DNA of 64,000 nt from Takakia lepidozioides (Eukaryota; Plantae; Bryophyta), in assembly GCA_030704615.1 (NCBI GenBank), contig CM060732.1:30814001-30878000 (forward strand). Reading direction: 5' to 3'. The notes under the pieces were generated by a model, which was given only the letters and a program-made list of their open reading frames with translations, had not been told where the DNA came from and made no database searches. This document shows positions 1 through 64,000 of this stretch, one piece after another. The stretch's first letter is position 1, and each line of letters opens with the position of its first letter. The position numbers were made by a program, and so were the translations under genes.

Positions 1-49
1 GTGGGCACAATGAAGATTGTTAATTAAGGGGAAGGTGGTATAGTGGATG

Positions 50-645
50 GGTGATTAGGGTTTCTTTCGGGTTTCTTTAGGGTTTTTATTCCCGCAGATG
101 CCACTGAATTTTTTTTCTTGTTTTTTCAGGTTTTTAGGGTTTCCTTAGGGGGTTCTTAGGGGGGTTTTATTTTCCCTGTAGATGCCCACTGAAAGCGGTG
201 TGCGGTGCCGCACACCCCTTTTCAGGGTTATTTATTTATTTATTTAGGGTTGTTAGGGTTTCTTTTTTAGTGTGCGGTGCCACTGAAAGAGGTGTCATGT
301 GCCGCACACCCCTTTTCAAGATTTTGTTTTTCTTTTTTGGGGGGTTTTTAGGGTTTTAATGGTTCTTTAGGTTTTTAAGGGTCTTTAGGGTTTTTTTAGG
401 GTTTTTTTTAGGTGTGCAGTGCCGCACACCCCTTTTCAGGATTTCTTTTCTTTTCTTTTTTTGGGGTTTTTTAGGGTTTTGTTTTTAGTGTGCGGTGCCA
501 CTGAAAGAGGTGTGCCGCACACCCCTTTTCAGGGGTTTCTTTAGGGTTTTTTTTTTTTTTTTTTTTTTTTTTTTCAGCAGATGCCACTGACCACTTTCAG
601 GGTAAAGTTTTTCTTAGGGTTTTTTTAAGGGTTTGTAGGGTTTTT
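50..645. repeat. Degenerate TTTAGGG-rich low-complexity tract with four copies of a GTGTGCGG-TG-CCGCACAC hairpin unit
   Basis: More than 10 TTAGGG(TTT) motifs; the unit 'ctgaaag..gtgtgcggtgccgcacaccccttttcag' and variants occur at ~190, ~270, ~411 and ~488. Confidence 0.75.
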
Positions 646-1499
646 CCCGCCTCTCATTGTTTGATAATAGCGATTTTAATGCGGGCACGTGTGGTTGCGG
701 GTGGGGCCCGCATGTGGGAGAGGGGGTCGTAGGTGGGGCGCCCCTACCCGGGGTCAGTTTGCTTGGGTGAGCCGCCCCGGGCGCGCGCCAGGGAAGTGAG
801 AGGGGGAAGCGAGTGTGTCGGGCAGTTGACAGTCATACCTATTCATTGAAGCCGTGTGCTCTTCTTTCATAATGGGGTCTAATATCATCATACCGTACAT
901 GCCTATTCCCACGGTTATAGGTCCAGTGGAAATAAGTACTCTTTTTTTACCGCCCGTCCTGTAGCATTTGCTGACATGGCCTTCGCTCGCATTGACGTGG
1001 CGTGAGGGTGGGCTCACGCCACGTCAGCCCCGTGTGAGCGTGCGCTCACCGCTCAAGCCGTTGCGTCGTTCTTGTCAAGCTAGTTTTCGCAGTTGAATTG
1101 AATTACGCACTTTTAGGGGGTTGATCAACTGAATTGCGATGCATTTCACATCCAGGCCTTTTTGGAATTCCCTACCTGGAGTGCGTTGCAGCTAGGAACG
1201 CCCGCGCCAGGCTGACAAGTGTGTTACGGAACGCAAGCCCAACGTTGTTCATGCTCAGGAAAGAACCGGGGCACGGGGGTTCTGCCCTCGTGGGGGCGAA
1301 AACTGGTGAACCCCCTTGCCCCGGTTCTTTACCCTACACATGACAGGCCATGGAGGCTAAAGAAGGGGACACCACCCCGGAACTTCAGTGACAGGGGTAG
1401 GTCCTAAGGGAAATTAGAGAAATGAAGAACAATGGAGATAAAAACTAAGGGATCTCTTGTCTACGCTTGGAAGGCTCAAAAGAGAGTTGCGCCTTGCCA

Positions 1500-4400
1500 T
1501 CTTTCTCTACGAATACCACGCTTGTGCCTCCAGTTCATGTCTGAATGTTTCCCATCCGCAGGAGAAAGTCGAGTGCTAATTGAACTGCCAGCACGCCAGG
1601 AGGGTGTCGTTCCAGTCAATAGAGGTATCTGAGGTTCTGTTGCAGAGGTAGCCATTCTTCACCCAGGTGTTGTCATGACATGTGAGTAATTGCCTTCTTC
1701 TCCCCTCAGAACCTTTGGAAAGAGCTGCACACAGCACGGTCCAAGCTTTCCTGGCTTCAGACAACAGGTCTGAGTGGATTCTATACATAATATAAATCTT
1801 TCTGACACAACGAAACTGTCCACTGTAACATTTGGATCTCCAAATGTGCCAGCGTGTATGTGCTCTAAGGACTACCCACATCGGGCAATGGCTCCAGACC
1901 GGTGAGATTGGACATTTCACAGCAAAACAGTAGCATCATTTGTGCAGGAATCATTCCACAGAGCATAGAAATGTAGAGCCCGATCCCAAATAGACAAAGA
2001 AGGAGGGGCAATGTAGCAAACGGTGATCTAATGATTCCGGAACACCTAGAGTGCAGCGGGGGCAGATATGAAAGAGACTTGAAAGAAAAAACAGGCAAAA
2101 TACGGTTTTGCCAACTTCCACAAGAATCCGGAAATTTTAGCCGATCTTTCTTTTTTCCAGATATCCGCCCAAATGAGCTTCCATGGGAGCTCCGAGGGAT
2201 AGAGATGACTCCATTTGTTCTGCATAAGGAAAGGCGGGTTCAAGAGAGAATAGCTGAGCTTCACATTGTAAGCAAAGAAGGGAGCATGGTCTGCATACAT
2301 CCAGGCCCATTCTACTAGATCGAATTGCAGAATCTTCAAGGGTTTTGTAAGAAACCATCTAAAGCTTTCTGAATAGCTCTTAATATCCTCTGGCAGGCTA
2401 GGGTCAATTTCCCAATGTGCATGTAGAAAACACGACTGGCAACTAATTGACTATCCTCCATTGAGGCCTAGGTGGGGTCATAAAGATCACCCAAAGAGTT
2501 GGCCCGGAATTTCTCCAAAGATGATATTATCGCACCTGGTGATAGCATAGAAAGCAGAAGATACAAGATCGCTGCTTACTCCCAACCAAACAAGAAGTGA
2601 TCTCCGATTTAGCGGCAGGGCACAAAGAGAGATCCAGGACTGAGGAACGTTCTGAATGATAAGCTCAAAGGCAGATGCTCTTCTTGTAGAGAGAGTGCCC
2701 AAGACTTGCTGTGTAGGGATAGACTTACCAGACTCCCATATGTGAGTAAAGTGCGAGAAATCTGCAACTTCCCAGAAAGCCCACCTGTAGTTGCGTTTAA
2801 TTAAAAGATCCGAGTCTAAGTTAAAGTTTAGGAACAACGGACGGCGAAAGAGGTGTGCGCTGGGAGAGGAAAGGCATGATCTTCAGCCATGAGTTCCAGA
2901 TGGAGATTCAGGCCTTTGAACCAGAAAGCAGTGCCTTTGGTGGTCTCGGGCCCTGGGTCAACCATTGAAGGGATCGAGGCCAACATGTGTTCGAAGGTAT
3001 AGCCGATGATGCCTAACCAAGAGACTCCAAGGACTATTAAGATGCGTAAGCATACGGGGAGTCCACTTGGCAAGAAGGGCAATAATCTGCTTATAAGGAT
3101 CCAAAATGCCAAGGCCACCAAAGCGTTTCTTCTGAGTAATCTGCGACCAGCTAACTAATGCTCTTCTCTTCGAAGAGGATAAAATTGCTCCCAATAAGAA
3201 GTTACGCACTAAGGATTTGATTTGATTGACAATATCACAGCCAAGGAATTAAACTGCAGCAATAAACCATGTTGAAGCCAAGAGGACCTGATTCGCAGCA
3301 AGGGCTCTACCAACTATTGAGAGATGAAATGAACTCCAGTGGAGCAAGAGTCTTTTTGAACTTGGAAATAACTGTAGCACATCTGCATTGGTCCGAGAGG
3401 TCATGCCCAATAAGGTGACCTAGAAGACTATGTGATTGCCCATACTGAAGCCATATGAGGCCAAGATCTTGACCCTAGGGAGTAGAATGAGTGCGATAGG
3501 AAGAATTATTGAACTTAGAGAGGATAGCCCCGCATTTGGGCCAGTTTACTTTTAGTCCCGAAGCAGAACAGAACAACTGAACCGATTGCAAGGTACGAGA
3601 GACATTGTCATTGGAGCTGTTGTCTACCAGGAGCATGGTGTCATCCGCATACATATAAGGAGTCTGCAGCGACTAAGAAAAGGAAGGGAGCGAGTGGGCA
3701 ACCTTGCCTGACAGAACGATAGAGAGAGAAGGAAGTTGACAAAGCAGCGTTAACCACCACTCTACTTGATACAAATAACAAAAGAATTTTAATCTACTAA
3801 AGGAAATCCCCGTTGATACCAACTTTTTGCAAAGCACCGATTAAAAAGGGCCAATCCACATTGTCAAAGGCCTTCTCAAAGTCAAGGAGAAGAAGAGCCA
3901 AGGGTTGGTCAGTGGTTTCAGCATGAAAGAGAGCTTCATGAGCCAACAAAATATTGTCCAAGACCATCCTATTCCTAAGGCAACATGTCTGCTTTAGATG
4001 AATTAGCTTAGGAAGCAAAGGCTGGAGACGAAGGGGCATCGTCTTTGCTATAATATTATAAGAGGAGTTGAGCAAAGTAATTGGCCTATAATTGGTCAAG
4101 AGATCTCTATCCTCTTTCTTGTGATTGAGTGTAATCACCCCTTGAGATAGCTAAGAATGTAAGATCCCCTTAGAAAGGACATCATTCGCCATAGCTAAGA
4201 AGTCGTATCCAATTTGACTCCATAAGGCCTTGAAGAGCTCCAACCATCTAGGCCAGGGGCCTTGTTCGGGCTTAGGATTCAATGGCAGTAAGCAACTCCA
4301 AGTTGATGAACAGGCTGGAGAGGCAAGATTGCTCACTGTCCGAAAAGATGGAAGGAATAGAGCCAAACAGAATGGCCGCTTATGTTAGCAGAATCAGTGA

Positions 4401-5680
4401 GGCGAGGCCCGAAGACTAGATTACCAAAGTATTGCGTCGCAAAACGGGCCATGTCTTAATTTGGCTTGCTAATGTGGTGCCCTAGATTAAAATGCAACGA
4501 AGAAATAGAAGTGGCCGCTTGACGTTGCTTGATTTTTTGAAAGAAGTAAGTTGACATTTTTTCGCCTTGGAGTGACCAATTAATACCGGCTTTCCTTTGT
4601 AATGCTTTCTCCTTCAGAAGTGTTAAGGCTGCAAGGTTTCTCTTTGCAGCTGATAAGGAATCAAAAGTCTGAGGACCCACATTACCCTTCTCCACAAGCC
4701 ATTGACAATGCGAAACGCATTTAATGAGGGCTCTTTCCTTCGCTTTACGGGCCCAGGCGGCTTTCCCGGAAATGGATTGTGCGGCCTTCCTAATTTCCCC
4801 CAACTTCAACAGAAACCTCCGGGTAGGTGAATCAGCGTCATTGCCCGAGGAAGACCAGACGTTGGCTAGCTCCATAAGAGAGGGGGGATGAGCTAACAAT
4901 GAAGGGTTTAATTTAAAGTAACTCCGACCGTTGAGGTGAACCCGGGAGGGGCAAAAGCAATGGAGACCTTTGTGTGATCGAAATCCGGAAGGATAGGGAG
5001 CTCGGTCGAAGTAGGACTCCCCCAGGATTTAGCAATATATCCTACAAGTCTCGCCATACAAAGATTCGGCGGTGCTTTGTTGTTTGTCCAGGGACAACCA
5101 GCATGTAGCCTAGTGGTAATGGGCACATACCACGTTGGATGTGGTTGTGGGTTCAAACCACGGTCTGGTGTGTCATGAAGGTGTCCACCTTTCAGCTAGA
5201 AGGCAGTAGCCCTTGTGGTGAAGAGACACCATAAGTTACGCTCCTTTCGGGAGGCGTCATCTATATATATATTCCTTGTTTGTCCAGGTATAAGTTCGGC
5301 CAAACTCGTAAGTGTCCAAAATTTTTCCACCATGTTATCCAGTGAGTGATCCAAGGAAGAGAGACAATTTTATACGATCAGACGAGCTGTTTGGAGCATA
5401 AATGTTCAAGATTGCATAAGCACCAAATGATGTTGTGGGGAAAGTGAAGGCATATTGAACTCTACCTTGGACCCAAGTTTCCACAGTCCTAAAAAAGGTC
5501 GAGATAGAAATTAGGATAGCAGTTCCCCCATGAGAGTCCAGCTTATGTTCTTGCAGGAAAATGATTGAATTGGAAGAAATGAAGGAAGAAGCCCAACGTT
5601 GAATGCGCCTTCGCTTTGGCATAGAAGCGTCCGAACCGATACTCTGATGTTCCAGGAGGTGAGAGACCAGGTCATGTGGG
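1500..5680 (-). mobile_element. Degenerate L1-like LINE ORF2 (APE endonuclease, reverse transcriptase, zf-RVT), frameshifted
   Basis: EN motifs FLQEHKL and LNIYAPN (5335-5622); RT motifs NYRPITLLN, LLLLDFEKAFDNVDW (3797-4138) and YADD at ~3640-3651; GGLGILD (~3110); WADIWKKERSAKISGFLWKL (2046-2339); many stops. Confidence 0.92.
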
Positions 5681-8600
5681 TACGAAGCAATCCTTACCAG
5701 AATTTGAAATTTCAGGTAGCGTGCAACATTTTTTTCTTAATTTAAAAAAAAGGAAACCTGGGAGCGACAGCCCACAGTTCAGGCTCTTTTTTTTTTTCCC
5801 TGGTGCAACATAGTATGCGAATGTCCTATGAGTCATATGTGCCACCCCTGCACCAAAATTATCTAAAAATTAGGGTGACCTGGATACCGGACAAACCCGT
5901 CACAACCCTAACAGGAGGAAGGTATATAAAGCCATTGGCAGTATCCCCAATTTCTCTGTTTGGCGGCTGCTCTCTCTCTTTCAACGAGGTGTTGACTTAA
6001 AATGGACAGCATTGCGCGACTTGCCAGTGACGATGACCAGGCTTGGCCCCGTTCGTCTTTGTCACATTTTACCAGGGGTTTGCGTCTTTGTGGAAGTTTT
6101 CATTCCGTCGTTTTTTGGGGTTTAGGATCTGGGGAGGGAAAGCCCTATCTCTTTGTTTGGTTCAGGTTGGTGAGGATCTAGTAAGAAATGGTGATCAAGG
6201 GCTCTAAGCAGGAGAAAATGTCGCGTACGACCCAAAGCTCTGTGATCTGCTGCACGAGTTCTCGCCGGTGTTGGTGTGTCCGGCTGATAATGTCCGGTCC
6301 ACACAGCAGCAAGGGAGGGGATTGAGACCCGAGTCTGTGGTGCTCATGGGCAAGAATACTATTGATGAAGCGGTCCATCCGCATCCATGCGGAGAATACT
6401 GATAACGACGCCTACCTCAACCTTCTACCCCTTCTTATGGTATGTCCGAGCTTCCCCCTTGCATAAATAGTAGATTGCAATTCTTTCGAAGTAGAGTCTC
6501 GATATTGAACGACGGATGAATGTCAGAGAGGAGTGCAATTTGACCTCAGATCTGTACTGGTATTTGATTTCTAGGGCCATCTGGTGAAGGTTCTGGGAAC
6601 AGTGTTCTTCTTGCGGGGAAAAGGAAGAAGTGAGGTGATGAGCATGTATAACCGACTGGTTTGAATGTCTTAATGATGGCATCTATTGCTTCAAACTTAA
6701 TGATTCTTTCCTCTCATCCTTGAGCGTTGGTGTCTTGTGCAAAGGTTTGTTTTAGTCTTACTGGATAGAGATTATAAAGGCGGCTAGGCCCTCCGTGCGA
6801 TTGTGCCCTAGATTTCCGGGAAACGTTCAAGCATTTTCATCTCTAATTCAATCCTATTCAGGAATATCGTCTGTCGGATCCTTTAGTTGGAGGAGGGTAT
6901 TGTAGTTGCATCTTGCTATGTGACAAGTTGCTTAGAAAATCCCTGGCTCTCACAGCTCTGGCTTCTTACGCCATTCCAGCCACCCTTGCGGGGATTGTCA
7001 AGTCTTCACTTTCCACGGCTTGTCTCCATTGTACGTTCAAGTCTCGCCGATGTCAATGAAACCTCCAGCTCTCGCTGGCCCTGTGAACCATTATTGAGGC
7101 CATGTCACATTGACTCAGGTTATTTGCTACTCCCATCGCCCTTCCTAAGAAGACGGGTGAAAGATGCGAAGAGAATTGATGAATTGAATCTCCTACAGGT
7201 TTGCGTGCCTGATTTATGGCACTTATTGCTTCAAGTTTTTTTTCTCTCTCTCCCGCCTCCTTTCTCCAATTCATTGATCTTTCAGTTGTACGGATTTCCA
7301 GAACTTCTAGCTATCCTTGCACCCTATCTTCCCACTCGTATCCCCTCTCTTGAGCACATTGTCATGCTATCTTCATGTCCTAAAGCTTGCTTCCACTGGA
7401 TATGAAATTCACAGTACCTTTCAACGCACCATTATCTCTATTTGACCCTTTTCTATGGCTTGACTGGGATGCTTCGCTGATTTTGTTCACTCGTGAATGG
7501 GGGAAATGAGGCCAAGAGAAATGATATGTGAGGTTAGTCTCGTCATTTGACATTCAGAAATAGTGACACGTGTTTTCAGAACTTCTGATCTTTCTTACTT
7601 CTTTTTCTCCAACTAGGGTTTTTCTTGTTTGTTCGATGACATTCTACGCTTCCTTAGTTCAAATGTTGTTAAAGTCGTATTGGACGTTTTGGTGGTCAGT
7701 TGTGGAACAACTGCTCTTACATTAGGTTGTTGTGGTGGTCTCTCTGGTGCATATCTGTCTTTGACCATTTGCCTGAATGGTCGCTGTTGCTTAGTCTTGT
7801 TTTCTGGTTATGCTCTTTTTTGGTCAGGGAGTTCAGCAGGCTGCAGTGATGATTTGGATATTCCTAGCAGGTTTTGAGCTCTTGACTAAGGGCGTTGAAG
7901 AAACTTCCCAGAAACTCAATACCACCTGAGCAGCTCTGCTTGTGTGCAAATCATGCTCTTCTCTCAGGGTTGTCACAAGTCCTTTAGTCTATCTCCATTA
8001 TCCTATTGGAAGTCATGTCAAGCCTATTAACCAAGGAAGCTGGTGCTTACTTCCTAATCTGGGTTCAGTATTGGCTTCATTCTTTTGAGTCAGACATTTT
8101 CTTACCTGCAATGATATTGAATAGTACGGTTTGGAGCAGATTATGGCATGTATAAGTTTCAAACGATAACCTGCACATGAACAGTTGGACTAGTGTTTTG
8201 TAAAAACATCAAGCGAGTGATGTTGTATGGCAGGGTAATGTTGGGCTTATTTTCACAACAGTGATTTGATGGAAGTAAGGGAGAGGTTGGAAAATGTGGT
8301 ATGTTCTTCGTATCCTCCACGATGTGGCCTGATGCGCCGATTTTCAATTGTGTGTTAATGTCCATGTAGGTTTTGGGCAAAAGGTACCTGCTGTAGGCCT
8401 AACATGGTAGACATATGTATTATTGCAGTAGTCACTGAAGGTTACTGCAAGGACTGGCCTGCACCACCTGGGTCCGAATGTTTTTTTAAGCTTGTATCCA
8501 TGTGGTTGTGGGTGCAGGTTAGGGCCTCTGCTCCTGGGGCCCCATTGATATTAGTGCCGCCTGGAAACACTGGGCTGGATGCATCTCAAACTTATTTCTT

Positions 8601-11134
8601 TCAGGTCCGGACTCACAGCTGTGCCTCTCTCCCTGTGTCATCTATCTTGTCCATATTAATTTGGACTTTTTAATGTATCTCGGAGGCCTCTTATCCATTG
8701 ACTTTGCTAACTACTTTCACAATTAACTTGCTACTGTAAGGTTCTCAACATACCCACCAAGATGAATGAGGGAACAGTTGAGAGCATTGCTCCAGTTGAA
8801 CTGATTCAAAAAGGAGAGAGTGGGTTCTTCAGAGGCTGCCTTGCTGGTGCTTGCTTGTCATAAGATCTATGACAATGGCTGTGTGTTCGACCCTGCTGTG
8901 ACCATGGAAGACTGCAGAAATTGGTTGCTGGAATTGCACCTGTGTTGTTCCTCTCATTGGCTATTGGCGCTACCTAACAGGGCCGGCGGCTCCTCACTAC
9001 TTTGTGAATTCACACCAAAATGTATTGGCTGTAGTAGTGTTTTTCTGGGCGAAAATTTGCCAGATTTTGACCTGAGAAGATATGGGTACCAAGGAATTAT
9101 AGGGGGTAAAACCTGAAGAATCTGCCCAAAAAGTCCTCTACTTTGCACAATTATGGCAAAATGTAAGGGTCATATACAAGGAGCTACTTTGGTTCCAGAT
9201 GTTACTTGGTCAGTGTAGTGGTCTCAGGTAAGTTTCCCTCGATTGTTGCCCCTCATGGTGCGAAGGTGTGATTCCAGGCTCCTGACCATTCGACTTCCGG
9301 GTGAACTGAGCGTGGATGAACAAGTGATGACTGATGCAAAAGTAACTACGATGAGCTGGACCTGATTAGCATTAAATAATGAGTTCCAACAGCTAGTTTA
9401 GCACGCAAGAAGGTTTGTCATGCAAGAGCTGCCATCCTTCTGTGCTTTGGGTGGATTGGCATCTGGCTATCCAATAGGAAAAGGTCACATAGCCTTGTGA
9501 TTAGATTAAACCTACATGAACCTGGAAGCAGAGGCTAACCAGGAGGTGTACGATTTGGTGTTCAAGAGTGTGGTGACTCTTGGATGAATTGTGCGTACTC
9601 TTGCATGTTTTCATAGCAAACCCTTCCTCTGCAGTAGATCCGGACTTCTCTGCAAGTCTTGCTTTACAACTACATTCCCCTTTGCAGGTCCCCATTAAGT
9701 CAGACGAAGAGGGAATAACCAACGGGAAGAGAATCTTGCTTCGCAGGCCAAACGTATTGACAAGGAGGAAAGAACAAGGAGACCAGCCCCCGTTCATAAT
9801 ATATTCTCTGAAGATTCTTTAAATACGAAGAATATCCTTTTCTGCTGCCTGAGCACACACACGCTCATTTCAGCCATTACCTAACGTCCAAGACCTTCAC
9901 AGCACAGCGTTAGCAGTCTACTTAAGGTAAGCTTAGCTGTGTTTTCATGGAAGGAGCGCGAGCATGGACGGGAGTGGCGAAGCCCAAGGATATGTATGCA
10001 TCTCAAGGATGTCACATGTGAAGAATGGAGCCAACACATTGCCCTTCAACTACAATTGAGGCATTGATATTTCACGAGCAAAGGGAATCCAGTGAATTGG
10101 GCTCCAATAGATGAGGTCTTTCACCTGGACGGGCAGGCATGGCCACCAGTTTCCAGCCCTGGGCTGGAATTTGATTCGCAGACAGCTGAAGACGGAGTCC
10201 TCGTCTCCCTCTCTCGTCCGTGGTATTTGCGGCACTTCTGCGCAAGAGGTTTACAAGGATGTTGTGGATGAAAATGCAACAGTCTCACCTAGAGGTTTGT
10301 GGTGCTTTACTGCAGTGTGCAACTCACCTTAGGGAGGAAACGATTGCAAGCAAAAGTATCTCTCCTCACATGAATTGTGGTGATTATCGGTATTGTGCTG
10401 CAACTACGATCATTCCCTTCCATGGAACTGCCTATTATCGTTGTACCTATAGTGCCACAGATACAGGCGTCTAACGCCCTTCATGGAGGCGCTCCTGCAG
10501 CTGGAAAAAAAATTCCATGGTTGCTTGCGGTTTTTGTTTGGATCTTCTCTCCGAAAACGAAATTTTCTCTTCGAGACTTTCGATCCGATAGTCGAAGATG
10601 GGGAAAAACAAACCTATGATCGACTGGACCGTAAGCTCCTGCTTTCTAATAACTGACACGGGGACGGAGTGCCTCTTGCTGGTATGCCTGTGATCTTGAT
10701 GTCTAATAACTGACAGCCTGTGACAGATATTAGAGAGTGCAACTCTGAGAACAGAAAGATGTACTCGTTCCGAGGTAGTTCCCAAAATCGAATGAAACAT
10801 TTAGCTGAAACCAACGACGCTCGTCACCCTCTCTAGCCTATATCCGAAGCTGACTGATCTGCCGGATCGGCCATTCTCTCAGCTGGGACCAAGTTGGGCA
10901 AACGTTCTCCATTGGCAACTGTGGGTTTAACCCACCAGCAAGGGACTGACGCTGGAAAATTCTCTTTTGTCCAAAGGTTGTGCACACTTTAGAGCATTGC
11001 CTTCTATTCTGCTCAAAAGCCAAAAGAGTGTGGGCTGATTCATCAGGCTCTACAACCAAAAGTGCTTAGAAAATTCTAAGAAGGACTAGCTCACGTTGAA
11101 GCATAGCACAGATTAACTGAGTTTTGCCATGCAG

Positions 11135-16611
<5,477 letters not shown>

Positions 16612-18499
16612 GCTTCATTACTCCTCTTGACCCACCAGGTTTGTCCATGATCACACTCTTCGGACTAACAAGTAAATCAACTTGCAGCATTTTGTTGACT
16701 ACGCCGCAGTACTTCAAATAAAAATCAGAGGTCTGGTGTTGGCCTTAGCTTTGCCTTTCTGTGCGGTAAGGAAATTTGAGGTTTGATACAGTTGCTACAT
16801 AACCATTCTGGTTTTGCAAGGGAGAAACGTCCATGTATATTGTGTTCTGAAGGCAATGGTACTCTATTGGGTTGATTTATTTGGGCATATTTGATATCAT
16901 TTCCAAAAAGAAAAAATAACACAACACGGCTGTGGCCCGGTGGTAAGCCACTTGTGTATTGGCCTGTTGGTCTGGGGCTCAAATCCCTGTCATTTGTCTC
17001 TTACTTTGGTTTGGGTCTCTGCCCCTGTAATGCCTCCATGGCTCAGAAAGGGGGTTAACCTTCCCCCTCAAGGCCCAGTTGCTGCGGCTGGTGTTTCCTT
17101 GGAAAAATAGAAAGTAAAAACTAAGCTTTAAATCAAAGTAAAATAGCTGAGTATTGGCTTGCTAGACTTGGAAATTTAACCTTGCAAAACATTTAACAGG
17201 GTAAAGGAATGCTGGTCGCCAGGATTCAGAGCCAACGTTTCAGTGGATTTATCTCTCTTGGAATTGTGCTCAGCCTTGCCAGTAGGGTATCAGATCACTC
17301 AATTCCAGTTGAGGTTGTATTGGCATTCGAAAACGCATGCAGAGAGAAAATTTTACATCATGTCTTGACCATTTTTGGCTTCCACAATACTTTCTGGAAT
17401 TGATCAATACTATCTGAAGTCCCTGATTTCCTGATTTTTGAAATTATATTTGCACAAACCGGTCAAACACACTGAGTTGCTGAGTTTCAATCCCAGGGGA
17501 CAGCAGCTCCTGATACTATGTCCAGTCCTTGCAGTTGACTTGCATTGTAAGTTTGTTATTTCAGAGTCATTAAGGCCAACAAAGATATGCTTCTCCTTTT
17601 CTGTGCTGTGGAAGGGCTAGGTGTGATCAGTGATGTGAATTGTGGCAATGGCTTACCTCAAGTTCACATTGATGGTCGGTCTTCCCAGTAGGCTTCACGG
17701 AGTGGGTCCTGGGGGATGGTGATTGTTGTTCAGTTCAGGTGTATAGTACGGCTACCTTACTAAAGAGGGTATGTTGATGGATGCAGGAAAGACTTCACAA
17801 ATAAATGAGCTTTTTTGTCCTGTAGGATTGCACTGGTTTGCTTGGGTCTGCTTTGAAATAGCCGGGAGAGAACAATGCAAGAGTTGCACAGCCTCCTAGG
17901 AAGCATTTCTGCGCGTCAACACATTTCACGTGTGGGACGTCTATGCTAGAAAGTTAGCGATGAACATTTTTCAATGTCAATTGAATAGACCTTCAAGGTG
18001 CCTAGCACTTGCAAGCTTGTGCAGTTGCACGGTGATCAAGTGATTTTACAAAGGAGTGCGACATGTAGCTTCGGTTTCTGCCAGCATGGCTAACAGCCCG
18101 TCTTTTGTAGATCACTTCTAAGTCTGTGGAATTGCAATTGGAAAACTGATGCAACCTCAGGTGTGATGCGTCTGGAGATGCCGTCGACCCAATGACAAGG
18201 TTTGTAGGCACACCTAATGATTGGGAGACACTCCATGTTGGGGGTGGGTATCCCATGAGCATAAAAGGCGTGAGCAGGGAAAAAGAACAAGCGCGAGCAC
18301 AATACATGGTTATATTATAGGGGTAGTATATTTGCAAACTGAAATACAAGTCATAGGTGGACGTAGGGTGCTGCTACGTTAATAGGTTCAGTTACATTGT
18401 CTACCAGTATATTTTAGCTAAAACCCTCTGTAAAACAGAAATCTTTAATAAAGAAACATTACTTTTAATATGTATAACACTATAAACAGTATTTCGCTA

Positions 18500-18671
18500 G
18501 CGAAACTACTTCAAAATTTGTGCTCACACGAGCACAGTGAGTTTTGAAATTGAAAATCGAAAAATAAAGCTCTAAAGGGCTTCCTCCCCTTTCTCTCAAA
18601 AAATAAATAAATAAAGAAAAAAAATTAATAAAATTGAAAAGATATTTTTGCACAGTTTAAAGTAGTTTCGC
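18500..18671. mobile_element. Small AT-rich foldback / MITE-like element
   Basis: Imperfect inverted repeats gcgaaactacttcaaaatttgtgc (18500-18523) and gcacagtttaaagtagtttcgc (18650-18671) flank an A-rich core. Confidence 0.4.
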
Positions 18672-18877
18672 AACTTTGTCAGGCGAGTATTTGTGTTTTG
18701 CTGTAACATATTCTCTGGATAGTTCAAGAATCTATACTTTGCTGACTCAGAGGCTACCCAACTCCTCTATGTTACGATGAAGGGGTTTTAGTTACAAGTT
18801 TATTCAACTATTACATCTCAGAGAATAAACAGATGAATCACTTCAACTTAGTGAACATTTTTAAAAAATATATATAT

Positions 18878-19600
18878 AAAGGGAAACACCTGAGAGCGAC
18901 TCCTCACAAATCAGGCCCCTTAATTAGCTTCTCATTGGAAGATAATAGCATCTTCAATGTGCACAAGTGTGCCTGTGGCGGGGCCCACGTGTAGCAAAGT
19001 GGGTGGTTAGGGTTGGGAGCACTCATCGGAGGGTTTGCTGCGGCTCGGTTTGCTGCTGGGTCTGCCGGGCAAGCAGGTTCGTCTGATTCTCTGGCACAGA
19101 TTCAAGCCCCCAGGTATTATCAAACTCTTGGAGAAGAACCTATCATCGTCTTTGGCTACATCTGCAAATAGCTTCACGTAAAACCCGCCAAGTCTTTGGA
19201 GCCTCAGACTGAATGTTTGAATGAGTCTTATGCAAAATGGACTTCACACATATTATCTTGTTATCAAAAACTAAGGCACACCTAGCTTTCCAAATATTTC
19301 AAAGTGCATGGGATTTGAGAGTAGCACATACTGGGCAAGTTGACCGAAGGCCGGTTCCATTAGTGTAATTCAAAAGGATAATGGAGGAACAATATGAGGG
19401 TTTTCCAGCAGGAATAAGATTCGATGGATTGATGAGATCCCCACAAGCAGGCAGTTCCCATAGTGCTAAGCGCTTTCATGTTGAGGGGGAAGATCATGAG
19501 GTTAACTAGAGGCACTGTAGGACATGCAGAAGGGGAAGATTCAAGGCCCAATCGTCCTTCGAACCTCTTACTAGGAAAAGAGATAGGTAGTAGGTTTCTC
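18878..19600 (-). mobile_element. 3' remnant of a LINE
   Basis: Minus-strand IWKARCALVFDN (~19260-19298), similar to IWKARCSLLFEG at 51615; ends in the recurrent 3'-terminal motif at 18880-18921. Confidence 0.6.
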
Positions 19601-19863
19601 AAGCTTCCTTGTCTTAGCTATGCTTTTTTCATAGGCAGATTTGCTGCTCACTATCTGCTATGCTATGTTTCTAGATAGGCAAGGCACACTTTGTGTTTGC
19701 TTTGTGATCTGTTCTGTTCTGCTTTTGAGATAGGCAGACTCATTCTCTCCCATTTTTAAGATTGTGTTTGGTTATTCTCTTTATCAGCCTATAGGGCACT
19801 TTTAAGAGGTTATTTTTGTCTCTGTGTATCTTTTGGACATATTATGAGGGCCTCTTATTTTTT

Positions 19864-20375
19864 AATAATAGGGTCTTGAATGCACCTATGGGCCCGCCAG
19901 TACAGCCCCGGCCCTTGGGGGTGAGCTCATAAGCCCACCACCCATTCACCGGGTCGTTCTGAAATTTTTCTAAGTCCTTGTTCATCTACCGCGGCGGACC
20001 TTCTAGCGGACTGGGCGGACCCTCCAGCAAACCGACTCTAACCTTCTAGCGGACAGGCAGGCAGACCCTCCCGCAGACCTCCAATATACCCGCAGACTCT
20101 TCCACAAAATATATATTTAATATCACACATTACTGCCTCACTACAACATGAAATGATTTAAACACCAAACCTCCTGTTCATTAACCAGCACACTACCCTC
20201 CACTTTCTGCAAACCCCTACAATAACTAATGATTTATGTGTATATTGTGTGCCCAAGTGGACTAGCTCATGTGTTACGTGGGGCCCCAACAGACCAGCTT
20301 GCCGGGCAGGCCTAGCAGGCCTAGGTAAATTAGGGGCGCTCCCTCAGCCACACGCGCATTCATGACCCTATTATT
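19864..20375. mobile_element. Non-autonomous DNA transposon (MITE, possibly hAT-like)
   Basis: 20-bp inverted repeats aataatagggtcttgaatgc / gcattcatgaccctattatt (1 mismatch); internal subterminal repeats gcggacc/ttctagcgga; TSD not resolved. Confidence 0.7.
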
Positions 20376-21914
20376 GTTCAATGAGAAGCATTGGGGTACC
20401 ACCCCCTCTTTCTTGAAATAAAAAAACAAAAGCAAAAACAAATACAAGTGTGATGGCTGTCAGCCTGTCCCTATGACTGTGGAGGTGCTGAGCACACTTG
20501 GGATAGCGAGGCCCGAAGATGGTCCCTCTCCCCCGCGAGATCCGAGCTGCACGGGCTTCCGATTCCTAGACCCCGTACAGACGAGATGCTTGTTCAAGAC
20601 CCAACTTCCGAATGGATGGCCTGTGCTTCGTCAAGGTGTGAAGGCGGCAGAGGCTCCTCGTCTAATAAGGCAGTCTCAGGGACAATCCTGCTGAAGGCCA
20701 TGTCGTCTTCATTTCTGTAGATGGTCGGAAAGACTTTAGATTATATGGTTACGCTGTGGAGCTTGCAAGTGTTGGCTACAAGGCCTTCCCAACTTGCAGG
20801 AGAAACGAAGGAAGGTAAGGAGATTTAACTCTCTGCCTGTTTTCTGGGGCCTCTAAACTGTGTACGGAGCACTTCCATGGTATTCTGGACAAAATTCCCG
20901 AAAGGACACCCAGTTTGACCGAAAGTGTTCATCTTAGGGTCGGAGTTGACAAATGTGGGTGTGTTTCCCACCCTTGTAGTCCTTTCACTGTCTCTTTCCG
21001 TAACTCTAAGATATCTTGAAACTTGAGAGATGGCTTGCTTGCAACCATTCGGGGAGATTACCTGCATGTTGAGAGCCATGACAATTCGAGGAACAAACAG
21101 TTTGAGTTCCCTCCTTGAATTGAAGTGACAGTGAGGGGTGTACGTGTTTGACCCTTCTTGCCAAATTTGGCTGTGATTACACGGGAACCAATTGTGCCGT
21201 TTCTACCAGGTAGGGTCTGGAAACTTTGCCTGCCGACGCTGTAGTTCTCGCGCGCAGCCAACCACAATCCACTTGAAGGAAATTGAATGTTGGTTTAAGG
21301 GCTGTTATGGAGATCCTGCTGCAAAATACTTGAAAGTCCTCCATCGTTAGCCACCAATGCCCACAATTTCCAAAAATGTGACGAATGTGGCGGTGATTGG
21401 CCGATCATTGGTTCTGTTCTTGAGAAAGGGCACATTGATTTTTGAAAAGCCTATCATTTCACAAGAGTCAGAATTACGAGCTTGTAAATAACTATGTGTC
21501 AAGGGTGTTGGCATGTAGGTCAAGGAACAAGCATAGAGCAGCTCTGGCAGGATTTATCCTCAGACCCTTCAGAGTGATGGGAGAACAGGTTTGAGAAGGT
21601 GATGCTATCGCCCTGTAGGATGTGAAGAGCTTGTTGAAGGATCTTGTGACCTCATCTGGCATGCTGACAGTATGTTGAGTGCTTGACGACAAAACAGCAT
21701 TTTGTTGTGAAAAGGCAAACCGATGCATACCGCCGATCTCAGTATGCCGTTCTTGCACATTTGCAGGGAACAGACTCTTAAGTTGTTCAAGGTTGTTCCA
21801 AACTATTGGAAAGATGCCTGGATCTTTGTGGGGTATACCGTCATCCATGGGAGACTCTGGTTGAAGCTATGACTGGTTGGCTACCCCTGCTGGTATTTAC
21901 AAGCCACTTCAAGT

Positions 21915-24870
21915 TCATGAGACTTTGGACACAAGCTCACGATGGAGGTCCTGTGGATTGAGTTGGTCAACTCCTCCTTGGGTGAAAGCAGAGCTAGCTG
22001 CCATAATACAAGGTGCGGGACAATCTGTGATGCTACAGACTATGGTCACAGGACAAACACCTGTGAAACACGGGCTGTGGCAGAATGTGAGTATCATTCA
22101 CAATCAGCCTGCCTTGAACGGTGGACATAGCAATTACGAGTTCCTTCAGCAGGTTCCCACATCTGTAGTTTTATTATTTTTGTTTGTTTTTGTGTGGGGG
22201 ACGCTGGGAATGAGCTCTGGCATAACAACTTGCAACAGTATTATCCAAAACTACACTTTTGGAAACTGGCGAAGTTATCACGTGCCTGTAGTTTTTGCGC
22301 CCAGGTGGGGGCAATGGTTTTTCTCAGATCCTTCACGGTGGTGGGACAAGACGATCTGATAGAGTAGGCCATCTTCATTTATGACAGGAAAGAGTCGGAG
22401 GGCTTCATGTCAATTAGACGGATCCAGTGGTCTTAGGTTCAAAGTTACACCTGGTTATTGGATGCAACACATTGTAGCTGACCCAGCCCTGGAAAGGGAG
22501 CCACTCTCACCTAGCAGCTTTAAGCCCTTGGGGAAGGATTGGGCAGTCGTGGCACATTGCCCAGGTTACAGCCGGCAGAAGTCTTCACCTTCCATTGGAA
22601 GATGACAGCCCTAGGGGGTGAACAGACATGCAAAATTACACTGGTTTTGGCATGGGCCCACCCTTTTTTCTTTGAATGCGATTGTGTCTCCGTCCAAGTA
22701 AGCTTTGCTTTGTCTCAAAAACCAGCAATTCTTGCTATGAATAGGTTGCGCTTTTCATGTCAGCAAGGCATGAAGGTAGGTTGCTCAAGGTTGTTCCCTG
22801 CTATTCAAGAGATGGAGCTTCTTTGGTTGTAGCCTGGTGTATGCAATGTGGGGATTGAAGGTATGACTGCTCCTATGGGGTGGTTACACAGAAAAGTCCG
22901 AGATCGCCACATGTCAGACATGAGTGGACAAGGGAGGCCCCGTGGATTAAGGGTTTGTTGAACCCTCCTTCAGTAAAAGCAGAGCTTATTGCAATCAGAC
23001 AAGGTCAAGCACAGTCTGGTGATAATCCAGAATATTGTCAAAGGATAGAATCTGGGCAAGCACAGGCTGTGGACAAACTTGAGTATCACCCAAAATCGGC
23101 ATGGCTTGAAGGACCGACAGTGGGAGTCAACAGTACCTCTTCTCACCCTTGCGGGGATGTGAGGATACTATGCAAGGAAGGACGTTTGAAAGAGGCACTG
23201 CACATTTTGAACAAACGAGGCATTCGTGCAGATACGAATACTTATGTTTGTGTCTTGCAGGCTTGCATCAAGATGAAAGGCCTATTAGAGGGAAAACAGG
23301 TGCATGCGCACATTATCCAAAGTGGATACATACCGAACACCTTTCTTCTGAACACCCTCATCAACATGTATGCCAAGTGTGGGAGCATGGTTGAGGCACA
23401 TAAAGTGTTTGACAAGATTCCTGAGCGAGATGTGTTTACGTGGAATGTAATGATAGGAGGATATGCCAAGCATGGGTGTGATAGGGAGGCGTTCCAGATG
23501 TATGATCTAATGCAACGGCAAGTGGTGATGCCCAACATGGTTACATTCACTTGTGTTCTCAATGCATGTGCCAGCCTGGGAATCCTGGAAAAGGGCAAAG
23601 AGGTCCACGCTGACATCATTAGAAGTACAATTGTGCAAGATGTTATTCTGCAGAATGCTCTTGTCAACATGTATGCGAAATGTGGGAGTATGAAGGATGC
23701 TTGCCAAGTGTTCAACAAGATGGCCCAACGAGATGTGGTCTCTTGGAACGCCATGACCACTGGATATACTCAGCATGGTTGTGGTAGGGAGGCTTTTGAG
23801 ATCTATGAGCACATGCAACAGGAAGGGGTGATGCCTAACAGGGTCACATTCACTTGTGTTCTCAAAGCATGTGCCAGCCTAGGTGCACTGGAAAGTGGCA
23901 GAAAGGTGCATAGGGACATAATCAAAGCTGGGATTTCACTAGATATTATTCTTGAGAATGCCCTCATCAACATGTATGCCGATTGCGGGAGTGTGAAGGA
24001 AGCGCAACAAGTGTTCAGCAGTATGGCTCAACACGATGTTGTTTCATGGAGTGCGATGATAGCAGGATATGCTGAGCACGAATGTGGTAGGGAGGCTTTC
24101 GAGACCTATGAGCAAATGATAGTGGAAGGGGTGACTCCCAATGAGGTCACGTTCATTTCCTTACTCAATGTGTGTTCCAGCCTGGCATCCCTGGAAAAGG
24201 GCATAGAGGTCCATGCTGCCATTATCAAGGCTGGGATTGTGCCAAATGCCATACTGGAGACTGCCCTGGTGGACATGTACTGCAAAGGTGGGAGCATGAA
24301 GAATGCCCGGGGAGTATTCAACGGTATGGCTAAACGTGATCTAGTGTCATGGAATGCGATGATTCGTGGATATGCTCAACATGGATGTGGTAGGGAGGTT
24401 CTCCAACTATTCGAAAAAATGCAATGGGAAGGTTTGAAGCCAAACAATGCAACTTTTTTATGTCTTCTTTCTGCATGCAGCCATGTAGGCCTAGTGGATG
24501 AAGGCCAGCACTACTTCAAAGCCATGAGGCATCATCATGGCCTCACTCCTACACTGGAACATTTTGGCTGCATGGTGGACCTTCTTGGCCGTGCTGGGCA
24601 CTTGGATGAGGCAGAGGACTTCATTAACAGAATGTCAATTGAACCAGGTGCTTATGTGTGGGGGGCCTTGCTTGGTGCCTGCAGAATTCATGGCAATGTG
24701 GAGATCGCAGAGCATGCGGCAAAATGCCTTCTCAACTGTGATCCAGAGCATGCTTCCACTTATTTGCTGATCTAAAACTTGTTTTGTGGTAGCTGGTAGG
24801 TAAGATGATAAGGCAAAGGTAAAAAAATGGAGGGCAGCTATGTCAAAAAGGAGCAGGGCACAACTGCATT
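21915..24870 (+). pseudogene. PLS-class PPR gene (ORF 22880-24775) truncated in E2, with no DYW domain; degenerate PDF-motif exons upstream
   Basis: P-L-S triplets, then L2-S2-E1; premature TAA at TYLLI*, followed by a frameshifted remnant (AGR*DDKAKV..KKEQG); upstream DFGHKLTMEVLWIE/PPWVKAEL (21921-21995), FFSDPSRWWDK (22318-22350), KSPRSPHVRHEWTREAPWI (22892-). Confidence 0.85.
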
Positions 24871-25962
24871 TAGGTTGACAGCACAGTCCTTGTCCTGGCT
24901 TTCTTCCATGCCTGGTATCTAATGTATGATTTACCCTTATAAAAATACATAGGGTGCATTAAAAGACCTTGCTCTGAAACAATTTTACACAAATTCATGA
25001 ATTGGGGGTGGTATCCATTTTCTGGCAACCGGGCAAGCAAAACTAGCAGCAAACTTAGAATGTTGGGCAGGGAAGATGCTATCAAGGTTAAATGAATTTC
25101 TGGCCGTGACCCAATGGGTGGCCAGCTGTTGGGGGGCTTCTTGAGACCTTAATTACCGGACCGAGATGGAATTCCTCACGAGAGATCACCTTGGGGCAAC
25201 CTGCATGATCTGCGCACAATTCACACATTTGGACTTGTCCGCATGATTGTTTCCAAGCTAGAATGTCTTTGCAACGTTCGGGGCATGTTGACCGCTCGGA
25301 TTGGGCACCTAGGTCCATGTTTTTGGCTCAAATGGCCTTTGATGGCTCATGAATGCACAAACTGGGAGAGGTGTGGGGTAAAGATGTGGGTCCACCATCT
25401 AAAGCTGCGGAGTAGTGTAACAAAAAACTTGCTTCAAATTGCATGCATCCATCTAGTTTTATATTGCAATATCCCTAGAAATCTATGAGCCTTGTTATTT
25501 AATTCATAGAACATTATGCGGGTTCCAAAGTATGTGCATCTCTTGTTGCAGATTTGAGCTATATCCTCAACACCACAATATCCATTAAAGTATCGATATA
25601 TCTTCACTCACAGTTTAAGGTAGTCACCAATTTTGTCAACACCATAACCATATTTTTTCTTTTCAAAGCAGAATCATGCTCACTAAACAGCCTTTTACAC
25701 GGGTGTACAAAATGAGAGGTTCATATACTATCTGAGCAAGGGGCCCAAAAATCATGTGATGCTTTTGAGATCACCACTTCCGGATTCCACTTGCAGCACT
25801 GTAGAGGGAGAGGTGCAAAGAATAGACGAGCTAGTCAAAATGACCACTTGCTGGCTTGAATGAATGCAACATCATTGGACTCAACTATACACACTGCAAT
25901 GTTGTCATCAGCAAACATAGCAGTCAATACAAGAGATCAGGTCTCAATCTGCTTGCATGGCA

Positions 25963-28900
25963 TTAGGATGAGGCAGCAGTGGTGGCTCGCCGACTAGGAA
26001 GGGGTATGTACTGATGTAGAAATGCCATTGCTGCTCCTGCAATGCTCTTCACTGCCGTCTGTCTGGGCCACCATGACCATGAAGGATCATTCAGCGCCCG
26101 TACTGAGTTCAAACACACCAGCAACGTCCCACCTTCATGCAGAAGAACCTACAAGCAAATGAAAACGGGATTAGCCTATTTTTACCACCACAATATGCTT
26201 TCTAGTACCATTATCCTTTCCAGACCTCCCAGCAAGACTCAAATCAACCTTTGTAACCTGAACGCCGTCAACTATGCAACAGCTTTCAGATGATTTTCAT
26301 GCTGACAAGCAATTCTGGAAGGAGAGTATCATCTGGTAATCATGCCAACCTCCACATCCATAGGTTGAATCTCACTCTCACACTGGCCACTAGGCGGCAG
26401 TTCCATCTAGGCATTGGCTACCTCCCTTTACAGGATGCGTTAACTCAGCTGAAAACAAGGATTCAGGCACATCCAGGAGGATGATGGTCAGGATAGTGAA
26501 CAATTGTAATGTGTTGTGATGGGTACTCCTCATAATGAGAAGACCACTTTGAGGGCCTCAAACACCCTGTCAGTGAGCTCAAGACAATGTGGAAACTGGT
26601 GGCTAATTCTGGGCAGCAGCTCCACATCAAATGCTATGGGGAAGAGTACTACTTAGAGCATCATAGTTCCCCAAGTTAAGCACATAAGCACAACAAAGAG
26701 AAATCCTTTCTGCGAGTGGCACTGTGCTCTCCTTCTAATGAGAACTTATGAGTGATGGACTGATTTCCTCCAAATAATCTTTTGAGGATCAAATACCCAT
26801 TCTCTCACCTCCAGCCGTTGCCCCTCTTGTTCTTGCTATGTTCAAACAGGGCATGTGGTCTACAAGAGTATAGCAATCTGAACCTAATGAGGACGTCTTT
26901 CTCTCTTTCTTTCTGCACTTGGGCTACGGCAAACGTCTTATGAGTACATTCTTTCTGCACTTGGTTGTAACTGGCAGCACGCTCAGAACCCAAAGTCACA
27001 TCTGTGTAAAGGGTAAAGAACAATAGCCGTGCTGGTAGCAGATTATGACCCAGCAATAAATCAGAGGCTCACTCCCTGTGCCCAGTGGTCATCCCACAGG
27101 AACCATGGACTCTGCATCACACTAAATTTTTTTCCCCCTGTCACTGAAAGACCTCTTATTCATTCTTTCATTGATAAGTACGCACCGTTAGCCAAAGAGG
27201 TAGGAAGCCCATCACAGAAGGAAGACCAGCCAAAAAGATGCAAGAAAGAGCAAGTGCTACGCTCTGCTTAACCTGCACATCACATTGGGACATCATCAGT
27301 CTATCATAGTCACCATATTTGTGTTCCAATCAGCACTAACCTCAACTCAGCACAAAGCAGGTAAAAGAATTAGCATAACCCATCCTTGCAAGAAGCCAGT
27401 AACCTTGAGGGACACTAGGCTCTTAGGGTCTGTTCCAATTGACCAGGAAAGCAAGGAACCATGGGTAGCCAGAGTTGTGAATGGAAACATATTGTCATAA
27501 ATGTTACGGTTCGGAATTCGCATGACGAGAGGATGGGGCTTTCCTGGATACAGCTCTCTGTATCTAATGGTCTGTCTCGGGGGACGCTAAGATCTCTCTG
27601 ACCATTCTCATCAGAGAGTGACCCTCCTCAGGACCATCACGAACACTCTGCACCTCTGTTCACCAACTTTCAAAAGCTCGAGGCTGAGCCTAAGGCCCTG
27701 GCCCTGTTGGGATCTAATTGCTGGACTGATCACACACAGCAGATTGGTGCTTGTGTTCCCTCTTGTTCTGCCCAAAACTGGGTGTTGGGTCTATGGCTAC
27801 AAGGCTACGGCAAACAACGTCTCGTGAGCACATTCTGTTTTTGTCTATGTCTCTCTCTCTCTTTCTACCCTCGAACTGAGCTTGGTATCCACCAACAAGG
27901 TTATGGCAAGGACAGTTCTTGATAGGTTACTACTTGCCTGCAATAAGACCTACTGCCAACATCCTTGTCCTCTGCATGGACAATCAAGTGACCATGTCTT
28001 ACCAAAGAAGTGGTTTGGTGTGCTTTAGCAATGACAAATGGAACTCCATCAATGGCATTCTGAAGAAGAAGCACATCAGCAACAGCCACAGCTGTTGCAC
28101 TAGCATTCTGGGCCAAAACTATTCCGACAGTCGCAGCTGCCAAGGCAGGGGCATCATTGATACCATCCCCTACCATTATCAACCCCCTTGATGCTGCACA
28201 CCACATAAACCCATCCCAGCTACAGGTTAGTTCCCCTAAGCAGGTTATTGCTTAGCAAGAAATATGACACATTTGAATCAAGCAGTCTGGGTGAAAAGAA
28301 GGAAACGGTACAACACCATTCTGCTGTGACAAATGCTTGACTTGTTGAAGCTTGTCCTCAGGCCGAAGTCCCCAGTGAAATTCGTCAATACCAACCGTTT
28401 TTGCCACCCTCTCGGCACTGGCCAAATGATCCCCGGTTAACATTAACACGCGCAAGCCAGCTTGCACTTTGAGTGCCTCAACCACCGAAGCAGCATGAGG
28501 CCTCAATTGATCCTCAAAATGGAACAGTGTCACCTGTAGAAGTCCAGTCCTTCATCAATGTTAAAGGCATCTTCCACCAACCAATCAACTGTCTCCAGTA
28601 CACACCTCATAATATACTGTTTTCATAATCCCCAAAATCTGATTCATAAGACACGGAACCCCATTCTTAAGGAATAGACTGAAAAAACAATGAGGATTCA
28701 ATTACCCCCACGTGGGGATCAGTACTTCCAGTGACATCATTTCTTACATACACCTGTCTGTGTCCCACAGATCCTTTAAATCTGACCAGACTAGGGCGGG
28801 TATTCGTCTTCCCCACACAACCTTCAATCAGCTGGCAAGTAGAATAGTGACTCATGAATGAGTTTCAAGATCCTGAGATTGCTGTGTGTGTTTCACCTTC

Positions 28901-31900
28901 TTATTCACTGACAGTGCTGCCCTGATCAAATCGTTGCTGTATGTGGATGCACTAGCTGCCTCTTTTATCTTGGTTGATTCCCATGTACTCCTGCTTGATG
29001 ATGCCACATATTCCAATGACCCCAATCTTGCCTTGTATGCTCCCTTGTCCCCTGCCTATCCCACCCTCTCTGTGTCATCAAGTCTGCAGAGATGATCGTG
29101 CTTCCATCATTGTACATTTATCATTAAAAGAACATCGTGACAACTATCGCATTTGCAGACTCTAGTACGACCTCATCATTTAGACCACATTCAAGAGATT
29201 TGAGAGATTGAGAGAGAGCACCCTGCAGGTTCAAGCATCCTGGCTGTACATTAGGCTTTAAGGGAAACAGTATAAAAAGAACAAGGGACCAGTGATTCCA
29301 TTTGCTGGCACACACTCGCATCCCATAATAATACTGTTTATGTGCCCCAACAGATCCTTGAAAACGAAAAGAAGAAAGACCCTCCAGAAAAGTGGTAACA
29401 AGCAAAGAGGTCCTTGAATGGACACGAGGACCACCTCTAAATTCGATACACTGGCCACCAGTCCTTGTCCGGGAACAGCTTCAAAGTCATCAATAGACAC
29501 AACAGGCAGCTCCTTTCCTTGAGAGTGGCCCACTACTGCCCTGATCCATACAGCACAATGGCTTCAGAAAAGAAAAGCCTCAACAGCCTGTATAATCAGT
29601 GGCTCTGCTTGGTTTAACTATCTGCATCGAAAATTGTATTTGGGCCCAAAGCATAAACCCTCCCCTTGGTTCAGAGCCACTAAGCTTCTACTCCCCACCC
29701 TCCCCCCCCGGCCCCCCCCCCACCCAATCATCAGCCTGGATTTCTGTCACTATCAGTAGCTACAAGAGATGGAGAGACAGCTTCCAACATCCATGCAGAA
29801 TGTTTTTCATGCCATCTTCCAACCATCTGCATACGAGAAAACTAACCCCTGTGCCATAGAGTTTCACACCGCATGACAAGAGGTGAGCATCACCGAGCTA
29901 TAGGATGCGTTGCACCACGTTCCATGGCTGCAGCAACAGCAAGTGCCTCCATTTCACAGCTAGGGCTACAACAAGTTTGCACATGTCCACGGAGTGGCTC
30001 AATTGCTTTGCAAACGAGATCCCCTGTTGTCAAAGTACCAGTTTTGTCAAATGCAACTATATTGCAGGTCGCGAGGGCATCTAGCGCCTCTCCACCTTTC
30101 AAAAGGATTCCCTGCCCAAGAAACTTTCGATTAGCGTCGATCAAACAAAACAAGAGACGATTCCAGGCATGAACCTCCCCCACACAACTTGAACATTCCT
30201 GCTAGTATCACAAGCAAGTCCAGAGGCTCCTAAACGTCCTTTCTCACAAGCAAACAGACAGCAGAATACAAGAGCAGCGAGACAGTAGAAGACTTCATAG
30301 TTTCCATGTCAGAGAATCCCGTATGCATGTACCTTTCTAGCACAAGCACTGATGGCAGTCGCATATGCAAGAGGAGCAACTGCTAAAGCACATGGGGATG
30401 CAGCTACCATCAGCCCTAATGCTCGATAGAGCGAACCCCGCACACCTGGACAGCATTAACAAGCAGCCACTGCCAGTCAGTGCAAGTCCAGCCCATCTGT
30501 TCAGCAGGACCAGCAACTGCCAGTTGATGCAGTAACTCCCACCAAAAAGACATTGTAATCCTCATAAATCTTCCACCCGAAGAACTTCGCCACTCTTAAG
30601 TAGAGGTCCTAAAGACCTAGCAGGCGACTGAAATAGAGGCAGGGAGAAGGCTTAGTAAAACTTTGACCAGCAAGGCGGAGATACTAACCAACCTGAAGAT
30701 CCAACAAAGGGCCATCTGAAGACAATCGGGCCCAGCAAAGCTACAGCCAGTGACATTGCAACCACCGCTTGACTGTAGCGTTCGCCAAACTCATCTAGCC
30801 AGCGTTGCAGCTTGGGCCTGCTTGCTTGTGCCTCCTCTGTTAATTTCACAATGCGTGCCACTGTTGACTCACGCCATGTCCGTGTAGCCTAGTCCACATC
30901 ATATGACGTAGAATCAACAAGCAAAGCAGACATGGAAAAATCTAGACATATATAAGAACGGACAGATGTCCAGCTAGTGCTAACTTCACCTGTTGCATCA
31001 AAGGCCTGCAGGAACTGTCCAAAAGTAGGTGTGATCTGATGGCTGCAGAACAGGCAAGTCTCCCTTCAGGGCTGTATGTCCATGGCTCGAAGTGCCAAAC
31101 ACTCAAAGATGTCTAAACATCTCATTCATAGAACCATCCATTGTCATTTCGACGCTGAAATACCTGTCTTACTGTTAATCATCGGCAACCTCAAACAATG
31201 TTGTTGTTCACTTTCTTACCATTGTACAAATATTCACTTCAGGCCATGACTCTAGAGCACTATCATACCTGCACAATCATTAGGCCATCCAGATTGTGAG
31301 CTCCCCCAGGGACTAAGTCACCAACTTGCTTTTCCACAGGGGTGGATTCCCCTGTGAGATGCTCCACCGTGACTGTTGCTCTCCCTTGCCAAACCTCACC
31401 ATCCACCGGGACCACCTACAGTACAGTCAACAGTTTAAAACTATTGGTTTGTTCAATGCAGCTGCTCACAACATACCAATCTTACAAAATACCCTCATCC
31501 CCAGCATATTTTTGAAGAAACATACCTCACCCGCTTTCACAAGGACATATGAGCCGACGACAACCTCAGACACAGGTAGCTGTTTGTAAGCAAGTGCTGA
31601 AATGGGAGGGGGAGCTGAAGTATCAAAGTCCTCTAAAACAAGTGCAAACTCCGGGTTGCTAGCTTTTAGGGCCTTCACATCACCCATTGCTCGGGCTGTA
31701 AAATAGTCTTCCGCTGCATGCACAACACACCACTTTTGTGACCACCCTTTTCATACTGGCCACTCCATTCAGATGGAGTGAGAGAGAACAATGAGACAAA
31801 ACTCATAGGGCAGGCCCAGATGAGACATTAAACCAGCTCTGAGAGCCAGCTGTAGCATTTCAGTACACTAGGGCATATGAGCCTTTTGCCATTGAGCTCC

Positions 31901-33983
31901 CACACAAAGACAACAAACTTGCTACAGAGAATTACGAGTTATATATGCACTAACATCCACATTGAGAAAGCATAAGGTCTGTTACAGCCCTGCTGGTCTA
32001 GCCTTCTGGCTTAAAACAGATGCGAGCTGCCAGTCACATTTTCGAAGAAAAAGGGCAGACAGAGAGACATATAGACATTTACTTATTGACTGCCTCTCTG
32101 CACATATTGTCAATGACATGCACTTCCATGTCTCCCACTTATCAGCCACGGCACTGGTTGTGGGGTTACAGCCTCCAAAAATATGAGACTCGCCTCACAA
32201 TTGCCACAGCTGACACCAATAGGCTTAAGAGGTATCTGATGTACAAACTGGTTGGAACATCATGCTTCAAAAATAAATGGCAGGGAGAGAGAGAAAATAC
32301 AAAGAAGAGGAGACTTTTCCCAAATTACGTCACCTCATGCAAGGCACCCTGCAAGTCTTTGCAAGAAGCAACACATTACTTACCAAGATGAGACAGACTG
32401 AACATGGCAAGAAGAAGGCCCCCTTCCAACACATTCCCCATAAACACTGATGCTAATGCTGCAAATGCCATGAGAACATGAATGTTTATCCTTCCTCCTG
32501 CAACATCAGTGGCTGCATCTAGCAATGCTGGTACCTGCATCAGCCATCACTTAGGGAATGTCATTCTTAAATCTTATGAACAGACCACCCGTTCTTCAAA
32601 GGAAAACTTGCATAATGGCACATATTTTCCTGATGACCGAAACTTCAGAAACTGCTACCAAGAATCCACCTTCCAGAACAGCTTCAAATCTGACAATAAT
32701 TCAGCTCTGCTACGGGAAATGATTGAAGCTTGACTTAAAAGAAGGCCAATTTCATCACATGCTAGTGCAACCCAATTATCATCAACCCCTTGCCAAATGC
32801 TCTAAAATTTGAAGAAGTTGAGCAACATAGAGGCTAGCGTACTTGATAAGAAGTATGTTGATAACCAAACTGGCAATCAAAACAGTGTTAATCTTTGAAT
32901 TGGTCAACCTCTATATTTTGCGTCAATTGATGCACACCGCCCCCACTCCCCCCAAAAGAAAATTCAAATCCCCACTGCAATCTACAATGCCATCTAAAAT
33001 TCTTTTTACTCTGTGGATCAGCAACCGAATGGGTAAGGATTGCGTACTCCTGTGAGAGGGAGGGCCGGTATAACAAGGAGAGACTGGACGGAGGCAGCGA
33101 ACCGCCTCGGCAAAATGAAGGGAACAGCGGCGCCCAGCAAGAGGAGCACCATGGACACACAGCAGACAGTTAAATTGTCCCGCCATGCATCAGCAATTTT
33201 TGACAACCCCAGCACTTGCGCCAGACTTTGCAACATACGCTGGACTCCATTTAATTCCTCTGCGTGCAAGTGTCCATGCGCATGATGTTGATGTGATGCA
33301 TAAGAATGCGTGTGCTTATCTGACAAATGCTTATGATTATGTGATTCCAGGTGGTGCTCATGCTGTCTTGATTCATGAGCGTGCTTGTGTCCTGCCTCAC
33401 TGGTATAAGAATGCAGATTATTAGTCGGCTCTGCACCAACATTAGAGCAGACGTCGTTGCTTTCTATCTGTGACTTGGATTGGTTGTCACCAGGAGTGCC
33501 GTGATCATGATCGTCAAGAGGTGCAGGGCCATGGCGCGAAGCATCAGCCTGATGCTCCTCTTCAACATTCTCACCTGGATCCTCTTCATGTTCGTGGTGA
33601 ACACCACCATTGGCTAAGTTCTGAGAACACAGGGCGAGCACCACACGAGCTGCAAGGGAAGCACCCAAAAGATACTTATAAACTCCATGGCCGGGATGAA
33701 CCGCTCCCCCACGAAGAAGATGCCTGTCATGCCCAGCGCCTTGTATTCTGTCTACCCTGCCAGATTGCAGGCATCTGTAACCATGGCCCCGGCACCTTGC
33801 AACTCCAGATGACCAGATTGTCGATGTCAACCGACCATGTCGATGCGCAAACGAGCGGTTGTGAGGCTTGAGCACAGGGCTTGCGGTTGTCGACGAACCA
33901 GTCGAGGTGGAAACGGGGCCGGAGAAGAGCTTTATGAATGGCCGGGGATCAAGCACAGGACAAGCAGCAGAGAAGGGAAACAT
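25963..33983 (-). CDS. HMA1: Chloroplast heavy-metal P1B-4 ATPase (HMA1-like), about 13 exons; last two exons 27186-27272 and 25963-26148
   Basis: Transit-peptide-like start and His-rich N-terminus (33052-33983); AASPCALAVAPLAY (~30350-30410), FDKTGTLT (~30030-30050), MVGDGINDAPALA (~28150), VLLHEGGTLLVCLNS (~26110-26148). SPC plus HEGG is the P1B-4 signature. Confidence 0.95.
27430..27836 (+). mobile_element. 5'-truncated LINE 3' end inside an HMA1 intron
   Basis: Similar to 38720-39100 (-), 58293-58470 and 60950-61100 (-); ends in atggctacaaggctacggcaaacaacgtctcgtgagcacattc. Confidence 0.65.
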
Positions 33984-36361
33984 GGTGCTCCGTCCTTCAC
34001 TTCTTATTGTCTGTCTGCTAGCGGACTACAAGTGCAAGCAGGGCAGCCATGGAAGCTCCACGCAGGTCTGTCGCGAGACCACCACACTCCACAATCCGTT
34101 GGTTCGCACTCCTCAACCCACGGGATCTTGACCTGTATTCCTCAGACACACTCTTTACCTATCGGTACAATCCCCTACCCTCTGGATCTTTCCGAGCCAA
34201 GAACACAAAACAGTTGTTTGGTGGAAAGTTTGCCTCTGCATGACATCGTTGCGCCGGTGAAGGAGACGATTGCAAGCAAAACAGGTCGTGGATTAACTTA
34301 CTGTGCTCCCACTGACTTACTTAGTTTTGGACAAGAGATACCACCTCCCAGCACCCGTGAATGTGATAATATCTGACAAGCCCTCGATGAACCGGGTATC
34401 ATTGCTGTCCAAGTGCATTCTTGACGTTCAACATCAGCTTCTCTACAGGCAATGTATCCGCGGACTCAGATGAATCATCCATGAATGCTCAGTGAAGACT
34501 TATTTGAGGCATAGTGTCGCAGACAAGGATTGTTTGTTAACTCGTTTGCTTATTTGACCAATAACTTCGTCGTTGATCCTCTTTCAGTTCAGTAGATATG
34601 AAGGATATAGTGGCGGTGGGCAGACATACAAGCTACAACAATGGAAATTCACCCCATCATATCATATATGCAATCGCAGTCCCTTCCTCTCTCCAAGCAA
34701 GCAGGCCAAGAGTTACAATTGATATCAGACCACATATCAAGGTATCTCATTCTATGGGCATGCACTTAGATATGACAAGAAAGATGCAGTCAGTCATTTG
34801 GTACTCATTGTTTAGTTGTGCCTCCGTGGTGGGGCCACAGCCAGTAATACAATCAAACCAGCAGAGATGCCAACCCATAGTATTGCAAGTCGGACTCAAC
34901 CACCTCTTAAGATTACCTGCAACTTAGGCCAGCTGATCCTGAACCTCTTGATGCAGGGATGGCATGGGAGTTACCCACATCAAACAACCCCAATGCTCTT
35001 GCTCTCATATCTCTCATGGCTTCTCTGACTAAGGTGTAGGCAGCATGGTTACAGGCAAAAATGTCACAGCTGTGTCATGTAGGGGGCTGAAATAGTGTTG
35101 AAATCAACAACATTGTGTACCTCAAACCCATACTACTTGCATACCCTGTAACAGCATGGTTGTAAGCTGTGACAGAGGAATATGGCATTTTGGCTGCACA
35201 TCCTATCCTGCTGGATTGACTTGCACCGGGAAGGTCGCATCCTGCAAGGACTATGCCCATCACCCACTTCCATGGAGAAGGTAGTTAGTACATTCTCTGT
35301 CTCAGACTTTCGTCGCATCTGTCGCAGCTACTGGAATCGAAGTAAGCTTATCCTTGTGATGTCAATGCAAGCCCAAGAGATGGGTGGGTGGGTTGGTGTG
35401 ACTGCTAGGCCATTGTTGGACTCGGTCTACGAACCCTTATGCATTGAAATACCCTATCAACTAGCCTTAAAGATATGTCAGAGCTAACACTTCCCCATGA
35501 GTGAAGTTTCTCTTTGGCAATGCATGATCACACATGCTTGAAAAGAGGGTGGAAAGTCTCCAGTCAGTCATCTTCAGGACATTCCGATATAGCTAAAATT
35601 AGGCTCCCAAACATGAACAGTTCAGCATCTGGTGGCGCAATGCCCAACCAAATCACATCTGAAGTTGAATGCAAAATGCCTTAAAAGAAAGATGAACAAA
35701 GGGCTAAAGATCAACTCTTATGAAGAAGACTTTGACTCACTCAAGCGATCAGTAAGTAACAAAAGCTAAATCCACAGAGTTGGTTGCAGTCGACCAAGCA
35801 ATGATTTGCGAAGTGCAAGTATCATGGCGTATTAAGATTGAAGGCCTTGGCAAGTTTCTTGCTGGAAGAACAGGCAACCTTCTTTGGTGGCCTTGTCAGG
35901 CTCAATCACTGGAAATCCCTGGATGTACGCGTTACAAAGGCACGAGAGTGCATTCTCCACTGCGGGGACTGACATCAAGGACTTCCTCCAGCTTTGGCAG
36001 CACATCTACAACCCAAAACCACATACCCTGCAACACATCAGCTGCGTTCCAACAGGTCTTTCTTCTAAGAGGAAAGTTGCATTTTGAGGGCTGATGTGTC
36101 AAACTGTACCAAGAAGTGCACTCAAGCATGTTCCAATGTTTTCCCTCTGTACCATCCACGTTCACTAAACTGCCTGTCTCATCATCAACAAACGACTTGA
36201 AGCACAAATGCAGAAATTTTCACCATGAATGAAGAACACAGTGAACCAGCACAATCTGGAATAAACTCACCATTGTGCCCAAATCCAACAAATGGTTTTC
36301 CTGCTATTAGAGAAAGAGAAGAAGAAGGAAAGCTCAAGTATCAAGTAGGATGATGAACTGT

Positions 36362-38113
36362 TCAAGCTCTTCGGCTGTATAATTGATTCTGTGGCCCCAA
36401 CTTCCTTTTCTCCATCGTCTTGAGGTAAAAGCCTATGAGGTTGGCATAAGTCCGGTTATTCAAATCCACCGCTTCCATGTTCAAAACAAGATTCTCACAA
36501 GCCACATGAAAATTCCCCTTCCCAAATCCCTCAAAAACCAACTGGTCTGTGGCAACTTCGGCAACAAGATGAAGTGTGCGCATCTCTGCCAACGCATCAG
36601 GAAGCTTTGTCTTTAACCTGCCAGCCAGGAAAGAGTCTACAACAGCACCATACGTTACTAGGTCAGGAGAAACCCCGACTGCTTGCATCTCTAGCACGGC
36701 AACCCGAAGGTCCCAAAACCATTGCATTTGGGAGAATGCCAGCACCATAATGTTGTAAGTGGTTATATCAGGTGTGAACCCTGCCTCCTTCATGTTATTG
36801 AACTGTCCCACCAGGTTATCCATGGAGAAATTTGCAGCATAGGACAGAAGAAGTGCATTCCACAGAAAATTTCCCATTGTGGGCCTTCTAAGCCCCACCG
36901 ACCGCACGAACTCACCCAACTGGAAAAAATAACTGCTCCTAACATAAGCCAGTGCCATTGCTCTCACAGTTGTTTGTCGAGCAATGTATCGATATTCCAG
37001 TAGAAGGCGATAATGCTTCTCCATCTCCTTCACAGACCCAGTTCCAGCGTATGCTCGGACCACAGCATTGAGGCACGTGGGGTCAGGGTCCCACCCTTCT
37101 ACAATCAGTTCTCTTAAAGCTTTCTGCATCCTTCCAAACAGGCCCCCCTTTGCGTATGCTTGTATCAGGGTACTGTAAGTGCATACATCTAGTGGAATAC
37201 CAACCGTTTTCATATTATTGAATACACGCCACATCTCATCATACAGGCCCCTCTCTCCGTATGCATGAATAAGCCCAGTGTAGGTAACTGTGTTAGGCTT
37301 CGCATCCCCAGACATAATCATCTCTTTGAGCACTTGCTCAGCTTGCTCAAAAAGACCACATCCAGCATAACCTTGCAGAAGACATGTGTAGGAAGCCACC
37401 CCTGGTCGAACACCAGAATCTCTCATTTCATCAAACAGTTGTTGAGCTAGCTCTGGCATGCGTGCCATCCCAAGCATGCTAATGAACTTAGTATAATGCT
37501 GCTCCCTTGATCGGTAACCCTCTTGCACCCTCCACCATTGAAATACCTTGAGTTCACTCGGCACAGATATGAGCTCAAGTCAGGTTCTGGGAACAAGGTT
37601 ATCATTTGACAATGGCAACTTCAAATTCTACCACTTCCATAACAGCCAAATTCCTAGATGTTCCTCCCAGCAACTGTTCCAAAACAAGGGCAGTGGAGCT
37701 TTTCATTTGGAGGGGTAAGAAGGGTACGCAAGGTTCACAGATCCACGTATCTCGCAAACTACTGCATGAAATGCGGCATCTAAAACGGCACTGTGCAAGG
37801 AGCTTCCTGTACAGCAGCAATTTGACTGCAATCGACGATTCAACTCCCCACAGTCCCATTCCCTATGAAGATCCAACAGGAGAATGGCCCAAAATATAGC
37901 AAGATCAATTACTACCTCCAAAGCATCTGCAATTCGACCATGGACGTTGAGAAAGTCAACGACTGACCAGAACTCAGGTGGGCTCCAAACTGGCATGCCC
38001 TCCAAAATTTCGATTGGGCTTTTCCCCATCCAGAGTTGCTTCACTGCGTGTGCCCTCTTATCACGCCCCGAGACGTTGTCTATGTCATCCTCATCGGAAT
38101 CTGTCTCCCACAC
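36362..38113 (-). CDS. P-class PPR protein (exons ~37915-38113 and 36362-37546); 5' exon probably further upstream (transit-peptide-like ORF 40288-40617)
   Basis: Tandem 35-aa P motifs (ASYTCLLQGYAGCG, VTYTGLIHAYGERG, CTYSTLIQAYAKGG, LWNALLLSYAANF); GT-AG junction LE|VFQWWR. Confidence 0.85.
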
Positions 38114-38349
38114 TAGTACAGAAACCCATTGGGATGGACCAACCCCAGTTTAGTACCCACCCTGTACACAGATCTGGCACTTAAGTGAAATTCAGAGAGG
38201 ACGCTGCCTTCTACTTCACAGAGACAGGCTGAGTTGAGCGAAGAAGTGCTGCTTCTTCATCTCAAACGACCAAATCATCATAACCCTCCCAGCATGCATC
38301 ATACGGTGTTGTCAACCACTCATTCAGTTGTGTGTGTTTGAGTAGGTGA

Positions 38350-39800
38350 GAATGTACTCATAAGACGTTGTCTGCTGTAGCCTTGTGGTCATAAGAAATG
38401 TACTCATGCCGTTCCCTGCCAATGTTGGCTTGCCATAGCCTTGTGGCCATCGGCCCTGCGGGAACTAACAACTAACCATCCTGGAGCCTTTTGTGGGGTT
38501 CGCAACCACCAGGGCTGAAACTCAGCTGCAGGTGGTGTAATTTTATCTACCCGCAACTGACATTAAGGCTCTCACAGAGGCACTTGTCCATATGCAAACT
38601 CAACAGCCTGGTTGCAGGCTTACTGATTTTATTATTGTAGCCCTACGTTTACCAATCACATGCCTGGGGAGTATGCATGGCACAGGAGACTTGTGCCTGT
38701 CACTCTGGGTTGTGGCCATAAAATGTACTCCTAAGAGTTGTTTGTCATAGCCTTGTGGCCATAGACCCCGTACCCAGTTTGGGCAGAACAAAAGGAATAG
38801 AACTATCTTTGTGAGGGGCTCACTAGTATGACTTACCTTGATATAGACAATTAGTTGGAGTTTTCCAGATATCCTCTCCAAAGCCCTTCACACAAGCATC
38901 AACTTGCTGTGTGTGAGCTGCCCAGCAATTAGACCCCAAGAAGGCCTGGGCTTTAGGCTCAGCCTCAAAATTCTGAAAGTTGGTGAACAGAGGTGCAGGG
39001 ACAATGTTCTTCATCATCCTGAAGAAGGTCACTCTCTGGTGAGATTATCTCGGACAATGTATCAGAAAATGGATATAGTCTTCAGGCTGCCCGCACATCT
39101 GGCAATTACACTCGCCTCTTCCTCTCTGCATCTGTTTATTGTTCAAAGGTAGGCTTCCCACCCTGAGTTTAAATTTCACTCTAGTGCCAGGGTAGGTAGA
39201 CCCTTGTGGCCATACAGTAGGTGAGAGAAGGAGAAGAAGCCGTTGGGAGGAAGGGATGAACAGTAGCCAGCTGGGAGACATACCAGGCACATCATCAGCA
39301 TCTTGACAGTTTGCACAGACACCTCTGGGCATGAGAGCTGTCTGCTTGGCAGCAAAGGCTTCTTTGATATGCGGCAGCAGAACCCTACATTGGGAGCACA
39401 CAATCTGCATGGGTGACCTTGCACTCCTCTGGAAAAAGAGAGGGGAACGGGAGAATGAGCCACGTCAAAGTAATACTGACGAGTGAAAAGCCTTTGCAGT
39501 TTGAAATAATCCATGAACATATATCAATTTGAGAGATTGGTGACTCCGTGACCAGCGGTAAAAGTCCATCAAATGCAAAAGCTCAAAAGTCCATTGTCAC
39601 AAGTAGAGTTGCACCTATACAATTATCCTGGGTCCCAAAGTCCAAGCCACATGAAACCACTCTTCACCTGCCATACAAAAGACACAAAATGCTAGCAAAA
39701 GACATACTAAGGGCGTCGCTGATTTCTTGAGACATGGCAAGAGATATGGCTTTAACAGAACAGTGTGCCAGTGGAAGGTCCAAGGGACATTGTCTAGATG
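38350..39800 (-). mobile_element. LINE 3' remnant (zinc-finger region) plus two extra short 3'-terminal copies
   Basis: CQMCGQPEDYIHFLIHCPR (39050-39105); terminal motif at 38350-38392, 38396-38450 and 38720-38762. Confidence 0.7.
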
Positions 39801-42269
39801 CCCCTTGGACATCTAGACACCCCAAAAAAGACCACCCTCAGCTTTGATGCTTGAAAACTAGCAGGTCCAGACAGTCTTTCCTGCAGATTTCCAAACCTGT
39901 CTATGAGACAAGACAGAACCAGCGAAGAATAGCATGAAACTCCAGAAAAACCTTACTCTGTTTTAGCTCAAGCCTTCTTCCTTACCCCACTACTCCGAAG
40001 CCAGGTGATCAGACAACTCCTATCACACCAAAACAAACCTTTTGCAACTGCATTGGTGCTAAGCCCCTGTCTAGTAAGGAAGCTTGGATTCTCTGAAACA
40101 TTTCAGGCAGAAAAATGGTTTGGTGATTCAAGGAAACCAATTGAACTAGAGGGTAGGCATTCCCCGTCTATCTTCATCAAGTTGAGGAGGCAAGGCCAAC
40201 AAAAAGTCCACTGTTTTTTTGCTGCTGCCTTTCTGATGTAGTTAAAAATCAAATGGAGCACACCCATCATTGGATCCTCCATGCCTTTTAAGCAAAAAAG
40301 ATGTCGGAGTATTTTACCACAAGAAGAGGCAATCCAGAGGTGGTGTGTGCAGCTTGTGAGGTACTAGTCCGTGAAAAGACATGGCGCTGGCTAATTTCCC
40401 CACTCCAAAAACTGGAGACCAGAGCGTTATGGCTTTGACCGCTCACAAAGGGCTGCCTGGCCCGTCTAGAGGCCTGTGCTCTGACTTGCAAAGCCGATGC
40501 TCTTGAGTCTGATGCAGGATCCGAGACGCTGGCTGCCCTCTGCCTACCTGATCCTGCTCCTCTGGAACACACTGCTGGGGTCAGGGGGTGGCAAAGGCTG
40601 CACGCATGGGACGCCATAGCTGTGACCTGATTGTATTGGCTGCTCCTGAGCTTCACTGTAATGTCAGGCTGAGTTTCATATCCTGGCGATTGAAAGCCCC
40701 CGATCAGCTCTGAGAGTCAAATATCCTGTAGGAGTTAGGCCCTCCAGGGTACCCCAGTAGCCAAATATAGAGCAACAAGTCCACTAATCGAGAAGAAGAA
40801 CATTTCTACCAGCCTCACCATCATATTAACAACAGAATCTGTAAGGATAGTGTCAATTGAATTGCTTTTGTTTTTCCCAGTTCTGTCTGGCTCAGTCTAA
40901 CACCCAGTTTAGGTCCAATAGAGCTCCTGCTCACATGAATCCTCGTACCGCGACCAGTAGGTGGGGTGGTGCACCCTGCGAATTACTACCGGATTTGACG
41001 CCTCAAAAAGAGGCTGCATCCAGACATGCATCCAGACATTGCTCTAGTCTCTAGTCTCTCCGATGCGCGAACATGGGATCTTCCCCAGCCTCTCAGACTC
41101 TCCCCCACGTTGGTGTAAGAATTGAAATAACGAGAAAACCCATGTAATTTATACGGCTCATTCACCTCATTCTTGCTGAGTTTTTCTCTTCTTTTCTTTC
41201 TAAAGAAAGGAAACCTGGGAGCGACTGCTCACGAAGGGCATACACATCGCAAGAGAATTTAGTTGACGTGGCCCTAAGGAAGTTGCCGGAATCTCCTGCC
41301 GGTGAAGGTAATTCCCAGCCTCAATGGGCCAAAACTTGCTGGCCTAACTTTTGCCCCACTTTTTCCTTAATCCGGCAGTGGATTCTTTAGAGAATTGGGC
41401 ATGCATGTTATGTGGACTGCATATAACATGGCCGCTGCGGCGATCTCCAAAATACATTCTTTCTCTTGGTCCTAAATTTTGGGTATGTCCATTTTGAAGT
41501 TCAAGCATATTCATGACTTTCTAAAAGCAAACCACCCCCCCCCCCCCCACATCATGTACAAAGGGGAATTTAGAAAATTTGGAATTTGGCCTTCACAATT
41601 TCTGGAGACCCCTGTAACAAGTTTAGAAATGTGGATGCGAGGGAACTAGAATCCCAACCCTTCGTGCAACAATTAAGCATCGCGCCACAGCTCGCTACAA
41701 ATCCTTCTGATGACTGTGCCCTCACAGCCAAAAGAGGATCCCTTATGACCTCACTTTTCTTGAAGGGGATTTCAGGAGAGTTTTGCGGCTTGTTTGAGAT
41801 TGGCAGCTCAAGTAGTTACTGAGAACACTGGGAGTCACACCAGCGATAGGGACCTGCTTCGTGGACACTAGCAGTATCGCTTATTGTTGCATGAAACTAT
41901 GCACAGTTGTTTCATCCATGCTCCCAAATCTGGTCCCCAACTGTAGCAATTGTGTTCTGATGTGGGTGGCCTCTGTCCCCCAACCTTGACCTCCAACATG
42001 CACAAACCGATGTTAAAGTGTGAGGGAGTCAAGCCGCATCAATCAGTAACAACATACCCAAATACCCTTACAATCACTATATGAACTTTCAAGCAGCCAC
42101 CATGGGATTGGATCTTGTGGGTTAAGGCTAGCTTTTGACAATATTCATGCAAGTTCGTCAAGGGCTCTAGTTAAATCCGCACCACAAGAACCAAACAAAC
42201 ATTTCCAAATGTAAGATGCTGAACAAACTTGTGCACAGGGCTGCCCCTCCCATCAAGCTCATTAAAATT

Positions 42270-42619
42270 CGTATTCACTTCCATCTTCAAGCTCGGGAGA
42301 AGCACCACCACCCAAACCCAGAATTAGGACAGCACTCTGATCTCCACCCACTGTCACCAGAATCCGTCAAATATGACCCCTTCAGTCACGTGCAATTATG
42401 GGCTGACTTCCCACCCATGCCGGGTAGACCCCACTATCATTTTCCGTATTCACTTCCATCTTCAAGCTTGGGAGAAGCACCACCACCCAAACCCAGAATT
42501 AGGACAGCACTCTGATTTCCACCCACTGTCACCAGAATCCGTCAAATATGACCCCTTCAGTCACGTGCAATTATGGGCTGACTTCCCACCCATGCCGGGT
42601 AGACCCCACTATCATTTTC
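42270..42619. repeat. Tandem duplication, 2 x 175 bp, near identical
   Basis: cgtattcacttccatcttcaagct...ccactatcattttc at 42270 and again at 42445. Confidence 0.95.
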
Positions 42620-42651
42620 CATGGATATGCCACAGGAATGCACTCAGCAGT

Positions 42652-45600
42652 ACATCATGGTCAATACTCTCAGGAAATGGTGGATGATCTGAGTAGCTAC
42701 ACAGATCAATGAATGAAGCAAGAAACTCGCATCTTTCCAAAAAAAAAAATCCTTTCACCAGTAATCCCCACAAGAACAAATCCCATCTTCAAAGTGGTGA
42801 AAGCGGTTAGCGTCCCGTACAACAATTGCTCGGCCAACAATCTTTGAGATGAATTTGGTGGAGGTGTGGCAGTCACCACACACTCGAAGATTCTTAATGA
42901 GACGGAGAGGCGTCCTAGGGGTCGTGCTGATCAGCCCAAAACCAATGGCCAGCTTCTCACTGTGGTGGCAAAGAGAACATTCCTTTTCCTCCTCCCCCAC
43001 ATCATGCAATACAAAGCGCGTGTCAGGCACATACCCCGCCTCCTTCATCTGCCCAGACAATCTTCTCAGCTCAGCATGGATTTCCTTCATTCTGGGATGC
43101 AACTTGTCATCTACAACAAAGGTGTGCACCCTGTTGCCAACCTCAATGCAGCAGCGACCTGGCTCCTTTCTAACCCCTCTGACCTTCATCATTCTTCTCA
43201 CCTTTGCAGTATCATCCCACCTGCCAGCTGCGGCATAGATGTTTGAAAGCAACACATAAGTCGCGGCATCCTGTTCATCCCACTTGAGGATAGATGTTGC
43301 TGCACGTTCAGCCATCTCCACATTGCCATGGATTCTGCAGGCACCAAGCAAGGCCTTCCACACCACAACATCTGGATTGATTGGCATCTTATTAATCAGA
43401 TCCACTGCCTCATCCAGTTGTCCCGCACGTCCAAGAAGGTCCACCATACAGCCAAAGTGCTTTACTGTCGGAGTGACACCATGATCTTGACTCAGGGAAT
43501 CAAAGTAGCGTCTTCCTTCATTCAGTAGGCCAGTGTGGCTGCATGCAGAGAGAACACATATAAAGGTGACACTGTCCGGCTTCAAGCCGTTCTTTTGCAT
43601 TCCTTCAAATAGTTGCAGGACCTCCCTATGACAACCATGCTGGGCATATCCTGCCATCATTGCACTCCATGACACCAAATCTCGTTCAGCCATACTGTCG
43701 AACACTCCCTTCGCAGCCTCCATGCACCCACATTTGGCATACATGTCCACCAGGGCAGTGTTCAGAATGACATCGGGTACAATTCCAGCTTTGACGATGT
43801 CACCATGGACCTCTTTGCCCTTTTCCAGGGCTGCCAGGCTTGCACACGCATTGCAAACGCACACAAACGTGATGTGGTTGGGCTTCACCCCTTCCCCCAT
43901 CATTTCCTCATAGGTTTCCAAAGCCTCCATCCCGCGACCATGCTGGGCATATCCTGCGATCATTGCGTTCCACGACACCACATTTCGTTCAGCCATATTG
44001 TCGAACACTGCCTTCGCATCCTCCATGCACCCACATTTGGCATACATGTCCACCAGGGCAGTGTTCAGAATGACATCGGGTACAATTCTAGCTTTGATGA
44101 TGTCACCATGGACCTCTTTGCCCTTTTCCAGGGCTGCCAGGCTTGCACACGCATTGCAAACAGAAACAAACGTGATGTGGTCGGGCTTCACCCCTTCCAC
44201 CATCATTTGCTCATAGGTCTCCAAAGCCTCCATCCCGCGCCCTTGCTGTGCATATCCTGCAATCATCGCACTCCACGACACCAAATCTCGTTCAGCCATA
44301 CTGTCGAACACTGCCTTCGCATCCTGGATGCACCCACATTTTGCATACATGTCCACGAGGGTATTGTTCAGAATCACATCTGGTAAAATTCCAGCTTTAG
44401 CGATGCAACCATGCACCTCTTTGCCCTTTTCCAGGGCTGCCAGGCTTGCACACGCACTGCAAACAGACACAAACGTGATGTGGTCGGGCTTCACCCCTTC
44501 CCCCATCATTTCCTCATAGGTCTCCAAAGCCTCAATCCCACGCCCCTGCTGTGCATACCCTGCAAGCATCGCGTTCCACGACACCACATTTCGGTCAGCC
44601 ATATTGGTGAACACTGCCTTCGCATCCTCAATGCTCCCACATTTGGCATACATGTCCACCAGGGCATTGTTCAGAATGACATGGGGTACAATTCCAGCTC
44701 TGACAATGTCACCATGGACCTCTTTGCCCTTTTCCAGAGCTGCCAGGCTTGCACACGCATTGCAAACGCACACAAACGTGATGTGGTTGGGCTTCACCCC
44801 TTCCCCCATCATTTGCTCATAGGTCTCCAAAGCCTCCACCCCATGTCCCTGCTGTGCATACCCTGCAATCATCGCGCTCCACGACACCACATCTCGTTCA
44901 GCCATATTGTTGAAAACTGCCTTCGCATCCTTAATGCACCCACATTTGGCATACATGTCCACCAGGGCAGTGTTCAGAATGACATCTGGTACAATTCCAG
45001 CTTTGATGATGTCACCATGGACCTCTTTCCCCTTTTCCAGGTCTCCCAGACTTGCACACGCATTGCAGACACAAACAAACGTGATGCGGTTGGGCTTCAC
45101 CCCTTCGCGCATCATTTGCTCATAGGTCTCCAAAGCATTCATACCACACCCATGCTTGGTAAATCCTGCCAACATTATATTCCACGTGATCAAAGATCGT
45201 TGAGGCATTCTGTTGAACACTTGGTGAGCATCCATGATGCTCCCACACTTAACATACATGTTGACAAGGGTGTTGAGTAGAAAAACATTTGGCGTGAATC
45301 CACTTTGGATAATGTGAGTGTGCACCTGCTTTCCAGCTTCCAGGCCTTTCATCTTGATGCACTTATGCAAGAGACAGACATACGTATCTGAATCTGCTGA
45401 AATGCCCCCTTGGTTTAAAGTCTGTAGAGCCTCTTTCAGTCTGCCTGCCTCACAAAGCATCTTCACATGTCCAGAAGTGCCAGAAGAGGCATCGTGGACT
45501 CCCTCTCTTGATTCTCTTCCAGAAGCTGTGGTCATGGTTGAGGTGCCTGATTTTATCAACTGTGCCACTGCAGCTGCTGCCTTTAGTTGACCATCTACCC

Positions 45601-47311
45601 ATGCAGGTTTCTTGTAGCTATTGATCCACAGGGAATCATAGGTAATCTTGTGCTTGAAATCTGGCCCTCTTGGATGAATCTGGACCCACAATCTATCCCT
45701 GCTCCTTCAGCTATCCATGCCTCTGCACAAATCATGCATACATCCTTGCCTTGCTGCTAGCAGCTGACAATGACAGCCTAGAATTGTTCCAGAAAACACC
45801 CCAACCCTACTTATCACACTAGTACCTATGCTGACTTGCGTCTGCTTCCAACAGGCATTCACCTTTTTGCCTCGATTGTTCCACCATTGACTGGGATCGG
45901 AAACGTATTCATTCCAGAGCTTCTCCTCGTCTCTGTTATCTGTTTTTCGACTTTCCTGTTGCCACATTGGCAGTAACATGTCAAAATCACTCCAAAACCA
46001 CCATAGATCCACGAACGAGCTAACTTGCAAAATTCAACATGAACATTTAGGGACGACTCTGATAACGGGAAAAACAGGCTGTGTTGAAGAAGGTGCTTTC
46101 ATTAGCAGTGCCTGTGCCGCAGCCGCTGCTGTTTCCAGTTAACCATCTACCCACACAGATTTCTGGTAGCTATTGATCCACAGGGAATCAGAAGTAATCT
46201 TGTCTTTGAAATCCGGCCCTCTATCCCTGGTCCTTCAGCTATCCCTGCCTGTGTACAGATCATGAATACATCCTCAGCCTTGCTGCTAGCAGCTGACACT
46301 GACGCCGTGAAGTTCTTCCAGCAAACACCCAACCCTACTTATTACAGTAGTTCCAATTCTGAATTGCATCTGCTTCTCGCTGTAGTCCAACAGGCATTCA
46401 CCTTTTTGTCTCCATTGTCCCACCATTGACTGGGGTCGGAAAAGTGTTCATTCCAAAGCTTCCCCTCATTTCTGTTATCTGTTTTTGGATACTTTCCTGC
46501 TACCACATCGGCAGTAACTTGTGAAATTCACTCCAAACCACCACAGATCCACCCAACGAACTAACTTACACAATTCAATATGCATCTCAGGGGTCTGGTG
46601 AGAGGGCAAAACAGGCTGAAATAGGTCGAAGAAGAAGGTGCCCTCACCACATTGTCCTTGACCTTGTGTCATGACCCATGGAGGATTTGACCGACCATCA
46701 ACCCAAAAGGACCTCTTGTGTGTGCTGCTTGTGCCTGTAGTCAGGTAATGTCGAATTGGTCTGTGAGAACCACCACGGTGCAGCTGAGCAGGCAGAGGTT
46801 GAAACACGGCCTGCTAAGACCAAGCTGACTCTCCCAAGAACCTTGTAAACATCAGGAAGAATACCAAATCATGGTACTAACAGGAGCCAAGAGCCCACAT
46901 TTGCAGGATGGACAAACTTCTTCACATCGTACATTAAGAAAAAGCCACACCTTGCGATTGCGGTTGTCCCACCATCGTGAAGGATCTTTAAAAAAGTCAT
47001 GCCGGCTCTGCTCCGTGCTCCAAGGTAGTGGTTTGTGCTCGAAAATCCGACAGCATCAACATTCTGACAAGGTCCTTTACTGAGGGGTGCTAGTGAGCTT
47101 TCAACAACATTCATGCAAGTTGTTTTGGGCTCCATTGGGCTCTACACGACGAGGAACAACGAGCATGTCCAGACGTACACAGATGCTAACCCAGCTTATG
47201 CTTGCAGTCTGGAGATTGTAGAGTGGTCTCTGAAAACGACCATAGAGGGAGGAAGGCGCTGAGCAGCCAGAGTGTTTTACCCTGGGTCTCGGCATTTAAG
47301 TTTTTCTCACG
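42652..47311. repeat. Left arm of a ~4.65-kb inverted segmental duplication
   Basis: Reverse complement of 52411-57059; boundaries acatcatggtcaatactctc... and ...ggcatttaagtttttctcacg. Confidence 0.95.
42755..45955 (-). CDS. PDF-motif + PLS-PPR-E1-E2-DYW C-to-U editing factor, copy L (large exon 42755-45679; PDF exon 45863-45955; further PDF exons up to ~47230)
   Basis: 978-aa ORF with six L-S-P triplets at a 303-bp period, PG box KEPGRCCIEV, HSEKLA, NLRVCGDCH, ending HHFEDGICSCGDYW; N-terminal HPRGPDFKHKITYDSLWIN. Confidence 0.93.
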
Positions 47312-50300
47312 GTCTATTGTTTTAACTTGGTAATTCGTCGAGTAGGTAGGGTGTTGATAGTTGGTGAGCGGGTGAGCAGTATTTTTTCCACTGATGTGAC
47401 ATTTGTTTTATTAAGTTAATTTGATTAAAAGGGCCCTGGGTGGTGTCCCATTTCTCAGCCTTCATGGCGCTGTTATTGTGAAAGAGGTTATTTTCTCCTC
47501 TCACTATCAAGGGGCCTGATTTGTGAGCTGTCGCTCCGAGATGTTTAGAAAATAAAATAAAAATAAAAGGCCTTTGTCCCCTTTCCATGAAAAAAAACTT
47601 AAGAAAATTAAAAAATTAAGGAGGCAGGAATAAGCTTCCATCCCCAGCTAAACCCACTCTCCTCTCTGGAGATAAGACTCCTCCTGCGAGGCCAGTCCCA
47701 GAAGCCGCCACAAGCTCCCCCAACCCTTCAAACGACCCAGCAGATCTGTTACAAATCAAAAGTCCCATGGATGTTGTGGGTTCGGAGCCACAATTCATCA
47801 GCCCCTCTCGTCCAGTTCCAAAAAAGCACAGGGAGTCCACGGACCCAATGAGGTTGGAATCTGCACATGTCAAGGCTTCATGGAGCAGCAAGGGCAAATG
47901 GATCCCAGTGGGAGGTGTTGCATACACCTACCCCACCGTCGGCTGATTCAGCCATTCTGCCAAACAGGCCCACGTAGCAATCTATATCTACAATGCTTAC
48001 TGGCATAGCAAACCACTCAGCCATAGCCACGGCACTTGAAAGTATCAGATCGTTCCTCACTTGACTCTCCGCAGCTCCACGGAGGTTAATTCTGAAGAAA
48101 GTCCGAAAGCCTCATGCATCACCCCTCTAATCTTTAGGAAAGGACCACCACAGTCTAATTTCCTCGTTACAGAGGCTGCATGGGATGATTTTGCATCACT
48201 TTGGGTCACTGCTCATGATGTGGCCACTTCTTGCAAATTGCTCACCTAACAAGACATGCTCAAGAAAAAAATTCAAGATTTCCCGCTGTCTAAATTGCCC
48301 GACTATCACCTGGCTGGTACCCAAGGTCTCCTGGGGATCCTTCCTGGTCAAATTCCCGGGACTTAGCTGCAACCCGGTGGCTCATATTCTAGCACTAATG
48401 GAAGAGGTTGACATCTATGGGTCTCAGCCCCCGCAGGGATCATCGTGGGTGAAGAAAAGCATCCTTTCAGAGCCATGGGGTACTGCCAAGCTGAACCCAT
48501 GCTACAAGGAAACACTCATCAATGCCTTTGACATTCTCGAGGCAATTCTGGAAGCAGAGGTGGACGAAGACAATCACAGGGGGGATCTTCCTGGAGGACT
48601 CGGGATCACCTTTACGGAGCCAGGCCAGCACCCTCTCCATCCTCCTCCTCCAGTGTCTCGGGTCGCTCCGTGGCGCTCGCACCTTCAATGCCCAGTCCTG
48701 AAGCCTACACCTAGTGACCCATCTCAGCATGGCGTTATTCTGTCTCCAAGCACTTCCGCCCTGGTTCCTTCACCGCGCGCCCCCCCACCTCCTGCTCCTC
48801 GGTCCAACGTGGAAGAAGATTTTATCAACACTGACCAGGTTCCCTCCTCCTTCTACCCTTGCTTTATTTTCTATGCTGATAAAATCGACTCTAAACTGTT
48901 GGCTTCTTTGTCGAAAAAACTCTCTCAAAAGGTCAGTTCGTAGAAGGCTACCATCTCTCTCTCTTCCTTCTACCTTTCCCCTGCCCTATTGCCATGGCTC
49001 TCACCAGCACCCTCCCCTCTCTCTTCAACTCCCTCTTCCAGAAATTTTTTTCCTTTGTTCTACCCAATTGCTATCTATCTCCCTTTTCCATCCTCCCCCC
49101 AGTCAATTTCTCTTCCCCCCAACCCATCCTGCAACATCCCCCCAGCCACAGTAACTATGATCTAGGTCAAGAAGCTTTTACCTAGGCCCCCTCTGGGTTT
49201 CCACTGGGTCAACTCCCTCCTCCCAACAGATCGTAGGGTTTGTTTTTTCCTCGATCCCCCTAGGCCATCAAATGAGGTTAACACCCTTCGCCTCTCCCTC
49301 AACCCAAATGTTGATTAACCTTTCCTCCTGGAACAGTAGAGGGCTAGGCCAGGGCCTTGACTCGCTTAAAAAAATCCGCTTCAAAACCTGGCTCCAGCCA
49401 TTTCTTTGTCAAGACGCCATCATATCCTTCCAAGAACACAAGTTAGACATTTTCAAAATATCCGAGCTCAAAGATCATCTCTGGCCTCTCAATCTCTCTC
49501 CATGGAAACCGACTTCCGCTAGCTCCAAAGGAGGAACTGCTATCCTCCTCTCACCCTCTCTCCACTTTCTCCTCCGCTGTGAGGCCTCCTGGATTCCTGG
49601 GAGGGCTCATGAATTTTGTGCCCTTGACCTCCCAACAACACGGGTTCTCATCAATATTTATGCGCCAAATTCTACCTCGGAAAGAGCAGACTTCTGGCTA
49701 GCACTAAGAAATATTAAAATGAAAGAAATTGACTTTCTTGATAGCTGGGTCATTATGGGGGACTTCAATATGGTGGAAGCCCCAGAGGACCGTAGATGCC
49801 CCTCTGCCTTAACCCAACCTCGGTAGAAATGGACAATTGGAACAACTTATCCCACTTTCATAATCTTGTAGAAGCAGTCTCTCCCTCCCTAGCGGCGCCC
49901 CCTTCCTCACAGCTCCCTACCTTTACCTTGTCAAACAATAGAACTCTTCCTGACCTCCAATTGGCCAGACTTGATAGATTTTATTCTTCTCTAAATCTCG
50001 TCCAATGGATCACCAGAAACCCCCAATCCCGGACGTTACAAGGTTTTGACCATGCTTTCATCTCAGCCTCTATCTCCATCCCGAACTCCCAAACTAGGGG
50101 CAAAGGGATATACAAGCTTAATACTTCTCTGCTCAAGATTCCTTCTTTTAAGCAGGGGCTCCTCACTGCCGTCCCAAGCGGGCTCCCCTGATCAGGACCC
50201 CATCACTAAGTTCCAAGCAAAGCTTAAAGCTGTAGGCACTGCTGCTCAAGTCATGAGCAAGGATTCTCTTAGGCCCAGCTTTGTAGACCGCATAAGGAAG

Positions 50301-52410
50301 GAGATCTGGGACTAATTGACCCGGTCATGCAGATCTCCGCCTTGCTCTCTAAGTGGATACCAAGGTCGTTTTGTAATGGATCTAGCCCCTGGTGTACGCT
50401 ATTCAGAGCGCACATGGTGCACTCCCAACTCCCCATCCTGGGCACCATCCCTTAAATGGCTGTTTCATGGTGCTGGAAAGTCACGAACAGCTGGATCTGC
50501 TGCCTGGAACTCTACATAGGAGGCATGGAAGTCCATTCGTCCCCATTTGTCTCAAAGAAGAGCTGCCTGCTTTGAAGAGGCCATTCGCCAACCCTTATTT
50601 GGCAATCCCAACTTGGGTTGTGAACATTTGGCTGCTCTCAATAAGAAGTGGGCCACTTGGGAGGCAAGAGGTCTTTCGCACATTGCCAATATCTGAGAAA
50701 ATGGTCAGTTTCTGGACCCTTCCCTCTTGTCCTCCATGCTTTCTGCTAATTCCATTAGGACCGGCTGGGAACAGATTAAATCAGGTGTTTCATTCGTACA
50801 ACCCTTGTTACTTGGGGGCCCCTGTACTATCAATGATCTGCCTGTTTGGTTCGGATGCTCAGAGGGCAACAGACTCGTGGCCCTCCTGGCGGTCTTGTCC
50901 TCACAGACGCACTGGGAAGGTCTCCTTTTCAGGCCTTCCTCTAATATTGGGAGACTCTCCTTCATTGGAAATGGGGAATTGCTTCATGACCTAGTGGCCT
51001 CCTGGTGGCTTACAGAATTAGAGTCTTCGACACTCTAACAGGATCGACAGAACCCAGGCCTCCGCAGGGAGGAGAATAGTGTTGGGCTCAGAAATTTCAT
51101 ATGGTTCTTGAACCCGCTCAACAGATTCGACCCGGGCGAATGGTCATGGAAAGATGATAAAAAGACACCTCTGTTGGGTTACACTGTGAAACTGGTTACA
51201 TGATGCTTCTCGGTAAGGCAGACTTTGTAGAGAAGTGGAATCGCAAATGGAACTTCAATCTACAGTCACCTACTTGGAACTCGGTCTGGAAGGACATTTG
51301 GGCCAAGCGCCGCTCGGCAAAAACTAGTGCCTTTCTTTGGAAGCTGACGAATAGGATTCTGCCCATGGCCGTTTGTTTCCCTGATCGTGACCCTTCTTGC
51401 TTGGTTTGCAATTGCAATCTAAATGAGACTATTGAGCATGCCGTCACTGAATATTACCTGTCTGTAAGGATCTGGCAGCTTGTCACAGCCTTCCATGCGT
51501 GCTGGAAATCTGTGCCCCGTACAGCTGCACCCCTGCTGCTTCTAAACATGCACAATGGGTCTATTTTGGAGTAATTGTCCAATTTGCGCATGCCTCAGGG
51601 CACACACCCTTGGTCGATTTGGAAGGCTAGATGTAGTTTGTTATTTGAAGGGAGGTGCCCCAACATCAGATTAGTGCTTTATAAATTATTTGCTGATCTG
51701 ATGACTGAGAGGCGTAAGGCATGTGTGTCTTTGGAAACAGCTTCAACCAGGTGTAGCGACAGGAGGAGTCGTCAACTCTTCACGGACTTCGACCTCACCT
51801 GGGCCACGATCTCTCCTCGCGAATCACTTGGCATGATGCCATCCCCGGGGGAATGGCAAATCCCTTGCTGAGTCAGATGGACTCGACGTCAACTGGAAGC
51901 ATCTCAGTCTGCATGCTGCGAAATCTAAAGTCCACCTGAACTTCGGGCTCTAATCTATTTCTCTGATTTGAGGCACTTTGCTACTTAGTGCCCGTTTATC
52001 TGCTATGCAGCCATATAGTTAGGCTGTCAATATTGCTACTGCCTGGCTAGATTTGGTCCTATGGCGATCCCCCTCCCCGCCTTCTCTCGAACTTATTCTT
52101 AGATACTCCCGCTTCCCCCCCCCTTCCCTCTTAGTGCTGGGTGTTCCCATTCATCCAAAGGGGCCGGATTTCCAACACAAGATTACTTCTGATTCCATGT
52201 GGTTCTTTATAATAATTCCAGCACATTTGGTTCCATATGTGATCATGTGATACACTTTTACATCTCCTTGGAGGTTATTTTCCCTGCTCTATGTTCTGCT
52301 TTTTTGCCCCTTCGATAAAGTTCCGATGAGGGCCTCAGACCCCTGTTGCCCCAAAAAAAAAGAAAAAAGAAAAAGAACTTCATTCCCTTTATTTAAAAAA
52401 AAGAAAAGAA
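47312..52410 (+). mobile_element. LINE-derived spacer: a short LINE 3' end (47312-~47585) and an internally deleted L1-like LINE (~47603-52410; ORF1-like region, endonuclease, no RT core, zf-RVT, A-rich tail)
   Basis: SWNSRGLG, FQEHKL, INIYAPN, MGDFN, RLDRFY (49272-50191); WKDIWAKRRSAKTSAFLWKL..CLVC..ETIEH (51200-51574); A-rich tail 52353-52410; no DFEKAFD or YADD seen. Confidence 0.9.
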
Positions 52411-55400
52411 CGTGAGAAAAACTTAAATGCCACTCTGGCTGCTCAGCGCCTTCCTCCCTCTATGGTCGTTTCGAGAGAACACTCTACAATCGCCAGACTG
52501 CAAACATAAGCTGGGTTAGCATCTGTGTACGTCTGGACATGCTCGTTGTTCCTCGTCGTGTAGAGCCCAATGGAGCCCAAAACAACTTGCATGAATGTTG
52601 TCGAAAGCTCCCTAGCACCCCTCAGTAAAGGACCATGTCAACATGTTGATGCTGTCGGATTTTCGATCACAAACCTCTACCTTGGAGCACGGAGCAGAGC
52701 TGGCTTGAGTTTTTAAAAGATCCTTCACGATGGTGGGACAACCGCAATCGCAAGGTGTGGCTTTTTCTTAATGTACGATGTGAAGAAGTTTGTCCATCCT
52801 GCAAATGGCTCCTGTTAGTACCATGATTTGGTATTCTTCCTGATGTTTACAAGGTTCTTGGGAGAGTTAGCTTGGTCTTAGCAGGCCGTGTTTCAACCTC
52901 TGCCTGCTCAGCTGCACCGTGGTGGTTCTCACAGACCAATTCGACATTACCTGACTACAGGCACAAGCAGCACACACAAGAGGTCCTTTTGGGTTGATGG
53001 TCGGTCAAATCCTCCATGGGTCATGACACAAGGTCAAGGACAATGTGGTGAGGGCACCTTCTTCTTCGACCTATTTCAGCCTGTTTTGCCCTCTCACCAG
53101 ACCCCTGAGATGCATATTGAATTGTGTAAGTTAGTTCGTTGGGTGGATCTGTGGTGGTTTGGAGTGACTTTGACCAGTTACTGCCGATGTGGCAGCAGGG
53201 AAGTATCCACAAACAGATAACAGAGATGAGGAGAAGCTTTGGAATGAACACTTTTCCGACCCCAGTCAATGGTGGGACAATGGAGACAAAAAGGTGAATG
53301 CCTGTTGGACTACAGAGAGAAGCAGATGCAATTCAGAATTGGAACCACTGTAATAAGTAGGGTTCGGGTGTTTGCTGGAAGAACTTCACGCCGTGTCAGC
53401 TGCTAGCAGCAAGGCTGAGGATGTATTCATGATTTGTACTCAGGCAGGGATAGCTGAAGGACCAGGGATAGAGGTCCAGAAACATCCAAGAGGGCCGGAT
53501 TTCAAACACAAGATTACTTCTGATTCCCTATGGATCAATAGCTACAAGAAATCTGTGTGGGTAGATGGTCAACTGGAAACAACAGCGGCAGCAGCACAAC
53601 TGATAGAACAAGGCACTGCTAATGAAGGCACCTTCAACACATTTCAGCCTGTTTTTACCTGTTATCAGAGTCGTCCCTTTTCATGTTGAATTCTGCAAGT
53701 TAGCTCGTTCGTGGATCTATGGTGGTTTTGGAGTGATTTTGACATGTTACTGCCAATGTGGCAACAGGAAAGTGTCGGAAAACAGATAACAGAGACGAGG
53801 AGAAGCTCTGGAATGAATTCGTTTCCAATCCCAGTCAATGGTGGAACAATCGAGGCAAAAAGGTGAATGCCTGTTGGAAGCAGACGCAAGTCAGCACAGG
53901 AACTAGTGTGATAAGTAGGGTTGGGTGTTTGCTGGAACAATTCTAGGCTGTCATTGTCAGCTGCTAAGGATGTATGCATGATTTGTGCAGAGGCATGGAT
54001 AGCTGAAGGAGCAGGGATAGAGTGTGGGTCCAGGTACATCCAAGAGGGCCAGATTTCAAGCACAAGATTACCTATGATTCCCTGTGGATCAATAGCTACA
54101 AGAAACCTGCATGGGTAGATGGTCAACTACAGGCAGCAGCTGCAGCGGCACAGTTGATAAAATTAGGCACTTCAACCATAACCACAGCTTCTGGAAGAGG
54201 ATCAAGAGAGGGAGTCCACGATGCCTCTTCTGGCACTTCTGGGCATGTGAAGATGCTTTGTGAGGCAGGCAGACTGAAAGAGGCTCTACAGACTTTAAAC
54301 CAAGGGGGCATTTCAGCAGATTCAGATACGTATGTCTGTCTCTTGCATAAGTGCATCAAGATGAAAGGCCTGGAAGCTGGAAAGCAGGTGCACACTCACA
54401 TTATCCAAAGTGGATTCACGCCAAATGTTTTTCTACTCAACACCCTTGTCAACATGTACGTGAAGTGCGGGAGCATCATAGATGCTCACCAAGCGTTCAA
54501 CAGAATGCCTCAACGATCTTTGATCACGTGGAATATAATGTTGGCAGGATTTACCAAGCATGGGTGTGGTATGAATGCTTTGGAGACCTATGAGCAAATG
54601 ATGCGCGAAGGGGTGAAGCCCAACCGCATCACGTTTGTTTGTGTTTGCAATGCGTGTGCAAGCCTGGGAGCCCTGGAAAAGGGGAAAGAGGTCCATGGTG
54701 ACATCGTCAAAGCTGGAATTGTACCAGATGTCATTCTGAACACTGCCCTGGTGGACATGTATGCCAAATGTGGGTGCATTAAGGATGCAAAGGCAGTTTT
54801 GAACCATATGGCTGAACGAAATGTGGTGTCGTGGAGCGCGATGATTGCAGGGTATGCGCAGCAGGGACGTGGGGTAGAGGCTTTGGAGACCTATGAGCAA
54901 ATGATGGGGGAAGGGGTGAAGCCCAACCACATCACGTTTGTGTCCGTTTGCAATGCGTGTGCAAGCCTGGCAGCCCTGGAAAAGGGCAAAGAGGTCCATG
55001 GCAACATTGTCAGAGCTGGAATTGTACCCGATGTAATTCTGAACAATGCCCTCGTAGACATGTATGCCAAATGTGGGAGCATCGAGGATGCGAAGGCAGT
55101 GTTCACCAATATGGCTGACCGAAATGTGGTGTCGTGGAACGCGATGCTTGCAGGGTATGCACAGCAGGGGCGTGGGATGGAGGCTTTGGAGACCTATGAG
55201 CAAATGATGGTGGAAGGGGTGAAGCCCGACCACGTCACGTTTGTGTGTGTTTGCAGTGCGTGTGCAAGCCTGGCAGCCCTGGAAAAGGGCATAGAGGTGC
55301 ATGGTGGTATCACCAAAGCTGGAATTGTGCCAGATGTGATTCTGAACAATACCCTCGTGGACATGTATGCAAAATGTGGGAGCATCCAGGATGCGAAGGC

Positions 55401-57059
55401 AGTGTTCGACAGTATGGCTGAACGAGATTTGGTGTCGTGGAGTGCGATGATTGCAGGATATGCACAGCAAGGGCGCGGGATGGAGGCTTTGGAGACCTAT
55501 GAGCAAATGATGGGGGAAGGGGTGAAGCCCAACCACATCACGTTTGTTTCCGTTTGCAATGCGTGTGCAAGCCTGGCAGCCCTGGAAAAGGGCAAAGAGG
55601 TCAATTGTGACATCGTCAAAGCTGGAATTGTACCCGATGTCATTCTGAACACTGCCCTGGTGGACATGTATGCCAAATGTGGGTGCATGGAGGATGCGAA
55701 GGGAGTGTTCGACAGTATGGCTGAACGAGATTTGGTGTCGTGGAGTGTGATGATTGCAGGATATGCACAGCAAGGGCGCGGGATGAAGGCTTTGGAGACC
55801 TATGAGCAAATGATGGGGGAAGGGGTGAAGCCCAACCACATCACATTTGTTTGCGTTTGCAATGCGTGTGCAAGCCTGGCAGCCCTTGAAAAGGGCAAGG
55901 AGGTCCATGGTGACATCGTCAAAGCTGGAATTGTACCCGATGTCATTCTGAACACTGCCCTGGTGGACATGTATGCCAAATGTGGGTGCATTGAGGATGC
56001 GAAGGGAGTGTTCGACAATATGACTGAACGAAATGTGGTGTCGTGGAACTCAATGATCGCAGGATATGCCCAGCATGGTTGTCATAGGGATGTCCTGCAA
56101 CTATTTGAAGGAATGCAAAAGAACGGCTTGAAGCCGGACAGTGTCACCTTTATATGTGTTCTCTCTGCATGCAGCCACACTGGCCTACTGAATGAAGGAA
56201 GACGCTACTTTGATTCCCTGAGTCAAGATCATGGTGTCACTCCGACAGTAAAGCACTTTGGCTGTATGGTGGACCTTCTTGGACGTGCGGGACAACTGGA
56301 TGAGGCAGTGGATCTGATTAATAAGATGCCAATTAATCCAGATGTTGTGGTGTGGAAGGCCTTGCTTGGTGCCTGCAGAATCCATGGCAATGTGGAGATG
56401 GCTGAACGTGCAGCAACATCTATCCTCAAGTGGGATGAACAGGATGCCGCGACTTATGTGTTGCTTTCAAACATCTATGCTGCAGCTGGCAGGTGGGATG
56501 ATACTGCAAAGGTGAGAAGAATGATGAAGGTCAGAGGGGTTAGAAAGGAGCCAGGTCGCTGCTGCATTGAGGTTGGCAACAGGGTGCACACCTTTGTTGT
56601 AGATGACAAGTTGCATCCCAGAATGAAGGAAATCCATGCTGAGCTGAGAAGATTGTCTGGGCAGATGAAGGAGGCGGGGTATGTGCCTGACACGCGCTTT
56701 GTATTGCATGATGTGGGGGAGGAGGAAAAGGAATTTTCTCTTTGCCACCACAGTGAGAAGCTGGCCATTGGTTTTGGGCTGATCAGCACGCCCCCTAGGA
56801 CGCCTCTCCGTCTCATTAAGAATCTTCGAGTGTGTGGTGACTGCCACACCTCCACCAAATTCATCTCAAAGATTGTTGGCCGAGCAATTGTTGTACGGGA
56901 CGCTAACCGCTTTCACCACTTTGAAGATGGGATTTGTTCTTGTGGGGATTACTGGTGAAAGGATGTGTTTTTGGAAAGATGCGAGTTTCTTGCTTCATTC
57001 ATTGATCTGTGTAGCTATTCAGATCATCCACCATTTCCTGAGAGTATTGACCATGATGT
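52411..57059. repeat. Right arm of the inverted segmental duplication
   Basis: cgtgagaaaaacttaaatgcc... to ...gagagtattgaccatgatgt is the reverse complement of 42652-47311. Confidence 0.95.
52688..56958 (+). CDS. PDF-motif array + PLS-PPR-E1-E2-DYW C-to-U editing factor, copy R. Predicted exons ~52688-52754, ~52885-53032/53053, 53199-53293, 53480-~53627, 53768-53862, 54034-56958; start codon unresolved
   Basis: 978-aa ORF with intact HSEK..CGDCH..DYW; upstream exons bounded by AG and GT encode WLEFLKDPSRWWDNRNRK, EEKLWNEHFSDPSQWWDNGDKK|KHPRGPDFKHKITSDSLWINSYKKSVWV and EEKLWNEFVSNPSQWWNNRGKK|VHPRGPDFKHKITYDSLWINSYKKPAWV. Confidence 0.9.
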
Positions 57060-57061
57060 CG

Positions 57062-57290
57062 GTCAGCAAGGTGTGGGTGAAGAGGCGTTTACTGTATATC
57101 AGGAATGCAACGAGATGGTATGAAGCCAAATGATGTCACCTTCATGAGTGTCCTCAATTCATGTGCCAACCCATCAGCCCTGGAACAAGGGAAGCACTGA
57201 TATCATCAAAGCTGGAAGGGAGCTCGATGTCCGGGTAGGGACTGCCCTTGTCAGCATGTATTCCAGATGCGGGAGCGTGGAGGATGCGTG
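57062..57290 (+). pseudogene. Frameshifted PLS-PPR fragment
   Basis: QGVGEEAFTVYQ / MQRDGMKPNDVTFMSVLNSCA..LEQGK / DVRVGTALVSMYSRCGSVEDA. Confidence 0.8.
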
Positions 57291-57334
57291 AATCACATGG
57301 CTTATTGCGCTTGCATTTTTCTTTGCAAAGGGGT

Positions 57335-58159
57335 TCATGCATGTGCCAAGGCATTGATGGGCGCTTTGTCAAATTCGACAAGGATGCTGATGGATATTCT
57401 ATCGATGAATCAGTCAAGCTCCCCAGAGCGACCAGAACATTGGTCCGACGTCTGTGTGAGGTGGGGGATGGCTATTCCAATGGGTGAAAAACCACATTTT
57501 GAGAGTTTGGAAGATGGCCCATTGGAGGCAATTAGTACCGTGGTCCAGGCATTCTGCGCTGCATTGCAAGAAGAACTTTCTGAGACAGCTTCTGGTTCAA
57601 ATATTTCCAAGCTTGCAAGAGAGACTGGCTCTGGGGAAGGTGGACATCAATGGAGGGACGTGGAACCAGTGGTGGAGCGTGCGCACAGATTGGCAGCTGG
57701 ATTTCTCCGTTTCTCGCCAATGATGAAGCTGCCATGGCTGAAGCAATCAAACACCAGCTAGTGCTTGAAAATAGGTCATCAGATGCCCTAACCTTTTCAG
57801 ACTTGCACCGGTGCTTGTCATCTCAGAGTGACCTGGTTGTATAGAGAATCGCTGGCCACTGCTCTATCTTCTTCACGCCATATTAGAACATGAAAGGAGG
57901 GAAAGATTACTAGACGCTAATGGCTGTCTTGGAGGGTGAGGTCCATAACCCTGCTCCATTCTTGTCAAGCACTGAGGGCATGAAGACCATAGGGAATTGC
58001 CTGTCATTGAGGCGCTTGGCTGTGTGGCTAGCAGAACCATTAGTACGAATGCGACTGATGGCCGTGCTGGTGGATGATTGCAAGACACTGAGAGGGGCTT
58101 TCTTGAGGCAGCTACTGCACCAGGTCTGCTCACCACTCTTCGAGATGGTTTGGAGGTAA
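57335..58159 (+). pseudogene. Scrambled gamma-tubulin complex component 3 (GCP3/Spc98-like) fragments
   Basis: CQGIDGRFVKFD..GYSIDESVKLPRATRTLVRRLCEVG; VVQAFCAALQEELSE; AMAEAIKHQL..RSSDALTFSDLH (N-terminal piece, out of order); LSLRRLAVWLAEPLVRMRLMAVLVD..VCSPLFEMV. Recognised from memory of plant GCP3. Confidence 0.8.
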
Positions 58160-59122
58160 GGTTGTTCTACTGGATACAGTTTTTGGAGTGTGGTAATCGC
58201 CGCTTGTTTGATATGATGCCCAAGAGAGATTTGATCTCATGGATCATCCTCTCTCTTCCTTTTGATCTGCCCAAACTCCCTTTTCACCCTCCCTCTTGTT
58301 CCACCCCTCTGTTCACCAACTTCAAAATCTCGAGGCTCTGAGCCCAAAATGTGGTGGAGAGCAGACAAGAGGGAACAGACACTACCTTTGTGAGGGGCTC
58401 ACAGGATTTACCTGATATAAACAATAAGTTTGGGTTTTCCAGATTTCCTCTAGAAAGCCCTTCACACAAGCATCAAGGATAAGGTGAGAGAGAGCCATGA
58501 AGAAGTATTAATTGCCGTTCACTTCCATGAACATGTAGCATGCAGGATATAACCCCTCCAGTCAGGTGTGATTCCCAGTTTGAATGAATAGCCCGACCAT
58601 GCTCCATTTTCAATAGTGAACTTTACTCAGTATCCACAGCCATTTATTTGTATGTGAGATAGATCAAGTTTTGAGACCAAATCACACTGATTAGGTCCTG
58701 ATAAATTCAGCTTTCAGGAAGTTTTGTAATGATGAAGCTTTGGTGATGAATAGGCGGCATCAAAAATGATAATGGATACAAGTTTGCAGCCAATCCTAGA
58801 CCAATATGCTGTTGGTGTCATTCATAAGTTACTTATCAAATCTGTCAAACTTGGAGTCCGAGCCCCTCGAGTTCTCGGTCTGTGTACCTACCCTTGCTTT
58901 CATGTTTTAAGTATGTGTCTCTGCTTTCTCGCTTTCTCTTCTGAATGTGAAAACAGTCTCCTCTGATCTCAAGGGCTTGCCTACCCTCGAAATTTAAACG
59001 CAGGGCGGGGATGGCAGAGGATGGCGCGTTACAGTGAATTCCGGATCACAAGTGCTGATACAAATCAGCCTTAAGTGCTGTTCCAGCATGTTCATGTATA
59101 TGAAATGTTTGTGTGCTCACAG

Positions 59123-60486
59123 GTGAAAAATTGGCACGTGAATGGAGTAGGAAAGGTGGTCTTCAAGCCTCTGACACCGCAAATCCCAGGCTTTGGCGCA
59201 ATTCTTGCTTCGATGAGTGAACCAGTGTGGTAACTTTTCTCTCATATGTCCCTTGTTAACTGTAGTTTGCATGGGAAGTAGTAGTTTACATGGGTTGGCG
59301 GATTCAATCACTTTGATGGATGTTTATGAGGTACTATGCTGGTCCTTTGGAGTAGTTTTGGAGCTGGTCAGAGCTCACAGCCACCATACCCTGAAGCCAA
59401 TGACAGTCTTGTGACAAGGCTTGGAAAGTTAATGTAAGGTCTGGCGCTCAGATTGTGCCTGAAAGCAAGCTCGAGTCCAACACTTAACCCTCTGCCTCCA
59501 TACAGGCATGACTCATGCGGCTATGGTGCTGCTGCCAGTCACACCCCAGGAGACAAGTTAGAGAGGGGAGGAGATGATGATGGACTCTTCTCACAGAACT
59601 TTTGTAGTGAGGGGAGATTGACACAAACAGCTGTGAAACTTTGGGTGTTCAGCCAGAGCTTGGGTTTGACCTCAAATTTTTGGGGGGCGACATCAATGCT
59701 TTACCTGGTGTTGAGAAGATGATAGATGTGAGTATACCTTCTCTGTTGCAATTTCCCTCTTTTTAGTTGGTTATGTCTGTGAGCTGATAATGAACTTGTA
59801 TGATTCAGTAGATGATGTTTATACCGATGATACAGTAATGAGAATAATATGAACTGCTCACTGTAAGCTAAGAGTGAGTTTTAGTCAGGTCTGGATCTGC
59901 CATCAGAGGAGTCCGAGAGGAACTAGGACTGATTTTGGAGGGATGGGATTGGGGGGGGGGGGGAAACAGAATTCAATTAGGACAGCCCTGATGGATATTC
60001 TGGTATGGCCAAACCGGATTGTCATTCCCATGATGCCAGGGGACTTCTGGTGTGTACTCGCAACTTGTTTCTTGACTTAAGTGAGCCTTCTAATATGGAG
60101 AGGCAAGCCATAATGTACAATGATGCAATAATGGTTGTACATATCATGCACATCTTCATGAAGTTACGTATTTATGAATTGCATACCTTCAGTTGTATCT
60201 TTGGATGTATATAAGTGCAGGTGTCTGTTCTTCTCACATTCACTCTCTTTGATATTCTTTGAACAAAGCTTTGGGTGGTGTGGTGGAGAGCAGCTTTTTG
60301 GAACTGCATCCAGTTGGAGAGTTGGAGGTGTCATTAATCGAAGGGAAGGATGTCAAGAATACTGATATCGTGGGTACGGATCGCTTTGTTATAATGTTCG
60401 TGCGTTAAAAGCAAGATGTGATGAAGCACAGCACCGTCAAGAAAGATTCATTCAAGCCAGTCTGGAATGAGATGTTCAACATTGTG
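59123..60486 (+). pseudogene. Synaptotagmin-like (SMP-C2) gene fragment with introns; exons 59123-59224, 59653-59727, 59970-60049, 60294-60486
   Basis: KVVFKPLTPQIPGFGAI; DLKFLGGDINALPGVEKMID; IRTALMDILVWPNRIVIPMMPGDF; LELHPVGELEVSLIEGKDVKNTD..R*K..PVWNEMFNIV, with an in-frame TAA at ~60406. Confidence 0.75.
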
Positions 60487-60949
60487 GTACTTCCTTTTAT
60501 TCGGGAAATGTTTCTCGTTGCTGATCTATCAAAAAAATTTCAGAGTAGTTTGCTGTGGTTGTCATTGTTGCTGAGAAAGGCTCACTTGTCAAAGGTAAAT
60601 TCCTTTGAAAGAATCACTATGATGAGGATATGTGTTGGGCTGTTAACAGCAAATGAGATGGATAATCCGGGAAGCAAACTTTTAAGATTCCCCAGCTTGA
60701 TGTGGGAATTAACAGTCCACTGTCAGTCTATTCATTCCATGTGTAGTGTTGGAGTTGAATTCAAGGAAGGGAGATTATGACTTGGTACCACTTACCACCC
60801 AGTTGATACATTCACAGGGTAATACCAAAATATTCAATCCCTACGGGTATGACTGTTCGACTTGAAGTCTGTTCCCTGTGGGAGGGTGAAAATTAAAGTT
60901 ACAGAACACAGAAATTAACGTTCTGACGTATGGACGATGAGACAATTGA

Positions 60950-61100
60950 GTAGGCTTTTGGCTCAGCCTTGAGACTTTCAAAGTTGGTAAACCGAGGTAC
61001 AGGCACAATTCCCTTGATAGACTTGAGGCGAGCGGCTCTGTGGTGAGAGAACCCCGGACAGTGAATCAGAAAATGAATATTGGCTTCAGGTTGCCATGAC
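60950..61100 (-). mobile_element. LINE 3' fragment, same family as 38720-39100
   Basis: NIHFLIHCPG and ttcaccaactttgaaagtctcaaggctgagcc-like sequence. Confidence 0.6.
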
Positions 61101-61689
61101 CATGTCCTGCAATCATTAGTAGTCATGAGTGGCGATCTACCTAATATCAATCCTTTAGTATTTTGGATAGGTGTCATAAAACTAAAAACTTTCCGAAAGG
61201 GATGATTCATAGTCTCAGCTCTAGAGTGTTAGTCATCATTGTGACATAAGGTCATTTTTTGGGTGAACAGTGGATGCCATGTTGTATTTTGAAACACAAT
61301 GATGCACGCAATGACACAATGTTTATCACCTAATTATTCATATCTAGTTGTAGAAGAATTATATTTTGTGTAGATAACATATTATGCACAGTGATATTAT
61401 TAATATCTACAATGAACATAATAAAATCAGAAACTGTAATTTAATTTAATTTTAAAAAACAAATCAATCATAATATGTAAAGATAAATTCTTGAGAGGTC
61501 ACGTTGTCACGTTCTCTCTTCGCTGAAATCGGTGTGTGTGCCTTATGGTGTAATCTGGGTTTTAATTTTTTTCCCCACAACAATTTATAATAAAGTTCTC
61601 AACGGCTACCTCCCCTTTCTGTTAAACCAAAAAAAGAAAAATAATAATAATTCAATCCAGTGATTATAATACAGGTGGATGATAAACGA

Positions 61690-64000
61690 GTCATGCCCAT
61701 GACTCAAGGCGTACCACATGAGCGGCGGTGGAAGTCCCGTAATCTGCAGAAGGCATGCTCATTGGTTGATGGATCGTAAACTAACACCCTCACCTCCCAC
61801 ACAGGAGGAACGGCAACGAGAAGGCAGTGTGATGTGGTGCTTATATGGAGCTCTCCGCGAAAGTAGGTTTTCCAGGGACTATTGCCTGGAAATCCGAAAT
61901 GTTAGGGAACTTCTTTGTCGTGATCTGCTCCCTCCCGCCGTGGATGTCGCAGCCCTTTGCCTTGAGGGCAGGGGGTCGGGACACAAGAGGGGCTACCCCT
62001 TGTGGTGGGGGCTGCGGCAACAATAGATGCAGGGGCTGAAGCACCCTTGAGTGCCTACCCAAGGCACTCAAGGAGGCGGAGGCGCTCACTAGGTAGAGCC
62101 CCGCACACCGGGTTGCGGTGGGGGTGGTTCCACGAGGGGTGGTGGTAGCGTAGTGGGTCTTAGTGGGGGTGGCATAAGACTCACCGTGGGGCGGAGACCT
62201 TGTGGTAGGAGTCGTAGGGAGTCTTGGGACTCATCACGGTCCAATGGGGACGTGGTGGGTGGGCCAAGACTCACCGCGACTCATCACCGGGAATCGAGGG
62301 TCTTCGTGGTGGTTCGCCATAAAAGGATGGTGTTGTTTGTGGAACCCCAGCGGACAGTCACAGAAGTCTATATAAGGAGTAGTAACCCCGAAAACGGTGC
62401 AAGCCCGTTGGTGACCAAAAACTAGTGAGTGAGCGAGCGAGCGAGCCGGAAAGCAACCAAGGAGTGAGGAGCTATTCCGGACTGCCATCTACCAAAGGGA
62501 ATTTCCACTAGGCCCGAATTGATGGAGGGTCTGTTGGAGGAGCAAAGGGGGACCGTTATGCCCCGGTGAGCGGCTGAAGCTCCGAGTTGGTCCGGCGGCC
62601 AGTTGGGGAGTTAGGTGCGCGCATCAAAACGAGTAACTATGACTTGAAGGGGAGCTTACCGAAGTGAGGTGCGCGACACTTGGTATCAGATCTTAGAGTT
62701 CAGTACGCGATCGTCCTTGAGATCGACCTCATCATGGGGTCGGGCAAGCCAAAGCGAAAGCAAAACGGCCCGAAAGATGATGATCTTGGTGAGCCCGATA
62801 GGGGCGACGTGTCACCGAAGCGGCAATTTGAGGAGGCGATTCATGCTTTTGAAAGCGAGGCCGCTCAAGAACGGGAGGAATCTGGGGAGTCGGAGCCCGA
62901 GGACTCCCCGGAGGCTCCGACAGACCAACAGATGCCTCCCATGCCAGTAGCCTTTTGGGAAGGGTTATTGGTGCAGTTTGGCGGGACGTTGAAAGACGTG
63001 TTGAAGGCAGCTAATGCCACTTCCACTAAGGCAAAGTTTAAGGTGAAGCCTAAAGAACTCGGCACCTTCGAGGGCGTCCGAAATCGGAAGGCACTCAATA
63101 CCTAGCTCTTGGAGCTAGAGCAGTACTTCCTGGCGGCCAAGTTGAGTAACGAGGATCGGGTGGAAGTGACTCCCACCTATTTGAGGGGCTATGCTCAACA
63201 ATGGTGGCAGAAACGCCTTCACGACCAAGGTCCAAACCTGGAAACCTTGAACTGGAGTGGGTTCAAAGAACTTATGAAGAGACAGTTTGTGCCCCTCAAC
63301 GCGTCCTGGCTCGCCCGGGACAAGATGCGGAATTTGAAGCAAACGGATGACATTCGGGGATATGTTCAGGCTTTCAATGTGCTATTGCTCAAAGTCGCGG
63401 ACATGGAAGAACCAAAAATGGTCTTCAACTTTGTGGCGGGACTGGCCTCGTGGGCCAGGCGGAAGTTGGAGGAGAAGCCACCTAAGACTTTGAACGAGGC
63501 AATTGAGAAGGCTGAATGTTTCTCGGATGTCCCTAGGGGGGAAAGACAAGGCCGTACGGAGCTGAACCACAAGAAGACCCGGCGAGAGGGTGACTCCTTC
63601 CGACCGGAAAAGAAGTGGGATAGGCCACGCGGCGACAATGGCACGTGGAAATCGAAGGGAGGACCTTCACACGTCAAGGCGGCACCCGGTGCTCCGAAAA
63701 GAAAATCAGGTGCGGCGGCTTATGGCAGACAGAAGGCGACCTTCGATGGAGTATGCTTTAATTGCGGGGAGCCCGGGCATATGGCCAAGAAGTGCACAAA
63801 ACCCCGACAATTGAACACGACTTGGGCGGCCACGGAGCTGTCCGAAGATTCCAGTAGCCGCTTGGTGGAGGCGGTGGTCGCCAAGACTTGCAAGGTAGGC
63901 AACTACTCTTGTGAGTTGTATCAGGGAACTGGCGCCTTGCGTAAAGGGAGTCAGTTAATGTTTGTGAGTGGGATAATCTCCGGAACTAACGTATCGTTGT
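61690..64000 (+). mobile_element. 5' part of a Ty3/Gypsy LTR retrotransposon (5' LTR ends ...CA 62678, PBS 62681, gag from ~62733, start of protease region); LTR start uncertain
   Basis: tRNA-iMet-type PBS tggtatcaga after ..gcgaca; TATA at ~62369; gag FEGVRN..LELEQYF..YLRGYAQQWW with in-frame TAG at 63103; zinc knuckle CFNCGEPGHMAKKC (~63755-63797). Confidence 0.9.

Follow-up and report, generated by a model that had tools for sequence, protein, structure and literature searches.

How plants with hundreds to thousands of organelle editing sites gain the matching PPR-DYW factors is, to our knowledge, an open question. A pair of near-identical PPR copies in Takakia lepidozioides bears directly on this origin, since they combine 3.3% neutral divergence with change in six of their 12 reading motifs, mostly in what appear to be copied blocks. 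The locus raises the question of whether the two copies read different RNA and how such a difference could have arisen. All positions below refer to the window, the whole stretch of 64,000 nt that was analysed.

Two copies of one gene in an inverted duplication

A blastn self-comparison of the window revealed a 4.6-kb inverted duplication in which two copies, L and R, are oriented head-to-head. The left arm (42652 to 47274, minus strand), traced by blastn self-comparison and sliding identity, contains the upstream exons and introns of copy L, its main reading frame and ~100 nt of 3′ flank; the partner arm (52431 to 57059, plus strand) contains copy R. The arms are 95.45% identical over 4662 alignment columns (42652-47274 against 57059-52431), with introns and upstream DNA included. 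No TIRs, LTRs or poly(A) tail were seen at the arm ends. Both copies have a frame of 978 codons with the same architecture: a PDF half-module, a PLS array, E1-E2 and DYW (L, 42755 to 45691, minus strand; R, 54022 to 56958, plus strand). Upon translation, both frames were stop-free over all 978 codons. The likely last exon of L begins at 45679. The frame of R lacks an ATG upstream of codon 78, which places its start in the upstream exons.

In unitigs, 17 family-variant places were listed in the frame. L and R have the identical letter at 11 of these, and at 8 of the 11 it is the minority letter of the family. These common letters, together with 95.5% identity over 4.6 kb, indicate that the copies are sisters. 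We put a probability of roughly 65% on the reading that L and R descend as sisters from one nuclear PLS-class PPR-DYW gene, with mosaic arrays, inside a very large, young family.

The gene appears to belong to a family of very high copy number. Run X1 contained 80,055 unitigs at least 94% alike on this 4.8-kb stretch, and the summed unitig depth was two to three orders of magnitude above that of the adjacent flank. The Logan unitigs used here are ~100 nt long, and RNA-like unitigs were not assignable to L or R. For T. lepidozioides, 750 DYW genes have been reported (PMC13386178). A protein word search found no public relative above 60% identity, the best reaching 55-60%. The self-comparison also detected a third paralogue in the window (22880 to 24775). 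It was rejected as an outgroup because it is only 74% identical and has different junctions, and the changes between L and R were thus not polarised.

We segmented both proteins into S (31 residues), five P(35)-L(35)-S(31) units and P2. The arrays (L, 43574 to 45286, minus strand; R, 54427 to 56139, plus strand; aa 136-706 in both) therefore consist of tandem PLS triplets with a period of 303 nt, namely five 101-residue units with a leading S and a degenerate P-L pair. The last triplet, P2-L2-S2, deviates from the preceding units and is followed by E1/E2. The L2-S2-E1-E2-DYW tail lies at 42758 to 43573 (minus strand) in L and at 56140 to 56955 (plus strand) in R. Pfam matches to PPR, PPR_1, PPR_2, PPR_3, E_motif, Eplus_motif and DYW_deaminase were obtained for both copies. 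The E_motif match spans aa 788-850 (E = 4e-20) in each, the Eplus_motif match is weaker (21 bits, below Pfam's 24-bit cut-off), and PF14432 is full-length at aa 886-978 (E = 2e-43 and 7e-44 in the two copies). Both copies retain intact catalytic HxE (HSE) and CxxCH (CGDCH) motifs and the terminal DYW. All 24 code pairs are drawn from NS, NN, ND, TD, TN, SD and SN, each of which is in the published code (PMC10482289). By architecture the two proteins clearly belong to the PLS-class PPR-DYW family, which is known for C-to-U editing of organelle RNA.

Upstream of the frame of L, a candidate phase-0 intron with GT..AG ends (45680 to 46401, minus strand) would join an exon ending ...SDPSQWWDNGDKK to IHPRGPDFKHK..., by which a single OSB-like PDF module would be completed. 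The two halves of the PDF motif (W..DNR..K ... PDFKHK ... LW ... P.WV) were read by eye, one in the upstream exon and the other where the frame begins. L and R thus appear to carry an OSB-like PDF module contributed by upstream exons; no description of a PDF-PPR fusion was found in the open literature searched. The splice joint (45679/46402) was present only in unitigs of runs X5 and X6, which we guessed to be RNA, and was absent from DNA runs X1 and X7. Unitigs with this joint may derive from other family copies.

Code residues and mosaic tracts at motif junctions

Read from the N to the C terminus as 5th/last residues, the code pairs of L are NS, NN, TD, SN, NN, ND, ND, SD, TN, NN, TD, SD, and those of R are NS, NN, TN, SN, NN, ND, ND, SN, TD, SN, TN, ND. 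Our own segmentation thus reproduced both lists of the initial annotation, with six of 12 pairs differing. The nearly invariant tail that it had described was also recovered: aa 707-978 have only two residue changes (KECSL/KEFSL and STTP/STPP) and two synonymous ones (4 nt differences in 816 nt).

Change was in excess at code positions, with 6 of 24 code residues differing between L and R compared to 40 of 547 other array residues (P = 0.009, Fisher test), though this excess comes from about four events. Four of the six code differences fall in two tracts, so the six are not independent events. An enrichment of this kind is expected from conversion alone among units that already differ at code positions. 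The code toggles are all single-nucleotide steps (GAT/AAT, AGY/AAC, ACN/AAC). The four code columns are two-state toggles, and they are not the most variable columns of the unit.

The two tracts are ~100 bp each and span S/P motif junctions. They correspond to the swapped blocks proposed at the outset, DSMAERD-LVSWS and DNM(A/T)ERN-VVSWN, which we located at junctions S4/P5 and S5/P6 (= S5/P2), in opposite order in L and R. In L, tract A (43904 to 44011, minus strand; S4:22 to P5:26) has the DNMAERN-VVSWN cassette, and P5 begins with 45 nt of P2-type sequence. In R, tract A (55702 to 55809, plus strand) has the DSMAERD-LVSWS cassette and is a near copy of junction S3/P4, with 5 differences from junction 3/4 compared to 15 from junction 4/5 of L. 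Those 15 L/R differences fall in 126 nt (dS 0.34). The start of P5 in R is 2 nt from the start of P4 and 12 nt from the start of P5 in L.

Tracts were assessed by a parent/shifted-donor walk with permutation. A Sawyer-type permutation test on units re-phased to L-S-P was dropped because it was confounded by the diverged P2, owing to which one block of columns varied in all pairs. Tract A in R contains 12 consecutive donor-type sites (P = 0.0002, permutation), and in a junction tree junction 4/5 of R clusters with junction 3/4 (support 89/92). Tract B in L (43622 to 43723, minus strand; S5:17 to P2:19) has a short DSMAERD-LVSWS cassette within a P2-type motif, and 7 consecutive sites match R shifted by 606 nt (P = 0.0008). 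Its counterpart in R (55990 to 56091, plus strand) has DNMTERN-VVSWN and is close to junction 4/5 of L. Partition distances placed the end of S5 in L 1 nt from the end of S4 in R. Outside these tracts, the P4-last difference lies in a weak short tract and the S1-last difference looks like a point change; the end of S1 in R has four changes within 32 nt, three of them absent from every L and R unit.

We observed that for 30 of the 64 L/R differences both states occur at the same site of other units, where random mutation predicts 7.2 ± 2.5 (P < 0.0002). This was the case for 15 of the 44 differences outside the two tracts. Synonymous divergence (dS) was 0.086 in the array and 0.070 once the tracts were left out, compared to 0.033 in flanking DNA and 0.011 in the tail. 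The junction tracts, the excess of shared states and an array dS more than twice that of the flanks support the proposed exchange among 303-bp units. Junction 4/5 of R breaks positional orthology. In the core trees, units 1 and 3 keep their L-R partners (support 100/99); units 2, 4 and 5 have cores too similar to be separated. Given the assembly as built, with family unitigs of ~100 nt that are shorter than the array, the specificity changes appear to have arisen by recombination among repeats.

A proposed exchange route and its alternatives

We propose that both frames have remained open ever since they were duplicated, while the array acquired sequence from donors through non-reciprocal homologous exchange, either gene conversion or template switching. 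Donors would be other 303-bp units of the same array or other members of the family; we infer both the direction of exchange and the identity of the donors. At least two exchanges would have left D+S and N+N cassettes in opposite order at S4/P5 and S5/P2, which would explain four of the six code differences. The weaker short tract would account for P4-last, with S1-last as a probable point change. Because S-last and the next P-5th are only five residues apart, a junction tract of 40-100 bp carries two recognition residues at once. A further step, which we offer as tentative and rather doubtful, is that the S/P junction is a portable two-residue specificity cassette and that homogenisation of triplets and exchange across hundreds of copies generate new editing specificities. 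If true, cassette exchange could account for both the origin and the upkeep of the exceptionally large complement of DYW editors and edited sites in this moss lineage.

The exchanges may be real with donors elsewhere in the genome, that is, by ectopic conversion between loci, and not among units of the same array. The apparently very large family is consistent with such donors, as are the private changes at the end of S1 in R and the 5 sites at which tract A differs from its best in-array donor. However, good in-array donors exist for the start of P5 in R (P4, 2 nt) and for the end of S4 in R (S5 of L, 1 nt), and we see ectopic donors as possible but on the doubtful side.

To be weighed against retargeting is that the code differences are functionally neutral, with one or both copies redundant or unused in an over-amplified family. 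The frame had 0 indels in 2937 nt compared to 11 in 1621 upstream columns (P = 2e-9), where about 20 would be expected in the frame, which indicates constraint on both frames. That neither frame (2 × 2.9 kb in all) has an indel or a stop, next to DNA with 11 indels and 3.3% mismatches, speaks against disuse, as do the intact catalytic motifs. dN/dS was 0.29-0.41, well below 1, which also argues against neutrality; at 0.41 in the array it gives no sign of positive selection, and this lack of an adaptive signal is what neutral differences would predict. Tract B reached 1.23, a value from 12 changes only. RNA-like unitigs that match neither copy specifically and a truncated older paralogue 20 kb away would also suit neutral, redundant copies. 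We judge this reading unlikely.

Less probable still is that the mosaic tracts are artefacts of assembly or polishing, in which mis-assigned reads overwrote ~100-bp stretches among near-identical copies and so mimicked gene conversion. The abundance of near-identical unitigs in run X1 and their depth make such an error conceivable, and the tracts are about as long as a short read. Several observations weigh against it, though no single point is decisive. Both frames are perfectly open. L retains private minority letters, which should have been lost if polishing had pulled it to the family consensus, and tract A of R has two private changes relative to its donor. Signs of exchange also occur outside the tracts (15 of 44 differences).

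A model in which selection at code positions acted on independent point mutations, with no exchange between units, fits the single-nucleotide toggles and the private substitutions around S1-last. It is strongly disfavoured and very improbable, because 12-15 neighbouring tract sites, many of them synonymous (tract A dS 0.34), switch jointly to what another unit has there, and the shared-state excess is far beyond chance (P < 0.0002).

Exchange between units thus remains our preferred account of the tracts, within which synonymous and non-synonymous changes move together.

Predicted targets and related systems

We confirmed the target strings of the initial annotation against the published code and its register, in which S2 faces −4 (PMC10482289). 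The predicted target is CYnGAnYUnUGnAYnGGnnnnnC for L and CYnAAnYUnUAnGAnAUnnnnnC for R. At positions −19, −12, −10, −9, −7 and −6, these predict G, G, A, Y, G and G for L and A, A, G, A, A and U for R. Five of the six code differences lie within −12 to −6, and mutants and the off-target profile have shown that positions −13 to −6 discriminate most strongly (PMC10482289). The L and R proteins should prefer different RNA. Retargeting is read here from the PPR code, and the new targets are predictions; for PPR56 the code alone is an imperfect target predictor (PMC10482289).

L and R share their motif order (PLS, P2-L2-S2, E1, E2, and DYW with HxE and CxxCH) with moss DYW-type PLS editing factors such as Physcomitrium patens PPR56, along with the 5th/last code and the register with S2 at −4 (PMC10482289). 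In contrast to the PPR56 type, they sit in a very high-copy young family, with triplets 83-93% identical and an apparent OSB-like PDF module.

Like the RFL clusters of flowering plants, L and R are clustered, fast-evolving PPR paralogues. Unequal crossing-over within RFL clusters has been reported, with change concentrated at residues 5 and 35 (PMC7380019). RFL proteins, however, are P-class, lack a deaminase and block CMS transcripts, whereas the array here is PLS-class with a DYW domain. Diversifying selection has been demonstrated for RFL; L and R show an array dN/dS of 0.41, and synonymous sites are among those changed in their imported tracts.

TALE arrays and the PRDM9 zinc-finger minisatellite are modular readers, one repeat for one base (or one triplet), whose specificity residues are reshuffled when similar repeats recombine. 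The likeness to these systems drawn in the initial annotation stands for exchange among repeats but was overstated, since variation is not confined to specificity residues. The 303-bp units are 83-93% identical in DNA and vary in 44 of 101 residue columns, beyond the code residues, so the arrays are only loosely TALE-like. The unit here is a three-motif block, exchange would move a two-residue junction cassette and not whole repeats, and L and R differ without gain or loss of units.

Synthetic consensus PLS-DYW editing factors reportedly use identical triplets and are directed to a target solely through residues 5 and last. Those are designed, whereas the L/R scaffold is natural and only partly uniform. 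As natural, near-identical scaffolds with different codes, L and R could serve editing assays and the design of programmable C-to-U editors. Copied cassettes would be one concrete route by which editing enzymes could gain new targets, and no description of conversion among the PLS triplets of editing factors was found in the open literature searched. The weight of the pair is tempered by targets that are predicted, a repeat order that is as assembled and an array build that is common in public moss and clubmoss proteomes.

Ceratodon purpureus KC19_1G285400 (P0077) and several Diphasiastrum complanatum proteins have 101-residue units up to 99% identical, and at least 70% identity at a 101-residue offset was observed in 59 of the best 120 public matches. 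With moss and clubmoss proteins of the same build in public data, the L/R pair is a clear but not a unique example. These arrays are single proteins without a sister copy, and they show code toggles on a uniform scaffold, not exchange events; the units of P0077 differ almost only at P-5 and S-last.

Two head-to-head PPR-DYW genes

Copies L and R occupy the opposed arms of a 4.6-kb inverted duplication (42652-47274 vs 57059-52431, 95.45% identity). Each carries a 978-codon open frame, L at 42755-45691 on the reverse strand and R, in the opposite orientation, at 54022-56958 on the forward strand. Pfam analysis detected many PPR repeats, an E motif and a full-length DYW deaminase domain in each frame; the E+ motif was weaker in both (21 bits, below the Pfam 24-bit cut-off). 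HSE, CGDCH and the terminal DYW occur in L and in R. Judged by sequence, both belong to the PLS class of PPR-DYW genes, a type that determines where plant organelle RNA undergoes C-to-U editing, and on all sequence criteria tested they are ordinary members of that editing-factor family.

Upstream non-coding DNA of L and R differed by 3.3% mismatches and 11 indels. The 2937-nt frame had 0 indels where the upstream rate predicts ~20 (P = 2e-9), so both copies have been kept open. Silent divergence was 0.033 (dS) in the N-terminal part and 0.086 in the PLS array (dN/dS 0.41), more than twice that of the neutral flank. Such fast silent change in the array does not come from selection on the protein; imported paralogous sequence can explain it. 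In the E-DYW tail (42758-43573 vs 56140-56955), silent divergence was one third of that in flanking non-coding DNA (dS 0.011 vs 0.033). The tail had 2 silent changes where about 6 would be expected (P about 0.06), a shortfall that could reflect arm-to-arm homogenisation or chance.

Probable exchange among the 303-bp units

Each array holds five 303-bp P-L-S units, and whole-unit identity paired L and R by position for units 1-4 (96-97%). Unit 5 broke this pairing (L5-R5 93.1%, R5-L4 95.4%) because its S/P junction windows match other junctions. Junction 3/4 has the same sequence in L and R; junction 4/5 of R was 5 nt from junction 3/4 and 15 nt from junction 4/5 of L. The first 45 nt of P5 in L are of P2 type, as in junction 5/6 of R, and junction 5/6 of L contains a short insert of junction-3/4 type. 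By partition, the P5 start of R differed from the P4 start at 2 nt and from the P5 start of L at 12 nt, and the S4 end of R was 1 nt from the S5 end of L. A walk scoring sites as parent or shifted donor met donor-type states at 12 sites in a row in one run and at 7 in another (p = 0.0002, permutation).

In partitioned trees, the cores of units 1 and 3 paired L with R by position (100/99); in the junction tree, R4/5 grouped with 3/4 (89/92) and L4/5 with the 5/6 junctions. Across units 1-5, 30 of the 64 L/R differences had both states at the same site in other units, compared to 7.2 +/- 2.5 under simulated point mutation (maximum 19, 5000 runs). Such shared states still accounted for 15/44 differences outside tracts A and B, the ~100-bp mosaic stretches at junctions 4/5 and 5/6. 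Whatever the polarity, a minimum of two exchanges is required, and either copy could be the recipient. Units 4 and 5 resemble each other in their cores as closely as L-R partners do (4-9 nt in 180), so the net effect looks like a swap.

These data support the conversion among triplets proposed in the initial annotation, as a gene-conversion-like exchange at S/P junctions that is statistically well supported, pending long-read confirmation. The donors may be other family copies instead of the same array. The ~100-bp tracts could also be a product of chimeric assembly or short-read polishing, given the many near-identical family copies, the internal repeats and unitigs of only ~100 nt, but L retains private letters, R has private changes within tract A, and both frames are perfectly open, features that weigh against an artefact without being decisive.

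Code residues and predicted targets

Segmenting the proteins into S(31), five P(35)-L(35)-S(31) units and P2 reproduced, with zero discrepancies, all twelve 5th/last residue pairs annotated per copy. Six of the 12 differ between L and R: S1 TD/TN, P4 SD/SN, S4 TN/TD, P5 NN/SN, S5 TD/TN and P2 SD/ND. The L2-S2-E1-E2-DYW tail (aa 707-978) has two residue changes, as annotated, plus two silent ones. The code table and register used initially are those of PMC10482289 (T/S+N=A, T/S+D=G, ND=U, NS=C, NN=Y; S2 opposite -4), from which the target strings proposed for L and R can be derived. Five of the six differences lie opposite positions -12 to -6 from the edited C, the most discriminating stretch in the PPR56 off-target profile (PMC10482289). 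Retargeting by code frequently fails experimentally (PMC10482289); between L and R, it is a reasonable prediction from the PPR code.

The last residue of an S motif and the 5th of the next P are only five residues apart, so one junction tract carries two recognition residues. Two cassettes, D+S (DSMAERD|LVSWS) and N+N (DNMAERN|VVSWN), stand in reverse order at junctions 4/5 and 5/6 in L vs R, and their placement explains 4/6 code differences. The P4-last residue falls within a weak tract of three sites (nt 86-123 of unit 4) where L4 has R3 states; the S1-last difference, surrounded by private changes, looks like a point mutation. Code residues differed more often than others (6/24 vs 40/547, p = 0.009), the excess anticipated in the initial annotation. 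This enrichment amounts to about four events, and conversion among units already differing at code residues would give the same enrichment without selection.

The proposed TALE/PRDM9-like character applies to the mechanism, in which specificity residues are reordered when repeats recombine, but not to repeat uniformity, as 44/101 residues vary. RFL clusters evolve similarly, with clustered copies, unequal crossing-over and change at residues 5 and 35 (PMC7380019); unlike them, L and R are PLS-DYW editors without demonstrated positive selection. Among the best 120 public protein matches, 59 were at least 70% identical at a 101-residue offset, so this array build is not unique, and units of Ceratodon purpureus P0077 are 99% alike, differing almost solely at P-5 and S-last. 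In the searchable literature (open papers) we found no description of editing factors whose PLS triplets undergo conversion. The L/R pair is a clear, datable example, not a one-off, and the process is probably widespread in seed-free plants.

Gene family and surroundings

Public unitigs (~100 nt) were aligned to copy L. In one DNA run, 80,055 unitigs matched the 4.8-kb stretch at 94% identity or more, and summed depth, which is not copy number and was used solely as a sign of abundance, was two to three orders of magnitude lower just beyond 47270. This is a sign that the gene belongs to a very high-copy, young family. Across 42600-47270, introns and upstream DNA included, four runs from different studies gave tens of thousands of matching unitigs with 94% identity or more. 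This coverage and the collapse in depth just past 47270 point to DNA-level amplification of a 4.6-kb unit whose upstream boundary is fixed, and away from retroposition of a spliced transcript; no sign of transposon ends was seen at the unit. Inside the family L and R are sisters: they share a letter at 11 of 17 listed in-frame places where family unitigs show another, 8 of these being the family's minority letter. At 5 of the remaining 6, which lie solely within the N-terminal part and array, R has the unitigs' other letter.

Upstream of the PPR frames (45680-47274, reverse; 52431-54033, forward) lie tandem ~550-bp modules with OSB-like PDF motif halves, ...SDPSQWWDNGDKK and IHPRGPDFKHK...LWI...PAWV, with a GT..AG intron between the halves. 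Unitigs joining 45679/46402 were found only in runs presumed to be RNA; the joint skips an intermediate copy of the module that has a stop at the end of its B half. Another B-type fragment lies beyond the duplicated arm (52143-52205, forward), and an A-rich run (about 52350-52430) directly precedes the arm of R. The spacer between the arms contains decayed non-LTR retrotransposon frames (48185-51600, forward), with an Exo_endo_phos endonuclease (49272-49826, forward) and a zf-RVT (51200-51574, forward). A third, older paralogue (22880-24775, forward; about 74% DNA identity) has a PDF-like start and four PLS units that are more diverged; a stop within E2 (frame end ...ASTYLLI) leaves it without a DYW domain, and this copy has probably been truncated or is decaying. 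Directly downstream of the arm of L is a perfect-looking 175-nt tandem duplication (42270-42620, 99% identical). A short PPR-like fragment (57072-57288, forward; 44-60% identical to L aa 182-256) abuts the arm end of R, which suggests that R inserted into, or adjoins, the remains of another PPR gene.

Follow-up and report, generated by a model that had tools for sequence, protein, structure and literature searches.

The locus described here lies in a 64,000-nucleotide stretch of Takakia lepidozioides DNA (hereafter, the window). We consider it likely to be a member of a nuclear gene family, found in seedless land plants, that encodes a PPR-E-DYW editing protein with a PDF motif before the first PPR, assembled from four exons and using a single PDF motif. 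The PDF-PPR-DYW architecture is a real gene family and not a chance adjacency. An inverted paralogue has it too, as do annotated proteins from Diphasiastrum, Sphagnum, Calypogeia and Adiantum.

An OSB-type PDF motif ahead of a PPR-E-DYW protein

An earlier note on this DNA had described a 978-aa open reading frame (ORF) with a PPR array and an intact DYW domain. Our analysis bears this out: the ORF is present at 54022-56958 (+) and encodes an intact PLS-PPR/E/E+/DYW protein. Pfam assigned PPR families to it, followed by an E motif at aa 788-850 (E = 4.7e-21), an E+ motif at aa 855-879 (E = 3e-4, under Pfam's cutoff) and a full-length DYW deaminase at aa 886-978 (profile positions 1-93 of 93, E = 7e-44), which is the order PPR array, E/E+, DYW. 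Alignment with relatives revealed that the deaminase zinc and catalytic signature (HxE ... CxxCH) is kept, as HSE (HSEK) and CxDCH (CGDCH), together with the terminal DYW. The DYW region deviates at the PG box, which reads PGRCC (W to C) where relatives have PGCSW or PGRTW, and at a GTP that has become RTP. A linker and the PLS-class PPR array occupy 54130..56382 (+), and within the array Tandem Repeats Finder detected a 303-bp repeat corresponding to a P-L-S triplet (54577-56075, +; 4.9 copies, 90% alike). The E, E+ and DYW cytidine deaminase regions and the stop codon follow at 56383..56958 (+). The sequence immediately before the linker (half B3, 54034..54129, +; E = 6e-10) is a second PDF half that keeps every invariant residue and passes into the PPR array within the same exon, so that the last PDF copy is indeed joined in frame to the PPR-DYW protein as had been proposed.

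We built an OSB-only HMM from 16 PDF motifs in eight non-PPR proteins (named OSB3 proteins and gymnosperm or fern OSB-like proteins) and ran it against all 3024 stop-to-stop peptides of the window. Second (B) halves matched profile positions 22-53 with E values of 5e-10 to 7e-8, and first (A) halves matched positions 2-25 with E values of 6e-6 to 1e-4, a significant match to an OSB PDF profile. Furthermore, when 54034-54318 was compared exhaustively with 1.84 billion proteins in phmmer, 77 matches had E<=1e-3; nearly all of them ran through query residues 2-33, and named OSB3 proteins were included. These results confirm the proposed identity of the motif as an OSB-type PDF. Across 48 PDF motifs, PPR-linked ones included, ten columns are invariant; the signature residues (W, WWD.R..K, P-D-F-K, LW, P.WV) are found at the locus, and 53199-53293 together with 54034-54129 keeps nine of the ten columns, the exception being an R to G change at the WWDNR Arg. 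When 53768-53862 is paired with the B half instead, nine of ten columns are likewise kept, with a D to N exception. Either candidate first half thus departs once from the invariant columns.

The PDF domain alone has a confident predicted fold (pLDDT 93.5), and no solved structure resembled the model (best Foldseek E 7.3; best VIA-align Z 2.9). Word-indexed protein searches with the N-terminus alone returned nothing, a result that reflects the limit for short motifs at the E-value scale of 5.8 billion sequences and not evidence of absence; relatives did emerge from the exhaustive search and from the full-ORF search. The PDF pieces match no Pfam model, and Pfam-based domain surveys would therefore miss the fusion. 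Pfam detected no SSB domain in the ORF or the upstream pieces, although it does show one in the OSB-like matches P0001, P0037 and P0097.

A survey for the fusion in other plants, as the note had suggested, was productive. The PDF motif is present in 29 of the best 120 relatives of the ORF. Full PDF+PPR+DYW proteins occur in the lycophyte Diphasiastrum complanatum (13), the liverwort Calypogeia fissa and the moss Sphagnum jensenii, where they are annotated as hypothetical proteins, and PDF+PPR proteins occur in the fern Adiantum. One 4755-nt contig from the Logan collection of public runs encodes three PDF motifs and a PPR array in a single uninterrupted ORF. An intron within the motif, in phase 0 and five residues before P-D-F, is common to the window, D. 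complanatum (L002, L006), Sphagnum (L005) and Ceratopteris L004, an OSB-like gene in which Pfam recognizes an SSB domain; the Sphagnum B half, too, passes directly into the PPR array. In a tree of 203 PDF motifs, the PPR-linked motifs cluster (3 changes versus 32.8 expected; 0 of 500 shuffles as low); built from 53 columns and including many near-copies, the tree is no proof that they arose once. Consistent with the note, we found no description of the PDF-PPR-DYW fusion, functional or otherwise, in the searchable literature.

Gene model and the state of this copy

The model most likely to be correct has four exons: 52570-52754, 52935-53047, 53199-53293 and 54034-56958. All three of its junctions, including the A|B junction within the PDF motif, are present in Logan contigs of public runs; the RNA status of these contigs is guessed, and most of them derive from paralogues, since they are only 90-99% alike. 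The exons were checked, searched and aligned singly and not as the joined product.

Exon 1 (52570..52754, +) begins with the ATG at 52570, three codons downstream of an in-frame stop, and ends in phase 2 at a GT donor. That it codes for a presequence is suggested by the open frame in the paralogue and by the need for an ATG; it showed no sequence similarity to D. complanatum N-termini. The junction between exons 1 and 2 is represented by the loose ends of three X1 contigs. Exon 2 (52935..53047, +) has an AG acceptor and a gtgagg donor, ends in phase 1 and would encode the rest of the presequence, including a relic second PDF half (..FWVDGRSNPPWV..). Its frame aligns with the half-PDF relic of D. 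complanatum proteins, the intron after it agrees in position and phase with that of D. complanatum L006, and the junction to exon 3 (53047 to 53196/53199, GT..AG) was found in public-run contigs. Exon 3 (half-exon A2, 53199..53293, +) encodes the first PDF half, with Gly for the WWDNR Arg, and ends in phase 0 at gtgaat. Three X1 and two X2 contigs contain the junction from 53293 to 54037 with ATT between, which matches the paralogue; at the corresponding positions, 54034-54036, this copy reads GTA. The phase-0 splice sites that had been read from the sequence are in place: the A halves end at 53293 and 53862 before gtgaat, and the B halves start at 53480 and 54034 after cag. Exon 3 and the start of exon 4 most likely code jointly for one complete PDF motif; alternatively, 53768-53862 may be spliced in instead of 53199-53293. 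Finally, the linker at the start of the 54130..56382 segment aligns with PDF-PPR-DYW proteins of D. complanatum.

The inverted paralogue lies at 42755..47135 (-) and is 95.5% identical to this copy over 4.66 kb. Its exons (-; 47135-46951, 46760-46648, 46496-46402 and 45679-42755) are open from the ATG to the DYW stop and encode ~1105 aa. Between the two copies, dN/dS of the ORFs is 0.435, and there is no indel in the 2.9-kb ORF versus 11 events in the 1.6 kb upstream, as would fit selection on the ORF after the copies separated. Among 40 listed family-wide variants, 20 side with the paralogue (copy B) against this copy (copy A).

An exon-by-exon frame check revealed that exon 1 of this copy holds an in-frame TAA at 52714-52716 (codon 49), the only stop that breaks the four-exon model here. 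The corresponding codon is an open TTA in the paralogue, and 52715 reads T in place of A (giving TTA) in almost all family contigs of public runs. Because of this nonsense codon, we suggest that this copy is probably a young pseudogene or, at best, makes an N-terminally truncated product. We also considered whether it is a working gene in which exon 1 is an untranslated leader, translation starts at Met 53021 in exon 2 or elsewhere, and the TAA is irrelevant. The 978-codon ORF carries no stop or indel, so that the TAA is the sole defect seen, and the 61-codon alternative frame would be open in the paralogue by chance in ~5% of cases, which would both fit a working gene. However, in D. complanatum relatives the whole counterpart of exon 2 is translated and is preceded by a long presequence, initiation at 53021 would leave no presequence, and the near-universal TTA, together with the variants that match copy B and not copy A, also argues against an irrelevant TAA. 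We regard a working gene as unlikely.

Duplicated half-exons and fossil modules

Between exons 3 and 4 lie two further half-exons. Half-exon B2 (53480..53575, +) is an intact-looking second PDF half (E = 1e-9 against the OSB-only profile) without a usable donor: the counterpart of the donor at 53048 has been lost (gtgagg to atgaag), and a donor scan found just weak GT sites after 53575. In the paralogue's copy, 19 nt spanning the acceptor are deleted and a TAA is present, and contig depth is low over 53480..53575. Half-exon A3 (53768..53862, +) is a duplicate first PDF half in which the invariant Asp is Asn; it has an alternative acceptor at 53786 and, in the paralogue, a 2-nt deletion at 53772, and a single weak contig junction starts from it. 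Modules 2 and 3 lie ~555-570 bp apart. Both extra half-exons are probably products of a ~570-bp local tandem duplication that are skipped in the transcript.

The note had instead proposed a tandem PDF array, with two or three complete modules (53199-53293 + 53480-, 53768-53862 + 54034-) all spliced in frame. In line with such an array, each of the four half-exons has an open frame at this locus and matches the profile as a PDF half, there is a weak phase-compatible GT at 53568, and some relatives have two or three PDF motifs (P0003, P0128, P0192). Having exon 3 and half-exon A3 together in one transcript, however, requires 53480-53575, whose donor is gone in both copies and which, in the paralogue, carries a disabling deletion and a stop while the ORF stays constrained. 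The exons and intron of the duplicated modules are moreover equally diverged (84-89% identical), which fits neutral decay, and contigs link 53293 straight to a 54034-type exon. An array spliced as a whole is thus very improbable, and the best-supported product of the locus is that of the four-exon model, with one full PDF motif and one fossil half-motif.

The degenerate modules that had been placed further upstream proved partly real. The region 52690-53047 stands, and the piece at 52490 (SPDCKHK) does not, as its match was not significant (E = 0.56). The first module is a frameshifted fossil PDF that is translated in another frame: its first half (52692-52754, E = 1.3e-5 against the OSB-only profile) overlaps exon 1 in a different frame, so that exons 1 and 2 would code for a presequence that carries the remains of an older PDF motif. 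As a candidate PDF motif in its own right, 52692-52754 joined to 52935- was rejected; its frame has no ATG, has an upstream stop and ends, in both copies, at the stop at 52995-52997. An isolated fragment of a second PDF half (52143..52205, +; E = 2e-4, OSB-only profile) lies upstream of the duplicated unit.

Proposed role and comparison with known systems

In plant organellar RNA editing, PPR-DYW proteins provide both specificity and catalysis, and they are in development as programmable RNA editors. Descriptions of them list a targeting peptide, a PPR array and E/DYW domains. Seedless land plants are not known to have the MORF/RIP helper proteins of seed plants. The PDF domain is otherwise known only as an ssDNA-binding module of genome-stability OSB proteins. 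Members of this family are probably PLS-class PPR-E-DYW organellar C-to-U editors with at least one OSB-type PDF mini-domain before the first PPR. The PPR array would recognize RNA on the upstream side of the C to be edited, which the DYW domain would deaminate. The PDF domain, which would be placed on the 5' side of the PPR footprint, may strengthen binding to single-stranded nucleic acid irrespective of sequence, either by clamping the RNA or by tethering the protein to nucleoid ssDNA. Tethering to the nucleoid and deamination of ssDNA are speculation. That a whole subfamily of PPR-DYW editing factors in seedless land plants uses a built-in PDF as a single-strand clamp or nucleoid tether, coupling editing to organellar DNA or transcription, is a tentative idea that we think is rather unlikely.

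The family adds to PPR-DYW proteins a domain that is predicted to fold confidently and is conserved across liverworts, mosses, lycophytes and ferns. Should the PDF domain help to bind RNA or hold the protein at the nucleoid, organellar DNA metabolism and RNA editing would be linked through it, and it would then be a new accessory module that could be added to designer PPR editors. The locus itself is more modest: it has a single PDF motif and a nonsense codon, and its intact twin lies nearby. The PDF motif of AtOSB1 has been reported to be sufficient to bind ssDNA (PMC6963530), and this is the only point in favor of a PDF that redirects the DYW deaminase to DNA as a programmed ssDNA deaminase; the PPR array and E/DYW domains are canonical for RNA editing and no datum in our analysis indicates a DNA substrate, making this highly improbable.

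Like OSB proteins, the locus has the ~50-residue PDF mini-domain with nine of ten invariant columns, which matches named OSB3 proteins significantly both by profile and by phmmer, and it shares the position and phase of the intra-motif intron with a fern OSB-like gene. It is not an OSB protein, because the OB/SSB-like domain N-terminal to the PDF is missing; the PDF is N-terminal to the PPR array here and C-terminal to the OB fold there, and its partners at the locus, where one motif is used, are an RNA-recognition array and a deaminase. The split-motif exon structure shared with fern OSB genes might suggest that the PDF half-exons are remnants of an independent OSB-type gene lying by chance upstream of an ordinary PPR-DYW gene, a barely credible reading that is contradicted by the missing SSB/OB domain upstream, by a last half-motif that shares exon and frame with the PPR array, by the same arrangement in the paralogue, moss, liverwort, lycophyte and fern, and by spliced junctions in public-run contigs.

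The locus resembles canonical PLS-class PPR-E-DYW editors, such as the DYW-type PPR proteins of Physcomitrium with editing activity in E. coli (PMC6397227), in its PLS array, E/E+ motifs, HSE, CxDCH and terminal DYW. It differs from canonical editors in having an extra, predicted folded domain that separates presequence and PPR array, a multi-exon 5' end and the PGRCC variant of the PG box. The same domain order is found in D. complanatum (for example P0233, P0244 and P0247), S. jensenii P0242 and C. fissa P0237. Identity between the locus and annotated PDF+PPR+DYW proteins is just 44-60%, and the nonsense codon sets the locus apart from them. The D. complanatum proteins share the half-PDF relic, the linker and two intron positions with it, but have an additional intron after the B half and a presequence without an intron. 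Finally, maize PPR4, as cited in PMC9459714, is a P-type PPR protein with an N-terminal RRM and a role in splicing. It is a precedent for joining a PPR array to an N-terminal module that can bind single-stranded nucleic acid (for the locus, by analogy with OSB proteins), and differs from the locus in that the added domain is an RRM, the PPR class is another and the process is splicing rather than editing.

OSB-type PDF half-motifs lead into a PPR-DYW open reading frame

We found a 978-aa ORF at 54022-56958 (+) in which Pfam recognizes a PLS-type PPR array and, C-terminal to it, an E motif (aa 788-850), an E+ motif (aa 855-879, scoring below the Pfam cutoff) and a DYW deaminase matched over its full length (aa 886-978, E 7e-44), confirming the intact DYW domain of the earlier note. 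Alignment with relatives revealed that HSE, CxDCH and the terminal DYW line up, and that the only deviations seen in the DYW region (56383-56958) are PGRCC in the PG box (vs PG(C/R)(S/T)W) and RTP (vs GTP), both of which are also found in an inverted paralogue (the twin). A 303-bp tandem repeat inside the PPR array (54577-56075; 4.9 copies, 90% alike), whose unit is one P-L-S triplet, is a recent internal duplication and would alter the RNA-recognition code.

Short open pieces 5' of the ORF resemble halves of a single motif. First (A) halves terminate at 52754, 53293 and 53862 with GT directly after each, and second (B) halves begin at 52935, 53480 and 54034 with AG directly before each. The last B half (54034) is the start of the large ORF, and the last module thus runs unbroken into the PPR array, as had been claimed. 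No Pfam model matched the upstream pieces, so we built a test from search results instead. Exhaustive phmmer with 54034-54318 against 1.84 billion representatives returned 77 matches at E<=1e-3, which align almost all via query residues 2-33, frequently more than once in a protein; cluster look-up named several of them OSB3 (Zingiber, Anthurium, Euphorbia peplus, Lupinus). When all 3024 window peptides were scored with a profile of 16 PDF motifs from eight non-PPR proteins (the OSB-only profile), B halves matched positions 22-53 (E 5e-10 to 7e-8) and A halves positions 2-25 (E 6e-6 to 1e-4). A and B halves thus cover complementary parts of a single motif, the split falling ~5 residues before P-D-F. 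These matches bear out the earlier assignment to the OSB-type PDF motif; a further piece proposed at 52490 was non-significant against the same profile.

Ten columns are invariant across 48 motifs, OSB-type and PPR-linked. AlphaFold2 on this alignment (model mff4b44498765, P0233:136-197) gave a compact helix, short strands and a helix (mean pLDDT 93.5), and the PDF motif is thus predicted to be an autonomous mini-domain. Foldseek and VIA-align found no solved structural relative of the model (best Z 2.9).

The PDF-PPR-DYW fusion in other plants

At the family level, the fusion is real. The best named relatives in a full-ORF search were from the lycophyte Diphasiastrum complanatum (55-60% identity), and the OSB-only profile detected a PDF motif in 29 of the 120 best relatives. 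Of the co-occurrence asked about earlier, complete PDF+PPR+DYW proteins were seen in D. complanatum (n = 13), in a liverwort, Calypogeia fissa (P0237), and in a moss, Sphagnum jensenii (P0242), and PDF+PPR proteins in the fern Adiantum (P0075, P0230). In one Logan contig of 4755 nt (P0003, L001), a single uninterrupted ORF spans a presequence, three PDF motifs and a PPR array. These proteins all carry hypothetical or generic PPR annotations. Consistent with the earlier remark that no description of the fusion was known, none was found in the literature searched, whose coverage was partial; one 2026 paper that surveys OSB genes and PDF copy number (PMC13393729) does not mention PPR, and another from 2026 that surveys domain fusions of editing factors kingdom-wide (PMC13386178) mentions neither OSB nor PDF.

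The locus has a phase-0 intron within the motif, five residues before P-D-F, as do two D. complanatum PDF-PPR genes (L002, L006). A Sphagnum gene (L005) has its motif intron at the same place and in the same phase, with the B half continuing directly into the PPR array as at the locus, and a Ceratopteris OSB-like gene with a Pfam SSB domain (L004) shares both place and phase; a Sinapis OSB gene (L003) lacks the intron. The shared intron is good evidence for a single origin of the PPR-linked and OSB-linked motifs. PPR-linked motifs group together in a tree of 203 motifs (3 changes vs 32.8 in shuffles), compatible with one origin, which motifs this short are unable to prove. The motif is not confined to OSB and PPR proteins: among P0043, P0006, P0002 and the P0036/P0047 clusters, a Coptis chinensis kinesin has three copies, a dinoflagellate protein (Effrenium voratum) nine and the snow alga Sanguina five, and the motif also occurs in small unnamed proteins (67-134 aa) on JGI/IMG metagenome contigs of up to 449 kb.

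Gene model and upstream half-exons

Logan contigs of three public runs, whose RNA status is a guess, were aligned to 51900-54580. Contig depth was nil 5' of 52440 and, in 53340-53429, ~100-fold below that of the adjacent exon bin. Contigs crossed from 52754 to 52935 (as loose ends), from 53047 to 53196 or 53199 (GT..AG), and from 53293 to 54037; the last junction has an intervening ATT, exactly the twin's bases where the locus has 54034-54036. Identities of 90-99% for most contigs mean that they stem from paralogues; they show that the family is spliced at these sites, be it in RNA itself or in RNA-derived retrocopies, and not that this copy is expressed. An A|B splice of the kind proposed earlier is seen in family contigs, from 53293 into the 54034-type exon (at 54037) rather than to 53480.

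The model that these junctions support has four plus-strand exons (52570-52754, 52935-53047, 53199-53293 and 54034-56958), which we checked one at a time and left unjoined; all introns are GT-AG, in phases 2, 1 and 0. In the twin (minus strand, 47135-42755) the model reads through without interruption from its ATG to the DYW stop codon (~1105 aa). The locus has one in-frame TAA (52714-52716), a codon that is TTA in the twin and in nearly every contig. An abundant 850-nt contig (X2, depth 519) shares the 5' leader and opening codons of exon 1 (52463-52589) up to its point of divergence at 52589; this stretch may derive from another gene or element.

The first module was rejected as a PDF motif in this model: its A half is read in another frame, and of its B half the tail alone (..FWVDGRSNPPWV..) remains in frame. 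The corresponding position in D. complanatum proteins likewise holds this half-motif relic, and the intron behind it agrees in phase. The half-exons 53480-53575 and 53768-53862 are parts of a ~570-bp tandem duplication in whose two units exons and intron have diverged alike (84-89% identity), as neutral decay predicts. The donor expected 3' of 53575 is atgaag in locus and twin, the remaining GT sites are weak, and the twin's 53480-53575 has lost its acceptor via a 19-nt deletion and gained a TAA. It is possible that 53768-53862 is used instead of 53199-53293; joint use of the two requires 53480-53575. Each candidate A half departs once from the otherwise invariant columns (R->G or D->N), and the predicted product has one complete PDF motif whichever is used. 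Of the tandem modules claimed in front of the PPR array, the ~570-bp duplication stands, with its half-exons open, but an array spliced into the product is not supported, given the lost donor and the twin's broken 53480-53575; what looked like an upstream array consists of a fossil and a duplication.

The inverted twin and a proposed role for the PDF domain

The locus (52431-57059, +) and twin (47274-42652, -) are 95.5% identical and form a head-to-head PDF-PPR-DYW pair, with a reverse-transcriptase zinc-finger remnant (zf-RVT, 51200-51571) in the ~5-kb spacer. Between the copies, the ORF has dN/dS 0.435 (dS 0.056) and no indels in 2.9 kb vs 11 events in 1.6 kb upstream; the PPR-DYW part has therefore been under constraint since duplication. 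The exon 1 nonsense codon is the sole disabling change seen in this copy, which suggests either recent loss or an N-terminally truncated product. The E/DYW end is much less diverged than the PPR array (dS 0.008 vs 0.07), suggesting recent gene conversion at the 3' end. PPR genes and relics cluster in the window: a third, decayed PDF-PPR locus (21900-24775, +) has an A-type PDF half (~22300-22350, +) followed by stops and a 631-aa PPR and partial E ORF (22880-24772, +) whose start weakly matches the B half (E 0.2), and a 400-aa PPR fragment ORF lies at 36365-37564 (-).

Taken together, the sequence comparisons partly support the earlier reading: the fusion is real, the array at the locus is not supported, and the function is a proposal. 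Nothing here supports the idea that the PDF domain makes DYW act on DNA as a deamination substrate. In the working we propose, the PPR array would bind RNA upstream of a target C, which the DYW domain would deaminate. The PDF domain is immediately N-terminal to the first PPR motif, in a PDF-PPR fusion conserved across bryophytes, lycophytes and ferns; it would lie at the 5' edge of the PPR footprint and may add sequence-independent single-strand affinity or anchor the editor to nucleoid ssDNA. For AtOSB1, the PDF motif is reported to suffice for ssDNA binding (PMC6963530). A preprint on rice reports that WHY1, another organellar ssDNA/RNA-binding protein, is linked to editing cofactors (10.1101/2024.08.28.610128).
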